Shown here in pieces: positions 1-64,000 of a stretch of DNA of 64,000 nt; position 1 is the first letter of the stretch; each line of letters starts with the position of its first letter. The notes under the pieces are model-generated. The model was not told the origin of the DNA. It saw only the letters and a program-made list of their open reading frames with translations, and ran no database searches. The position numbers and the translations under genes were made by a program. This DNA comes from Malacoraja senta (taxonomy: Eukaryota). The stretch lies in contig CM075987.1 of assembly GCA_038087875.1 (NCBI GenBank), forward strand, positions 16,618,001 through 16,682,000. The letters run 5' to 3'.

Positions 1-2284
1 TCCATTCCCTCCACAGATTCTGCCTGACCCAATGAGTTTCTCCAGCACATTTGTTTTTTTTGCTCAAAATTCCAGCATCTACAGTTTCTTGCGTCTGTTG
101 GTTCCATTCTTAGCTATCCGGTCCTAGCCAGGGAGGGTGACTCTGCAGTGGCTTTTTTCACCCCATTCCTTCACTATTACCTCAAGTGTCTCTCCAGGAG
201 CTGGGTTGTTTTTTGCACCTCTTGGGTTCTGCTGAAAATTCCAGCATCTGTAGTTCCCTGTGATTTCTATGAGGTATCGTTGGCGTCAGTTCTCTCAGCG
301 CAGGTATGTTACAAACCTGGAGACATTGAATGTTCAAATGTGCAGTTTCCAGCACAGTTCAGTGGCAGTGCAACTCTCGTGGCTGTTATTTCCCTGACAC
401 TTTCCCATCTATTTTCAGGTTTAGTCGGTTGCGTTTCGAGACTTGCCACAGTGGCATTTGAACTCCCAACCTCTGTCTCTCTGGCCCACAACACTATCAT
501 TTCCAATGTGTACTGAGCATTCACAGCAGTCAGCCTGTGTACTGCGGTGCCATAAGCTCCTGACGCTTGACTTTGCATTCATGTAACCATTGTAACCATT
601 GCCCCCCGCAGAGCCCAAATGTGTGAAAGTGTTCTGCTTTACTACTCCAAGATAATCTTTGATTTCCACTCCTGCCCTCCCCCCAAACAGGTTATGCCCA
701 GCTTTGCTCTTTAAAATGCTCTATTTAGTGCGTGAATGGGTATCTTATGATCCCATTGTTGGGCCATTTTGAAACAAATGTTCTGTGCTCTTTCTATTTA
801 CTTAATTATTCTTAATCCTGAATTAAGTTCAACATTTGTTTTCTCTTGTAATATCCAGACATTGCAGATGGGGAGTGATACCAAACATGGGCACAAAATG
901 CAAAATGCTGGAGTAACTCAGTGGGTCAGGTAGAACATGGATAGGTGATGTTTTGGGTTGCAACCCTGCTTCAGACTTGTTTTCTCTTGCCTGCTGCACT
1001 GTTTGCAAGGTGAAAGCTTATCAACGGCCTCCCCTTGCTTCTGTTGGCCCACCATCCTAATTTAAAATCAGATTTCTTAACTCTCTTTGACGTTTTGTGC
1101 TCTGTTATTTATAGTACCTTCTTTAAAAAAGTTGTTATGGCTGGTGAATAAAATTGTCACCACTTTTCCCTTTTACCCACTTGCTCTTCCATGTGCAGAA
1201 TGCTCTCTCTCTCCCCCGGGTCAGGTAAGGTACGGACCAGTGGCTGTTGCAGTGCTAGGCAACTGTGGCATTGTTCCAACAATGCTGCCTTGAACTGTGA
1301 CAATTGGCCTGCTGAGAAGCTCTCAATAAAGAGGGGAAGAAAAGGATTCTCTGCCACGCCACAGCTTTGCATGGGCCAGGAATTTCCAAATGTTAAATCG
1401 AAACACTACGACTGGGATGCAGAAACATAGAACATAGAAAAATAGGTGAAGGAGTAGGCCATTCGGCTGATCATCTAAAATCAGTATACCCTTCCTGCTT
1501 TTTCCCCATATCCCTTGATTCCTTTAGCCCTAATAGCTAAATTTAACTCTCTCTTGAAAACATCAAGTGAATTGGCCTCCACTGCCTTCTGTGGCAGAGA
1601 ATTCCACAGATTCACAACTCTGGGTGAAAAAGTTTTTCCTCACCTCAGTCCTAAATGGCCTATCCCTTATTCTTAAACTGTGACCCCTGGTTCTGGACTC
1701 CCCCAACATCGGGAACATTTTTCCTGCATCTAGCCTGTCCAATCCCTCAAGACTCCGTTTGGTACTCAAATGATTTAATATTGTTGGTATTTACAATGCA
1801 TGACTTTAAATCAGTTCATGTTCTTGGATTAAACTGAGGTACTTAAGTAGAAGTGAACATGACTAAATTAGGGACACTTTATTCGAACTGAAAAACAGAG
1901 ATGGTTCCAATTTTAAATACTGGAGACACAAATTCTGTCTTTCTGTAGACTTGCATTCAAAAGTGCATAAACACTTTAATGTGGATAAGAATATTAGATT
2001 AGAATAATGAATAGCCGTGGGCCAAAAGAACTTTGTATACAAAATAGCTGTCCAATTTCTACAATGAAATTTAGGGATGAAATCTCCCCAGGCTCTCACT
2101 GGCTCTCACTGTTGGAGGTGCTGAATCAGATGAGGCATTAGAATGCGGTTCAGTTTGCATGGGTATAATCCCTAGTCCTGGCTGTTATTTACCTCTCAAC
2201 AAAGATCCGTAAACAGGATTGTCTGATCACCACCTCGTTGCTATTAGCGGGACTCTGCTGTGCATAAATTCTCTTCGGTGATTC

Positions 2285-2810
2285 CAGAGCCAAGAGTGTT
2301 TAATTGTCATATGTACTGGCAACGGAACAATGACATTCTTACTTGCTGCTTCACAACAAAAAATATGATAAATCAGATAATAATTAATAATACAATCAAT
2401 TAATAATGAAATCAATAAATTAATTACATTAATTTGTAGAGTCTGATGAGTGGTCTCAACCCAAAACGTCACCTATTTCTTTTCTCCAGAAATGCCGTCT
2501 GACCCGCTGAGTTACTCCAGCTTTTTTGTCTGCCATTGGTTTAAACCCAGCATCTGCAGTTCCTTCCTACACAAATTAATAATAATAGTAGGTAACTACA
2601 ATTAGTGCAATACCGAAATCCATAGTGCAACCAAAGACACAATCCACGGAGTAGATAGTTACTGACGTAGAGGTTAGTCTTGTGCAGTGTTCAGTAGCCT
2701 GATGGTTACTGGGAAGAAGCTTTTCTTGAACCTGGAGGTCTTGGTTTTTGGGCTCCTGTCCCGCTTTCCTGATGGTAGTAGTGGAATGAGAGCATGGTCA
2801 GGGTAGAAAC
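2285..2810 (-). mobile_element. Rex1/Babar-type LINE 3' fragment, interrupted by a PLE-derived repeat
   Basis: HALIPLLPSGKRDRSPKTKTSRFKKSFFPVTIRLLN resembles the Rex/Babar ORF C-terminus. The tail ends ...catatgacaattaaacactcttg. Confidence 0.65.
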
Positions 2811-2854
2811 CAGATGAACCAGTGACCTGTAAATTTATAAATTTCCATTCCATT

Positions 2855-3350
2855 GTCACCGCGGGTCTGGCGGACGGCAACACCGGAAGCCCGCGGGTCC
2901 CTGGTGGGAGACCGCTTTTCGGGGCTTCCGCAGCGGCGACTTCTCCCGCCCGAGTTGCGGGGTTGAAGAGCACCTGGAGCGGGGCTTTACATCGTCGCCC
3001 CGCGCGGCTTGGAATGGCCGCGGGACTTTGCGAGCGCGCGCCGGGGCTCTAACACCAAGACCCGGTGCGCGACCTTGCATTAACCGGCGTGGCTTTAATG
3101 GCCGCGGGACAATCACCATCGCCCGCCGGGGGCTTTGACTTTGACTCTGACATCGGGGGGGGGGGGGAGTGCATGGAGAGATACGTTTTTTTGTCTTCCA
3201 TCACAGCGCTGTGATGGATGTATGTGTAAATTGTGTTGTGTCTCGGATCTTCTTCGTTTTGTAATGTATGGCTGCAGAAACGACATTTCGTTTGGACCTC
3301 AACGGGGTCCAAATGACAAATTTGTCCAAAAGACAATAGATTGTATTGTA
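2855..3350 (+). mobile_element. CpG-rich non-autonomous retroposon, tail type A
   Basis: GC-rich body, shared core cttccatcacag...ctgtgatggatgt, terminal stem-loop tttggacc/ggtccaaa and a (ttgta)n tail. Confidence 0.65.
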
Positions 3351-3769
3351 TGCAGAGCACGTTGAAATTAGTTCGCACAACCACAAATGCGCAGTCGGCA
3401 CAATTTTGGCTCAGTTTCAAATTAAAAAAAGCAGAAAACACAAATAGTCCACAGTCCAGTCCACATGTTGGAAGTCCTGGAGCGATCCAGGAAGCCTGCA
3501 GACCCAGGACCTGAAGTCCCTCTCCTCTGCCGACCGCCACTGTGTCCCAGGGGTCGCCTCCTGCAGCCGGCCTTGAAGGTGCTGGAGGTAATTCCCCGGT
3601 CCCTCTCCTACCAGTTCACTCCTTGCACCCGTCGCCACCAGCAGCTCCCACCTTGACTCTCCCGTCTTCGAGCTTCCAAGCTTCCACTGCACTGTCTTCC
3701 TCCTTATGAATGCTGCACCTTTTTAAGAAGACCACCCTCAGTAAATGGACCTTATGATTTTGGTTTACC

Positions 3770-4525
3770 ACCGGGTGGCGTTTCGATGGCAGTCTCGCCT
3801 ACAGTCTGTCTGTTCTTTTCGTCCTTTTTTTGTTATTTTTAGTGTGTTTTAAAGGTTTGTGTTAATGTTCTCCGGTTTGTTTTATGTGGGGGGTGGCGGG
3901 GGGAGGGAGGGGGGTCAGGGGAAACTTTTTATCAATCTCTTACCTTGCCGGAGATACGATTGTTTTCCGGCTCGTATCTCCAGTCACTCTGCGGCCTAAC
4001 ATCGTTGAGCCGGAGGCCTTGCTCAGGACTGACTTTCAGCCCCACCGCGGGGCGTGGACTTACCATCGGAGCCGATTCCTTGCCTGGGATCGACGCTCCA
4101 ACTGCGACCTGCGGACTTTAACATCGCGGAGCTCGCAGTCTCGGGTTGAGACCAAGTCGGGAGTCTCCAACGATGCAAAAGGTTCGATTAGCCCCGACCC
4201 GGGGTAGATTGCCCGACGCGGGGGAGTTGAGATTCCCCCCCCCCCCCGATGCAGGAGCTTGATTGTCCCGACGAGGAGGCCCTCCGCCGGTTACAGATCG
4301 TCCCGTCAACGAAAGGTTAGAGGCCCCTGACCGCTGGAGGACAAAGAAGGGAAGAGATTGAACTTTTTTTTTGCCTTCCATCACAGTGAGGAATATGGAG
4401 GAGTCACTGTGGTGCATGTTTATGTTAAAATGTATTTTGTGTGTTCTGTTGCTTTTGATTGATATGACTGCATGGCAAATCAAATTCCTCGAATGTTGCA
4501 AAACATACTTGGCTAATAAAGTAAG
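3770..4525 (+). mobile_element. CpG-rich non-autonomous retroposon, tail type B
   Basis: Collinear with 60780-61500 and 63385-64000 (reverse complements). The 3' end aatcaaattcctcg...catacttggctaataaag is shared with 51560-51810. Confidence 0.75.
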
Positions 4526-6190
4526 TGTGTGTATGAGTATGGTTTGATGGTATTTGCCCTCTAGAGCTCTGCGTCATACAGGATAGGCTGACAGGTTTGC
4601 AGAGATCACTACCGGGTGAAAGTGGAGAATGATGGAAAGTGATCAACCTCTCAGAATGTGACCAAAGTTTCTGGTAAAGTGTGAAGCCAATGATTGGCTA
4701 ATACAGGTTCAAGGTCACTGGTTAAGCTTTGCAAAGCAGGCCATTGAGAATGAAACGAGAACATTGCTGTTCAGAAGAGTGCTCGAGGATGGGTGGGGAT
4801 CGAGCGAAGAGAATTGGCATTGGTGACAGGATACACTGTCATTCAGAACAGCTGCCAGTTTCAGTAGGTCTGCGTCTCCAGCTGTTCTGTAAATTTGTTT
4901 CAAATATTAATTTATCTTCCCTTTGAAAAGTACTGTTATGGAGAGTGCACTGACCAGTGGACTCTCTTCCCCCCCCCCCCCCCCCATGGTATTGCTTGCA
5001 TTGCAATTTGGATTTGAGAGCAGGATTGTGACATTTATTGTAAACTGGAAATGTGTTCAACATTGTTCAGCTGGAAGAAAACTCTCTGAAAAGACAGATC
5101 ATGGAATAAAAGATGATGGCTGAGAGAAGTTTTTGTAGATTGGCAATGGTTTTACGTAGAACAGCACTGGAACATGCCCTTCGGCCCTCAATGTCCGTGC
5201 CGAACATGGTGCCAAGTTAAACTAATCTCCTCTGCCTGCAAATGATCCATATCCCTCCATTCCCTGCCTATTCATGAGCCTATCTAAAATGCCACCATCG
5301 TATGTGCCTCCACCACCACCACCACCACTGGCAGTTCATTCCAAGCACCCATCACTCTCTATGTAAAATGAATTTCTCCTGCGCACCTTGTTTAAACTTT
5401 GCCCCTGTCATCTTAAAGCTATGCCCTGTTCCCTTGTTTGGTATCCTTGAGCTGAGTCAATTCCTCAACGTCCAAAAGAACAGCCAGAAGTACTGAACTA
5501 TATTGCCTTATTATTTTCATACTTCGGACAAGCAATAGACTTTTACGTATCCACAGAATGATGCACCACAGAAGTCCATTGGGCCCGGGCCAGCTGTTTC
5601 AAGCTGCTTCCCCATAGCCATGCAAATATAAGAGGTTATCTTCTCATTATTCTATCATTATTTCTGGGAGGTTGTTCTGTGCACATTGGCTGACGTGACG
5701 TGTTGACTAAAAGACTGAGACAGTCTGTACACATCTTTTCTCCACTTACCACATTTCCTCTGTGGAAAATCTCCTGTTTTGGGGAGAGACTACTTCAATT
5801 GATTCGTCCTGGTAAATTCACAAAACTGCAGAACAGCCTAAGAAAATTCAAACGTGTTGTTTCTGCCCGTTCAAATTATTATTTTGCTAATACCCTCCGT
5901 TACCACCCCTTTACTGCTAAATTCCAGCATTTTATTGACTGCTGTTGTCAGACCTACTGTTCAAATGTTACGTGGGTTTTTTTCTCCCACCTTCCTTTCA
6001 CTGTGGGGTTTCCCAGAAGAATCTTGTAACAGGCTATTGGAGATCTTATCAGTTTGATGCAGATTTGATGTTTATCGTAGCTGCAGTGATATCACTCAAA
6101 GCCAAGATCAGTGGACTTTTGAAATCAAGGTTAGTGCAGAAAAGTGGGATTGAGGAAGAACATCGGCCTTAAAACAGATTGAATGATAGT

Positions 6191-6218
6191 CTGAAGAACG
6201 GTCTCGACCCGAAACGTC
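6191..6218 (+). ncRNA. Minimal hammerhead motif in a short PLE-derived repeat (repeat spans about 6187-6285)
   Basis: CTGAAGA-AC-GGTC-TC-GACC-C-GAAAC-GTC. Confidence 0.55.
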
Positions 6219-8161
6219 GCCCATTCCTTTTGTCCAGAGATGCTGCCTGACCAGCTGAGCTACTCCAGCATTTTGTGTTTACCTTTAAATGATGGCCTAC
6301 TCTTGTTATTCCTTATGCTTATACATGGATAGGAAGGGTTTGGAAGGCTGTGGGCCAAATGCGACCAGTCCAGAATGACAACTTGGTTTGCATGGGCAAG
6401 GTGGGCGGAAGACCTGTCTCCATGCTGCTCAGCTCTATGACTCAGTGCTCTTTGGTAAAATTATCAAACGGTCCCAATCCTCTACTCTTTTCCTCCATCA
6501 CTTTTTCAGTTGCTTTGCTTTTTTTTAATGTTTGTTATGGAATCTGCTTTCACCAGCCTTTCCTGCAGATGATTCCAACTCGCATTATCCTGTTGGATTA
6601 AAAAAAAAAGTTGCCACCCTGATTTTTTTCCTATCACTTTCATTCTGTGTGCCCAAGTTACTAACTCTTCTGCAACTGAAAAGGGCTTTCCATTTAGTTT
6701 TCTTTTAAAATTGCTATAATGTTCAAATTTCTGCCTGGTAAAACGAATCCCATTTTCTCCAATCTCTCCATATAAGTAGAAGCTTCATGGTTAAGATTTT
6801 ATTTCATTTTCCTTTTTCAGCCTTTAATTTCTCCACTTGTTTAATCCCAGTATGTACCCTATCTTAAAAGGAATTCTGTCCCTTTAAGCTAAAACAGGTC
6901 AGTCGTGACCTACTGAGGTTGGTGAGATGTGGGAGATGTCGCTGTGTTTAAAATTCCGTTCACACGCTGCTCATTACCAGCTGGTCATTCTGTGTTGGTT
7001 TGAAGAGTCCTGTTTGCTGAACTCTGAGCAAAGTTTAAATGCCCTGTGCCTCTGTGCAAATCACATTTTAAAAAGGCAAGTTTCTGCCTAATTAAACAAT
7101 GAGCAGTGACTCTGTGCAACATCTGTGAAAATCCATCTTCTGCCTCATTCTTTACAGAAACCGGGCCTTTGTTATGGGCCTTTCACTTGTAAATGTAGTC
7201 ACTGATCCAGCAGCTTAGACTTTATTGGGGGTGGGGGAGGGTGGAGGAGAGAATGATGAGGGTGGTGATACATTTAGACTGTTATATCGAGTTAAGTACA
7301 ATGCTGCTGCCTTTCCCATTTTTGTCTCTCGAAATCTGAGGGTAAATATGTCAGATATGCTGTCTGCCAGACTTTTAAGGAAATAAGCATCTAGTATTTG
7401 TACAGCAGTTTTTTTTCATATAGTTTGGGTTCGGTGTATTTGAGTGTCAGTGAAGTGCTTTAAAAAAAACTGTGGTCACTATTGTAATGCAGGTGAAAGT
7501 TGTAGCGAGTAGCCCAAGCACTGGTGAGATAAATGGGCCTTTAATCAGGGCTTGTTTACCAGGTGTTCCCTCCTGGCTCATGGCTGTGTGAATCCCTGGA
7601 ACAATATACGGAAGGACTGTAAATGTGCAGGCTACTTTGTTGCTCCATACTTGGTGCTTCGATCTCACCTGGCTCTTGGTGTTCGTCTTTTGCCAACAAA
7701 GGCATTTCTTACAGTTACCCACTTTTGCGCAAGACTCCATCACTGTAGGTTAACAGCGCAATCTTACATTCCTAACACACTTTTCAAAGCCCGAGGACAT
7801 CCAAATGTGCTTTATGTCCAGTAAACTATAACTTAAAAGAAAAACACAAAGTGGTGGAGGCTCTAAGAAGGATCTCGACCCAAAACGTTGCCTTACCCAT
7901 GCCCTCCAGAGATGCTGCCTTACCAGCTGAGTTACTCCAACATGTTTTTCTTTTGTGTGTAAACCAGCATCTGCAGTTCCTTGTGGCTCCACGATTTTTA
8001 AAATGCAGTTGCTGTTGTAGCATTGAATATGTGGACAGTTAAGCCAAATGGCTTCTTCCCATGTTATAATTTTACCATAAATCTAGGTAGATCATGGCTT
8101 TAACCTTTTTAGACACAGAACTGCTCCATTGTCTGGATCTCAACAGAGTAAAATGACCAGA

Positions 8162-9213
8162 GAAAATTGCAGGAGACAACAAAAAAAACGCAAGCACCTG
8201 CTGTGATAGTGTGATGTGATGTTGGGAGCATTTCTTGCTGCTTATTCAGGCCTGCCTCTGCCACTGTCCTACAAATAGTGCACGGGTCAATTGATTCAGG
8301 CCATTTGATCAGTTTAATTTGCTTCCATGAGAAATCCTGGGAAAGAGAGGAGTGTTATTGTGTGTGGGTGTGTTTGCGCGACTGTGTGTTTCTTATAAAC
8401 TGAAGCCAAATTGCTGAAACATGAGGCTTCTCGCAGAGGGAGACTTTACGTCAGTGTGTTGAAGAAACTTTTTAACTTTTCATGTTTATTTTATCAGGAC
8501 AGTGCCTCCCACACTTCTTCCTTAAACATTCTTGAATTGTGCACTCCAATTCTGTTTTTGATAAATATATGCATACATGCAAAGAGGCAAAAGGAATCAT
8601 TCAAAGAACACAAAGTCCTTACAAAATTGGAGCTGCTTTGACATAGGAGCCAGTGTGTCTATAACCTCTGACTCGTCTCATCAATCGTACATTTAAAAGA
8701 GATGACAGCAAGCTGGGGTTCTGCTTTGCAGCCGGAAGAACAAATAAAATCTTGTATTGCCCCAACTTTATCAGCAGTTAAGCTCATAATGAGTCGATAT
8801 TTTAGCAAAACAGCAGAATACTGCAATGTGCACGACACATTGTGTTAAAATCTAGAATTGGCTGATTTAATCACATGTAAAACTATGGTGAGCAAAGGCT
8901 ATCTGTGCGATAGCAGGAACTCAGTGATCAAACAACAATCTCTGTGTTTGCCCCTTTCATCTTTTTGTTCATTTTGCTCCATCTCCCATTCACCGCGCTC
9001 CAAAGAAAACGTTTAAGCAAGTAGAGGTGAAAGACGTCTTGTGGGAAAAGAGGAACTGTGTTGATCCATAGAATTCCGTGTTCATTTTAATTGAATAAGT
9101 TTGCCTGTGCCATTCGCAAACAAATCTTTTGTCACCTTGACTATGAAAATTGCAGGAGACAACAACAAAAACGCAAGCACCTGCTGTGATCGTGTGATGT
9201 GATGTTGGGGGCA
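8162..9213 (+). repeat. 69-bp direct repeat pair (8162-8230 and 9145-9213)
   Basis: 66 of 69 positions identical, ungapped. Confidence 0.95.
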
Positions 9214-12054
9214 ACTGCATTGAAAAAGCAGATGTTGTAAATATGAAATCAAAGCAGAAAATGCTGGAAATACTCAGCAGGTCCACAGTATCTTTGAAGA
9301 GAGAAACGGAATTCATATTTCGGAGCACTGTGCTTTGTATCTTGCAGCGTGGCTGTTTTTGTTTTTCTCTCCCCAATGTTCTTCCTTTATTTACACCTCC
9401 TCCAGACGTTTTGGGTCATCACCCATCCATGTTCTCCAAAAATGCTGCCTGACCCACTGAGTTAATCCAGCACTTTGTGTGTTTTAGATTTTTAGATGAA
9501 AGCCTTTGCAAAGGGAAGTCTGAATTACTAGGTTTCTATGACAAGTCTCCTGCATTGAAGAAATAACATAGCATCAGACCCTTTGGCCCACAATGTCTTT
9601 ACTGTACATGATGCCAAGACCAATCCTTACCTGTCTGCACATTATCCATATTCTCCAATCCCTGCATATCCATGTGCATATCCAAAAATCTCTTAAATGC
9701 CACTATTGAATCAGATCCACTATTATCCAAAGATATTTAACGTTGGCTTGGGCATTTCCCTAGAATAGTGTGGATCAGAATTCCCAATCCACACTATTTA
9801 ATCTCCTAGGGCAAAGGAACGGAAAATACTTGACACCATGGTGCTGTAGTTTAACACACACGGTATGCTCTGCCTTCAGAAGATGGTGCATGTTTCAAGG
9901 AAGAATCTCAAGGATCCTTTTTAATTTTGAAGAAGCCTTGTTCAGATGATGTAACTCAATTTCAAATGAACAAAATTATTTGGTTAAATGGAGAGTCAGA
10001 AGTTGGATTTGTTTGTTCAATGGTGTATTTTTACTTGTTTTCTGTCACCTCAGCCCCAGTGTTTGGTTTTGTTGGCTGGAAACAGGACATGGATTCTTGT
10101 ATTGAGATTAGCTTGAAATTTTATATTGAGGAGGGGTGAACAAGGAACAAAGGGGTGCCATTATTCCACATTTGCATGGAAACAAAAGCCTCTTGAGTGC
10201 TCGTGTGCCAGGCGTACTGGCTTGTGCGTGCGGCCATTGTTTCCAGCAGGAGAATGCCATCTGGGGGCTTTTACTCCACAGACCAATTTATTTGGCAACA
10301 TGTTCTGGGTGTGACAGTGACTATCTCACCCCCGGCCACATTGTGCTTCGTGGTTCAACACAAAGGTACTCTCTTAAAGGTGAACTGTCTTCATGGAAGA
10401 TTTGCTGGGAGAATTGTTTTATTGTGCCCGATTGCAACCGTACTATTGAATCGGTTGAAATGAGACGTTGCCCCCATTAATGTGACATTGCAACGAAGCT
10501 TATAGACAAAGCTTTATGTTATTTTAAATTTGGCAATGCTATCTTGTTTTCAAACAATAAGCGATACTGTGGATTGCTGCAGTAAAAATTGATATTAAAA
10601 AAAACATAGTTTGTCCAGAGGTTGTGGCTGTCACTAGCCTGATCAGCACTTTGTGTCCGTGCCAAACTGTCCACTAATCATTTCAGAGAACGGTTAAGAG
10701 TCAACCACATTGGAGTCACATATAAGCATGGCAAATTTCCTTCCCTGAAGTGGCCCAGATGGTATTTTATGACAGTGCAGTAGCTTCATGTAAGTGTCAT
10801 TGATGATAGGATTTTATTGCATGTTATTTGAATTCAAATTCCCAGTAGCTGTGGTGAGATTTAAACTAGTCTGCTTGAATCAATAGTCTGCACCACTGGA
10901 TGCCATCCTATCCCTTGTCTATTTCCAAGTTTTTCTAATCCTATCTTCCATCCTTTCATATTTTTTTTTTAAGTTACGTGATCACTTGAGAGTCTATTCT
11001 TTTCAATTTTCTCCTCGTCTTTCTACGAAAATCCCTGTTTTCTATCTTTGGTCGCCGTGCTGTGGATTTAAGGTGATAGCAAGTTGGATATTTAAACACC
11101 ACCACCTACCTCACATTTCCTCACACATGCTTCTTTCTTTCTGCCCCTCCAACTCGGCATTCTTGGCTGTAAATATGGGCCATGGTTTGAAATGGTCTGT
11201 CTCTCCTGTCCAACGGAATCGCCTTCCCCATGTCTTCCTCCTTGCGATTACGGCCCTGGAGTCCTCTGGGCAAGGAACAGCAATTGGAAGACATTGCCTA
11301 TTTTGTTTGTTTGAAGGGTATTGAAGATAGAGGGAAGATAACTATTTAAATGCGATGGTATGGGTGGGAGAATAGGAGAGATAGTTGGAGACAAGATAAG
11401 ATGAAATCGTAAGGGGAGAATTAGACCGGTTCAAGAACAGCTTCTTCACAACAATCACTACACTACACAACACTAACATCAACAACTGTGATCTTCTTTG
11501 GGCTGTTTCTTTGGTTGCACTATGGACTTTGGTTTTTAAGCAGTACCCCTGGTTATTAATTTATTGTTCTTTTTATTAGATATTTGTTGGTGGGTTATTG
11601 CATTAACAGGCCCGTTAATGGACGTTAATTGCAGCAAGTAAGAAATTCATTGCACGGTTGTTGGTACATGTGCCAATCAAACATCCTTGACCTGCTTGAG
11701 AAGGTAATACACGCTCTTGACTCTCTTGAGAAGCGAAACTAAATGTTTTATCTGAGAATCATTTGCTTTCTTTTTGAAGGCACACATTCAGTTTTGACTG
11801 AAGGTGAAGCTTGTTCTCATTCTGAAATTAATCCATTAGTGTTGATGTGGATGCAGATCCGCTAACTATTTTGCTCTGATTGAAGAGGGATCCTGTCCCA
11901 AAAAATTGTCTGTCCATTCCCTCCACAGATGCTGCCTGACCTGCTGAGTTCCTCCAGCACTTCGTGCTTTGCTCGTGATGCCAGCATCTGCAGTTCCTGT
12001 GTCTTTTTCTGATCGCCGGTCTTAATCGATGAGATCTTATTTTAAGCATACTCT

Positions 12055-15000
12055 TTTTTTTATTTTTTTTATTTTTATTTTTTAAATTTTTATTTATTAG
12101 AAGTACATTACATTACAACCACATACATTAATACTCGTCATTTATATCTTCTTACAATTAATGTACTCCCTTTATTTATTTTTTTACACTAGAGAAAGAA
12201 AAGATTGAAAGAGAGAAGAAAGTGAAGGAAAAAGTGCAAGTGTAGAAAAGTGTAGAAAATGTAACAACAAAAAAGGACGAAGACCCTATAAGAGCGAAAT
12301 TAAAAACAAAAAGAAAAAGAGTTAAGAAATAGGCCCTAAGAAAAGAAAAGAGAAAGAGAAAAAAAGAGAAACAAATGGTTTTTTTTTGAGCATCACGTAA
12401 ATAGGACATACCAACTCTTCAACTATCATCCCCCCTTACCCGACCTCAATTTTTTATTTTTTTTAAAGTACTTTTGCACCCTATGTTTGTAATAATTCTA
12501 TAAATGCAGACCACGTCAGGTGGAAGTGATCTGGTTTACCTGCTAGGAGGAGTCTTATCTCTTCAAGGTGTAATGTTTCAAACATATTTGAAATCCACAT
12601 ATTTATAGTTGGTATTGGAGCCTTCTTCCAAAATTTTAGAATTAGCTTTTTTCCAGTTATTAACCCATAATCCATTAATTTCTTTTGAAACACATTTAGT
12701 TCTGGATCATCTTCCGTTATTCCGAAGATAATCCATTCTGCTTTGGGTATCAGTCTTGTTTTAAATAACTTTGTAAAGATTTCAAAAATTTCATTCCAAA
12801 ATTTTTGAATTTTTGTACAGAAGACAAATGAGTGCGCTATAGTTGCTTCTTGGGATTGACATTTATCACAAGTAGATGATACGTTTGGGAAAATTTTATG
12901 AATTTTAGTTTTCGAATAATATAATCTATGTAAAATTTTAAATTGTATTAAAGTGTGTCTTACATTAATCGAGCATTTATGCACTTTTAATAAGTATTCA
13001 TTCCAACTTTCCTTTGAAATTTTAATAGCTAACTCTTGTTCCCAGTCTCTTCTGATACCCTCCGTAGATGGTATTTGTGCATTTAAGATAATATTGTACA
13101 AATATGATATTAAGTTTGCTGATTCCGCTTTTATCTGCATTGCCTCGTCCAGTACATCTGCTGGGTTATTATGATGATCTTTTGTATATTTTTTCAAATA
13201 GTCGCATATTTGAAAGTATTTAAAATATTGATTATTTCCGAGTTTATATTTTATTTGTAATTGTTGAAATGAAAGTAATTTTCCAGTTTCATACAAGTCA
13301 CCAAGCGTTTTAATTCCTAGTCTATCCCATTGTGTATAAGCTTTATCTATAATAGAAGGACTAAACGAAGGGTTATTGACTATAGGTAATAAAAGTGATA
13401 AGTTTCTTAATTTTAAATTTTGTTTTATTTGTTTCCAAATACGGATTGTACTATGAATAATTGGGTTCTTATTATAGTTTATGTTATTCAATTTCATTGG
13501 AGAGAGGAGGATCGCTCCAATGTTTCTAGAGGAGCAATCCTCTTTCTCCATTACAATCCAGTCTACTTGCTGGGCGGAGTTATCCATCAGTTGAATCATG
13601 TTTTTAATATTTACTGACCAATAATAATACATAAAATTAGGTAGTGCTAGACCCCCCAATACTTTAGATTTATTCAGATGGGTTTTTTGTATTCTATGTG
13701 ATTTATAGTCCCATATAAAATTAGTGATATCTGAGTCGAGTTTTTTAAAAAACTTCTTAGGTAAGTATATAGGAATTGATTGAAATAGGTATAAAATTTG
13801 TGGTAAAAAGATCATTTTTATTGCGTTTATTCGGCCTATTAAAGACATCGGGAGCGTTTTCCAGAATTTAATTAATGTATTCAGTTTATTAAGTAGGGGG
13901 TCAAAATTTGCCCTGAACATACCTTGATATGTTCTGGTAATTTCGATTCCCAAATATTTAAATGTTTCTGTAGCTATTTTAAAAGGGAATTTTAAAAGAT
14001 GTGTTGAATCTTTCGGTTTTATTGACATAATTTCACTTTTATTCCAATTTATTCTATATCCAGAAAAAGATCCGAAGTCTTCAATTAAATTTAATATATT
14101 TGGTATAGTGATTTGAGGTTTTGTAATATACAATAATATATCATCCGCGTATAAAGATATTTTATTATATGAGTCTTTAGTATTATATCCATGAATATCA
14201 GGGTGTATTCTAATTTTTTCTGCTAGCGGTTCAATAATGAGAGCAAACAGCTGTGGTGATAATGAGCATCCTTGTCTATTTCCCCTTGATAGTTGAAATT
14301 TCGAGGATAATATGTTATTAGTAAGTATTCTAGCTGTAGGTTTGTTATATAATAACTTAATCCATAAAATAAAATTCTCTCCCAGTTGAAATTTTTGTAA
14401 TACTTTATCCATATAATTCCATTCTACTTGATCAAATGCTTTTTCAGCATCCAGCGAAATAATTGATAATTCTTGATCTTCAGATTTGTGTGAGTGCATT
14501 ATGTTGAGTAGACGTCTCATATTATTAGAAGAGTATCTCTTAGGGATAAACCCTGTCTGATCTGGGTTTATTAATTTACTAATGTATTTACTTAATCTTC
14601 TGGCTAATGTTTTCGCTAATATTTTTTGATCTGTGTTTAACAATGCTATAGCTCTATATGAGCCAGGTTCTTCTAAATCCTTATTTTTCTTAGGTATTAA
14701 TGTAATCGTTGATTCCGCTAATGTATCAGGTAGTATTCGTTTTTTAAAAGCGTATTGATACATTTTTTGTAATCTTGGTATTATTTTATCATAAAAGCTT
14801 TTATAAAATTCATTAGTAAATCCATCAGGGCCTGGTGTTTTTCCATTTTTTAGTGAGTTTATTGTATCTTCTAATTCCTTAATTGAGATTTGTGCACCCA
14901 GTTCCTCTTGTTCCTTCAGCTCTAACTTTGGAAAATTACAGGTATCCAAGAACTTTGTGATATTATTGGAATCAATTATCGTTTTAGATGTATACAAATT

Positions 15001-15258
15001 CTCGTAAAATTGCGCAAATCTTTTATTAATATCCTTCGGTGTTGTTAATAATTCCCCTTTATCTGATTTGATCTTTGGTATAGTATGTTCCTTTTCTCGT
15101 TTTTTTAGCTGGCGAGCCAAAAGTTTATGCGGTTTATCCCCAAATTCAAAGTGCTCTTGTTTTGTAATTTGAAAAAGTCTTATAAGTTTGGCAGATAATA
15201 ATTTATTTAATTTAAATTTTAAAATTATTATTTTATTATGTTTATCTATTGATGGATC
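12055..15258 (-). mobile_element. Young 5'-truncated L1-clade LINE, antisense within a URM1 intron
   Basis: Perfect 15-bp TSD ttttaagcatactct at 12040-12054 and 15259-15273. A-rich tail (T-rich on +) from 12055, a 3' UTR of about 430 bp, and an uninterrupted ORF2. Confidence 0.96.
12481..15258 (-). CDS. L1 ORF2p fragment (reverse transcriptase plus C-terminal CCHC). Endonuclease domain lost by 5' truncation.
   Basis: RT motifs PGPDG, YRAIALLN, LDAEKAFD, RQGCSLSP, YADD and YLG, and CDKC...H...C. The frame stays open for 46 codons upstream of the listed TTG (15120), up to the TSD junction. Confidence 0.93.
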   Translation of the reverse strand, partial: DPSIDKHNKIIILKFKLNKLLSAKLIRLFQITKQEHFEFGDKPHKLLARQLKKREKEHTIPKIKSDKGELLTTPKDINKRFAQFYENLYTSKTIIDSNNITKFLDTCNFPKLELKEQEELGAQISIKELEDTINSLKNGKTPGPDGFTNEFYKSFYDKIIPRLQKMYQYAFKKRILPDTLAESTITLIPKKNKDLEEPGSYRAIALLNTDQKILAKTLARRLSKYISKLINPDQTGFIPKRYSSNNMRRLLNIMHSHKSEDQELSIISLDAEKAFDQVEWNYMDKVLQKFQLGENFILWIKLLYNKPTARILTNNILSSKFQLSRGNRQGCSLSPQLFALIIEPLAEKIRIHPDIHGYNTKDSYNKISLYADDILLYITKPQITIPNILNLIEDFGSFSGYRINWNKSEIMSIKPKDSTHLLKFPFKIATETFKYLGIEITRTYQGMFRANFDPLLNKLNTLIKFWKTLPMSLIGRINAIKMIFLPQILYLFQSIPIYLPKKFFKKLDSDITNFIWDYKSHRIQKTHLNKSKVLGGLALPNFMYYYWSVNIKNMIQLMDNSAQQVDWIVMEKEDCSSRNIGAILLSPMKLNNINYNKNPIIHSTIRIWKQIKQNLKLRNLSLLLPIVNNPSFSPSIIDKAYTQWDRLGIKTLGDLYETGKLLSFQQLQIKYKLGNNQYFKYFQICDYLKKYTKDHHNNPADVLDEAMQIKAESANLISYLYNIILNAQIPSTEGIRRDWEQELAIKISKESWNEYLLKVHKCSINVRHTLIQFKILHRLYYSKTKIHKIFPNVSSTCDKCQSQEATIAHSFVFCTKIQKFWNEIFEIFTKLFKTRLIPKAEWIIFGITEDDPELNVFQKKLMDYGLITGKKLILKFWKKAPIPTINMWISNMFETLHLEEIRLLLAGKPDHFHLTWSAFIELLQT

Positions 15259-18200
15259 TTTTAAGCATACTCTGATCAGTCCATTTGGCCATTTAACTGA
15301 TCAAAAAAGTCACATTACTTGGTGAATGAGGAATTGTCAACTTATTCCTTCCAATTGATTGGGATATAATTATTTTTATGTGAGGGAAAGAGAGAGATTA
15401 GCATTCTATCAAACTGTTTTATTCCACCACCTACAAAGAGTCATATACACTTTATAACACCGAAACAGAATATTTGATCCAATGGATCTATGCACATCTT
15501 CATGCCCCTCTGAGCACCTTCTCTACTCATGGTCAACCCCTTATAGCAGAACCTCGTGGCGGGTGTGTTTCTCTTTAAATCATCCTCTTTAGAGGCCTTT
15601 GTAAAGTGAATCTCTTGGTTGATGCCTTTCTTTATTCATCGTCCCAACGCCTTTCAAATTGTATTTTTGGACTGGTGCAATTGGCAAGCTGACAGCTAAA
15701 AACATTTCAATGTCACTTTTGTAATCACAAGAGTGCCCACTGTGTTTTGTTTAACTGGTACTGAGCAACTGTGTTGAACTTACACTGCTGTCATCTTGCC
15801 AGTGAGTGACTAGTTGGTCCACACCTATTGATGAATTTTTCCTGTCTTCTCATTCTGCTGATGCTAGCTTATAGGCGATCTTGCAAATTGGCAGTTGCGG
15901 TGTATGAACTTGCAGGAAACATAAATGCATTTCTACATAGAACATAAAAGAGTACAACATGGGGACATGCACTTTGGCCCACAATGTCCGTGCCGAACAT
16001 GATGCCAAATTAAACTAATCTCCTCTGCCGATATATCCCTCCATTCCCTACATATTTGTGTGCCTATCTAAAAAAGCTTCTTGAATGCCACTATCTGTCT
16101 CCACCACCACCCCTTGCTGCCTGTTCCAGACATTTTCTGTGTGAAAATAAACTTGCTGCACACATCTTACTTTAAAGCTATTCCCACTACTCTTGACATT
16201 TCCACCCTGGGAAAAAAGTCCTGACTGTCTCAAAAATTCAACTCTCAAAATTGTTCTATCAGGTCTGCCCTCAACCTCTCAGTCTGACCTTCCAGAGGAA
16301 ACACTCCAAATTTGTCTGACCTCACCCTGCATTGTGCTTCTAATATAGTAAGATCTTGAAAAAGTACTTTAGAGCATTGATTATTATCTTACTAAATTTG
16401 ACAGGAAGCCACCAGAGATATTAGGACCGCTAGAGGTGGATGTGATGGGAAGCAGTTTAAAGGAGAAATGGTGGGCTGTCAGGATGACCCGTCTCGACTT
16501 GGCCACCCCTTTCCTGATGCTGCCACTACATGTCAGTCTTCTTTTCCAACAACCTTCGGGAGATGATCAGAAATCGTCTCCATCTAAATGTTAGTAGAAG
16601 TCGAGCCGTTATCATCAGTGCATTCCTATTCCATCTACCAGCAATCCAGAATGGGGGGGGGGGGGGGGGGGATGGGATCATAATTTCCAAATGAGGGGTC
16701 ACCCATCTAAGAGAAAGGCAAGGACGAATGTTTCCACAAAGTTGTGGATCTTTAGAATTCTCTACCTCAGAGAGCCATGCAGGCGGATTCATTGTCAGTC
16801 TGTGCATTGAATATATTTGGGCCTTTTAACCGCAAGAGAGTATGGAGAGAGAGCAGAAAAGTGGTGTCCAGGCCATGATTTTATCGGCCATAATATTATT
16901 GAGTGACAAAGCAGGCTCGAGGGGCTGACTAGGCTTCTGCTGCTATTTTTTCAATTCCACTGTTCTTGTGTACTTGTGTAGAACTGTGCAAACAATGACT
17001 ATCTTGGAGCATGAGTTTCTCCAGCTAGGGATCACTGAGACCGATTGTAATGTCTTTTTTTTAATAATCATCCTCAGGAGCTGGACATCAGTGATCAAGT
17101 TAGGTTTCTTCCTTCAATGCCCCTGAGAAGGTGGGTTATGATTTACTCTGTATGCTCTTTGGTCTCCCAGTGTACTTGTAGGTAAAGGGTTCAAGGCTTT
17201 GATCAAACGACAGTGAAGGTGCGGCAGTATGTATTCAAGGCAGGATTTACAGGCGACTTGGAGGTGATGCTGTTCCCATGGATCTGTTGATCCAGGTGTG
17301 ACCATCTCCCACAGAATGCGCTGCATCCAAGGAACATTCAATTTCTCTTTAGCTAAGGGTAATAAAAGTCTAAGTCGCTCTTTGTGTTCATTATCCGGTG
17401 ATCCCATGCTGGAAAATGGTTCGACTCGCTTATGATGGCTTCAGTGCAACAAAAGGATAATCAGAGACATTGCCTCTTTATCACGGCTTCTTTATATTAA
17501 CCTCTGGGGGAAAAAAAATATAAAGTGACTTTTGGCTCTTTTGCTGTGTTTCAGAGACTAATCTGTGTGGTATCAGTGTGAGGCGTTTATGGTAAGCTGC
17601 TCCGTCCCTCCACCCCCACTGCTCTGCAGGACAATGACCCACCCCTCGCCATTCCCTGACAGCAATAAATGGGCAACTTTTCCATAGTGACCGCGCCACA
17701 AAAGGTGATGCAAGACCGGAATGCACTGGGGTCATGAGTCTGAAACCGCAGGACAGCTCTGATGACCAGACCTTATAAATGACTCCTCTTTTGTCCAAAA
17801 AAAAGAAGCTACCAAGAGCACTGTTGCTTTGTGAGTGCAAGGTAGAATGATTGGAAGTTTGGGAGTATGTGGAGGAGGGGGGAATCTTCACTGTGTATTT
17901 GTGTGTGCTTGCTGTTCAAAACTGGATGGAACTGGCGTGCATACCTCCCAGAGAGTCCCTGGCAACAATCTATTGCTGTTCTAGCGCTCTGCTCGGCTCA
18001 TAGGCTGTGCTTTACACGGCCAGCACCAACATATACTGAAGTCACTGTTTAAAAAATTGGCCCATGTTTCTTTAACCTCCGTTGACTCTTAAAGCCCCCA
18101 TGACGACCTAAAATGTTGATAATTAAGGCTGCTAGGATTGGACAATGATTTCAGTTCTGCCAACGTTGTGCGTGTGCCAAGGAAGTACAGAAACTCACAT

Positions 18201-19309
18201 GCCACCCAGTGCAAGTCTGGCCAAACAGGCTGTTAAGATCTAAAGAACCAGATAATTACAAAACCTGGTTTTATTGAAAAGATATTTTCCTGTGGTTGGT
18301 GCCTTTGTGCTGTGCATTCCGCAAAGCTGATTTAAAAGTAGAATATTTCTATGGAGTCAGTCCTTCCTGTGTTCTCTCTCAGTTTTCTTCTCGCTGAGGA
18401 CAGTGACTTGTGTTGAAATCAACTGCATACAAACTCTTGTAGAGTCGCACAGCACAGGAACAGGCCCTTCGGCCTAACATCCCTGCCACCCAAGATGCCT
18501 TGTCTAAGTTAGTCCCATTTGGCCCATATCCCTCCCAACCTGTCCTATTTATGTACCTGTCCAGATGTCTTTTCAATGTTGTTATTGGACCTGCTTCAAC
18601 TAGTCTTTGCACATCTTTCATGAGCTTGAACAGTTTCTGGCATTATATTTAGCCATAGAAGGTATCACAGATGAGGCAAGCTTAGTTTAGTTTGGTCTTA
18701 TGATACAGCATGGAAGCAGGCCCTTTGGCCCACTGAGTCCACACCAACCATCAATCATCCGTTCACACTAGTTCTATGTTATCCCACTATCGTATCCACT
18801 CCCTATACACTAGGGGCAACTTACAGAGTCCGAATAACCTGCAAACGCGCACGTCTTTCGGATGTGGGGGGCAACTAGAGCACCCAGAGGAAAATCATAC
18901 GGTCACAGGGAAAACTTGCAAACTCCACACGCACAGTACCTGAGAATGCCTGTCCATTCCCTCCACAAAATTTAAATTTGGTCTGCCTGGCTAAATACAC
19001 TGATCCACTGTGAATGCTGCTCAATCTCTAAGCTTCAGTGCTTCTACTCGATATATGGATGGCAACCAAACAGTTTGTCATCTTTATATTGAATATTGGC
19101 TGGGACATGTAAGAAACAGATGCAGCATTAAACTATATAGCTCCTTGAGTGTCACATAAAGCTAGATCGTGGTTGATCCCATCGACATAGAAAATAGGTG
19201 CTGAAGGAGGCCATTCGGCACTTCGAGCCAGCACCACATGGGATAACTCTCCTATTCTTCATCAATGCGGATGCTGGACTTTTCCACTAATTGTAATGTG
19301 ACAATGTTT

Positions 19310-19622
19310 AATTTAGTTTAGAAATACAGTTCTAAATTTAGTTTAGAAAAACAGGCCCTTCGGCCCACCGAGTCCAGCGATCTCCGCACATTAACACTAC
19401 CCTACACACACCAGCGACAATTTACATTTATACCAAGCCAAATAACCTACAAACCTGTACGTCTTTGGAGTGTGGAGGAAACCGAAGATCTTGGAGAAAA
19501 CCCACGCAGGTCACGGGTAGAACATGTAAATTCCATACAAACAAGCACCCGTAGTCGGGGTCGATCCCGGGTCTCTGGAGCTGTAAGGAAGCAACTCTAC
19601 CCCTATGCCACCGTGCTGCCCT
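19310..19622 (-). mobile_element. tRNA-derived SINE (HE1/V-SINE-like)
   Basis: Reverse complement has head gggcagcacggtggc...gggatcgaccc, the same central domain and a (ctaaa)n tail. Related minus-strand copies at about 18680-18945, 20535-20840, 28068-28350, 51090-51265 and 54685-54975. Confidence 0.8.
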
Positions 19623-21882
19623 GTGACACTATATTCTGCACTCTGGTATTTTTGTTTTTACCTGTGGTAGTTGTATATGGCTTGATTGTACTTGTGCAGC
19701 GCATGATCTGATTTAATTGGATAGCATGCAAACAAAAGCTTTTTACTGTATCTCGGTACTCGTGACAATAACGAACCAACACCAATGTTGTATCATAGGA
19801 TCTTTCATATTCACCTGAGAGAGCGTGATCAAGAGGTACGTTTGTCTTCATCGGTCGTGGCATTGAATATCATGTTACAACTTTGTCAACTTTAGTTAGG
19901 CTGCATTAGGAGCATTATTACTATTCTGGTCACTCCATTACAGGAAGGTTGTTGAGGCGTTGGCGAGTGTGCAGAAGGGGTTTTACCTGGATGCTGCCAA
20001 GATTGGAAGGTATATTTGGAGGGACTGCTCTGTATGTCAGTGGAACTTGAACGCACAGTTAGGGACTCGGGTGAGAGAGCTGTCAACGTTCAGCTCACAG
20101 CACTGAATCAGTGCAGAGGGATAACCAGTATTGCTGAGATACATGACCTGCACACATGGTTAAAAGGTGAGAGGTGATTCCATTTTATTGTTGCTGGAAG
20201 AATGTCTCAGACCTGATTTTTGTTTTACACACACACTGCCTGAATAATTTTTATCTGTGTGAACATCTGTGCTGTTTTGCCATTGGTGTCAGCACAGTGA
20301 AAGTTGGTCATTCGGGAATTATTTTACGATCTCTTCAGCTGAAATTGTGTAACCAATTTCTTTTTGCCTTTCTCATGTCATGGACAACATTTTATTAGCA
20401 ATGTCACACCGTTAATTCAGGAATTGTTAGCAAAGATTTCTCTGCTTGTAATTTACCGCCAGCATTTTCCCAAATATTTTCAAGTTCCAGTTGTGATTTA
20501 AAGGCTCCTCCACTATTGCTACTCATTTCTAGTCCAGGTTAGAGACGCAGCATGGAAACAGGTTCTTCAGTCCACTGAGTCCTCACTGACCACCGATCAC
20601 CCATTCACACTGGTTCTATGTTATTCTACTTTTGCATCCAATCCCCACACACAAGGGGCGATTTACAGAAACCAATTAGTCTACAAGCCTGCACGTCTTT
20701 GGAATGTGGGAGGAAACAGGACCACCCGGAGGAGACACAGTTGGTCACAGGAAGAACTCTACACAGACAACTCTTGAGGGCAGGATTGAACCAGGGTCAC
20801 TGGTGCTGAGAGGCAGCAGCTCTACCAGCTGCACCACTTGAGATGAGAAGGTGTCCCAAAGTGGAAAATGCCTGAAAACCTGCAATATATTGCACGATAT
20901 TAAATTGTTTTGACTGCTGTGTAGTTTTCCTCATTCGTGTTAATCCACTTTACCAGCTACGTGGACATGTTTGTAGTACTCCACTTGTAGCAGCGGGCTC
21001 GAGTGCTAGTATTCTATGATCCCATCACTACTCATGGTTACCAGTGTCGATAAAACATGAAGATCATTTATCTAATTAATCTGAGCAGTTCAGCAATAAG
21101 AATGGCCAAGTGCAAGGCTTCTTTATCTGGTTCAGGTTAATATGGTTTAACGATATTCAGACTGATTGCTTAAGCATTTGATGTCTCCCTCTCATACTTT
21201 CAAGTGATGTTTAATTGAACTTGTATGTTCTTTACTGCCCTATTCCTTCCATGGGTTTTCCCCAGTGAGATACTTAAATACATAAAATAAGCCCTGGGAT
21301 GAAAGCCTGTGAGGATTACGTCAATATTCAGTTTGAATCTTACAAAATGACTTGCAGTTGAGGTACCAGTCACTATTGCTTCTCCTCATTAATTTATGTG
21401 CTTTTTATTATATTCATTATATGATGGTATAACTGTCGACGTTCTTATCAAAATGCACAAGTTTTCCCTTGTGGCGTTGGGGCAGCTCTTTCAATGAAGT
21501 TGGCTTTGATCACAACTCTCAGTCAGTCTTTAATCCACCCAATGGGTCCCAGGAGCCAAAGGATACACCTGGGTGACCCTGTTAAAAAGGGAAGGAAGTT
21601 TAGTGAATGCGACCAGCAGTGTCCTGCACAGAGTAAAGCAAGGTGATAGTTTTATTACTTGTACAATGTTTGAAGAATATTTCATTTTTTTTTTAACCTT
21701 ATAGCGTAACCTATCAATTTCTATTCAAGCATTTTCAAAATTATAATTGAGCCAGCTTGCGACTCTTGCAGAAGTGGCATTTATGCCCCACTCATGCCAT
21801 CAAATTAATAACAATATCCAGTGATACAATTGTCAGACCAAATGTGGACTATTTGACAATTTCAACCATCTACTTCCTTTAG

Positions 21883-21964
21883 GGGATGTTCGACAGCTCC
21901 TGGTGTGGATCAAAGCCAATTTGCTGAAGGATCGGCCAGAACTTTTCATTCAAGGTGACACTGT
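21883..21964 (+). CDS. URM1: URM1 (ubiquitin-related modifier 1) internal coding exon, equivalent to human exon 3
   Basis: ttcctttag|GG GAT GTT CGA...GAC ACT GT|gtaagt. The 82 nt encode (W)[26 protein letters not shown](V), matching URM1 [28 protein letters not shown]. Canonical AG/GT, and phase is compatible with the next exon. Earlier exons were not found in the window. Confidence 0.96.
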
Positions 21965-22444
21965 GTAAGTACAAACTGCCTTTTTACGAGTGTCAATGAA
22001 GGTGTAGCATGAGCAAAACACAAAGTGCTAAAAGAATTCAGCGGGTCAGGTAGCATCAGTGAAAGATTGGACAGACAACATTTTGAATCGGGAACCACCC
22101 TCTGACTGATTCTGAAGAAATGTCTGACCCGAAAAGGTGTGTGTCGATTTCCCTCGAGCACTTTGTGTTTTGCTCAAGATTCCAGCATCTTCAATTTCTT
22201 GTGTTTCCAAGTCATAGCATTCGTATGACTGTATCTAAATAGAATTGCCACTGCACTCATTCTTGATGCCCATCCATTGCTCGCAGCCCACAACAAACTC
22301 CAAGCACAGGACAGCAAGCAATCCTGCAGCCGCCAATTCTGATTCAATCCCGTTCCAACATATTTATGGAGTCTTGGCAGGCACGTGAACTATAATTCCC
22401 TGTAGCAACAATCAATTTGGAGACGATAAGCATAGTCTTATCTC

Positions 22445-22995
22445 GTGCAGTGCCTAATATGGGGCAGCTTTTATGCTCTGCAGTGTTTAACAGCCAACAG
22501 TTTTGGCACTGCACAGAGTTCAACAGAGAACAGCTTCCACGCTGCAGCGTTTAATAGGGTGCAGTTTTTACACTCTGTAGTTTCTACACACTGCGGTGTT
22601 TGACAGTGTGCAGCTTTCCTCGCATGTAGTGGTTCACAAGTTGCAGCTTTTATTCTCTACAGCATGCAGCTTTTGCAGTGTTTCAGTGTAGGCCTTGTAT
22701 AGTGTGCTCTGATTCACAGCGTGTAGTGCTTACACTGTGGGATATTTCACAGCGTATACCGTGCATTCTTTCACAGTGTGCAAGTTTTATACAGTGATGC
22801 CTTTAACAGTGCAAGCTTCACACTGTTGTGGTGCACTATGTGCAGCTTTTGTTCCGTGCAGTGTTTAACAGGGTGCTGTTTTTACACTGCAGTTTTTGCT
22901 GCTGTGTGGCATATTTAATGCCCTCCATGGCGTGCAGGTTTTGCACTGTGCAGTATTTTGCATTGTAGAGATCTTATTCTGTGCATTGTTTAAAT
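22445..22995. repeat. Degenerate minisatellite, unit about 15-17 bp (gtgcagtgtttaacag / gtgcagcttttacact)
   Basis: Roughly 30 diverged recurrences of tgcag-(c/t)ttt-acac/acag. Confidence 0.75.
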
Positions 22996-23420
22996 GGGAA
23001 TAGAGTTTTGATGCAAGATTCATTCATTGGGATGCGGACTGGAGTTTCTGCGGCTGCGAAGTGGAGCCTCCCTGGTACCACAATGTCGTTGAAAGTGGAG
23101 GGTGAACAGCCGGAGATCATGGTCCATGTTGGTACATATAAACATAGGTGGGAAGAGGGATGAGGTCCGGCGGGCAGAGTTCATGGAGCTTGGAATGTGG
23201 TCAAAAACCACGATCTGTAAATTAGTAATCTCTGGGTTACTACCAGTGCTATGTGGTACATAATAGGAGGTTAGACCAGATCACTGCATGGTGGAAAGAT
23301 GGTGTAGGGGGAGCTGGCTTCACATTCCTGAGGGTTTGGGATGTTTCTGGAGGAGGTGGGATCACTACAAGCTGAACAGTTTGCACCCTGACAGGTACAG
23401 GATTGATATCTCCAAATTAT
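22990..23420 (+). mobile_element. CR1-clade LINE ORF1 (esterase-like) remnant
   Basis: LPG...EGEQPEIMVHVGT and VISGLLPV-like segments typical of the CR1 ORF1 SGNH domain. Many disruptions. Confidence 0.55.
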
Positions 23421-23477
23421 GATGGGCGATGGTACACAGGGTGTGGGGAAAGGATGGGGGTTGGGACGGTTATAAGG

Positions 23478-23822
23478 TCGTAAGGGATAGGAGTGGTATT
23501 AGGCCATTTGGCCCATCAAGTCTACTGCACCATTCAGTGGCAACATCCTCTCCACATCCACTCTATCCAAGCCTTTCACTATTCTGTATGTTTCAATGAG
23601 GTCCCCCCTCATCCTTCCAAACTCCAGCGAGTGCAGGCCCGGTGCCGACAGACGCTCATCATAGGTTGACCTACTAATTCCTGAGATCTTTCTTGGAAAC
23701 CTCCTCTGGACCCTCTCCAGAGCCAGCACATCCTTCCTCAGATATGGTGCCCAATTTTGCTCATACTCTTCCAAATGTGACCTTACCTGCGCCTTATAGA
23801 GCCTCAACATGACATCCCTTGT
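23478..23822 (-). mobile_element. CR1/HER1-like LINE ORF2 3' fragment
   Basis: LYKAQVRSHLE...WAPYLRKDVLALERVQRRF...LEFGRMRGDLIETYRI. Confidence 0.85.
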
Positions 23823-24194
23823 GTACCTGCTGTGTTTGTTGGGGCCGGTTTAACGTAGAGTGGCATGGCTTTTGGAACTCTACAGTGGTAGAGTCAGAGC
23901 AGACAAAAGCTAAACCGGCAATAGAAGATCAGGTTCAGGTGAGAGAGTCCTTACTGAGGGAGAAAAAATAATGTAATTGTATTTGTAATGTAATGTAATG
24001 GAATGTAAGACAGTCCCAGGGTACCAGTCAAACTATGTGGTGCCCCCGTGTATAGTTATAATAGTATATCGTTCTAATTGTATATCATCAAAAAAATGAC
24101 ACGATAAAATTACATTTTCTTAATATGAATGTGTACAACATTTCAAATGAATTGATGGTACAAATGGGAATAAGTAAAGGGAAAGGATACAGAA

Positions 24195-24648
24195 AAGATT
24201 TACAAGGATTTTGCCAGGGCTAGAGGGTCTGAGTTATAGGGAGAGGTTGAGTCGGCTGGGACTCTATTCCTTGGCACGCAGCAGGATGAGGGGTGATCTT
24301 ATTGTGTATAAAATCATGAGAGGAATAGATTGGGTAGATGCACAGTCTCTTGCCCAGAGTAGGTGAATCGAGGACCAGAGGACATAGGTTTAAGTTGAAG
24401 GGGAAAAGATTTAATAGGAATCTGAGGGGTAACTTTTTCACACAAAGGGTGGTGGGTGTATGGAACAAGTTGCCAGAGGAGGTAGTTGAGGCAGGGACTA
24501 TCCCAACATTTAAGAAACAGTTAGACAGGTACATGGATAGGACAGGTTTGGAGGGATATGGACCAGACACGGGCAGGTGGGACTAGTGTAGCGGGGACAT
24601 GTTAGGCATGTTGGGCCGAAGGACCTGTTTCCACACTGTGACTCTAAG
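24195..24648 (+). mobile_element. CR1/HER1-like LINE 3' end
   Basis: SRTRGHRFKLKGKRFNRNLRGNFFTQRVVGVWNKLP...FKKQLDRYM followed by the tail. Confidence 0.88.
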
Positions 24649-27184
24649 TGTGTATGATTTGGAGGTTATTGTTATTGTGTCTGCCTCAACTACCACCTCT
24701 GGCAGCTCGTTCCATCTACCCTGCAGACAGCAAGACATTATGAAGGCATAGTCGTCTAAAGTGAGCTAGTAAAATGTCTGAAGAGCAAGGTAATAGATCA
24801 ACAGAAGTAGAGAGTTAAAGAAATAGTTCATAAATCTCAGTAAATGTCTCCTCCAGTGAGAGGGATGCACTGTCTCTGTGGCTAACTAAGTAAAGGATCG
24901 TGTCAATTTGAAAAAAGTTAAAGGATTATTCCAACAGGTAGGGTGTATAAAAATAATTACATTTTGATGGAACGTTAAAGGGCCTGGGTGTGTACTGTGT
25001 AACAGTTTAGATCTCCCAAGTGATGGAATGATAGACGCAAAAAACACCCGATGCTGAGTTTCTCCAAACAAACACTAATTTCCAAAGGAACTCAGCGGGT
25101 CAGGCAGCATCTGTGTGGGGGGAATGGACAGATGACTTCTCTGCTCAGGGAAATCCCAATATTGTCATCAGTCTGAAGAAGGGTCATCTGTCCATTCCCT
25201 CCACAGATGCTGCCTGACCCACTGAGTTCCTCCAGCATTGTGTGTTAATGGAATGATACACCTGCATTGGAAAAGGTGCAGGGAAGGTTCAGTGAGTTGA
25301 CTCTGGCATGACGAGATTTTGTATGAAGAAAAGTTGAGTGGGTGGAGCCTATACTTAGTTGAGCACAGGGAGATGATCATGAAGCGAAATTCTGAGAGCC
25401 ACTGATAGGGTGAAAGTTGAGAGAAAGCTTCCCTGTGAGGAGTCCTAAAGGTTGAGCACATGATCCCAGAACGAGTGGTTGTCCATTTAAGATGGACGGG
25501 AGGAAGAATTTCCTTTGTGAGAGCTGTGACTCTTCAACATTATCTACCCCAGAGAACTGTGGAGATGGAAATTGTCAAGGCTGAGATTCTCAGGCATTTA
25601 TACTGGTCTGGGTGGAGAATAGGACAGTAATGTTGAGGCAAAGGTTGGATTAGCCATGATCTTATTGAACGATACAGCAGGCTAAAGGGTCAAATTAATA
25701 AACTGCTGCTTACTTTTAAATGGGAGTAAGTTGTTTAATAAGTGTGAGGAGAAAGATTTAATAGGGACCCGAGGGACAACTTTTCCACTCAAAGAGTGGT
25801 GGGTATATGGAACGAGCTGCCAGTGGAGGTAGTTGAAGCAGGTACAATAATAACATTGGACAGGTATGCGGATAGGAAAGGTTTAGAGGGATATTAGCCA
25901 AATGCGTGCAAATGGGACTAGCTTAGATGGGGCATCTTGGTCGCTGTGGACGAGTTGGGGCGAAGGGCCTGTTCCCGTGCTGTATGACCCGATGAATGGT
26001 GAATAGATTTGCTACGGTGCGGTCATATTTCACAAGGTGCAGCTTTTACACTGCGATGTTGGATAGGATGCAGTTGTTAGACACGGTGCAATGTTTCTGA
26101 TGAAAGATCATTGGTCTGGAACATTAACTGTTTCTCTCTCCACAGAAGCCACCCAACTTGTTTATCATCGTTTTCTGTTGTTATTGCGTTATTTATCAGG
26201 GTGCAGTTATACATATTGTTTAACAGAGAACAATCTTTTGCACTGCACTCCTGAACCAATCAACTCTTTTACACCTTCTTCCCAGAGGTGCTGCCAAGTA
26301 CTCTTCCTCTTAACTCAGCCTCATTCCATTATCGTACTTTAATATTTATTTTGCACCACCTTCGATTGCACTACAGTTGTTGCACCCTTCTGCTCTTGCA
26401 TTTGTCACAGTATTAATTACTGCATCTATCATTACCATGTATGCTTCATACGAACAAGGAATTTAATTGCATACTGGTGTAAATAACCTAATCTGAAGGC
26501 GATGCAGCGGTTCTGCGTGGTGTGGCGTTTGCATTGTGCAGCTTTTGCATGGGCCCTGTTTCACGGGCTAGAGATGTGGGTAAGGGATATTATTGCTTTC
26601 TGACGAAGAGGTGAATTGATATTCTGCACCTGAGCTGCTGTCACTGCTTAGTAATAGCATGCTCGTTCACGTGGTTTCTGGAACCTTCTGAGTCCCTGTT
26701 TCCTGTAATATCGCTGAGGACTCTTCCTGGAATCTTCAGTGTCTTTCGATGACACTGACGATTATCTTTCAATTCCACAGCCCACTGCCTGTAACCACCG
26801 GTGACTCAGCCTAAGTAACAGATTCCTCATTCATCAGATAGTTTTTAAAGCAAACTTGCTTCGGGCTTCCCACTTCGCCACCTATCCTGTCCTGCATCCA
26901 CTGTGTTTTTCCTCATTTATCGACCAATGCACTTGTGTGGATACTGAGCTGGGTAGCATTCTGATGTGACGCCTCCTCCCATGTTAAGTAGCATGTCAGC
27001 ATTGTTCTCGTGTGTGAATGATGCTTTTTGGGTTTCATCTCTCTTGCTGATCAGTATCGCTTCACAAGTCAGATCATTCAGGGAAGTACAGAACCAGGAA
27101 GGGAAAAAAAATTGCTCATTTGTTATGGATGCCAACACTTGGAGAAATTCTTTCCACCAACAGGTTTCAAACATCCAGTTCAGG

Positions 27185-27765
27185 CAAGAGGTCACTAACG
27201 TGGAATATTAACTCCGGTGCTTTTGGAGTACGGTGTGCAGTTCAGGTCACCCCCACCACGCGCTGGATGTGGAGGCTTTGGAGAGGGTGCAGAAAAGAGT
27301 TACAAGAACGGTGCCTGGATTAGAGGCTATTAACGATAAGGAGGAGTTGGACAAACTTGGTTTGTTTTCTCTGAAACACCGGAGGTGGAGGGGAGACCTG
27401 ATAGAAGTAAATAAAATTGGGAGGCATAGATAGACAACCAGTCATGTTCCCAGGGTAGAAATATCAAGCGGTAGAGAGCGTGGCTTTAAGGTGAGAGGAG
27501 GTACATTTATAGAAGTGCAGGGACATTTAGTTTACACAGAGAGAGCGGTGGGTGCCTGAAACGCGCTGCCAGGGGTGGTGATGAAGGCAGGTACGATAGT
27601 GAGGTTTAAAAGGCTTTTAGATAGGCATGTGAATTGGTGGAGAATGGAAGGATATGGATAACATGCAAGCAGAGACGATTAGTCTAACTTGACATCGTGT
27701 TCGAACATCTTCAAACATTGTGGGCTGAAGAACCAGTTCCTATGCTTGGCTATTCAATGTTCTAA
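27185..27765 (+). mobile_element. CR1/HER1-like LINE 3' end
   Basis: DVEALERVQKRVTRTVPGL...LGLFSL...RGDLIEV. Confidence 0.85.
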
Positions 27766-30716
27766 TAGCTGAGGGAACTGCTGAGTACTCCCAGTAAGTT
27801 TGTTTTTATTTGGGATTGCGAATTGAAATTGAAATTGAAATTGAAAAAATGTTGATAGCATTAGCTGTCAGAAACATCTCTTGTAGAATAATCTGTACTC
27901 GTATCTCGGGACCTGAGTCAATGCTAAGGCCAGCATTTATTGCCCATCTCCATTCGTCCCTGAGCAGGAGCTGGTGAGTTGATGCCGTGAACTGCTGCTG
28001 TCCTTCTGGTGAAGCTCTCGCACAATGAAGGGATGGCACTACTTTTCTAAATCAGGATGGATTGAGTGTTTAGTTTAGAGATATAGCGTGGAAACAGGCC
28101 CTTCGGCCCACTTGAGTGTGCTGACCAACGATCGCCCATACACTAGTTCTATCCTTCACACTAGGGACAATTTACAGAAGCTAATTAACATACAAACCTG
28201 CATGTCTTTGGGATGTGGGAGGAAACCGGAGCATCCGGAGGAAATCCACGCAGTCACAGGAGAAGGTACAAACTCCGTACGGACAGCACCCATAGTCAGG
28301 ATCAATGCCAGGTCTCTGGCACTGTGAGGCAGCAACTCTACCGCTACTCCCACGTTGGAGGAGAATCTGCCAGTTGTCAGATGTGAGTACCTGTTGCCCA
28401 TGTCCAACTGTGGTAGAGGTCATGAGTTTGGGAAGTGCTGTCACAGTATCTTGGACTGCAGAGCCATTTTGAAATGCCTTTTATTGAAGTCACTGCATGC
28501 TTGGGATGGAGGGATGAATTAAAAAGAACAAACTACTGGAGGAACTCAACTTATCAGGCAGCATCTGTGGAGGGAAATAGATGATATTTTGGGTTGGGAC
28601 CCTTCATCAGATTGATCAATCTGTCTGTCTTTGGCCTTCACAGATGCTGCCTGGCCCCACTGAGTTCCTCCAGCAGTTTGTTTTGTGGTTCAAGATTCCA
28701 GAATCTGCGGTTCCTCGTGTCTCCGTTATCCTGGATGGTGTTGAGCTTCTGTTGGAGCTGCACTCCTCCAAGCAAGTGGAACGTTTTCTATCACACCCCA
28801 GACCTGCTGCAGAATAGATGATTTTTTGTAGCCGCAGTATTTATGTGGCTGTCCCACTTCTGGCCAACAGTGCCCTCCGATTGTTTACGGTGAAAGACTC
28901 AATCACTGTTGTGCCTTTGAATATTACATGGAAGCAGTTACCTGTTGGAATTGGTGAATATTTGGGGTTTTTTGGCGTAAATTTGACTTACCCCCTGGCA
29001 ACCCAGGACTGAATGTTGTTTAGATGTTTCAGTGCTAGACTGCCGTGTGTGCTGAAGAGTGCAAGGGAATTGACCATTGCAATCACTGAGGAAAAACCTT
29101 TTCACACAGAGTTGTGAATTTGTGGAATTCTCTGCCTCCGAAGGCAGTGGAGGTCGATTCACTGGAGGATGCAAGTTAGATATAGCTCTTAGGGCTAACA
29201 GAATCAAGGGGATATGGGGAGAAGGCAGGAGCGGGGTACTGATTGTGGACGATCAGCCATGATCACATTGAATGGCGGTGCTGGCTCGAAGGGCTGAACG
29301 GCATACTACTCTTGCACCTATTGTCTATGTATCGATGTATCAGTGACCGTTGCCACTTCTGACCTTGTTCTGGAAGGAAGATCATTGATGAAGGCCCTTG
29401 TACTCCTGTAATCATGCCCTGGGGTTGGATGAGGAGACTTCCAACAACCACCGCCATCTTGCTGGGTGCAAGGGATCACTCCATCCATTGCCTTGTTCCC
29501 CTTTGACGTTGGTTTTACCACGGCTCCTGCAAGCAACATTCAGCCCAATGCTGCCTCGATGGATAAGGCAATCACTTTTACAAACAAAAACAGAAAATGC
29601 TGGAAAAACTCAGCAGGTCAGGCAGCATCTATGGAATGAGAAACAGTGAAAGCTTTGGTCTGCAGCCTTTCAAATGCTGGTGGTTGAGGGGAGACCTGAT
29701 ACAAGTATATTGAATTATGAGAGATATATAGGGTAGACTGTCAGAATCTTTTACCTTGGATGGAAATGCCATGGGCTAGAGGACGTAGCTTTAAGGTGAG
29801 GGGTGCAAAGTTTAATGGAGGTGTGCAGGGCAACTTAATTTACACGGAGAATGGTGGGTGCCCGGAACGTGCTGCCAGGGTTGGTGGTGGAGGCAGATAC
29901 GAGAGTAGTGTTTAAGAGACTTTTAGATGGGCACACAGGTGTGGATCAAATATAGATAGAGGAGATTAGTTAAACTTAACACCGTGTTCGGCACCGACAC
30001 TGTGGGCTGAAGGGCCCTTTCCAGTACTTCACTAGTTCTATGTTCTGTGTTGTAGTCATTGCATCACTGTTGAATAAGGCCAGGATCAGCCCCATTTGGA
30101 GGGCTTGGCTGGCAGATGACAAATGGCCATGGCATGAGTACTAGATGCTCACTGAACTCTGGATGAGTCGGCTCTCTGAAGAAGGGAAAAGGAAAGTGTG
30201 AGTTGTGGAACCCTTTTAGTTTTAATGTTGTCTGCCACATTAAATTCCCTCTCAGAATCCCAATGAAGTCCACTGCTGTCACAATGCATGATGTGCCGCT
30301 GTAGTTTTCAGCTCCCATCTGTCCCTGTGGATCTGCTTTAGAATTCAGGGCACAGAATGACTTGGAGTAGGCAACGCTCCTATTTTGAAGAAGACATTTG
30401 AAGTGTACTAATGATCAAACAGCTTTTGCATCCTTTGATCATTAACTGATGTACTGATGCCTTCCTTTTTGTTGAGGGACTCTAAATTAATAGCTCTGAT
30501 AGCACTTCCAAGTGTCAATTTAGCATGCTTCTCCTCTGTCTGTGGACACTGCCGAGCAACTACTCCCAGCTCACCCATGTGAGAGTGAGTGATTACAGCC
30601 GTGCCTGTACAATGAAGTAAAGCATGAGGTGATTCCTCGGGTAAATGCTGCCGTTTGGTGACTTGCCCATTAAGCGCTTCTCTGGGTTAAATGCTACCTT
30701 TATTTGCGATTGCACA

Positions 30717-31015
30717 GGGCGGCACAGTGGTAGAGCTGTTGCCTCACAGCACCGGAGACCCGGGGTTGATCCTGATCTCGGTTGCTGTCCATGTGGAGAT
30801 CGTATGTTCTCCCTGTGATGGTGTGGGTTTCCTCCATGTGCCTTTGTTTTCTCCCACATCCCAAACGCATGCAGTTGGCCCTAGTGTGTAGGTGAGCAGT
30901 AGAATCCAAAGACAGTTGAAGAAAATGCGGGGAGAATTAACCAAAATGGGATGACTGTAGGATTAGTACGAACAGGTGGTCTAAATGGGCTAAAGGGCCT
31001 GTGTGTGTGCTGTAT
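30717..31015 (+). mobile_element. tRNA-derived SINE (HE1/V-SINE-like)
   Basis: gggcggcacagtggtagagctgttgcctcacagc...ggttgatcctga gives A/B-box-like head. Central gtgggtttcctcc...ttctcccacatcccaaa domain and CR1-like tail gggctaaagggcctgt. Confidence 0.8.
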
Positions 31016-31653
31016 TATCTCCCTCCCTTTCACTCCTTCTCCCTACTGCATCGGTCTGATGTGAAACAATGCTGATCCATTCCCTCCACAAATGCTGCCT
31101 GACCGGCTGAGTTAATGCACAGTCCTTTTTCCCAGGACTGGATGATATTGGTTTAAGGTGAGGGAGAAAAAAGCAATGGGAACCTGAGGGACAACTTTTT
31201 CACACAGAGGGTGATGGGTGTATGGAACGAGCTACCAAATGAGGTACTTGAGACAGGTACAATAACAGCATTAAAAGGCACTTGGACATGTTCATGGATA
31301 CGAAAGGTTTAGAGGGAAGTGGGACTAGCTTTGATGGGGCATCTTGGTCGGCATGGACGAGTTGGGCTGAAGGGCCTGTTTCAGTGAGATTCTATGACAA
31401 GGGCCATAGGCTCACCGCTGCCATTAGCGTCGTGATCCTACCATTGGCTTTGCAGTCTGGGATTGGGAAGTGTATCAGTCTATCAGTTGTGATCACCGAG
31501 CAAACCTGCCGGATTAGGGGTGGGGTATCATTGGGAGAACTAAGGGCCCAGGTTAACTGTGCCCTCTAGGAGAGCTAGGTGAACCTTAGATAGACACAAA
31601 GTTCTGGAGTAACACAGCGGGTCAGACAGCATCTCTGGAGTAAAAGGATGGGT

Positions 31654-31681
31654 GACGTTTCGGGTCGGAACCCTTCTTCAG
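31654..31681 (-). ncRNA. Minimal hammerhead motif in a short PLE-derived repeat (repeat spans about 31588-31682)
   Basis: Minus strand CTGAAGA-A-GGGTT-CC-GACCC-GAAAC-GTC. Confidence 0.55.
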
Positions 31682-32514
31682 AGGTGAACCTTAATAATGT
31701 TTGGGAGATGAGCACTGAAGTGGATCTTTATCGAGATCGAGGAAGTTGAACCAGTTTTTTTTTAAATTCAAGTCTCCCTGGCAATTCAGTTTCAGCCTCA
31801 TCTAAACACTTAAACTAAAATAGAATCTCAATCCTACAAAAATAAGGCAGTGCATCAACTGTTATTGAGGCAACTCCACATAATGGGTGCCACCACAGTC
31901 CGTTTCATTCTTAGGGAACAGTTTGACGGCAAGTGGTCACTTGGCAGTTAAGACGACGCAGATCAAAGTGTCAACGTTAAATATAATTAAGTCAAGTGCA
32001 CAAACTACTGACAGTGAACTTCACTCCTGCTGAGCTTAAACAAGATGTCAACGTTTACCCAGGTGAGTTTTGGGGTTAATACCACACCAATTTGTGCTGC
32101 TTAAATGGGGGATTGGGAGGAATTGCCAAGTAGCAAATCAGACCATTCCAAAGATCTAGTTGGATTGGAGCAAATGGCCCCAGCTCAGTAATCCCAGGGA
32201 GATATGGGGAAGGCCAAAGATAGACATATAATGCTGGAGTAACTCAGCGGGTCAGGCAGCATCTCTGGGGATAAAGGATGGGTGACGTTTCGGGTCAGGC
32301 CATCCCGGTTGAAAGATACATATAACACCTCAAGAGAAATTTACTTCACTTACATTGTCCAGCAAGTATTTTAGCTATGATACTATCATAAACTTTTGTC
32401 AAGCAATAACTCGGAACAAAATGTCATGATTAACATTCAAACAAATTGACTAGTCTTTTATCTCCTTGTTTGTGGAGACATCCTGCCTGCTGCCTTTGCC
32501 AAGCACATAATCAT

Positions 32515-32646
32515 AGAGTGTAGGAAGGAACTGCAGATGCTGGTTTACACCGAAGATAGACACAAAATGCTGGAGTAACTCAGCGGGACAGGCAGCATCT
32601 CTGGAGAGAAGAAATGGGTGACGTTTCGTGTCGAGACCCTTCTTCA
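32515..32646 (-). mobile_element. Representative short PLE-derived repeat (about 130 bp). Dozens of copies or fragments occur across the window.
   Basis: gaaggaactgcagatgctgg...gagtaactcagcgggacaggcagcatctctggagagaag...gtgacgtttcg. Similar copies lie at about 1, 900, 2440, 7860, 9400, 11880, 22010, 25090, 28530, 32215, 35195, 36500, 38835, 41440, 42770, 44850, 49600, 50300, 57820, 59745, 60100, 61840 and 62400. Confidence 0.85.
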
Positions 32647-33215
32647 TAGAACATAGAAGGGTGCAGTGTAGGAATAGGCCCTTCAGCCCACAATTTCAAT
32701 GCTGGTCATGATGCCGACCAACTCTTATCTGCCTGCACGTAATTCATATCCCTCCATTCCCTGCATATCCGTGTGCTTATCTAAAAGTCTCTTAAATGCC
32801 ACTATCATATCTGAATCCACCTCCATCCCCGGCAGTGTGTTTCAGGCACTCACCACCCTCTGTGTAAAACAAAAACTTGCCTGTACATCTCCTTGAAACT
32901 TTGCCCCTCTCACCTTAAAGCTATGCCCTCTAGTATTTGCTATTTCCATCCTGGGGAATAAGGTTCTGACTCTCTACCCTATCAATGCCTCTCATAGTAT
33001 GATATACTTCTATCAAGTCCCCCTCAACCTTTGGCGTTCCAGAGAGAGCAATCCAAGTTTGACCAACCTCTCCTGATAGCAAAAACTGCTAATCCAGGCA
33101 TCATTCTAGTAATCCAACTCTGTGCTCTCTCCAAAACCTCACGCAATACATGAAATGGGACCTAACCAAAGTCCTATAAAGCTGCACAATGACTTCTTGA
33201 CTCTATACTCTATAA
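32645..33215 (-). mobile_element. CR1/HER1-like LINE 3' end
   Basis: Reverse complement of the 27300-27765 family, with a (catagaa)n tail on the + strand. Confidence 0.8.
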
Positions 33216-33357
33216 TGATTATTTCGGTGCCCATGAAGCACCTTGTGGCAGTGTGACCCCTGAGAGGCAATGTAAAAATGGAAGTTTCTCCATTCATATG
33301 AAATTATTTGTGTTCACCCAACAAGTCATCCCAAACATTTTCTGTAATACTCTACCT

Positions 33358-34002
33358 CAAAGATAGACACAAAGTGCTGGAGTAACTCAGCGGATCACGC
33401 AGCCTCTCTGGAGAACAAGGATGGATGATGCTTTGGGTCAGGACCCTTTTCACACTGGAAGTAGGAGGTGAGGGAGGGGGGAGGGGTGAAGAGCTGGAGG
33501 CGAGAAAAGTCCAGGAATAATCAGAGCTGGCCACAAATGACCTCAATTGTAGGCCCATTGTTGGCTAGGGAAGGTGTGATGTCAAGAGGGTAACAATGTG
33601 AAGAACTGTGGAACTGGTAAAATGACTAGGTTGGAGGAAAGGGGCGAGGGGGAGGGGGAGGGGGAGGGGGAGCAGAGAGGAGTGATAGTAGACGCTGCTT
33701 AAAATGAGAGAATTCAATGTTCATATCTCTTGGATGCAAGCCACCCAAGTGAAATATGAGGTGCTGTTCCTCCAGATTGCATGTAGCTTCACTCTGGCAA
33801 TGTAGGAGGCCCATGACAGAAAGGTCAGTATGGGAAGAGAAAGGGGAGTTAAAATGGTTGTCAACCAGGAGATCCCGTACACCCAGGTGGACTGAGCGTA
33901 AGTGTTCAGCGACATGGTTGCAGAGTTTACATTTGGTCTCGCCGATGTACAGGAACCCACATCGGGGACACCGGGTGCAGTAGATGAGGTTAGAGGAGGT
34001 CT
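33358..34002 (-). mobile_element. Penelope-like element (PLE) 3' fragment with GIY-YIG endonuclease remnant
   Basis: Minus frame reads IYCTRCPRCGFLYIGETKCKLCNHVAEHLRSV...NHFNS...LEEQHLIFHLGGLHPRDMNIEF. It is followed by a 3' UTR and the short terminal repeat seen throughout the window. Confidence 0.9.
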
Positions 34003-34139
34003 AACATGAAAGGACTGTCGGGGTCCGATCAGGGGATGGAAGATGAGTGTGCGAGAGGGAAGGAGCAGGGTGGCTGGGACGGGATGGTGTGCACTGTGGA
34101 GTAGAGGCTGCAGGAATGAGAGGTGAGGGTGGGAATGTA

Positions 34140-34420
34140 TTACATAAATTGGAGAATTCAATGATCATACCATTGGGTTTGTAAACTACTCAAGCGGAAT
34201 GTGAGATGATGTTCCTCGATTTTGTGCGTGGCCTCAGTTTAGCATTGGAGGAGACCCAGGACAAAAAGGTCAGTCTGGCAACGGGACAGGGAGTTAAAAT
34301 AGTTAGGAACTGGGAAATCCAGCGGGCCTTGGCGGACTGAGTGCAAGTGCTTGGCAAAATGGTCACCTAGTCTTATGCTAGGTATCACCAATGTAAAGGA
34401 GTCCACATTGAACCCAATTG
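34140..34420 (-). mobile_element. Second, more decayed PLE GIY-YIG fragment
   Basis: Collinear similarity to 33700-33985 (ggagaattcaatg...gttcctc...aaaggtcagt...ggagttaaaat...ggactgag). Confidence 0.75.
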
Positions 34421-36329
34421 AATGCTGATTTTATTAAAGATTTTGCCATATTGTTCTAGTTTCTTCAAAAGTTGTAATTACATCTTGATTTGTGATTGTC
34501 TGACCAACTCAAATGGAAAGTCACTTCCAGATATTTGTAGAGGAGGCATTTATGCGACTGCTTGTAAAAAGTGGCTCTTTGACAGTACTGTCTGTGACAG
34601 TGGTGACCTTCTCCACTTGCTTATAGCTCTGGGCACAATGAAGAAAGCTGTCCGTGAACTGGGGCTGTTACAGGTACAGCACTATAATGGTTAAATTGCT
34701 GGATTAGTAATCCAGAACCCTGAACTAATTAAATCAAATTTACCATGACAGCTGGCAAATTTAAATTCAGTTAATTAATTAATGTGGAATAAAAAGCTTG
34801 TATCAGTGATGGTGACCATTAAACTACCAGATTATCATTTAAACCCATCTGGTCCATGTGATGTCAGCAAGCTTGTTGAGTAGCTAATCACGTTTTTAAA
34901 AATAAATTACACAGGCACCACATTCAGAATCAAAAGGCACACTTTTTAATTAACTTTTTAAACATTACACACTGTTGCACAAAGATAAACATCCCACATA
35001 ATTAAGGTGGAAACTAAAGGGCCATAAACAATTTTAATAGAAAAAATATTTAAGATTTTGAAATATTTTTAGGTTTTACAAGGCACATGGGTATAGATTA
35101 GATTTCTGGAATTGTGTACTGAACAATAAGGCATGGTATACAATTTAAAAACGTAATCCTCAAGTAACAAATTGGAAGATTTTCAGTAAAAAGAAATTGC
35201 TGGAGGAACTCAGCGGATCAGGCAGCCTCTTTGGAGGGGATCGACACGAAAATGCTGGAGTAATTCAGCAGGACAGGCAGCATCTCTGGAGAAGGAATGG
35301 GTGGCGTTTCGGGTCGAGACTCTTCTTCAGACTCACTGACCCCTTCTGTGGAGGGGAATGGACACGATGTTTCGGGTTGGGATCCATCTTCAGTCATTTT
35401 CTCCTCAGATGCTGCCTGACCTGCTGAGTTACTCGAGCACTTTGTTTTGCCCAACACTCCTGGCTGATTAAAGAAAGCAAGTAGAAAGCAAGAAGTTTCT
35501 CTTCTCTCTTTAAGACCATAATAGGAGCAGAATTAGGCCATTCGGCCCATTAAGTCTACTCCGCCATTCAATCTTGGCTGATCTATCTCTCCCTCCTAAC
35601 CCCATTCTTTTGCCTTCTACCCATAACCTCTGACACCCGTACTAATCAATAATCTACCTATCTCCGCCTTAAATATATCCACTGACTTTGCCTCCACAGC
35701 CTTCTGTGGCAAAGAATTCCACAGATTCACCACCCTCTGACTAAAGAAATTCCTCCTTCCTAAAATAATGTCCTTTAATTCTGAGGCTTTGACCTCTAGT
35801 CCTAGACTCTCCCACTAGTGGAAACATCCTCTCCACATCCTTTGGTCCCAATGTATACCCTGTGAACAACACCCCTTTAACAGATTACCTAGCCATTATC
35901 ACATTGCTTGTGGGAGTTTTGTCGGGCTCAAATTAGTGCCCTGTTTTCCTACATAACAACCATGGCCACACTTCAGAAGCATTTGGCTAGTGGCTGCAAA
36001 GTGTGTTGGAACGCCCTGAGTACGACAATCCCGGGCACCATTATCGTAATTGAAGCATGAAGTTGGAAATCGCTAATAATAATAATAATTGAACGATGAT
36101 TGGGTCGGTCAACACACCGTAACTATTTCAAACTTTCAAATCAATTCCTTGACCTCTCGCACACATGGATGCAGGCACTAACATTACATGTTTGTCATTT
36201 CCCCAAATAATTCCAATCGAACAGCGTTGCTTTTAAAGATGAATCTGGACATAGGTTTGAGAGCTCTGTGATGCGGAGTTGTCTGCTGACTGACTGACCC
36301 TCGCCCTGTTCTGTTCTCTTGTCTTCCAG

Positions 36330-36378
36330 GCGGCCCGGCATTCTCGTCCTCATTAACGACGCCGACTGGGAACTCTTG
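36330..36378 (+). CDS. URM1: URM1 coding exon, equivalent to human exon 4
   Basis: Polypyrimidine tract ending cttccag, then G CGG CCC GGC...CTC TTG|gttggt. The 49 nt encode RPGILVLINDADWELL, the conserved URM1 motif. Confidence 0.97.
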
Positions 36379-37606
36379 GTTGGTATCATGATCCATTCCC
36401 ATTCGATTTCGCTTTGTAGTTCGCCTTGACCTAGTAATTATTGGAGCCAGAACCATCGCAATTGAATGAGAGACGTAAACCGCTCCCGTTACTGATAAAG
36501 ACACACAATGTTGGAGTAATTCAGCGGGTCTGGCAGCATCTCTGGAGATACACGGATAGGTGACGTTTCGGGTCGGGACCCGTCTGCCAAACGTCGCCCA
36601 TCCATGTTCTCCAGAGATGCTGCTTAACTCCACACTTTGTCTTTTTTATTGGTAACCCAGCATCTACAGTTCCTCGCGTCTATCCGTTACCGATGGGCCG
36701 CTGTTAGTCTATTATATGATCGCACCCCCAAGCAAATCAAACGGGGTTATGTGTGGGGTTATATCAGCAAGCTCTTTCGGAAGAATGTAGTTTATGTGAT
36801 ATCTGTATATGCATTTCTATTACATTGGCCCCCTCATCGTGTGGTTGTAGCTACGGCCAGGTGCCATAGCCTGGACCTAACACTAAAAATATTTACACCA
36901 TTCTAGGTGGGCGAATCACAATAGTTAGATAACTATGTAAATAATCTACACCATTTTCCCTTGTTTTGCAATAAACATCCCTCCATTTTATCCCCCCCAA
37001 TAGAAAATGGCTGCTCTCAATAGCTGCTCCCTGTTGTTTAAGATCGAATAATGTTATGGTTGATTTATTCTGGGAGGGAAGGCCATGGAGACTAGGAGTA
37101 TTTTATTTTTACATGTTATTTTCCTCTGTTCATTTCGGGTCAACGTCGCCCCCTTTCTGATCAGGAGGTGCCAACTTTGGACGTTGGGCCACTTCAAATT
37201 AAGAGTTAATCCATTACAAACGAAATGTGACCGAAAAGTCATCTATACCTGTTCTCCAGAGATGCTGTCTGGCCCGCTGAGTTACTCCAGTAGTTGGAAA
37301 CCAGCACCTTGTTTCTCTAAACATGTTTGGAATGAGGACGGCAGGAGACAGGAGGTGCTGGAAGCATTCGCAAACCTCACAGAATGATTGAAACATATAA
37401 AACAAAGATATTCAGCGAGAAATCCCATTAACGCCAGGGCCCAAGGAGATGTCCAAGCGCATCTAGAAAGGGGGCATGCTAACGAATATTTAATTTTGAT
37501 TTCCAAACGCTATTGTAAATTGTTTAACGAATTAATTGTACTTACTATATATTCGGTAACTAACAGTGGCTATGATTTTTCCCCCCTATCGTTTTGTTTT
37601 CGATAG

Positions 37607-37675
37607 GGCCAATTGGATTGCACGCTGGATGACCGAGATAACGTTGTGTTTATATCAACTTTACACGGTGGTTAA
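37607..37675 (+). CDS. URM1: URM1 last coding exon with C-terminal di-glycine
   Basis: ttttcgatag|GGC CAA...GGT GGT TAA encodes GQLDCTLDDRDNVVFISTLHGG*. Ends in the URM1 ISTLHGG signature. AATAAA hexamers follow at 37687, 37851 and 37931. Confidence 0.97.
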   Translation, partial: GQLDCTLDDRDNVVFISTLHGG

Positions 37676-39309
37676 GGAACATTTAAAATAAAAGGCGAGA
37701 GATTTTTTTACGACAAGATCTAATTGTAGTCTTCGTTACACACATCTTCTCACAGTTATGTGTAATTTACAAGTCGTTTGACCTCTGTTGCATTAGGATT
37801 GCGGCCAAAACCGAGAAAATTGGTCGTTAAGTAAGAATCGCAAGGTAGAAAATAAAATACGCTTCTATTATGACCCTTAAAGTCCTTAATCCCTTCTGTA
37901 CGAAATAATAATTCCGTCAAATGATATGGCAATAAAATGGCATGTTTTAACATAATCGAGTCAACCCTGCAAGGATTAACATGGAAAATGGCAACATTCA
38001 ACGAAATTGATACATTTAAAATGCTATCTTTTTTTATTGTTGTTTATATCTTGTGAAGTTATGTAATAACGAATATTGGACGAAGCTGTACGCAATATAT
38101 TCTTAGCCGTCCTTCCACGTGTAATTGTATTACCCTTTCTCGTCTCCCCCCCGCCCCCCCCCTTTTCCCAGACCCATACGCAAATACCGTCTAAAATCAG
38201 CCATCACTAATGTCCGTGCGCGAAACACAGTTGCAGCGTAATGATATCTAATTAAAGAGGGAAATGTTTGAAACCCTTCCCTTTACCTGCCTTACCGTTT
38301 ACTGCGGCTCCCAAAGCTGTAATATAACGTAATTCCACACTTATAACATAAACTCTTTCAAATATATATCGAAAATTGGTTGGACACCGTCGGATGCTAA
38401 AATCCCTTGAGAATTGGCAAACGCATTTTAGAGAAAACTGGTTTTGTGAACGATTAGAGGCACAATACTTTTTTTTTTTACCAATACCTGATTGATTTTG
38501 TTGAATATAATTCGTATTTCTACATTAATATTATCTTGAAAACAGAACTGTGCCCCATGGGGAAAAGTTAGGTCGATGGCGCGGAACAGGTGCTGTTAAG
38601 TTTCAGTGCAACGTCAGAATATTTTATTAATTTAAGTAAATATATACAGATCACATTACCGATCGCCACAGACAATCTTCAATGCAGAATAAATGAAACC
38701 TGCTCAATTGCTACAAAGTCTTGCATTGTACACACAAAAAAGGTAACAGTTTATCGAATACAAAGATGTATCTAACTTAACCTGATGCTCTTGGTTTGTT
38801 ACAATAACTGGTGATTGTACATTGAGACATAACGTAAGATAGACACAAAATGCTGTAGTAACTCAACGGGACAGGAGCATCTCTGGAGAGAAGGAATGGG
38901 TGACGTTTCGGGTCGAGACCCTTCTTCAAGACATAACATCACATCGCGTTTGTAAATTATGTTTTAAAACTAGATTGCTTTTAACATGTAAACCACTTCC
39001 TTGCAAAACAGACGATGTAAACATAACCGGGATGTGTATGTTTTTTGGTCCAGTGATGTGCCGGTTCAATATAAAATCTGTATCCGCTCCTTCAGGATTT
39101 TGGTACCAAATATGTTTCCAAAATTCGTAAAAATCCCATTTGTTTCCTTTCTGTCTCTGCCGAGGATTTGTCCGTCTTGCCGTTCCTTTTAATTAAATCC
39201 GCCCCCCCCCCCTCCCTCCACTCCGGTTCTGACCATAAACTGGAGAGTTAAAAAAATATATATACTCTTCCCCCCCTGTCTCAGCACTGTAGACGAAAGC
39301 AGATTGTGA

Positions 39310-39398
39310 AAATCCAGCTACGGATGTCCATCCACAATTCTCGGGGTCTGAACAGTGAAAGCACAAGAATTGCGTTTGGACAATCAATAGCGAGAATT
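39310..39398 (-). ncRNA. MIR219A2: mir-219-2 precursor hairpin
   Basis: Minus strand 39386-39366 reads TGATTGTCCAAACGCAATTCT, which is mature miR-219-5p. Minus strand 39341-39320 reads AGAATTGTGGATGGACATCCGT, resembling miR-219-2-3p. The arms are complementary with a 24-nt loop. It lies antisense and just 3' of URM1, as in human. Confidence 0.97.
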
Positions 39399-41056
39399 TC
39401 TGAGCCTTTTTTTTCCTGGAGGCTGCGTTTTGTCTCCGATGAAACACATACACACACACGTACATTTGAAGCAGATTTGCTGACAAACGCACTCTCCGCC
39501 AATTTGCATCTCGTCTGGTTTGTGATCCAATAAAGACGGAACCATGAGAATTAAATCGCACAACGTTCTCCAAAGAGAATGCGGGCGATTTATAAAAATA
39601 CCAGCACGGCCAGACTGACGGTGTTTTCTTTTTGGTAACAAGGGCCGCAACATTTTGGCCACCATTTTCGCGTCAACACATATTGCATTCGTTCAAGCAA
39701 ACATATGTATTAAAAAAAATAATACGAAATCTCGCTTTTTAAGATAAAAAATAAAATGGGAATCTTAGTATTACCTTTGAAATCTAACCGGACACGGTTG
39801 CAGCAATCGTGCAGTGATACGCACCTCACACACATTAAAAGACCTGTAATGGGTTATAAAAAGGATGGGAGGGGGAGGGGGAGGGGAGGATGGAGTTTTC
39901 TCTTATTCCCTCTTCTTTAAGCATCGGTATTCCCGCAGACGTGACTTTTCCCCTCCATCTAAGACTCGCGGTCCTCAAACTCCGCTGGTAGATGTGGAAT
40001 TCGCTCCGCGTTTGCTGGCTCAGTTAGTGTGAAACGGGGTTTGCTTCTTGAGCGCTCTCTCTTCTTCCTCTCACCCCCCCCCCCTCCTCCCCCGCCTGCC
40101 GTCGAACAATAAATGTACAGTGACCAAAGGGGCGAGAGAGCGAAAAAAGGCGATTGTCTTCAATTGGCACTGCATTTGAATAACGCCACGGGGTGATAAA
40201 TGGCCATTGTGACCGGGTAATGAATCTGTGCAGTCTCTATAGCAAAGAACGGCAGCTGGGAAATATCCAGGCACTTCTTAAAGCAAACACCATCGGAAAA
40301 TCTAAAGAAAACCTTCACATAAGGTTCGAGGCTCTATTTAATATATGCAATATTATATATAATACACATCTGTTCCATGAGAAAATTATTTGTTTCTAAA
40401 TAAACAGCGGGTGCTTTCTTACTGTCAGATATCAAGATGTTTGGGTTTTACCACGTGCATATCTATAAGTATCCCGATATTATATCTGGTGCACTTTTAT
40501 AAGCCGTTCAAGGTACTTTAGGCCCAATGGCACTGACTGATTGGCGGTTGTACGAGGGCGCAGAGTGATACAAGACAACACGCGGCCAACAGGCGACGTC
40601 CCCACTTTACTCCTTGTTAATCTCATCGCTCAGAGGCAAATATTTAACCGTTTTGTTTGGTGCATCAATTCTGATTTGTTTTATTTATCCGCCAGGCGTC
40701 AGGCTTCGGGCTGAAGACTCGTTTCCTGATACATCCATTCGTTTATTTATTTTCGGGATCCTCCACAGCTCCCGTTAGCTTTATTGATATCTTGGTATCC
40801 TTTATTGGCCTCTTGGTATCCTCCTTAAAACATGTTTTGTTTTGTTGGCCCCGGGACCTGTCCACGCCAAGTACACAATAATGTGGTTTTAAAAAAATAT
40901 ATATAAATGCTTAATCCTGGTTCAGCATAATTTAGGGACTGATTCACTGAAGTTACGAGTTCACATGCATGTTAATCATTTCGTGTTAAAACAAAATCAT
41001 GTCCACTTTTCCCTGTTTTCATTGCATTTCACACCGCCTAACGCCGCTTTGCCTCT

Positions 41057-41104
41057 ATGTGTGTGTGTGTGTGTGTGTGTGCGTGTGTGTTTGTGTTTGT
41101 GTGT
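41057..41104. repeat. (TG)n microsatellite
   Basis: Direct reading. Confidence 0.95.
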
Positions 41105-42315
41105 TTAGATACATTTTGGAAGGAAAGATTTCTTGGCTCCCTCGCACGTTGCCCGGCAACAACAAACCAAAAGGGACAAATGTAACCAATCAGACGATAA
41201 AGAATAAGATTTTCTTGACGTCTGACCCTTTTAAGTGTGAGGAACAAAAATCGCCGCAGTTATCAAGTGCCCCGTGGCGCACACGGCTCCTGGGCCCTAG
41301 GTCTAACTTTAAATGGAGCTGATCATCAGCCTGATGGATTTACACTGAAAAAAGTATAGTAGTGAGAATCTGGCGTAGAATCTCAGTGCTGGAAGAAACA
41401 CTCTGCCCACGTTGCTCGTGTTGGCTTTATAAAGAAAAGTCTGAAAAAGGGTCTTGACCCGAAACGTCACCCATTCCTTCGCTCCAGAGATGCTGCCTGT
41501 CCCGCTGAGTTACTCCAGCTTTGTATGTCTATCTTTTCTTTAAGAATTATCCCACTGAATTATCCACTGTGTACAGCACATAAACAGCCCCCTCGGCCCC
41601 ACGTGTCAATGTTGGCATGCTGGACTAGTCCCATTTGCGTGCATTTGGCCTAAGCCTTCTAACCCCTTCCCATCAATTTATCTGATACACCTAAAACGCA
41701 TTTTCTTTCAATGTTTCATTTTCAAATGATTGTTGTCTCAATAAGACAAACTAATTTTTTTTGGTTCTAGTTAAGAAAAAGACGATGAATATATGTAATA
41801 TAGTAATATATATATATTACATAAACCGAATGTTTACGTATATACTATATACATAGCCGCTTCGGCTTAAAAACAACATTTGTCTGTTTTGGAGGAAGAT
41901 AAAAGCGAGCGGAATATCTGTAGGGAGATTATACCGGCCAAGCGATTTATATTAAATGTGACAAATTTGACGGCTCCTAAAAATTCAGATTCAGGAACAG
42001 CATCTACCTCACTGCTACACTCCTAAACGGTCCTTCCATAAACTAGGGTGTTGTCCCGATTCTCCGACCGACCTCATTGTAGTCATTGGACCTTTCCCTC
42101 TGGAACAATTGCGCGACAATGTTGGAAAACTATATTCTGCTCCCTGGTGCTTTTCTCTTCCCTCTACCCTTTATACTCGTGTCTGGTTTTATTGTATTCA
42201 TGTATCGTATTATCCGATTTGGTTGGATAGCAGGAAAACAAAAAAATGTTAATTATACCTCGGTACACGTGACAATAATAAACCTGAACTTGAAGCCCTG
42301 TGTGTTTGGTCCCGA

Positions 42316-42379
42316 ATTCCGTGGAGGATACGAAGTTACCAATATATATATATTGGTAACTTCGTATCCTCCACGGAAT
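42316..42379. repeat. Perfect 64-bp palindrome with no spacer, followed by (TA)n to 42400
   Basis: attccgtggaggatacgaagttaccaatatat|atatattggtaacttcgtatcctccacggaat, checked base by base. Confidence 0.98.
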
Positions 42380-44597
42380 ATATATATATATATATATATA
42401 AATACATACCCCCATTTGATGGAGATTGGATCCACTTAGATATGGAACACCAAATTTCCAAATGTGATATTCATTGACTCGCAGGCAATGAAAACTTTTA
42501 AAACGTAAAAATAAATTCTGCTTTCGAACGAAATATATTTTAAATGTTTCAGATTTACCCGATAGGTCGGGCGGCCTCCGAAAGAGGCGACCTCTGGATG
42601 AACCATCAGCCGAGGAACAGGATACCAGGTTAACAGTAAATTATACCAAGATACCAATAAAGACAAGTTGAGCCGTGGAGAATACCGAAAATAAATAAAG
42701 TCAATAGCTCAGGCAGCATCTGTGGAAAAGGCAGCAATGTTAATGTTTCAAATCGACGACCCTTTCAGATGGAGACACGAGAAACTGCAGATGCTGTGAT
42801 CTTAGGTAAATCACAAAGTGCGGGAGTAACAAATTGGGTCAGGCTGCACCTGGGGAGGGAATGGATATCCGACATGTCGCCTGACCATGTAATTCTCAGA
42901 TGCTGTCTGATCATCTGAGTTACTCCGGCACTATGAGATGACTTCGTCAGAAGGAGCTCTGTGTTTGTTTCCGATTTCCAGCATGTACCGTTTTTATTTT
43001 CGAGGGTTTTTTTTGGATGAAGTTTTCGTCTTCCCGTCAGTCGTGACTCGTTCCACGTTTGATCAATTCATTCGTTTATCACAGTTTGAGGGATTTATTT
43101 TGTTGCAACTGAGATCCTTTTCAAACGCGGCGTATCCAAGTTAATGTAACAATTCCCCGCGCAGACGGCGGGGCAGCTGTTTACTTACCTGACTTGTCGC
43201 TTTGTCCCGCTTGCCATTCCGATTCGTTTTACGGGCGAACGCTTATATAAGACCAACGCAAAACAAAATCCCACCCCGTCGAAAAGTTGCAGAGGGCTGG
43301 GAATGTTGGATAAAAGTGTTCGTGAAACCATTCATAAATAACAGAATGAATTAAAACAAAAGTTTAAAAAAACAAGGCGTTTTCAGCTCATTTTTCCCTC
43401 CCGCGGGTATCAATTTTTGAATTATTATTTACATTTTTAAATAGATTTCAGTAGTTCAAATAACATCAATTACAACGACCATCTAATTTGTTGCTGGGGC
43501 TATGGGGGTTAAAACGACGAAGAGGAGGGGTTATAAATAATTCAACTGAAAATCCTCTCCTGTACCTCTCTACCCCCCCCCCCCCCCCCTTCTCACGTTT
43601 AAGAAGCTTTTAGTTTCCCGACTTAACAGTTCTGGCGCGATTGGATGTTAAAATCTGTTTGAGAAAGTCCTTGGGGCGGTGTTGAAGGCACCAAGGTGTC
43701 TATAAATGCAAATCCTAGCTCTCGGGGACAATATTCGTCGAGGGAGTAAGTTTAATGCAAGATTAAGGAAGGAAGACATTTGGTAAAGGTGACTCTTTTG
43801 GACACGGGGTGGTGAGAGTGCGAAGTGCCCTGGTCTTGGGCACGGAAGAGGACAAGTGGCCGAATGGAGGACCAAACATCCAAGCTGTTTGCCGTTCGCC
43901 TGCCTCCGCGCTGCCATCTCTACATTTTGAGATGGTCCCTGCAGCTGGTGTCAAGTTTATAAACGGATCTGGATTCACGATGCAAGCTTTCGCGACGACT
44001 CCCTCTCGTGACCACTTCTTGCATGGCCGCTTGATCATTTCAGCCCAGCTATGGAGAGGGAGTGGGTAAATAGACCATATCTGCTGGATTCGAACGGCAA
44101 GGCAACCTCCTGACCTGACTGCGTTACCCACAGATGATAGGCATATCGGCTATTCATTGATTAGAGTAAAGCCCCGAAGAATGTCAAAGCGAGCCGGAGT
44201 TAAGGCTGTCGTTGATGGAGTTAAATGCAACATTGCGCTGTATTCAGGACTGTGGTCAGTTATGCACAGTGCTTCACATCTGCATCAGTTATCCAGCGAG
44301 CACAGAATGTGCCACACAGACACCACCCGGAACATTTTTCCCTGTGCAAAATACACACCTGTAACAGCGATCCAAGTGCTGTGCAGTTATCACATCTGTA
44401 TAGGAATTTCCTTTGAAAGTCATCTAAGTCCAGCGTGAGAAGAGCTTCGTTGAGGAAATGCACGGACTCTTGGGAACCACTGGGCCGTGACACGTCAGAA
44501 TGGAGAGGGATCCAGGATGGTATTGAGAAACCCCGCGTCCATGCATAAGGAGCGTAGAGAAACCCGGCGTAATAGACGAAAGGAACATGCCTGCCTA

Positions 44598-45285
44598 ATT
44601 TAGTTTATTGTCACGTGTACCGAGATACAGTGGAAAGCTTTTTGTTGTGTGCTATCCAGTCAAAATTAAAAAAAACAATTATACATAGTTACAATCAAGT
44701 CGTCCGTAGTGTACAGATACAAGATACATGGTATAACGTTTAGTGCAAGATAACGTCCAGCAAAGTCCGATTTAAGATAGTTCGATGGTCTCCATTGAGA
44801 CACGGTAGGTCAGAACCGCTCTCTTGTGAGAGGATGGTTCAGTGGCCTGATATAGACACAAATGCTGGAGTAGCTCTGGGGGACAGGCAGCATCTCTGGA
44901 GAGAAGGAATGGGTGACGATTCTGGTCGAGACCCTTCTTCATAATAGCTGGGAAGAAACTGTCCCTGAGTCTGGAGATATGCGTTTTCAAACTTCTGTAC
45001 CTCTTGCCTGCTGGGAGAGAAGTGAAGAGGGAGTGACCGTGGTGAGGCTGGTCCTTGATTCTGCTGTTTAAGAAGGAACTGCAGATGCTGGAAAATCGAA
45101 GGTAGACAAAAGTGCTGGAGAAACTCAGCGGGTGCAGCAGCATCTATGGAGCGAAGGAAATAGGCAACGTTTCGGGCCGAAACGTTGCCTATTTCCTTCG
45201 CTCCATAGATGCTGCTGCACCTGCTGAGTTTCTCCAGCACTTTTGTCTACCTTGATTCTGCTGCGGGCCTTGTTGAGGCCCAGCC
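44598..45285 (-). mobile_element. Rex1/Babar-type LINE 3' fragment with two nested PLE-derived insertions
   Basis: IKDQPHHGHSLFTSLPAGKRYRSLKTHISRLRDSFFPAI. Confidence 0.65.
45067..45253. mobile_element. Fold-back PLE-derived insertion with 77-bp inverted arms and flanking direct repeats
   Basis: Arms 45099-45175 and 45177-45253 are complementary except for one G-T. Direct repeat ccttgattctgctg at 45053-45066 and 45250-45263. Confidence 0.85.
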
Positions 45286-45892
45286 ACCTGTTCCGGGAGA
45301 TATCCGTTCCCATTCCCATCCATGATAGAGTCTCCGGTTTCCACGTTCACCTCATCAGCAAGCCACCCTCAATCCCGAGGAAGCCCCCGAGAAGAATAAC
45401 TCTCAGTAATGCAGAACACCGCGTCGGGAACATCAGTACCCTCTGAACATGATCCACCCAATGGGCACCTCAGAACATCAACCCTACTGTTCCATGGTGA
45501 AGCAGCTGCGGAAGTTAAGCACATCTGGAATGACGTCACCGTTGCTACACAGCTTGTGCATTCAGAATGGTACTCCTGGTGCCCACTGAGATGCCAATGG
45601 ATTGGCACAAGTTGAATAACAGGTCTGGTCCTACTCAGCCGGGTCGGCCGCACTGGAGAGCCAGTTCCCGCTTGGTACAGCCTCGTGACTGATTAATCCA
45701 TCAGGTGGAGGTGTTTCATGTTCACGGTCTCTCTGCACTTCACCTGATTGATTCAGGCATCATGTGCACAACGTGGCTACAGATCAGGGTTAACAGGGGA
45801 ATTTACTAATAAACACATTAATCGTCAATTTTCCAAAATTTACATGCTTTTCAGATCCTATTTTTTCAAATTTGACTGATAATTTTCATCAA

Positions 45893-47370
45893 CCATAGAA
45901 ACATAGAAAATAGGTGCAGGAGGAGGCCATTCGGCCCTTCGAGCCAGCACCGCCATTCATTGTGATCATGGCTGATCGTCCCCAATCAATAACCCGTGCC
46001 TGCCTTCTCCCCATAATCACTTGATTCCACTAGCCCCTAGAGCTCTCTTAAATCCATCCAGTGACTTGACATCCACTGCCCTCTGTGGCAGGGAATTCCA
46101 CAAATTCACCACTCTCTGGGTGAAAATGTTTTTTCTCACCTCAGTCTTAAATGGCTTCCCCTTTATTCTAAGACTGTGGCCCCTGGTTCTGGACTCGCCC
46201 AACATTGGGAACATTTTTCCTGCATCTAGCTTGTCCAGTTCTTTTATAATTTTATATGTGACCCTACGCTGCACTGCCTCAATCACAAGGATGGCCTTCC
46301 TCAAATTAGGAGATCAAAACTGTATGCAATACTCCAGTTGATGTACCATGTCATACATGATACATGAAAGGACATATACAGGGGGGTCAGTAAATTATAT
46401 GTTGTTGCGCCTGTTAAACTGGTCCTTGTACACTTGTAATATTTATCTTTATTGCTAAATGGTGTTTTGTGATACCTTCTGCAGTTTCATCGCTTTTTGC
46501 TTCGATATGCAGATGGTTTATAGTTCCTTGGCAGTGCCCATCCACTTATAAGTGAAACATAGAAACATAGAAACATAGAAAATAGGTGCAGGAGTAGGCC
46601 ATTCGGCCCTTCGAGCCTGCACCGCCATTCAATATGATCATGGCTGATCATCCAACTCAGTATCCTGTACCTGCTTTATCTCCATACCCCTTGATCCCTT
46701 TAGCCACAAGGGCCACATCTAACTCCCTCTTAAATATAGCCAATGAACTGGCCTCAACTACATTCTGTGGCAGAGAATTCCAGAGATTCACCACTCTCTG
46801 TAAAAAATGTTTTTCTCATCTCAGTCCTAAAAGATTTCCCCTTTATCCTTAAACTGTGACCCCTTGTTCTGGACTTCCCCAACATCGGGAACAATCTTCC
46901 TGCATCTAGCCTGTCCAACCCTTAAGAATTTTGTAAGTTTCTATAAGATCCCCCCTCAATCTTCTTGCGAAGCGAAGGTTGTCATTAATTTGGAAAAGGC
47001 TCAGAAGAGATTGGCCAGGATGTTACCTGGGCTTGCGGGTTTGAGTTAAAGGGAGAGGTTTGATATGCTATTTTCTTTTGGACTGTAGGAGGCTGAGGGG
47101 TGAAGTTATTCATATACATGATCACGAGGGGCATGGATAAAGTCGATGCTCACAATCTTTCCCCCAGGTTGTGGGATGCTAAAACTAGAGGGTATAAGTT
47201 CAAAGTGAGAGGGGAGAGGTTTGAGAGGGACCTCAGAGTCTGTATCTAAGATGAGCTGACAGAGGAAGCAATAGAAACGAATACAATTAGGATGTTTAAA
47301 AGACTTGGACAAATATATAGATTGGAAGACTCCAAAGGGATGGGGGCCAAATGCAAGCAAATGGGATTCG
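45893..47370. mobile_element. Cluster of CR1-like 3' fragments (45893-46340 -, 46555-46965 -, 46970-47370 +)
   Basis: KLDAGKMFPMLGESRTRGHSLRIKG...FTQRVVNLWNSLP and (acatagaa)n tails. Confidence 0.85.
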
Positions 47371-47384
47371 CCGTGTGTTCCAAC

Positions 47385-47765
47385 ATGAACGCAAATTGGA
47401 GGGACAACACCTCATATTTCACTTCTTACACCTGAGCGGTATGAATATTGCCTTCTCTCACTTCAGGTAACCCTTGCCTTCCCTCTCTCTCCATCCCTCC
47501 CCCGTTCCCAGTTAGTCGACTAGTCTGACTGTCCTTGTTTACATATTATCTCTGTTTGCTTTGTTGTTAACTTCTCCTAGCTAACAATGATCTATTCTAC
47601 ATCCGTTTTGATCCCAATTCCCTTTGTCTCGTTTTCACACCTTACACTTCCTTATCTCTGTATCTCCCTCTCCCCCGACTCAGTCTGAAGAAGGGTCTCG
47701 ACCCGAATCCTTCTCTTCAGAGATGCTGCCTGTCCCGCTGAGTTACTCCAGCTTTTTGTGTCTAA
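47385..47765 (+). mobile_element. PLE 3' fragment (end of GIY-YIG, 3' UTR, truncated hammerhead motif)
   Basis: cgcaaattggagggacaacacctcatatttc...ggtatgaatattg corresponds to the RKLE.QHLIF...GMNI region. cagtctgaagaagggtctcgacccgaa at about 47681. Confidence 0.8.
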
Positions 47766-48764
47766 CTTGGTCGACAAGTTGGGCTGAAGGGCCGGGTTGT
47801 GGAGCTCCGTGACTCTCTGACTCCCCTGAGGAACTGTTCACGTATTTTCTGGACTGTAGCTCCTGTGAGATTGATTGGAACCCGTTTTTACAACTCTTTG
47901 ACTGTATTATCCCTCGCAGTATTTGTTTTAGGATTCATTTTGGGCAGTTTTCACTTTTATTAACCTCCGACAAAATCAAATATTTTCATTTCTTAAAAGG
48001 TTCTCCAATGATGCCTGAACTTTTCCGTGTCTATAAACGCAAATCGGTAACAATGACAATCACAGATTAGTTATGATTATGATGCTTTATTATCACATGT
48101 GAGACCTTTGTACACGGTGTGCAAATACTCGCCACGTACAGGGCGCCGACAAAGATTAGTTCCAGCGTTATCGTTGGTTTAGTTTTAGTTTTAGATAATT
48201 CTCCCAACAAAGTTTCGTTCTCTTTTATATCATCCCAAATACCACCTCGCTCGCCTTTTACACTGCCTGCCTGCCTGCCTGCCCGGTAGCTCGCACGAGC
48301 ATTTCAAAACGCAGGTGCAGTATTTTTTAAAAATAAAACAAAATGTACTCGGCTGATATTTACTGCTGGCGCCAATCCGCGTGATCACTGAAAACAAAGC
48401 CAGTTTTACGGATGGGAGGTGTATTCCCGTTTTTATTGCTGTTAAACCTGACATTTTAAGTCCCAGGTGTGTAAGACAAGGCTTCCCTTCTGTCCCAGAC
48501 TCCGGCATAGTCAGCGCGCCGGCACTCATCCACACACAAGCAAGTTTAACCCGGATATATTGTACCCACACTCTGGGTTATCAACACTGACAGCTTCCAA
48601 TTTGCAGATAGATTAGCATTAGTGCACACAGATATCGTGTGCAGTTATATAATTGCCTAGGTGTTCTCGTTCAACTCTGCAGGCATGTTGACACACACCA
48701 CACCGCTCACCCACACAGGCTCACTGTGTAGAGTGGTTCACAAACAGCAGTAAACACGCTCACC

Positions 48765-48765
<1 letters not shown>

Positions 48766-48842
<77 letters not shown>

Positions 48843-48856
48843 AACAAACACACACA

Positions 48857-48939
<83 letters not shown>
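48766..48939. repeat. Long interrupted (CA)n microsatellite
   Basis: Direct reading. Confidence 0.99.
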
Positions 48940-48941
<2 letters not shown>

Positions 48942-51559
48942 GCTCCCGTTCATTCACAGGTTCTCCCATACAAAAACACAAACCCATTCACTCACCGCGA
49001 ACACTGACACACACGTGCAAATATTCGACATTGCTACGGAGCGTTTGCATTCTGCCGACGCGTCGCTGATCTGAACCATCAACAATTTCTTCACAGATGC
49101 TGCCTGTCCTACTGAGTATTTCCAGCTTTCTGATTTACAGAGGGTCCAAGTGATGTACAGAGAGTCTGAGAAATGTGCAGCGCATAACTTGCCCTTTGGC
49201 CCATCTTACCTATGCCAACTCAGTTAGCATACTGGACTTGTCCTACTTGCCTGCATTTGGCCCATATACCTCCAATCTCTTCCTAGCCATATATACGTCC
49301 AAATGTATTTTAAAAGTCATAATTGTATCTACTTTTATAACTTCTTCTGGCAGCACATCCCAAATATGGACTTCCATCTGAGTGAAAAGGTCGCCCCTGA
49401 GGTCACTCCCCTCTCATCTTAAGCCTCTGTCCTCTACCTTTAGAATATTCTACGCTAGGACAAAGACTGTGAGCGTTTCACATTATCCATGCCCCTCATG
49501 ATCTTGTACATCTCAATAAAGTCATCCCTCGGCTTCTTATGCATCAAAGCATAAAGTTACAGCCTATCCAACCTCTTCCAGGCAACATCCTGGTGAAAAC
49601 ACAAGGAATTGGAGATGTTGGAATCTTTGGTAGAACTCAAAGTCTGGAGTAACTCAATGAGTCAGACAGCATCTCTGGAGGATATGGATAAACGACATTT
49701 TGGATCAGGACCCTTCTGCAGACCTTCATATTGGTGAATCTCTTCAGCACACTCTCCACTATAATGACATCCTTCCTTTAGTTGGGAAACCAGAACTGCA
49801 CACAGTTCAGACAGGCTGATGCCTTGGCTTAGTGCCCGGGACTCTAGATAAATCTAGGATATGAATAAGAGTTGTGTTAAGGGAAGAAATGAAGAGAGAT
49901 TTCAAGCTAATTTTGGGTAGGCCAAACTTAGGGGCATTATCTCAAGGTTAGCATTGAGACCACTACAGGTTGCGATTTACACCATTTTTGTTCTGTAAGA
50001 TGGGAAATCTTGCAGAGTCACATCTGAAAATGATAAATGATGAGGAGGCAGATGACTCAAATAGAAATAGGTTAGTAAGTGGGAGGAACAAAGGGGACTC
50101 ATACTTGATGAATGTAAGGGTAAAACAACTACACATGGGAAAGAACAGGTGATCCACACAGCTCATGAATATTATTAAACAGGGTAAGGCAGAAGTCGGA
50201 AGAGATGTCGGAGTCCCAGCGGGCTGAACATTGTGCCCCTTCTATAGAAGAAGGAAACCAGTGACCAGAGAATGGAGGCACAAAAGACTGCAGAATCTTG
50301 AGCAAAACACAAAATGCTGGAGGACCTCAATAGATCAGGCAGCATCTGCAGAGGGAATGGACAAACAATGATTGGAGTCAGGACCCTTCGTCAGAAGGAA
50401 CAGGGAATGGTGGTGTTTGTGAATCAGCAACGGAACTAGAGGGGAGATGATGACAAAATGATTCTAGCAACGGGTTGTTGTGATTGGAAATCACAGCCTG
50501 ATAGGGTTAAAAGAGAATTAAGTAAAAAATAAAAATGGAGAAACCAGCAGGGTTGGAGATGCATTGGCAAAATATTTCAAGGGTTTGGCAGGAATATAGA
50601 GACCCCCCCCCCCACTCCACAGTCTTTCCTCTCTCCCCATCCCCTTTCACCCATCTCCCTCCCTCCGGCTTTACATTTCACTCTTCCTCTTCTCTCCTTA
50701 TCTGACAACATTTTGTCTCCTTTTCACCTCTAGCCTTTGTCACTTACTCCACCCATCTGCCAATGAACGTCCTTCACGTGTATCCAACTATCATCTGTGT
50801 AGAAAGGAACTGCAGATGCTGGTATATACCGAAGAGAAACAAGATTCTCGTTTACAAAAAAAACACTGGATTAACTCAGCAGCAGGTTGCCTGACTTGCT
50901 AAATTACTCCCGCACTTTGTGTCCATCTATTATTTGCCAGGCTTTGCCCTGCTCCCAGCTCTCTCTTCCAGCTTTTCCCCCATACTCTATCAGTTTGAAG
51001 AAGGGACCGGACCCAAAACATTGTCTGTCCATTCCCTCCGCAGATGTCTGACCTACTGGGTTCTTCCAGCACTTTGTGTTTTACTGGAGATTGATTATGA
51101 GGCCAATTTACCTACAAACTTGCCTGCCTTTGGGATGTGGGAGGAAATGCGGTCACAGTGAGAACATGCAAACTCTACACAGAGAGCACCCAAGATCAGG
51201 ATTGAACCAGAGTCTCTCGGGCTGTGAGACAGCAGCTCTATGAGGTGTGCGTGCCACTGTGCCAACCATATACTGCTCAACAAAGTGACCACTGAGCCAA
51301 ATTGCTGATGCTGCTGAATGGATCCTATACCTACAGTCAGGGTGGGAAGATGGAGCAAATGGAGAGATTGTCTTGTTGTAAAGCATAATGTTAACTGAGG
51401 AGGAAGCTTCCATCTTGATGTCTTTCTGCCCTCTAGTGGTATTGATCAGAAATAGCCTAAATAGAAATAGCAGAAATAGTCTAAAAAACTTGGAAACGTG
51501 AGCTTTGAGTGGATGTTTTAATTTTATTTACTCATTTTCTTTTCAAGATCTGGGCATTA

Positions 51560-51810
51560 ATCATAATTGTAACCATACTTTATTAGCCAAGTATGTTTTG
51601 CAACATACGAGGAATTTGATTTGCCATACAGTCATACCATTAAAAAGCAACAAAACACACAAAATAAATTTAAACATAAACATCCACCACAGTGACTCCT
51701 CCACATTCCTCACTGTGATGGAAGGCGAAAAAAAGTTCAATCTCTTCCCATCTTTATTCTCCCGTGGTCGAGGGCCTTGAGTCTTCCGTTGACGGGACGA
51801 TCTTGGCTCC
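51560..51810 (-). mobile_element. 5'-truncated copy of the tail-type-B retroposon
   Basis: Reverse complement closely matches 4300-4522. Confidence 0.75.
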
Positions 51811-53007
51811 ACAGATTCACTACCCTGTGATAAAGAAATTCCTCCTCATCTCCTTCCTAAAAGAACATCCTTTAATTCTGAGGCTTTGACCTCTAGTCTA
51901 GACCTTCCCACTATAAGGCTCCCACTGTAAGTGCTGTAAGGCAGCAACTCTACCGCTGCGCCAGCGTGCCGCCCTTGTTCCTGTTGGATAACATCAGTTT
52001 CTGTCATCCTCAATTTCATACTGGATCTTCTTCCTCATTCACTAAGAGTCCTAGACCCAAACAACACTGAAACAGACTCTTTGCCCGGCTGAACTAGTCC
52101 CTTTTGCCCACATTTGGCCCATATCTCTCTAAACCTTTCCTATCCATGTACCTGGCCAAATGTCTTTCAAATGCTGTTATGCTACCTGCCTTAACTACCT
52201 CCTTTGGCAGCTCGTTCCATATGCCAACTACTCTGTGCAAAAGTTGCTCCTCAGCTTTCTATTAAATTTTTTCTCTTTCACCTTAAACCTGGTACAGGGG
52301 AAACGGAAGGATTTTCACTAATAGTGCCCAACAGAGGGAGCTATATCCCAGGACCAAGCTTTTCATTTGTGGAGAGACAGCAGTACAGGCATGGAGGCTG
52401 CAACCCATCATTTAGGATCTCCGTCCATTTACTGCCAAGCATGTTCTGTCAGTCTACCTTGTAACCTCTGAATCTTTGTTTTAGGGATGTAGACCAGCAT
52501 TCTCCTACATCGAGCCTTCCTTACTGGCTGTGTCTGGACAGTTAATATCAGTGAGTTATTCAACCTTAGAATGTATCATGCAACTTGTTAATCAGCTGGC
52601 ATTTCCTACTTCATCTTCCTCAGGCAATTTCTCTCTTAGTGCAGCAGACTGCTGGTTTGATAATATAAAAACTAGGCCAAAATCCTCATTTAATAAATAA
52701 TCAGATATTTAATAAATGCTGGAATGAAAAAAAAAACAATGAGAAAATGTAAGGTGCAATGTGCCATCTTGATTAACTGCCCTGAATGAAGAAGTGTGTT
52801 CAGTCAATATTGTACCAGGCGAAAGTGTCGGGCAAACTTTAAACAGCAAGATCCCACAAAAAAACAATGTCATCTTGAACTGTTGACCTGATAATGGATG
52901 AATAAGTCTCTGAGGATCTTAGCTAAAAGAAGCGCTGGTATTAATGGGGTCAAGGTACCACATCTAGTACTGTGCCAGGAATTAAAGCAATTTAGTTGGG
53001 AAAAAAA

Positions 53008-53440
53008 GAGTCAAGAGTCAAATCAAGAATCAAGCGTGTTTAATTGTCATGTGTACCAGCAACAGAATATTGAAATTCTTACTTGCTGCAACTTAACCAT
53101 CCTGTAAATGCAATAAATACAGATAAATATAATTGTGAATAAATACAGTAAATTAATAACCATAATACCAGGTAGCCATAACAGTGCAAACCCAAAATCC
53201 ATGGTGAAACCAAAGGCACAATCCATAGAAGATCATAGTTGAGGTCAGTGTTGTGCAATGGTTGCTAGGAGGAAGCTTTTCTGGGACCTGATGGTCATGG
53301 TTTTCAGGCTTCTGTACCTTCTTCCCAATGATAGTGGTGAGCTGAAAGCATGTCAAGGATGGTGTGGTGCCTTTGATGATACTGGCTGACACTTTGAGAG
53401 AGCACCTTCTGTAGATCTCTTCGATGGTGGGGAGTTCAAC
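53008..53440 (-). mobile_element. Rex1/Babar-type LINE 3' fragment
   Basis: Homologous to 2285-2810, with a (cttga)n-type tail at about 53010-53035. Confidence 0.6.
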
Positions 53441-53467
53441 AGCTCAGTGACCGCTGGGAAAGAAAAG

Positions 53468-53502
53468 AGGAGGAGGAGGAGGAGGAGGAGGAGGAGGAGG
53501 AG
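53468..53502. repeat. (GGA)n microsatellite
   Basis: Direct reading. Confidence 0.95.
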
Positions 53503-56066
53503 TGGGCAAATATGAAACAAAGCACTGTCAGACTTTTAAAACCGGATGGTTCCAATAACACACCAATTCCTGATGGCATGTCGTGCTATCAATAGCACCA
53601 AAATAGAAAGGGCTGGAAACACTCAGTAGGTCAGGCAGCATCAGTGGAGAGAGGAACAGAGTTTTAACATTTCAGGAAAAAGACCCCTTATCAAAACTGG
53701 GAATGTGAGAACATATGTTAAAGCTGGAGAGAGGATGGGAGAGGGGCATTGGGACAAAGGGAGTATCACCACAATGCCGTTTCCAATATTTATCTCAGAC
53801 TTTGGGCATCTGTTATTTTTGGTTTCCAAGTTCTACCCCTGTGACATCTTGTACGCAGCAAGTGACTGGCAGACGGCTGTGGAAATGGAGAAATCCCACC
53901 CTGGCCAACATTTCCCCCACATTGTGTTCCACCACTCACACATTGTGGGATCAGGTACAGTAAGTGCAAGATCTTCCTTCCATTGAAGCAAATGTAAATC
54001 ACTCCAGAAGCTGCTTGTCTTAGTGAGTATTTTGAAGCATTCACCATTGCACTTTTCTATTTCTGTATCGGCTTTTGGCATTAATATAGAACGTGGAACT
54101 GTACAGCACATGAACAGGCATTACGGCCACAATGTCTGTGCCAACCACAATGCCAATTTAAACTGCACCTCTCATGTTAAATTCCTTTATAATGTTATGT
54201 TGTATTCTTATTAATGGGCTGCAATGGCAACTCGAATTTCACTGCACCAATTGGTGTATGTGACAATAAATGAACCTTTGAACCTTTACTTGCTTTATTC
54301 AATGCCTTTTCATGTGCCTGTCTAAATGCCTCTTAAACGTTGCTATCATATCTGTTTCCACTACTTACCTTGACAGCGTGTTCCAGGCACCAACCACAAT
54401 ACTTGCTTTGCCAAATCTCCATTAAACTGTGCCCCTCTCACCTTTAAGCCATTCCCTCTAGTATTTGATATTTCCACCCTGGGAAAAACTCTGACTGTCT
54501 ACCCTGTCTATGCCACTCATCATTTTATATCGTTAAATAATGCTCCGATTGGAGTTGTTAGCATCTGGGGAACCACATCCGGTATTCGTCCCAGTGATCT
54601 GGACAAGAGAGGGAGGACTTTATTCTTAAAGATCCATTCAAACTACTCCCTATTCCTGGTGCTGCCTGACATCCACTCCCTATTTATTGAGGCCAATTAA
54701 CCTACAAACCCGTACGTCTTTCGGATGTGGGAGGGAGCACCCAGAGGAAACCCACCTGGTCACAGGGAGTGCATGCAAACTCCACATGGACAGTAACATT
54801 TTCTCTACATTGCATTCCACCAAGAACATTGGCTGCAACGTCCATTAAAGCAAATGTGAATCACTCCAGAAGCTGCTTGTTTCAGCGACTATTTCACATG
54901 TTTATGGTCAGGATTGAACCTGAGTCTCTGGTGCTGTGAGGCAGTAGCTCAACCATCTACACCACTGTGCTGCACTTATCGTGTTCCCCGTCTCATTTAT
55001 CCATTCACTTTGAGTTCCGGTATTGTATGCATCCTCATCCAATACAAAATTCTTTCATGAACTCCACCCAATAGCCCTACTTGCATCCACCCCAGTAATC
55101 ATCCAAGCACTCGCCTTGTCTCTCCAGGTTTTCCTGCCTTTATTCAGTCCTGACATGTTCTCCATCCTCCTCATATTGTTCTGGTGTGCGCTGTTACTGT
55201 TAAAGGCTGGTCTCAATTGTGCATTCTAATAAACTATCAACCCCAATATTTAAAAGGAAAACCGTTTTTCATGTTCCACTTGAACTCCTCTTCACAGGGG
55301 ACAAGCCTACAGCTTTAAGCTGCCATTTCTGTTCAATGTTGAATTCGGCTCGATCAGCAAGGCTGCTGGAGCCTTGAGAATTTCCTGTCAATCTGGCACA
55401 CACATGTGTTTGAAGATTAAAGAAAGAGAATACATTTAATTTAATGCAAACCTTTTGAATTAACTCAATCCCAGTTAAGATTCTGTTTTCCTTTCGTGCA
55501 GCTGTGTTTATTCAAACATCATTTAAGACAAGTTTGTGCTGAGTCTTCTTGCTTACATGTCCCCCTATGTTCTAAATTACTGGCAAACGCAGAACAACAA
55601 CACATTCATTTATCAGCAAGATTCAATCTCCTCCAAATGACTTACTTGGCCCATCGGTTCTACTCCACTATTCAATCATGGCTGATCTATCTTTCCCTCT
55701 TAACCGCATTCTCCTGCCTTCTCCCCATAACCCTCGACACCCGTACTAATCAATCCCCACCTTATAAAATACCCAGTGACCTGGCCTCCACAGCCATCTG
55801 TGGCAATGAATTCCACAGATTCACCACTCTTTGACTAAAGAATTTCCTCTTTCATATCCTTTCTAAAGGAGAGTCCTTTTATTCCGAAGCTATGGCCTCT
55901 GGTCCTAGTCTCTCCCACTAGTGGAAACATCCTCTCCATATCCACTCTATCCAGGCCTTTCACTATTCGCTACGTTAATGAGGTCCCCCATTTTAAGTTT
56001 ATTATTGTCACTTGTACTGAGGTACAGTGAAAATGCTATCCAATCAGAGCAGACAATACTATAGAT

Positions 56067-56235
56067 CTTCTATCGAGTCCACGTACAAGATTAGAAGTTG
56101 TTCAGCCAGAGCTGAACACACTTCTCGGCATCTGCACAATGGTGTCTGTCTTGTCGCTTCTTGTGTTTCTTGTGCGTGGTGGTGGAACGATTGGTGGAAA
56201 CAGGGCCGCGACGTGAACGCTCTTTCCTTGACCCC
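56067..56235 (-). mobile_element. 169-bp non-autonomous retroposon headed by a minimal HDV/CPEB3-like ribozyme fold
   Basis: 12-bp TSD aatactatagat at 56055-56066 and 56236-56247. Has a 3' stem-loop AGAAGT(G)TGTTCAGC-TCTG-GCTGAACAACTTCT and ends in ...GATAGAAG. Confidence 0.85.
56184..56235 (-). ncRNA. Predicted minimal (P4-less) HDV/CPEB3-like ribozyme, 52 nt
   Basis: GGGGTC-AA-GGAAAGA-GCG-TTCACGT-CGC-GGCCCT-GTTTCCA-CCAA-TCGTTCC. P1 is 6 bp starting with G1-U, P2 pairs 6 of 7, P3/L3 is GCGTTCACGTCGC, and J4/2 is CCAA (C at 56194). Confidence 0.75.
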
Positions 56236-56489
56236 AATACTATAGATAAATACAATCGTCAAGTACAATAGGTAGAGAAAAGGGGAAGATACAGAGATAT
56301 AGAATATAGTTCTCAGCATTGCAGTACACCAGTTCCAGAGACAAAGTCCAATTCTAGTAACCCCTGACATGACCCTTCCTGGGAAAAGAAAAACACTTAA
56401 CTCTATGTCCCTCTCACAAACCTTAAATGTTCTAAAGCATATTCTAGACAATAAAATACTTAACGCAGGAGTCAGTGTACATTTGACTA

Positions 56490-56975
56490 CTGAGAGTGGT
56501 AGACACTGCCCGGTCCATCACAGGTACTGACCGCCCCACCATTGAAGGGATCCACAGGAGCGCTGCCTCAAAAAGGTAGCCAATATCATCAAGGGCCCAC
56601 ACCATCCTGGCCACACTCTCATTTTACTTCTACCATCAGGAAGGTGGTACAGGAGCCAAAACACGCATGAACGCCATGTTATGAACAGCTACTTCCCGGC
56701 AACCATCAGCTCTTGAACACTGCTCATCCCAAACCTCAGCAACTATGATCTTCAATGGACTGTTTTTGTTGCAGTACGGACCAGATATGCACTATTATGC
56801 TTACTTAGCATTATGGTTATTAATTTATTGTGGTATTGATTATGATATATTTATTTGTGTGTTCTTGCATTTACTAGCTCGTTATGCTGCAGCAAGTCAC
56901 AATTTCATTGTTCCTTTGCTTTTACTTATGACAATTAGACATGTTTGATTCCTTAACTCGTGACTTGATTCTTGA
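56490..56975 (+). mobile_element. Rex1/Babar-type LINE 3' fragment
   Basis: RVVDTARSITG...NIIKGPHHPGHTLILLLPSGRWYRS remnant followed by the same tail family. Confidence 0.65.
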
Positions 56976-57168
56976 GGTACCCCCACCTGTCTTTTCCAGC
57001 TTTTTCACTCCTACTCCAATCAGTCTGATGAACGTAAGACAGACACAATAAGCTGGAGTAAATCAGCGGGACAGGCAGCATCTCTGGATAGATAGAATGG
57101 TGGATAAACAACAAAATGTTGGAGTAACTCAGTGGGCCAGGCAGTATCTCTGGAGAGAAGGAACGGGT

Positions 57169-57196
57169 GACGTTTCGGGTCGAGACCCTTCGTCAG
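57169..57196 (-). ncRNA. Minimal type-I hammerhead ribozyme motif of a PLE
   Basis: CTGACGA-A-GGGTC-TC-GACCC-GAAAC-GTC: CUGANGA and GAAA cores, stem II, palindromic ACGT in place of stem III, and a GUC cleavage triplet. Stem I is only about 2 bp. Confidence 0.65.
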
Positions 57197-57313
57197 ACTG
57201 ATGTCAGGGGAGTGGGAGGTACATAGATAAGTAAGTGTAAGGTGTGAAAACAGGACAGGAGGAATGGAGATCAAGGAACATGTAGAATAGATCATTGCTA
57301 GTTAGGAGAAGGT

Positions 57314-57462
57314 TTGTTCGCTCGTGTGTCAGATGACGTTTAGCTCGCTGTTGGCTCTGTCATCGTCCAACATGTTGACAGAATTGGTCGCCCGACGCGT
57401 CACAGAGTGCAACGTGTCGTCGTTTCCGAGGAGCGCCACGAGGAGGCTTCTGTCATGATCCC
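57314..57462 (-). mobile_element. 149-bp non-autonomous retroposon headed by an HDV-like ribozyme fold
   Basis: 10-bp TSD aggagaaggt at 57304-57313 and 57463-57472, interrupting a Penelope 3' region. CpG-rich, and the 5' 87 nt fold as an HDV-like pseudoknot. Confidence 0.85.
57376..57462 (-). ncRNA. Predicted HDV-like self-cleaving ribozyme, full form with P4
   Basis: P1 GGGATC/GCTCCT(C) with one mismatch; P2 TGACAGAA/TTCTGTCA, 8 bp perfect; P3 GCC/GGC; L3 TCCTCGT; GG available for P1.1; P4 CGACACGTTGCA/TGTGACGCGTCG; J4/2 CCAA with the candidate catalytic C at 57387. Confidence 0.8.
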
Positions 57463-58325
57463 AGGAGAAGGTGACAACAAAGCAAACAATGATAAACTGT
57501 AGTCAGAGACAGTAAGACTGGTCGGAGAACTGGGAAGGGGGAGAGGATGGAGAGAGAGGGAAAGCAAGGGTTACTTGAAGTTAGAGAAGTCAATATTCAT
57601 ATCGCTGGGGTGTAAGCTGCCCAAGCATAATATGAGGTGCTGTTCCTCCACTCTGACAATGGAGGAGGCCCAGGACAGAAGGTCAGTGTGGGGATGGGAG
57701 GGGGAGTTAAAGTGTTGAGAACCAGGAGGTCAGGTAGGATTTAGATGGACTGAGTGGAGGTGTTCAGCGAAATGATCGCCGAGCCTGCGCTTGTCTCGCC
57801 GATATACAGGAGTATGGGTGACGTTTCGGGTCGAGACCCTTCTTCATGCCTTCCAGTCTGATGAATGTTTCTGACCCAAAATGTCACCTGTCCGTTCCCT
57901 CCACAGATGCTGCCTGACCCGCTGTGTTCCTGCACTTTGCAGATTCCAGCATCTACAGTTCCTTTGTCTCCACAATCAGACTGCTACATTGAAACGCTGG
58001 CTGGGAAAGCATTTTAGAAAGAGGCACTATTACAATGTAAGTAATAATTGTTGAAATGCTGGCCTCTTCCTGCCTGTTCCCTGTAGATTTAGCGCCTTCA
58101 CTCAGAGGAGCAGATTTAAACTTCAACCCACTTTTTTTTCAACTTAAACTCAAGGGAATTAGAACATCCCTTCTTTCTGATATGATGTTTAGGCTCATTT
58201 TTGGGGGGTAAGAATATCCTTTCCCTATATAAAACGTTTCCTGCTCTCTCAAACTCTTCCCCCGTTACTTCATCAGACCTTTCCCCACGTCCAGTCCTTC
58301 CTCCTCCCCCCCCCATTCCTCCCCA

Positions 58326-58406
58326 CCCCCCAGTCCCACACCTACCCCCCAGTCCCACACCTACCCCCCAGTCCCACACCTACCCCCCAGTCCCACACCT
58401 ACCCCC
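58326..58406. repeat. 19-bp tandem repeat x4 (ccccccagtcccacaccta)
   Basis: The agtcccacac units start at 58332, 58351, 58370 and 58389. Confidence 0.95.
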
Positions 58407-58736
58407 TCCTGTCATTCCCACATCTCAATTCCTCCCCATCCCCTCCTGACTCCCCCCCCCCACCCCCCAGTCCACCCCCTCTTCCTCCGCCTGTCCTTTC
58501 CCCACTCCACACCTTCCCCACCAGCCCTCCTGACATCTCCCCTCCCCACCCACCCCATTCGCCCTCCCTCCCCATTCCTCCCCCCCACCCCTCCTCCTGT
58601 CCCCCCCCCCCCTCTGCCCCGGCTCCCGCCTCAGTTTCCAGCAGCGCCCAGTCCCGTCCTGTCCCACCCAACCTGCTGACGCGTCCGACCGAGCTCCCGG
58701 GCAGCGGGGCTTGTTGCGGAGAGCAGTCGCTGGAGG

Positions 58737-58951
58737 ATGGGGGCCGACGTGGGCTCTGCTCCTCGCCTGCTCTCACGACCCCCGGCCGCCGCCGCTTACT
58801 TCTCCGAGGAGAGGCAGCCGGGGCGAGTCGCCGCTGCAAAGCCCCACCGTGCTGGTCGCGATCATCGGCCAGGAACGCGGCTCACACCCTGCCCTACTAC
58901 TTGGGCGCCCTGGAGAGACTGGACTACCCGAAGGACAGGATCTCCATTCTG
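58737..58951 (+). CDS. CERCAM: First coding exon of a CERCAM (GLT25D3)/COLGALT-family glycosyltransferase-25 gene, with several 1-nt frameshifts as assembled
   Basis: Three frames stitch to ...AAAYFSEERQP/ESPLQSPTVLVAII/ARNAAHTLPYYLGALERLDYPKDRISI(W), followed by donor gtgagt at 58952. This matches the COLGALT/CERCAM N-terminus (ARNAxHxLPxxLGALERLxYP). CERCAM is preferred over COLGALT1/2 because of URM1-mir219 synteny. Confidence 0.88.
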
Positions 58952-59369
58952 GTGAGTGGGTTACATCACCCCTCCAACCAGGGTCACTCCCCCGATCAAA
59001 CCACACTAAGAAACGCCATGAGATTCTCACGTTCCCTTCCCCCCGATTTCAGTAAAACACAAAGAGCGGCTCAGGCAGCGATCGCACGGACAGATGAACC
59101 ATCGGACCTTCCTTCCTTCACACAGACATCCTTCAATCCTTTCTCCCAGACGATCGCCTCCACAGTTGAACAGGCGAAACTAAGGACTGACTATTCCTTT
59201 CCCTCCACAGATGCTGCCTGTCCCGCTGAGTTCCTCCCGCATTTAGTTTCCAGCGGGCAGTGGGGTTGGCGTCCCCCTGCTCAGCTGACAAGCCCAGGGG
59301 GCAGGGGAAGGAATCTTGAGCAAAACTTATAAGTGCTGGGAGAAATCTAGTGGGCCAGCCCGCAGTTGT

Positions 59370-59690
59370 AGGGGTGGGGGGGTGGTGGTGGTGGAGGGAG
59401 GTGAGGTGATTGGGAGGGAGAGGGTGGAGGGAGAGGTGGGAGGGGAAGGGATTGGGAGGGAGGGGGGAATGGGGGGGAGAGGGGTGGGGGGGAGGGGATT
59501 GGGAAGGAGAGTGGTGGGATGGGAGGGGGAGGGAGAGGGGACGGAGAGAGGGGGAGAGGATTGGGAGGGAGGGGGTGGGAGGGAGAGTGGTGGGGGAGAG
59601 GGGTGGGGGAGAAGGGTGGGAGGGGATTGGGAAGGAGAGGGGTGGGAGGGGAGGGAGGGGGAGAGGAGGGATGGAGGGAGGAGAGAGATG
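59370..59690 (+). repeat. G-rich low-complexity tract (G-quadruplex-prone) in CERCAM intron 1
   Basis: Dozens of GGG+ runs separated by short A/T loops. Confidence 0.85.
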
Positions 59691-60779
59691 GACTTGTCCC
59701 TGATCCTGTGCAGTGGTTGTGCCATCTGCATCAACCTGAGGGAGCATAATGCTGGAGTAACTCAGCGGGTCAGGCAGCATCTCTGGAGAGAAGGAATGGG
59801 TGACGTTTCGCATCCAGACCTTTCTTCAGACTGAGAGTCGGGGAGTGGGAGACTAGAGATATGGGAAGGTACGTGTGAAAAACGACAGATCAATACAGAT
59901 GGTGACCAAGGAAATGTCGAATGGTTCATTGTTAGCTGAGGGGAAGTTGACACGAAGTATTCAGTCAGTAAATTAATCATTAGTGTGCAGAAGGAACTGC
60001 ATGTGCTGGTTTAAACCGAAGATAGACACATCTTTCATTCATTGTTCTTTATCTCTCTACATCATTGTCTATATCTCTCGTTTCCCTTATCCCGTACCAG
60101 TCTCGACCCGAAACGTCACCTATTCCTTCTCTCCAGAGATGCTGCCTGTCCCGCTGAGTTACTCAGCTTTGTGTCTGTCTAAAATTAATCACTGTTTTAT
60201 CTGAAAAACAAAAAACTTCCAGTAGTGCAACATATCTTCTGTGCTGCACGGGAGATTAAGTTTGGATTAAACTAATAACTTTAGTATGCTTTACAATTCG
60301 CCACAATGATGAGAACTATATTCTGCACTCTATACTGTATCTATCTACTTACTTGAGTTTGAACTGATTGTACCTTGTTTTTCACTGTAGCTCGGTACAT
60401 GTGACGATAATGAACAGAAACCTAAAGCGTAAACCTTTTACAGAAGCCCTCCCCTTTCCCTCCAAACCTCTTGTTGTTCTTGGAATGCAGGTGAACTTGG
60501 AGTGTCTGTAGGAGGCACTGAGGTCCCAAAGAGGCTGGACACTGTCTGGTGGCTCCTGGTGTCAATGGCCAATTCACCATCCAGGGTTGGGTGTGAGAGT
60601 TGTCAGTTGCTCAGACCGCTTTCTTTGGGGGGGGGGGAGACTGAGAACTACTGCTGATGGTACAGAGTGAAGTGGGGGGGCGGTGAGCTGGTGGAGGGGG
60701 ACACCGCACCCAACCTAAGGGTATTAGTCATAAGGGAGGTTGGACTAACTTGGAATGTTTTCTCTGGAATGGCCGGAGG

Positions 60780-61500
60780 TTCAAGGTTCAATGTTTCTAG
60801 GTCATTATTGTCACATGTACCAATTAAGGTACAGTGAAATTCGAATTACCATACAGCCACACACAAAAAAGCAACAAGACACACATACTACATAAAAGTT
60901 AACATAAACATCCACCACAGCGGATCCCCCACGTTACTCATTGTGATGGAAGGCAATAAAGTTTTATTCTTCTTCCTCTTTATTCTCCCGCGGGCAGGGC
61001 AGTCGAACCATCGCAGTCGGGCGATCGAAGCTCCCGCAGCCGGCAGTCGAAGCCTTTGTTGTTGGGGCGATCGAAGCTCCCGTGTCTTGGAGTTCCCCAA
61101 AGTCGGTCTCTGACCAGAGACCGTGAGCTCCGTGACTTTAAAGTCCCGCAGACTCCCGCGGTGGAGCTCAGAGGTCGATCCCTGGCAAAGGGGATCGCGA
61201 GCTCCACGATGTTAAAGTCTGCAGGCTCTCAAAATCGGTGGAGCTCTCAAAATCAGTCTCCAGCAAAGGACAACAACTCCTCGATGTTAGGCCGCAGTGC
61301 GGACGTAGATACGATACGGAAAAAAATCTAATCTCCGTCGAGGTAAGAGATTAGAAAAGGTTTCCTCAATTCCCCCACCCCCCACATAAAACAAGCTAAA
61401 GAAACACTAAAAACATACATTTAACACACAAACAAACAACAAAAGAAGGAAGGGACAGACAGACTGTTGGTGAGGCAGCCATTGCTGGCGCCACTCGATG
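60780..61500 (-). mobile_element. CpG-rich non-autonomous retroposon, tail type C, inserted in a CR1 fragment
   Basis: Same head and body as 3770-4525, but the tail is tttcactgtaccttaattggtacatgtgacaataa plus (ttgaacc)n. CR1 sequence resumes on both sides. Confidence 0.75.
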
Positions 61501-61889
61501 GAGTGAGGAGAGAACTGATAGAAGCGTATAAAAGTATGAGAAACATAGACACACGGGTAGAAATGTCAAGGTTTAGAGGGCATAGATTTAAGGTGTGAGG
61601 GATAAAGTATTATGGCGATGTGCAGGGACAAGTTCTTATGCAGTGAGTGAGGGTGTTTGGAACACACTGCTAGGGGTAGTGGTGGAGGCAGGTAGGTCAG
61701 TTGCAATTAAGAGGCTTTTCAATAGGTTTGCAGATAAGCAAGGAGAGGAGGGATATGAATCATGTACTGTACAGGCAGAGGAAATTAGTTTACTTGACAT
61801 CATGTTCGGCACAGACATTGTGGGCTGAAGTTAGGCTCAAAAAGCTGGAGTAACTCAGCGGGCCAGGTAGCATCTTTGGCGAAAAGGAA

Positions 61890-62400
61890 TTGAGGAAGGA
61901 CATCCTTGTGATTGAGGCAGTGCATCGTAGGTTCACGAGATTGATCCCTGGGCTGGCGGGACTGTCATATGAAGGAAAGATTGAAAAGACTAGGCTTGTA
62001 TTCACTGGAGTTAGAAGGATGAGGGGGGTTCTTATAGAAACATATAAAATTATAAAAGGACTGGACAAGCTAGATGCAGGAAAAATGTTTCCAATGTTGG
62101 GCGAGTCCAGAACCAGGGGCCACATTCGTAGAATAAAGGGGAGACCATTTAAGACTGAGGAGAGAAGAAACTTTTTCACCCAGAGAGTTGTGAATTTGTG
62201 GAATTCCCTGCCACCGAGGGCAGTGGAGGCCAAATCACTGGATGGATTTAAGAGAGAGTTAGATAGAGCTCTAGGGGGTTAGTGGAATCAAGGGATCTGG
62301 GGAGAAGGCAGGCAAGGGTTATTGATTGGGACGATCAGCCATGATCGCAATGAATGGCCTCCTCCCTGCACCTATTTTCTATGATTCTATGTTTCTATGA
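61890..62400 (+). mobile_element. CR1-like LINE 3' end
   Basis: RKDILVIEAVHRRFTRLIPG...SRTRGH...NFFTQRVVNLWNSLP and (ttctatgt)n tail. Same family at 1420-1750 (-), 29085-29330 (+), 35515-35840 (-) and 55640-55990 (-). Confidence 0.88.
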
Positions 62401-63384
62401 ATAGGTAACGTTTCGAGTCGACACCCTTCTTCAGACTGAACCTGAAGGGCTGAAGGGCCTGTTCCTGTGCTGTTACCATTCTATGTTCTGACCGGTCAGA
62501 ACGGTCTCTTGCACAAATAACCTGTCAGTTATACAAGCAAATGAGTTTGTACACACTGTGTATGTGGGACCCCTGACAGGAATGCTCCTGAGGCTTGGAT
62601 TAAGGAGCACAGGCTGTTCGTTGAGTGTCCCGGCCACAGACTCACATTGCATCTTTAATGCTCTAAATCTGCGGCTTCAATAAGCTGCTGATTCTGTGTT
62701 GATTTCCAGTGGAGGATCTGCCAAGCGTCGGTTACACTGGCCCAACGATGCTTGAGGCAATCTAAATCTTGACTCTTTAACAATTTGGCCCGCAGGCCAG
62801 GATGATGAACATTATGGGATGATCTGTGGGGTCCAGTTCTGTCGCAGAGACTCCCGTTTCCAAAAAACATTAAAACCTTGTGGAACCTATCATATCCCCA
62901 CAGCTGAGTTTCTGCCTCTCATTTATACGACTCATAACCCTTGCTAAAATAAATCATTTTTGTGTTTTGATATTCATTTTACAGCACTGAGCACTTACAC
63001 CAAGATTTATTGCCCAGTCTCAGTTACCCTGAGGTGGGGGAGGTGTTTTGGAGAGCTTCATACCTCAATGATTAGATGCAGCAGTGGGCAACTTAGAGAC
63101 ATGGAGGCATATTGCTGTGCAGCACGGAAACAGCCCTTTCAGCCCAGTTTGTCCACGCTGGCTAAGTTAACATTTTGGGGACAGCATTTGCCTGCATTTG
63201 GCCCAGAGCCATCTAAACCCTTTCTACCCATACATCTGTCCAAATGTTTTTAAAAATCTATAATTGTATCCAGTTTTACAGCTTCTTCTGTCAGCTCATT
63301 ACAGATACGGACAAACTTCCGAGAGGAAAACGTTACTGCTGAGATCATTCTTTAATCTCTCCCCTATGCCCTCTAGATTTAGGT

Positions 63385-64000
63385 CAAAGGTTTCAAAGGT
63401 CTTTTATTGTCACGGTGTACCAATTAAGGTGCAGTGATATTCGTATTACCATGCAGCCATACTAAAACAAAAAGCAACAAGACACACAACTACATAAAAG
63501 TTAACATAAACATCCACCACAGTGGATTACCCACATTCCACACTGATGAAGGCAATAAAATCTAATCTTCCTCTCTCATTTTTCTCCTGCGGTCGGGGCA
63601 GTTGAATCATCCGTCGGGGCGATCGGAGTTCCCGCAGCCGGCGGTCGAAGCTCCCGCCTCGGGGCGGTCGAAGCTCCTGCGGCATGGAGCTCCCGAAGTC
63701 GGTCTCTAACCTGGGACCACGAGCTCCACGATGTTAAAGTCCGCAGGCTCCCGTTGTTGGAGCTCAGAGGTCGATCCCCGACAGGGATCGCCCGCTCCAC
63801 AATGGTGAGTCCGGCAGGCTTCCGCGGTGGAGCTCCCGAAGTCGGTCTCCAGCAAAGGCCGCCAACTCCTCGATGTTAGGCCGCAGTGCGGACGGAGATG
63901 CAATACGGAAAAACAACGGTAAGAAAAAAAGTTTCCCCCAACCCCCCCCCCCCCCACATAAAACCAGCTAAAGAACACTAAAACATACATTTAACACAAA
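63385..64000 (-). mobile_element. CpG-rich non-autonomous retroposon, tail type C (runs off the window end)
   Basis: Collinear with 60790-61430. Confidence 0.75.

What the first reader, a model, noticed from the sequence alone, without database searches (positions are those of the whole stretch)
56067..56235. Second, different ribozyme-headed insert: minimal P4-less CPEB3-like fold
Seen: a 169-bp insert with a 12-bp TSD. The first 52 nt (minus strand) give P1 with a G1-U wobble, P2 (6 of 7 bp), P3/L3 GCGTTCACGTCGC, a 7-nt linker instead of P4, and CCAA. The 3' part has a strong stem-loop, a possible ORF end (DAEKCVQLWLNNF*) and a GAAG terminus. Known, from memory: GCGUUCACGUCGC is the P3-L3-P3' of the mammalian CPEB3 ribozyme, and P4-less minimal HDV-like ribozymes have been reported mainly from microbial or phage sequence. 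Inference: an internally deleted LINE (Vingi/Ingi/RTE-like) retaining only the 5' ribozyme and the 3' RT-recognition end. This bears on a possible retrotransposon origin of CPEB3-type ribozymes.
Basis: partly seen in the sequence, partly recalled or inferred. Interest (0 to 1): 0.88.

Follow-up and report, generated by a model that had tools for sequence, protein, structure and literature searches.

The report
CPEB3-type ribozyme heads short retrotransposon
This 169-base insert is one copy of a short mobile element that begins with a stripped-down version of the self-cutting RNA known from the mammalian CPEB3 gene and ends with the tail of a jumping gene, which hints at where that mammalian ribozyme came from.

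Summary
Window 56067-56235 (minus strand) is a 169-bp insert between exact 12-bp target-site duplications.

It is one copy of a family. An exact 30-mer of its head occurs 610 times in this 1.94-Gb animal genome.

- **Head:** the first 52 nt fit the HDV/CPEB3 double pseudoknot without P4. In the family consensus P2 pairs 7 of 7; the window copy has one A-G mismatch.
- **Relatives:** P4-bearing versions score up to 64 bits on Rfam's mammalian CPEB3 model (cut-off 35). Where context was recovered, they head or abut roughly 3.1-kb single-ORF endonuclease plus reverse-transcriptase LINEs of RTE-like architecture.
- **Fold support:** across 40 distinct heads, 90.6% of pair cells are paired, against 35-46% in slid controls. 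P2 and P4 show compensatory changes.
- **Tail:** the last 66 nt are the final 13 codons, 3' UTR and (AAG)n tail of an older LINE family I call G (62-65 of 68 identical).

It is therefore a bipartite non-autonomous LINE, most likely freed from read-through transcripts by self-cleavage at G1 and copied in trans.

Not shown: cleavage itself, the 5' end of family G, and the identity of the organism. My paper searches found no CPEB3-type ribozyme described in a retrotransposon.

The parts
56067..56235 (-). One 169-bp copy of the short non-autonomous element, which I call family E (family consensus 172 nt)
   Evidence: 96-97% identical to the best-matching other copies.
56236..56247 (.). Target-site duplication, upstream copy in element orientation (AATACTATAGAT on the + strand)
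   Evidence: identical to 56055-56066.
56055..56066 (.). Target-site duplication, downstream copy
56184..56235 (-). 52-nt P4-less HDV/CPEB3-type ribozyme head (element positions 1-52); predicted cleavage 5' of G1 at 56235
   Evidence: Rfam RF00622 at 27.6 bits; pairing table; fold supported across families.
56230..56235 (-). P1 5' strand GGGGUC (positions 1-6)
56202..56207 (-). P1 3' strand GGCCCU (positions 29-34); U34 pairs with G1
   Evidence: Older copies carry GGCCCCU instead.
56221..56227 (-). P2 5' strand GGAAAGA (positions 9-15)
56184..56190 (-). P2 3' strand UCGUUCC (positions 46-52); G48 breaks one pair in this copy, where the consensus has U
56208..56220 (-). P3-L3-P3' GCG-UUCACGU-CGC (positions 16-28); A22 and C23 of L3 form P1.1
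56195..56201 (-). G35 and U36 (P1.1 3' strand) plus the 5-nt linker UUCCA that stands where P4 is in relatives
   Evidence: Alignment A1; cmscan of an older E copy.
56191..56194 (-). J4/2 CCAA; C42 (56194) aligns with the catalytic C of CGAA in the P4-bearing relatives
   Evidence: column 69.
56133..56183 (-). Spacer (positions 53-103) starting ACCACC, A/C/G-rich, with indels between copies; probably derived from a LINE 5' UTR
   Evidence: Heads of families B-D and of one metagenome element are also followed by ACCAC or (T/A)CCAC.
56067..56132 (-). 3' module (positions 104-169): the last 13 codons, stop, 3' UTR and tail of LINE family G
56091..56132 (-). ORF remnant DAEKCVQLWLNNF plus stop
   Evidence: It keeps the A-x-x-C-x-x-x-W-x-x-x-x-stop spacing of the LINE proteins.
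56100..56117 (-). Hairpin GUUCAGC-UCUG-GCUGAAC, the core of a longer stem
56067..56074 (-). Terminus GAUAGAAG (consensus GAUAAGAAG followed by (AAG)n)

Best explanation
The insert is a decayed copy of a bipartite non-autonomous LINE, which I call family E. It is a 52-nt CPEB3-type HDV-like ribozyme without P4, then about 50 nt of spacer, joined to the last ~66 nt of an RTE-like LINE (family G).

**Proposed cycle**
1. A source copy is transcribed as part of a longer host or read-through transcript (inferred).
2. The head folds into the nested double pseudoknot. C42 in J4/2 catalyses cleavage just 5' of G1, so the RNA starts exactly at G1 (fold shown by comparison; cleavage inferred).
3. The reverse transcriptase of a related LINE recognises the 3' hairpin, the terminal GGACUCGAUAAG and the (AAG)n tail in trans (inferred from shared ends).
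4. Target-primed reverse transcription runs to the RNA 5' end and leaves a 10-12 bp target-site duplication (shown in the copies).

The window copy itself carries an A13-G48 mismatch in P2. It is most likely an inert product, not a source.
For: **Family and ends**
- Own-genome BLAST: 1529 first-look candidates, 40 of 40 scored at 94-100% identity.
- Exact 30-mer of positions 5-34: 610 places. With GGGG in front: 482. With GUUU behind, as a control: 538.
- In 30 of 30 fetched copies homology starts at position 1 next to unrelated flanks. These were top-scoring hits, so they are biased towards full length.
- In 17 loci picked by the 3' core alone, 10 start at position 1 and 12 within 2 nt.
- Exact 10-12 bp TSD in 18 of 30 copies; 14 of those 18 start with A.

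**Fold**
- 40 distinct heads from five sequence families: 90.6% of 923 cells paired, against 35-46% when partners are slid.
- 13 of 27 pairs change on both sides (P2 4 of 7, P4 7 of 8).
- 0 of 500 shuffles reach the observed paired share or covariation score.
- E differs from family D in P2 by two compensatory swaps.
- Older E copies have P1' GGCCCCU. The abundant younger ones have GGCCCU, which restores a G1.U pair.

**Rfam RF00622 (cut-off 35 bits)**
- 39 of 60 listed own-genome matches pass, the best at 64.2 bits.
- All six fetched minimal E-type copies in that list (L051, L053, L057-L060) score 37-43.7 bits.

**LINE link**
- Family A heads a 3.12-3.135 kb element with one 934-aa ORF (Exo_endo_phos + RVT_1), an (AAG)n tail and an 11-12 bp TSD in 3 of 3 copies.
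- The E 3' module is 62-65 of 68 identical to four family G 3' ends.

**No Pol III signals**
- No B box within 2 mismatches on either strand, and no A box in the 5' part.

**Precedent**
- R2 SIDEs (PMC3414825, abstract).
- Bipartite non-autonomous LINEs of RTE, Ingi and R2 (PMC5786205, section 23 passage).
Against: - Cleavage was not tested, and no P4-less HDV-like ribozyme turned up in an animal element in my searches.
- The window copy scores below the Rfam cut-off (27.6 against 35).
- The linker UUUCC can pair with GGAAA of P2, and this competing pairing appears in the nested minimum-energy fold.
- In the one raw poly(A) RNA run laid on the region (about 6% of it read), the element is covered at depth 8-50 in both orientations. 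No pile-up of molecule starts was reported at G1. Such libraries may not capture 5'-OH ends.
- The exact start at G1 would also follow from a transcription start there.
- The 5' end of family G was not recovered.
- Three screens found no LINE carrying the minimal head or E's internal junction.
- Counts of paired cells count sequences, not independent events; there are only five lineages.
Confidence: 0.72

Rival explanations
1. The head is a relic. With P4 gone and four bases lost next to J4/2, it no longer cleaves. The 5' end at G1 is set by a transcription start, or the folded head serves another role such as protein binding or 5'-end protection.
For: - The window copy is below the Rfam cut-off.
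- A competing P2-linker pairing exists.
- No pile-up of RNA starts at G1 in one RNA run.
- E's TTTCCACC equals an 8-mer of the P4 loop and 3' strand of a family D head (L048). If that alignment is right, the ancestral catalytic C was deleted and a neighbouring C now stands in its place (my reading by eye).
Against: - All amplification seen happened after P4 was lost, yet copies carry no transduced 5' flank.
- P2 was kept through two compensatory swaps, and P1 was re-tuned to G1.U in the expanding subfamily.
- CCAA still fits C-N-R-A for J4/2 (motif recalled).
- No Pol III boxes.
- P4-less HDV-like ribozymes are active in vitro (PMC10879173, passages).
Confidence: 0.17
2. Hybrid origin. The head and spacer come from one LINE family (D-like) and the tail from family G, joined by template switching or recombination, as in R2/R1 hybrid SIDEs. 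The working mechanism is the same as in the best explanation.
For: - The E linker shares an 8-mer with a family D head.
- The 5' end of family G is unknown.
- Hybrid SIDEs exist (PMC3414825, abstract).
- Junctions between heads and inverted LINE pieces are frequent here.
Against: - No D-type LINE 3' end resembles the E tail: 39 of 77 identical.
- Nothing links the D head to family G.
- A simple internal deletion is the more common route (PMC5786205, passage).
Confidence: 0.25
3. Chance resemblance to the CPEB3 ribozyme in an ordinary short repeat.
For: A sub-threshold Rfam score for this copy.
Against: - Graded series to P4-bearing relatives at 44-64 bits.
- Covariation.
- A 19-nt identity to the model consensus.
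- Only one such hit in the 64-kb window at E <= 1.
Confidence: 0.01

Closest known systems
R2 SIDEs (short internally deleted elements) of Drosophila (Eickbush and Eickbush 2012, PMC3414825; abstract read)
   Same: A non-autonomous element made of a 5' HDV-like ribozyme joined to the 3' end of a LINE, and propagated by target-primed reverse transcription in trans.
   Different: R2 SIDEs are rare, site-specific in rDNA, and keep a full R2 ribozyme. This family is dispersed, has hundreds of copies, has an RTE-like partner with an (AAG)n tail, and its ribozyme lacks P4.
Bipartite non-autonomous LINEs of RTE, Ingi and R2 (Kojima 2018, PMC5786205; passage of section 23 read); NARTc/L1Tc of trypanosomes (PMC3383444, abstract in a search listing)
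   Same: The 5' end plus the 3' end of a LINE. That paper already offers a 5' ribozyme as the reason the true 5' end is kept.
   Different: The passages I saw describe no CPEB3-type or P4-less head. Here the parent's own 5' end is still missing.
Mammalian CPEB3 ribozyme (Rfam RF00622)
   Same: - Same fold and much the same sequence.
- P3-L3-P3' and the P1 3' strand are identical over 19 nt in this copy.
- P4-bearing relatives in this genome score 44-64 bits.
- One metagenome element is identical at 35 of the first 37 ribozyme bases, counted on the alignment.
   Different: - CPEB3 is a single-copy intronic element of one host gene and has P4.
- This is a multi-copy retroelement head with a 6-bp P1 and no P4, and this copy scores below the cut-off.
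Minimal (P4-less) HDV-like ribozymes: drz-Mtgn and theta ribozymes (Kienbeck 2024, PMC10879173; passages read)
   Same: No P4; the catalytic C is the first base of J4/2; roughly 50-60 nt.
   Different: Those are almost all in phages, often beside tRNA genes. This one sits in an animal genome at the head of a retroelement and looks like a recent P4 loss from a CPEB3-type ancestor, not a relative of the phage forms.
HDV-like ribozymes at the 5' ends of RTE and other LINEs (Ruminski 2011; not held, known to me only through citations in PMC5786205 and PMC7761336)
   Same: A ribozyme at the LINE 5' end that processes co-transcripts.
   Different: I could not check which sequences that paper reports, so overlap with the families seen here cannot be excluded.

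Membership tests
HDV-like (delta-like) self-cleaving ribozymes | Nested double pseudoknot: P1, P1.1, P2, P3 (P4 dispensable) | tested here: met
   The pairing table for the window copy and the consensus shows the window copy lacking only A13-G48. Across 40 heads, 90.6% of cells are paired against 35-46% in slid controls.
HDV-like (delta-like) self-cleaving ribozymes | Catalytic cytosine at the first position of J4/2 (position stated in PMC10879173; the C-N-R-A motif is recalled) | tested here: met
   CCAA, with C42 aligned to the C of CGAA or CUAA in relatives (column 69).
HDV-like (delta-like) self-cleaving ribozymes | G1.U wobble at the base of P1 beside the cleavage site (recalled) | tested here: met
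   G1.U34 in the window copy and the young consensus. Older copies have GGCCCCU, which allows G1-C instead.
HDV-like (delta-like) self-cleaving ribozymes | Self-cleavage 5' of G1, abolished by changing the catalytic C to U | not testable with these tools
   Needs a bench assay. One RNA run showed no pile-up of starts, which does not settle it.
Rfam RF00622 CPEB3_ribozyme | Score at or above the gathering cut-off of 35 bits | tested here: not met
   The window copy scores 27.6 bits. The six fetched older E copies score 37-43.7 bits and the P4-bearing families 44-64 bits.
Mammalian CPEB3 ribozyme as a gene element (orthologue) | Single copy in an intron of CPEB3 | tested here: not met
   Multi-copy element flanked by TSDs. 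It is a sequence relative, not the orthologue.
Minimal drz / theta ribozymes | Lacks P4 | tested here: met
   A 5-nt linker stands where relatives have an 8-bp P4.
Minimal drz / theta ribozymes | Phage context, often beside a tRNA gene | tested here: not met
   Animal genome, head of a retroelement.
Bipartite non-autonomous LINE / SIDE | The 3' end is that of a LINE | tested here: met
   62-65 of 68 identical to four family G 3' ends; homology starts inside the ORF at DAEK.
Bipartite non-autonomous LINE / SIDE | The 5' end is that of the same LINE | tested here: inconclusive
   The head is homologous to heads of RTE-like LINEs in this genome. No full-length family G copy was obtained.
Bipartite non-autonomous LINE / SIDE | Same tail and target-site duplication as the partner | tested here: met
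   (AAG)n tail and 10-12 bp TSD in E. (AAG)n tail and 11-12 bp TSD in 3 of 3 family A LINEs. The same GGACTCGATAAG(AAG)n end in family G.
RTE clade of LINEs (for the partner) | About 3.2 kb, a single ORF with an AP-endonuclease and a reverse transcriptase, and a short-repeat tail (recalled definition) | tested here: met
   Family A. Homologues at 46-63% identity (two shorter ones at 85-87%) are mostly ~850-1050 aa, many on 3.0-3.4 kb contigs.
RTE clade of LINEs (for the partner) | Groups with reference RTE reverse transcriptases in a tree | not tested
Classical SINE (Pol III head) | Internal A and B boxes derived from tRNA, 7SL or 5S | tested here: not met
   No B box within 2 mismatches on either strand. 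The only A-box-like word on the sense strand is at position 130 with 2 mismatches.

The most novel reading that the evidence does not exclude
CPEB3-type ribozymes are the working 5' heads of a living lineage of RTE-like LINEs, and the 'mammal-only' CPEB3 ribozyme is one such head captured in an intron. Examples are at least five head families in this genome and one element on metagenome contigs. Family E would also show that this ribozyme type still cleaves after losing P4 entirely. At 52 nt it would be the smallest natural HDV-like ribozyme known in a eukaryote.
Probability: 0.4. Interest if true: 0.85.

Novelty: new variant of a known kind. Interest (0 to 1): 0.72.

Why it matters
[quoted passage not shown] That its kind was co-opted from mobile elements has been said only in general terms (PMC7761336, passage).

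This genome holds dozens to thousands of CPEB3-type ribozymes above Rfam's cut-off. They sit in their presumed original job, as the heads of RTE-like LINEs and their short derivatives. This has two consequences:

- The origin of the CPEB3 ribozyme becomes testable by comparing sequences.
- Evolution has supplied a natural deletion series: P4 of 4-8 bp in families A-D and none in E. This shows what the fold can do without.

The weight of the first point depends on the genome not being a mammal's, which I could only argue indirectly.

Tried and rejected
**Screens for the parent LINE**
- Three pattern screens failed before a fourth worked:
  - an exact 3' core with non-E bases upstream: 17 hits, all E copies, some with nested inserts;
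  - a 5' anchor at the junction: 19 hits, all E with small indels;
  - the minimal head with non-E bases downstream: 27 hits, all E-like.
- The first screen missed family G because its core ran into codons that differ (NNF against N-I).
- BLAST of E halves against all held loci and the window found only E copies and ribozyme cores.

**5' end of family G**
- BLAST with 1 kb of family G scored 40 of 1080 first-look candidates at 80-93% identity, mostly 5'-truncated.
- A smaller fetch at the expected place was not LINE sequence.
- No family G reverse-transcriptase sequence lies next to any held head.

**RNA evidence**
- No RNA holder was listed.

**Identifying the organism**
- Atlas taxa went no further than Chordata.
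- Named homologues of the LINE protein come from many phyla.
- The window ORFs I tried are another LINE or low-complexity sequence.
- A recalled likeness of neighbouring repeats to cartilaginous-fish repeats is unverified.

**Other**
- Nested folding of the head is uninformative for a pseudoknot (z = +0.7 to +0.8).
- Family F LINE heads gave only sub-threshold HDV-like hits that run into locus-specific flank.
- Earlier scan notes: nothing on this genome or sequence, and four unrelated ribozyme notes.
- Ruminski 2011 and Webb 2009 are not held.
- Paper searches found no paper describing a CPEB3-type ribozyme in a LINE or SINE. Search 104 ranked only unrelated papers and tells nothing. Subscription journals, Repbase and Dfam were not searchable.

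Full report
**1. The observation**

On the minus strand, window 56067-56235 reads as a 169-nt unit. It is flanked on both sides by the same 12 bases; on the + strand, 56055-56066 and 56236-56247 are both AATACTATAGAT.

Its first 52 nt can form these pairings:
- P1 of 6 bp, including G1.U34.
- P2 of 7 bp with one A13-G48 mismatch.
- P3 of 3 bp closing the loop UUCACGU.
- A 2-bp P1.1.
- A 5-nt linker where P4 should be.
- J4/2 CCAA, with C42 at window 56194.

Rfam's CPEB3_ribozyme model matches at 27.6 bits, below its 35-bit cut-off. E = 2.2e-5 in a 401-nt scan and 0.0035 over the whole window, where it is the only such hit.

The last 75 nt fold into a long hairpin at -24.2 kcal/mol, z = -2.54. 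The frame DAEKCVQLWLNNF* and the GAAG end are there.

**2. It is a family, and the copies start at G1**

- The genome is a 1.94-Gb animal assembly with a vertebrate-type mir-219 in the window.
- BLAST gave 1529 first-look candidates. All 40 scored were 94-100% identical and near full length.
- An exact 30-mer of positions 5-34 occurs 610 times. 482 of these have GGGG in front, and 538 have the next four bases behind as a control. So about nine in ten copies that reach position 5 go on to G1.
- In 30 fetched copies homology begins at position 1 beside unrelated flanks, and the tails are GATAAGAAG(AAG)n. These were the best-scoring hits and so are biased towards full length.
- Of 17 loci chosen by the 3' core alone, 10 start at position 1 and 12 within two bases.
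- Exact TSDs of 10-12 bp are present in 18 of 30 copies, and most others are near-exact.
- 28 of 30 copies have UCUUUCC where the window copy has UCGUUCC.

**3. Relatives with P4, and the fold**

Scanning the whole genome with RF00622 gave 60 listed matches, 39 above the cut-off, the best at 64.2 bits. The first look counted about 102,000 rough candidates, of which 59 were scored.

The matches fall into sequence families:
- Families A to D have a P4 of 4-8 bp.
- Family E is the minimal form.
- All six fetched older E copies in that list score 37-43.7 bits.

I aligned 40 distinct heads. I dropped L041 (tandem partial duplication), L055 (no L3 core) and identical rows. On this alignment the five-helix structure has 90.6% of 923 cells paired, against 35-46% when partners are slid by 1-3 columns. 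Thirteen of 27 pairs change on both sides (P2 4 of 7, P4 7 of 8, P1 1 of 7, P3 1 of 3), and no shuffle of 500 reaches the observed values. These counts are of sequences from five lineages, not of independent events.

Within that frame:
- E differs from family D in P2 by two compensatory swaps.
- The C aligned with the catalytic C is kept.

Older E copies (85-92% identical to the query) carry GGCCCCU as the P1 3' strand opposite a 6-nt 5' strand. The abundant young copies have lost one C, which gives G1.U34. I read this as re-tuning of P1 in the subfamily that expanded (inference).

E's TTTCCACC equals an 8-mer spanning the P4 loop and 3' strand of one family D head (L048). This suggests P4 was lost by two small deletions (my reading by eye).

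**4. What the heads belong to**

*Family A.*
- It heads a 3.12-3.135 kb element with a single 934-aa ORF carrying Exo_endo_phos and RVT_1.
- It has an (AAG)n tail and an 11-12 bp TSD in 3 of 3 copies.
- Its protein is mostly 46-63% identical to ~850-1050-aa proteins from insects, echinoderms, amphioxus, fishes and a lizard. Many of these sit on 3.0-3.4 kb contigs.
- That architecture is RTE-like. I made no tree.

*Heads of families B, C and D.* In nine loci (eight with B, C or D heads and one with an A head) the head abuts a 5'-truncated, inverted piece of a related reverse transcriptase. The break points vary from aa 577 to 909. This is the pattern expected if a second priming event copies the RNA to its very 5' end.

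*An outside example.* One element on metagenome contigs (three contigs, one locus) carries a CPEB3-type ribozyme at 55.6 bits.
- It encodes a protein 51% identical to the family A protein.
- The ribozyme lies about 150 nt upstream of the ORF match and is again followed by ACCAC.
- It is identical to the Rfam consensus at 35 of the first 37 ribozyme bases.
- It was 1 distinct element among the 20 loci scanned. Another locus had a sub-threshold HDV-like hit.

**5. The 3' half and its parent**

The LINE proteins end A-x-x-C-x-x-x-W-x-x-x-x-stop, and the E remnant keeps this spacing.

A degenerate-codon pattern with non-E bases upstream found 57 places. About 20 of them share ...GCTGCCTACAATGAA|GATGCCGAGAAG, that is ...AAYNE|DAEKCVQLWLN.

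Four fetched 3' ends read DA(E/V)KCVQLWLN(D/N/Y)I*, followed by a short UTR ending GGACTCGATAAG(AAG)n. They are 62-65 of 68 identical to the E module, and homology starts exactly at GATGCC.

This family, G, is older: 80-93% identity between copies, mostly 5'-truncated. Its reverse transcriptase is closer to proteins that end QQCVQLWLNHI than to family A (55-78% against 48-56%). One of those proteins is named by NCBI as from a teleost.

For comparison, other LINE 3' ends match the E module less well:

| LINE family | Identical / aligned columns |
|---|---|
| F | 43 / 70 |
| A | 36 / 72 |
| D-linked LINE | 39 / 77 |

I could not obtain a full-length G copy or its head.

**6. How it most likely works**

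*Shown*
- The fold is conserved by compensation.
- Copies start at G1.
- The tail is a LINE tail.
- TSDs and tails match those of the LINEs.

*Inferred*
- Transcription is by read-through.
- Self-cleavage occurs 5' of G1, using C42.
- A LINE reverse transcriptase recognises the 3' hairpin and terminal repeat in trans.

No Pol III boxes are present. The main rival is that the minimal head no longer cleaves and a transcription start fixes the 5' end.

*Points against cleavage*
- The linker can compete for P2.
- One poly(A) RNA run shows no pile-up of starts at G1; this is weak evidence, since such libraries may miss 5'-OH ends.

The window copy, with its P2 mismatch, is most likely an inert product.

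**7. Comparison with what is known**

- The design is that of R2 SIDEs (PMC3414825, abstract). It is also that of the 'bipartite non-autonomous LINEs' of RTE, Ingi and R2, for which a 5' ribozyme has been proposed as the reason the true 5' end is kept (PMC5786205, passage).
- P4-less HDV-like ribozymes are known, but nearly all come from phages (PMC10879173, passages).
[quoted passage not shown] Co-option from mobile elements has been suggested only in general terms (PMC7761336, passage).
- Seven searches found no paper describing a CPEB3-type ribozyme in a LINE or SINE. The key RTE ribozyme paper (Ruminski 2011) is not held, so overlap cannot be excluded.

The element is not the CPEB3 orthologue, and this copy fails the Rfam cut-off. 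It works like, and is a sequence relative of, that ribozyme.

**8. Limits**

- The organism is not identified. That it is not a typical mammal rests on two points: many above-threshold hits where mammals are reported to have one, and no hit above 64 bits among those scored.
- Cleavage is untested.
- The head of family G is unknown.
- The clade assignment is by architecture only.

**Verdict:** a real element and a new variant of a known kind. Its wider interest lies in what it implies for the origin of the CPEB3 ribozyme.

Noticed in passing
L035, L038, L042, L046, L048, L052, L054, L055, L056 (head at about 1501-1590 of each oriented locus): In nine loci a ribozyme head (families B, C, D, and one of family A) abuts an inverted, 5'-truncated piece of a related LINE reverse transcriptase. 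Break points vary from aa 577 to 909 and the first few head bases are often replaced. It looks like twin-priming-type 5' inversions that reach the RNA 5' end.
   Followed up: partly
L087:170-253 (the same locus in L088 and L089): Metagenome contigs encode a relative of the LINE protein (51% identity) and carry a CPEB3-type ribozyme at 55.6 bits upstream of the ORF, again followed by ACCAC.
   Followed up: partly
L041 and L161 (reverse strand, about 1290-1400): Some family A LINE copies begin with several tandem repeats of a 26-nt piece of the ribozyme (P1 3' part through P3) before a complete head.
   Followed up: no
L163, L166 (G000:C3318 and C4794): Another RTE-like LINE family (F) has an ORF end ...TCARYWQNDI* and the terminus GGACTCGAAGAAG. 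Both copies seen start CGTGGTGCAGCCTGGGAAAC. Only sub-threshold HDV-like Rfam hits were found, and they run into the flank.
   Followed up: partly
window 39314-39394 (-): mir-219 precursor at 71.5 bits (cut-off 54.5); the antisense strand also scores 42 bits.
   Followed up: no
window 12481-15300 (-): An open 939-aa frame with RVT_1 and a weak zf-RVT match. It is a different LINE type, only 24% identical to the RTE-like protein over 168 aa.
   Followed up: partly
window 42314-42381 and 45127-45225: Two near-perfect palindromic hairpins give sub-threshold hits to several miRNA models on both strands. They may be inverted-repeat elements.
   Followed up: no
window 55900-55967 and 56002-56035: Very high-copy repeats lie beside the insert; summed contig depth is far above that of the unique flanks. 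One encodes ...GLDRVDMERMFPLVGETRTRGH.... I recall similar repeat peptides from cartilaginous fishes, but this is unverified.
   Followed up: no
L064, L066, L073, L079, L080: Family E copies carry other repeats inserted in or next to ATGCAGATGCC, around the junction of spacer and 3' module.
   Followed up: no
window 56067-56235, runs X1, X2 and X14: Contigs from runs of two coded organisms (A and G) match the element with 2-7 differences per 64-140 nt. The family is therefore not confined to one sample and may be shared by related species.
   Followed up: no

What the first reader, a model, noticed from the sequence alone, without database searches (positions are those of the whole stretch)
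57169..57462. HDV-like and hammerhead ribozymes in tandem on one strand: potential self-excising, circularisable 294-nt RNA
Seen: the HDV-like insert sits in a Penelope 3' UTR in the same orientation, with its 3' end about 120 bp upstream of an intact hammerhead core (57196-57169). Both lie 1.3-1.6 kb upstream of and antisense to the CERCAM ATG, with the second HDV-like fold about 0.9 kb further on. Known: both ribozyme classes leave 5'-OH and 2',3'-cyclic phosphate ends, which are RtcB substrates, and CpG promoters commonly fire upstream-antisense transcripts. Inference: divergent transcription could release a 294-nt RNA (57462 to 57169) able to circularise like a retrozyme, or the ribozymes may simply chop the antisense transcript. 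The arrangement may be a chance nesting.
Basis: inference. Interest (0 to 1): 0.8.

Follow-up and report, generated by a model that had tools for sequence, protein, structure and literature searches.

The report
Chance nesting of two transposon ribozymes
A short mobile element that begins with an HDV-like ribozyme landed by chance inside a Penelope-like element that carries a hammerhead motif, and neither copy looks able to cut on its own, so a circular RNA is unlikely.

Summary
On the minus strand, a 149-nt insert (57462-57314) with an HDV-like fold sits between perfect 10-bp target-site duplications. It lies in the tail of a 5'-truncated Penelope-like element (PLE), 117 nt upstream of an intact hammerhead core (57196-57169).

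The pairing is a chance nesting:
- The two parts are separate repeat families, and only this locus spans either junction.
- 2 of 48 sister copies also have a same-strand hammerhead within 300 nt downstream.
- This HDV copy lacks the family's first G and pairs only 5 of 7 positions in P1. It scores 14.7 bits, against 22.6-25.6 for three sister copies.
- The hammerhead is the minimal PLE type. Its helix III cannot close in one molecule, and the only nearby partner has a broken core.
- The 294-nt RNA folds no better than shuffles (z +0.77).
- No RNA data could be had.

By-product: the insert belongs to retroposon families that start at the predicted HDV-type cleavage site. An APE+RT LINE in the same genome begins with a ribozyme that passes Rfam's CPEB3 cut-off, at up to 64 bits.

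The parts
57463..57472 (-). Target-site duplication, upstream copy (ACCTTCTCCT)
   Evidence: Read. It is identical to 57304-57313. In 6 of 6 paralogous PLE copies the sequence is contiguous across this site, with a 7-9 nt overlap.
57314..57462 (-). Copy of 'family A', a 150-nt non-autonomous retroposon that begins with an HDV-like ribozyme. This copy lacks the first G.
   Evidence: 872 candidates, 40 scored, 39 other copies at 92-94% identity; target-site duplications in 29 of 30 copies; 28 of 30 copies start with G and this one has T.
57377..57462 (-). HDV-like fold of this copy. P2 7/7, P3 3/3 and P1.1 2/2 are kept, but P1 pairs only 5 of 7.
   Evidence: helix tables; P1 duplex -4.0 against -11.7 kcal/mol for the family majority. 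(CPEB3 model, 14.7 bits). (three sister copies, 22.6-25.6 bits).
57304..57313 (-). Target-site duplication, downstream copy
57166..57198 (-). Minimal PLE-type hammerhead motif (core 57196-57169, predicted cut after 57169)
   Evidence: It is the only one of 13 motif copies in the window with both a perfect 22-mer and an intact CUGANGA. Its features match those listed in PMC4209133.
57103..57813 (-). 5'-truncated Penelope-like element: endonuclease remnant plus pLTR/tail, interrupted by the insert
   Evidence: paralogs end at 57111-57103. (5352 candidates). (weak RVT_1, E 0.003, upstream in longer copies). (nearest Atlas clusters carry GIY-YIG on 17-27% of members, score 0.96).
57814..57848 (-). 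Upstream hammerhead fragment with a broken core (CAUGAAGA in place of CUGAAGA; its GUC ends at 57820)
57854..57934 (-). Inverted partial copy of the PLE tail, abutting the upstream hammerhead fragment
   Evidence: (matches to paralog tails in the opposite orientation).
56066..56235 (-). Copy of 'family C', a 170-nt retroposon that begins with a P4-less, CPEB3-like HDV-type ribozyme. It is flanked by TCTATAGTATT at 56246-56236 and 56065-56055.
   Evidence: 27.6 bits, E 2.2e-4. (1651 candidates). (20 of 20 copies start at GGGGTC). (target-site duplications in 18 of 20).
58737..58951 (+). First coding exon of a COLGALT/CERCAM-family gene, used here only as a landmark

Best explanation
The 294-nt interval is an accidental juxtaposition of two transposon-borne ribozyme motifs. 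It is not a unit.

First, a Penelope-like element (PLE) inserted upstream of the gene. It was 5'-truncated and is preceded by a fragment of its own tail. Its pLTR/tail carries the minimal hammerhead that all PLEs carry.

Later, a 150-nt non-autonomous retroposon inserted into that tail by target-primed reverse transcription and made a 10-bp duplication. Its RNA normally begins at the cleavage site of its own HDV-like ribozyme. That the ribozyme sets this 5' end is inferred.

In the source elements the HDV-type ribozyme frees the 5' end of the retroposon RNA from a read-through transcript. The PLE hammerhead acts, weakly, only as a dimer of two copies. At this locus both are decayed or lack a partner, so little or no self-cleavage and no circular RNA are expected.

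Shown here: the insertion anatomy, family membership, uniqueness of the composite, the state of the helices, and the lack of a competent partner motif. Inferred: loss of activity, and the order of events (insert younger than the PLE).
For: 1. Two separate families. The 331-nt composite query splits at the junction, and only the window's own place covers both halves among 40 scored of 3898 candidates. Junction-spanning 101-nt queries are spanned only by the window itself, 1 of 40 scored each.

2. The empty site is seen in 6 of 6 paralogous PLE copies.

3. The insert is a typical family member. Target-site duplications of 8 or more matching bases abut the ends in 29 of 30 copies, against 0 of 30 in a displaced control.

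4. Such tandems recur at the chance rate. Of 48 other HDV-type retroposon copies, 2 (L030, L054) have a same-strand hammerhead motif within 300 nt downstream, and 6 within 1500 nt.

5. The HDV copy is degraded.
- T stands where 27 of 29 copies have G1, and pair 6 is U x C, so P1 pairs 5 of 7.
- Only 3 of the 29 copies have 5 or fewer P1 pairs, this one included.
- The P1 duplex is -4.0 kcal/mol, against -11.7 for the family majority.
- The Rfam CPEB3 model gives 14.7 bits, against 22.6-25.6 for 3 sister copies.
- Passages read in PMC3774820 report that single P1 mismatches went with absent in vitro cleavage. PMC1874588 states that changes to G1 or its partner reduce activity.

6. The hammerhead needs a partner. 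Helix III would be A-U closing a 2-nt loop, which cannot form, and ACGU is a palindrome suited to a dimer. PMC4209133 reports no detectable cleavage by a single minimal PLE motif and only low cleavage by dimers. The only same-strand copy within 12 kb (57848-57818) has an extra A inside CUGA.

7. PMC11167929 found no RNA-seq ends at a PLE hammerhead site, and hammerhead mutants still inserted in vitro.

8. The 294-nt RNA has MFE -63.97 kcal/mol, z +0.77, and 155 of 200 shuffles fold at least as well.
Against: - The hammerhead core here is the best preserved of the 13 copies in the window.
- P2, P3, L3, P1.1 and the invariant CCAA of the HDV copy are intact.
- The C-to-T change at pair 2 creates a G.U pair. 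With a 6-bp P1 register this would put a wobble pair at 57462, as in canonical HDV ribozymes, so weak cleavage there cannot be excluded.
- Hammerhead transcripts from thousands of other PLE copies could in principle supply a partner in trans.
- Same-strand hammerheads outnumber opposite-strand ones around these retroposons (17 against 6). The co-orientation is therefore favoured by target choice, not purely random.
- Activity was not measured, and no RNA data bear on the locus.
Confidence: 0.85

Rival explanations
1. Upstream-antisense transcription from the gene's CpG-rich promoter runs through both ribozymes. HDV-type cleavage before 57462 and hammerhead cleavage after 57169 release a 294-nt RNA with 5'-OH and 2',3'-cyclic phosphate ends, and RtcB circularises it as in retrozymes.
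For: The geometry is right and both motifs lie on one strand, with the ribozymes inside the released piece. The end chemistry of both classes is established knowledge. The hammerhead core nucleotides are all present. Four of the five HDV helices are intact. The promoter region has G+C 0.64-0.73 and CpG observed/expected 0.70-0.78 at 58600-58999.
Against: - The HDV copy lacks G1 and has a P1 mismatch.
- The hammerhead cannot form helix III alone.
- In a cis dimer, by the double-hammerhead topology (inference), the site at 57169 would be cut by the core of the upstream copy, and that core is broken.
- The composite is unique.
- The RNA has no compact fold.
- Retrozymes are repeated units flanked by like ribozymes, which this is not.
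Confidence: 0.03
2. No circle forms, but one or more of the ribozymes cut read-through or upstream-antisense transcripts and so shorten or destabilise them. The best-kept candidate is the family C copy at 56235.
For: The family C copy keeps P1 6/6, P3 3/3, P1.1, and P2 6/7. It scores 27.6 bits, like two sister copies at 26.9-27.9. Passages read in PMC6765202 and PMC3774820 give co-transcriptional self-cleavage as the normal job of HDV-type ribozymes at retrotransposon 5' ends.
Against: Any such cutting would be a by-product of transposon sequence. It has no sign of selection at this locus and could not be shown here. The family C copy lies 2.5 kb from the ATG, far for a promoter-upstream transcript. 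The P2 mismatch may weaken it.
Confidence: 0.1

Closest known systems
Minimal hammerhead ribozymes of Penelope-like elements (Cervera and de la Pena 2014, PMC4209133; passages read)
   Same: [quoted passage not shown] The motif sits in the PLE tail, downstream of a reverse transcriptase and a GIY-YIG-like endonuclease.
   Different: Helix II is 4 bp, against the 6-8 bp described for several PLE variants. No tandem partner with an intact core is present here. No Rfam hammerhead model matches.
HDV-like ribozymes at the 5' ends of non-LTR retrotransposons (R2, R4, Dong, baggins, RTE, L1Tc) and their non-autonomous derivatives (R2 SIDEs, NARTc); passages read in PMC6765202 and PMC3774820
   Same: The ribozyme is the first feature of the element, and copies start at the predicted cleavage site right after the target-site duplication. 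The short ORF-less elements resemble an autonomous LINE at the ribozyme core (both families) and, for family C only, at the 3' terminus. P4 is optional.
   Different: The majority sequence of family A has a G-C pair, not a G.U wobble, at the cleavage site. J4/2 reads CCAA in families A and C. The autonomous partner of family A was not found. The window's copy is a decayed member.
Retrozymes and other small circular RNAs with self-cleaving ribozymes (PMC7229834 and PMC4918200 seen as search listings only; bioRxiv 10.64898/2026.07.22.740005, abstract and passages read)
   Same: Two self-cleaving motifs on one strand would leave ends that a ligase can join.
   Different: Retrozymes are repeated units, often tandem, bounded by the same hammerhead. 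Here two unrelated ribozyme classes from two unrelated transposons meet once in the genome.
Mammalian CPEB3 ribozyme (Rfam RF00622)
   Same: The family A and C ribozymes are best matched by this model, and family C shares an unbroken 15-nt P3/L3 stretch with the model consensus. A LINE in the same genome starts with a ribozyme that passes the curated cut-off, at 59.7-64.2 bits in 5 of 5 re-scored places.
   Different: The two window copies score below the cut-off (14.7 and 27.6 bits against 35). They are transposon 5' ends, not a single conserved intronic element.

Membership tests
HDV-like self-cleaving ribozyme (nested double pseudoknot) | P3 (3 bp) with L3, followed at once by the 3' strand of P1 and then P1.1 | tested here: met
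   window copy has P3 3/3 and P1.1 2/2, and the order of segments matches the family majority. Alignment.
HDV-like self-cleaving ribozyme (nested double pseudoknot) | Continuous P1 of 6-7 bp whose first pair holds the cleavage-site G | tested here: not met
   window copy pairs 5 of 7, with T x C at pair 1 (27 of 29 copies have G there) and T x C at pair 6. The family majority pairs 7 of 7.
HDV-like self-cleaving ribozyme (nested double pseudoknot) | P2 closing the outer pseudoknot | tested here: met
   7 of 7 pairs. Between families A and C, P2 differs by 4 double (compensatory) changes and P3 by 1.
HDV-like self-cleaving ribozyme (nested double pseudoknot) | Catalytic C in J4/2 | tested here: inconclusive
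   CCAA directly before the P2 3' strand is invariant in 29 of 29 family A and 20 of 20 family C copies. Which C acts cannot be told from sequence.
HDV-like self-cleaving ribozyme (nested double pseudoknot) | Curated covariance-model score | tested here: not met
   14.7 bits on RF00622 (cut-off 35). No other HDV-type Rfam family matched at E up to 10.
HDV-like self-cleaving ribozyme (nested double pseudoknot) | Self-cleavage | not testable with these tools
   Needs in vitro transcription.
Minimal hammerhead of Penelope-like elements | Conserved core (C3-A9, G12-A14, A15.1-U16.1, H17) | tested here: met
   CUGACGA ... GAAA ... ACGU C at 57196-57169.
Minimal hammerhead of Penelope-like elements | Extra nucleotide between 9 and 10.1, G10.1-C11.1 pair, palindromic helix III | tested here: met
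   read against the four features listed in PMC4209133.
Minimal hammerhead of Penelope-like elements | Lies in the pLTR/tail of a PLE (reverse transcriptase plus GIY-YIG endonuclease) | tested here: inconclusive
   The tail is contiguous with an endonuclease-like remnant. RVT_1 matches only weakly upstream (E 0.003). Pfam GIY-YIG is not matched. Atlas neighbours carry GIY-YIG on 17-27% of members.
Minimal hammerhead of Penelope-like elements | A second competent copy nearby to form the active dimer | tested here: not met
   the only same-strand copy within 12 kb has CAUGAAGA.
Minimal hammerhead of Penelope-like elements | Match to an Rfam hammerhead family | tested here: not met
   none at E up to 10.
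Retrozyme-like circular RNA element | Repeated unit bounded by like ribozymes, in many copies or tandem arrays | tested here: not met
   the composite occurs once.
Retrozyme-like circular RNA element | Circular RNA detected | not testable with these tools
   No RNA holder was listed, and the laid runs covered repeats only.
Ribozyme-headed non-autonomous non-LTR retroposon | Dispersed copies with target-site duplications and 5' ends at the predicted cleavage site | tested here: met
   29 of 30 and 18 of 20, controls 0; first base G in 28 of 30, and GGGGTC start in 20 of 20.
Ribozyme-headed non-autonomous non-LTR retroposon | Shares its ends with an autonomous LINE | tested here: inconclusive
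   Family C against the LINE: 31 of 36 in the ribozyme core and 16 of 18 at the very 3' end (score equal to the best shuffle). Family A: 26 of 33 at the 5' end only.

The most novel reading that the evidence does not exclude
The HDV-like insert is one twig of a retroposon group whose autonomous member, a roughly 3.1-kb APE+RT LINE, begins with a ribozyme that passes Rfam's curated threshold for the mammalian CPEB3 ribozyme (up to 64.2 bits).

The genome carries Penelope-like elements. By the abstract of a 2026 preprint these track retrozymes, which are absent from mammals and birds. [quoted passage not shown] The CPEB3 intron ribozyme of mammals would then be a domesticated LINE 5' ribozyme.

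The much less likely reading for the locus itself is that the 294-nt RNA is made and circularised.
Probability: 0.4. Interest if true: 0.75.

Novelty: new member of a known kind. Interest (0 to 1): 0.33.

Why it matters
For the finding as posed, it matters little. In a genome rich in ribozyme-bearing transposons, tandem ribozyme motifs arise by chance at a few per cent of insertions. They should not be read as circular-RNA genes without RNA evidence.

The by-product could matter more. Hundreds to thousands of short retroposons and a LINE in this genome start exactly at an HDV-type cleavage site, and the LINE's ribozyme is CPEB3-like by a curated model. That would make the origin of the mammalian CPEB3 ribozyme testable by comparing LINE 5' ends across vertebrates.

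Tried and rejected
- Rfam hammerhead families: no match at E up to 10 in 55500-59500 or in 57120-57260.
- A textbook hammerhead pattern with fixed 13-nt spacing missed the motif because of the extra A. It hit one unrelated place.
- Expression: no RNA holder was listed. The four runs laid (X1-X4) are probably DNA, and their short contigs covered only repeat parts of 55800-59600. The unique parts had no cover. This gives no evidence either way.
- Earlier findings of this scan: three look-ups, nothing.
- Pfam on endonuclease remnants found no GIY-YIG.
- ARAGORN found no tRNA-like part in 55800-58000.
- Within family A the HDV-like structure is 96.9% paired, against 29-43% when slid. Covariation is not above shuffles, as expected for neutral decay of copies of one master. 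The structural support therefore rests on differences between families.
- Partner LINE of family A: tail-only queries gave no excess of tail-only copies, and the loci could not be cut out. The LINE found later shares only the 5' ribozyme core with family A.
- collapsed to a 5-nt pattern and was useless.
- Ruminski et al. 2011 (PMC3308841) is not held. Its list of ribozyme-bearing elements, which may include vertebrate RTEs, was not seen.
- Literature searches for CPEB3 ribozyme with retrotransposon/origin, exaptation words and RTE listed no paper that links the two. This covers only the held library.

Full report
**What is at the locus**

Read on the minus strand, the region upstream of the plus-strand ATG at 58737 holds, in order:
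- an inverted scrap of a Penelope-like tail (57934-57854);
- a hammerhead fragment whose core reads CAUGAAGA instead of CUGAAGA (57848-57814);
- a 5'-truncated Penelope-like element (PLE, 57813 to about 57103);
- 0.9 kb further on, a second short element (56235-56066).

The PLE is interrupted by a 149-nt insert (57462-57314) between perfect 10-bp repeats, ACCTTCTCCT. The exon behind the ATG matches the N-terminus of procollagen galactosyltransferase 1 (E 5e-5), which fits a COLGALT/CERCAM-family gene.

**The hammerhead**

The 22-nt stretch from helix II to the cut site occurs 13 times in the window with up to 3 mismatches, against 0.00 expected. It is part of a very abundant repeat: 3898 and 5352 first-look candidates for two parts of the element.

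In six paralogs the element runs through the insertion site without a break, with a 7-9 nt overlap that equals the duplication. These paralogs end at window 57111-57103, about 60 nt past the cut site. That fits the internal start of reverse transcription described for a PLE in PMC11167929 (passages read).

Longer copies carry, upstream, an ORF with a weak RVT_1 match (E 0.003) and a C-terminal part that Pfam does not name. The nearest ESM Atlas clusters of that part are eukaryotic proteins, of which 17-27% carry GIY-YIG (score 0.96). I therefore accept 'Penelope-like', with the protein evidence being modest.

The motif shows the four features that PMC4209133 lists for PLE hammerheads:
- a G10.1-C11.1 pair;
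- a palindromic helix III (ACGU);
- a short helix I (2 bp, as in the Drosophila virilis variant).

No Rfam hammerhead model matches it. Of the 13 copies in the window it is the only one with both a perfect 22-mer and an intact CUGANGA.

**Why the hammerhead should not cut here**

Helix III would be one A-U pair closing a 2-nt loop, which cannot form in one molecule. The palindrome is made for a dimer of two motifs. PMC4209133 reports no detectable cleavage by a single minimal motif and only low cleavage by dimers or trimers. PMC11167929 found no RNA-seq ends at the hammerhead site of an active PLE, and hammerhead mutants still inserted in vitro.

In a double hammerhead the core of one unit cuts the site of the other. 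This follows from the strand order and is my inference. The site at 57169 would therefore need the core of the upstream copy, and that core is the broken one. The next same-strand copies lie more than 12 kb away.

**The HDV-like insert**

The 149 nt belong to a discrete family, which I call family A. It has 872 candidates, and 40 were scored: the window's own copy and 39 full-length copies at 92-94% identity.
- In 29 of 30 copies a target-site duplication of 8 or more matching bases abuts the ends. A control with the 3' side displaced by 400 nt gave 0 of 30.
- The family starts with GGGGAUC, and 28 of 30 copies have G as the first base.
- The majority sequence forms every helix of the HDV fold without a mismatch: P1 7/7, P2 7/7, P3 3/3, P1.1 2/2. 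There is also a P4 hairpin and an invariant CCAA before the P2 3' strand.
- 16 of 29 copies keep all of these pairs.

The second element in the window (family C, about 170 nt, 1651 candidates) starts at GGGGUC in 20 of 20 copies, with duplications in 18 of 20. It has the same architecture without P4.

Between the two families, P2 differs by four double changes and P3 by one, all of which keep pairing. L3 keeps its U.C.CGU frame and J4/2 stays CCAA. Within family A there is no covariation beyond shuffles, as expected for neutral decay. No tRNA-like part is present.

Elements that begin exactly at the predicted cleavage site of a 5' HDV-type ribozyme are the known pattern of R2, R4, Dong, baggins, RTE and L1Tc and of their short derivatives (PMC6765202 and PMC3774820, passages read). 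A precise 5' end could also come from a fixed transcription start, so cleavage remains inferred.

**Why this HDV copy is a poor ribozyme**

It is the only full-length copy of the 30 that has T where the family has G1; the one other T is in a 5'-truncated copy. It also carries A-to-C at pair 6 and C-to-T at pair 2. P1 keeps 5 of 7 pairs, and the duplex energy falls from -11.7 to -4.0 kcal/mol. The CPEB3 model gives 14.7 bits, against 22.6, 24.9 and 25.6 for three sister copies.

PMC3774820 relates single P1 mismatches to absent in vitro cleavage in three species. PMC1874588 states that changes to G1 or its partner reduce activity.

A shifted 6-bp register with a new G.U pair at 57462 is conceivable, so weak cleavage cannot be excluded.

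**Is the tandem more than chance?**

No.
- The composite query splits at the junction, and only the window itself covers both halves.
- Both junction queries are spanned only by the window, 1 of 40 scored each. Only the best candidates are scored, so this is not an exhaustive census.
- Among 48 other copies of families A and C, 2 have a same-strand hammerhead motif within 300 nt downstream and 6 within 1500 nt. Seventeen same-strand motifs in about 144 kb of flanks predict about 3.5% per 300 nt.
- The 294-nt RNA folds no better than shuffles (z +0.77).

RNA evidence could not be obtained.

**By-product: CPEB3-like ribozymes at LINE 5' ends**

The CPEB3 model was the best Rfam match to both window copies, so I ran it over the genome.
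- 59 candidates were scored. Of these, 51 match at E up to 0.001 and 39 reach the 35-bit cut-off. The best scores 64.2 bits.
- 0 of 14 control genomes matched.
- Five top places re-scored at 59.7-64.2 bits.

Four of the five share the sequence downstream but not upstream. After the ribozyme and about 45 nt comes an ATG and one long ORF. In one copy the ORF is open for 843 residues, with Exo_endo_phos_2 (E 1.4e-8) and RVT_1 (E 2.5e-32). That copy ends in AAG repeats and lies between 11-bp repeats (read by eye), which gives about 3.1 kb. This is RTE-like by architecture; the clade was not tested.

The LINE's ribozyme core is 31 of 36 identical to family C and 26 of 33 to family A. Its last 18 nt match family C's end at 16 of 18, a score no better than the best shuffle.

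[quoted passage not shown] The preprint 10.64898/2026.07.22.740005 says in its abstract that retrozymes are absent from birds and mammals and that their distribution coincides with that of PLEs. On that basis this PLE-rich genome is probably not mammalian; its taxon was not given to me. My literature searches listed no paper linking CPEB3-type ribozymes to LINEs, but they cover only the held library, and Ruminski et al. 2011 could not be read.

**Verdict**

The interpretation as a self-excising, circularisable RNA is not supported. The arrangement is a chance nesting of a decayed HDV-type retroposon copy in a PLE tail with a partnerless hammerhead.

Noticed in passing
G000 places; loci L076-L079 and L081: An APE+RT LINE of about 3.1 kb begins with a ribozyme that passes the Rfam CPEB3 cut-off. 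Scores are 59.7-64.2 bits in 5 of 5 re-scored places, and 39 of 59 scored genome-wide reach 35 bits. Four of the five share the LINE sequence downstream and have unrelated sequence upstream.
   Followed up: partly
window 56066-56235 (-): A family C retroposon copy with a P4-less HDV-type ribozyme of about 52 nt. Its P3/L3 stretch is identical to the CPEB3 model consensus over 15 nt. It is flanked by an 11-bp duplication.
   Followed up: yes
window 39314-39394 (-): A mir-219 precursor (71.5 bits, the only Rfam match over a gathering score in the window), about 19 kb upstream of the COLGALT/CERCAM-family gene. From memory, not tested: the human MIR219A2 and CERCAM genes are neighbours in the same way.
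   Followed up: no
window 58737-58951 (+): The first coding exon needs two frame shifts to read from the ATG through the PTVLVAII stretch to ARNAAHTLPYY. These may be indel errors of the assembly in G+C-rich sequence, or a damaged gene.
   Followed up: partly
loci L026, L029; all flanks: Two family A copies sit at the same site of two different PLE tails (duplication ACTCCAGCATT, 52 nt after the hammerhead). Same-strand hammerheads outnumber opposite-strand ones 17 to 6 around these retroposons, and many duplications start with AC. This suggests a target preference.
   Followed up: partly
locus L018; locus L054: One family A copy is inserted inside a hammerhead motif. One family C copy ends 14 nt before a same-strand hammerhead, which makes another HDV-then-hammerhead tandem.
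   Followed up: partly
window 58300-58640: A long tract that is G-rich on the minus strand, with tandem units of about 20 nt, between the transposons and the promoter.
   Followed up: no
loci L033 and L034 (C6, about 60 kb apart): Two family A copies with the same flanks and the same changes, which points to a segmental duplication.
   Followed up: no
locus L072 2162-2905 (-): An ORF next to a PLE copy matches Pfam ALKBH8_N (E 2.1e-16). It is probably part of another retroelement.
   Followed up: no
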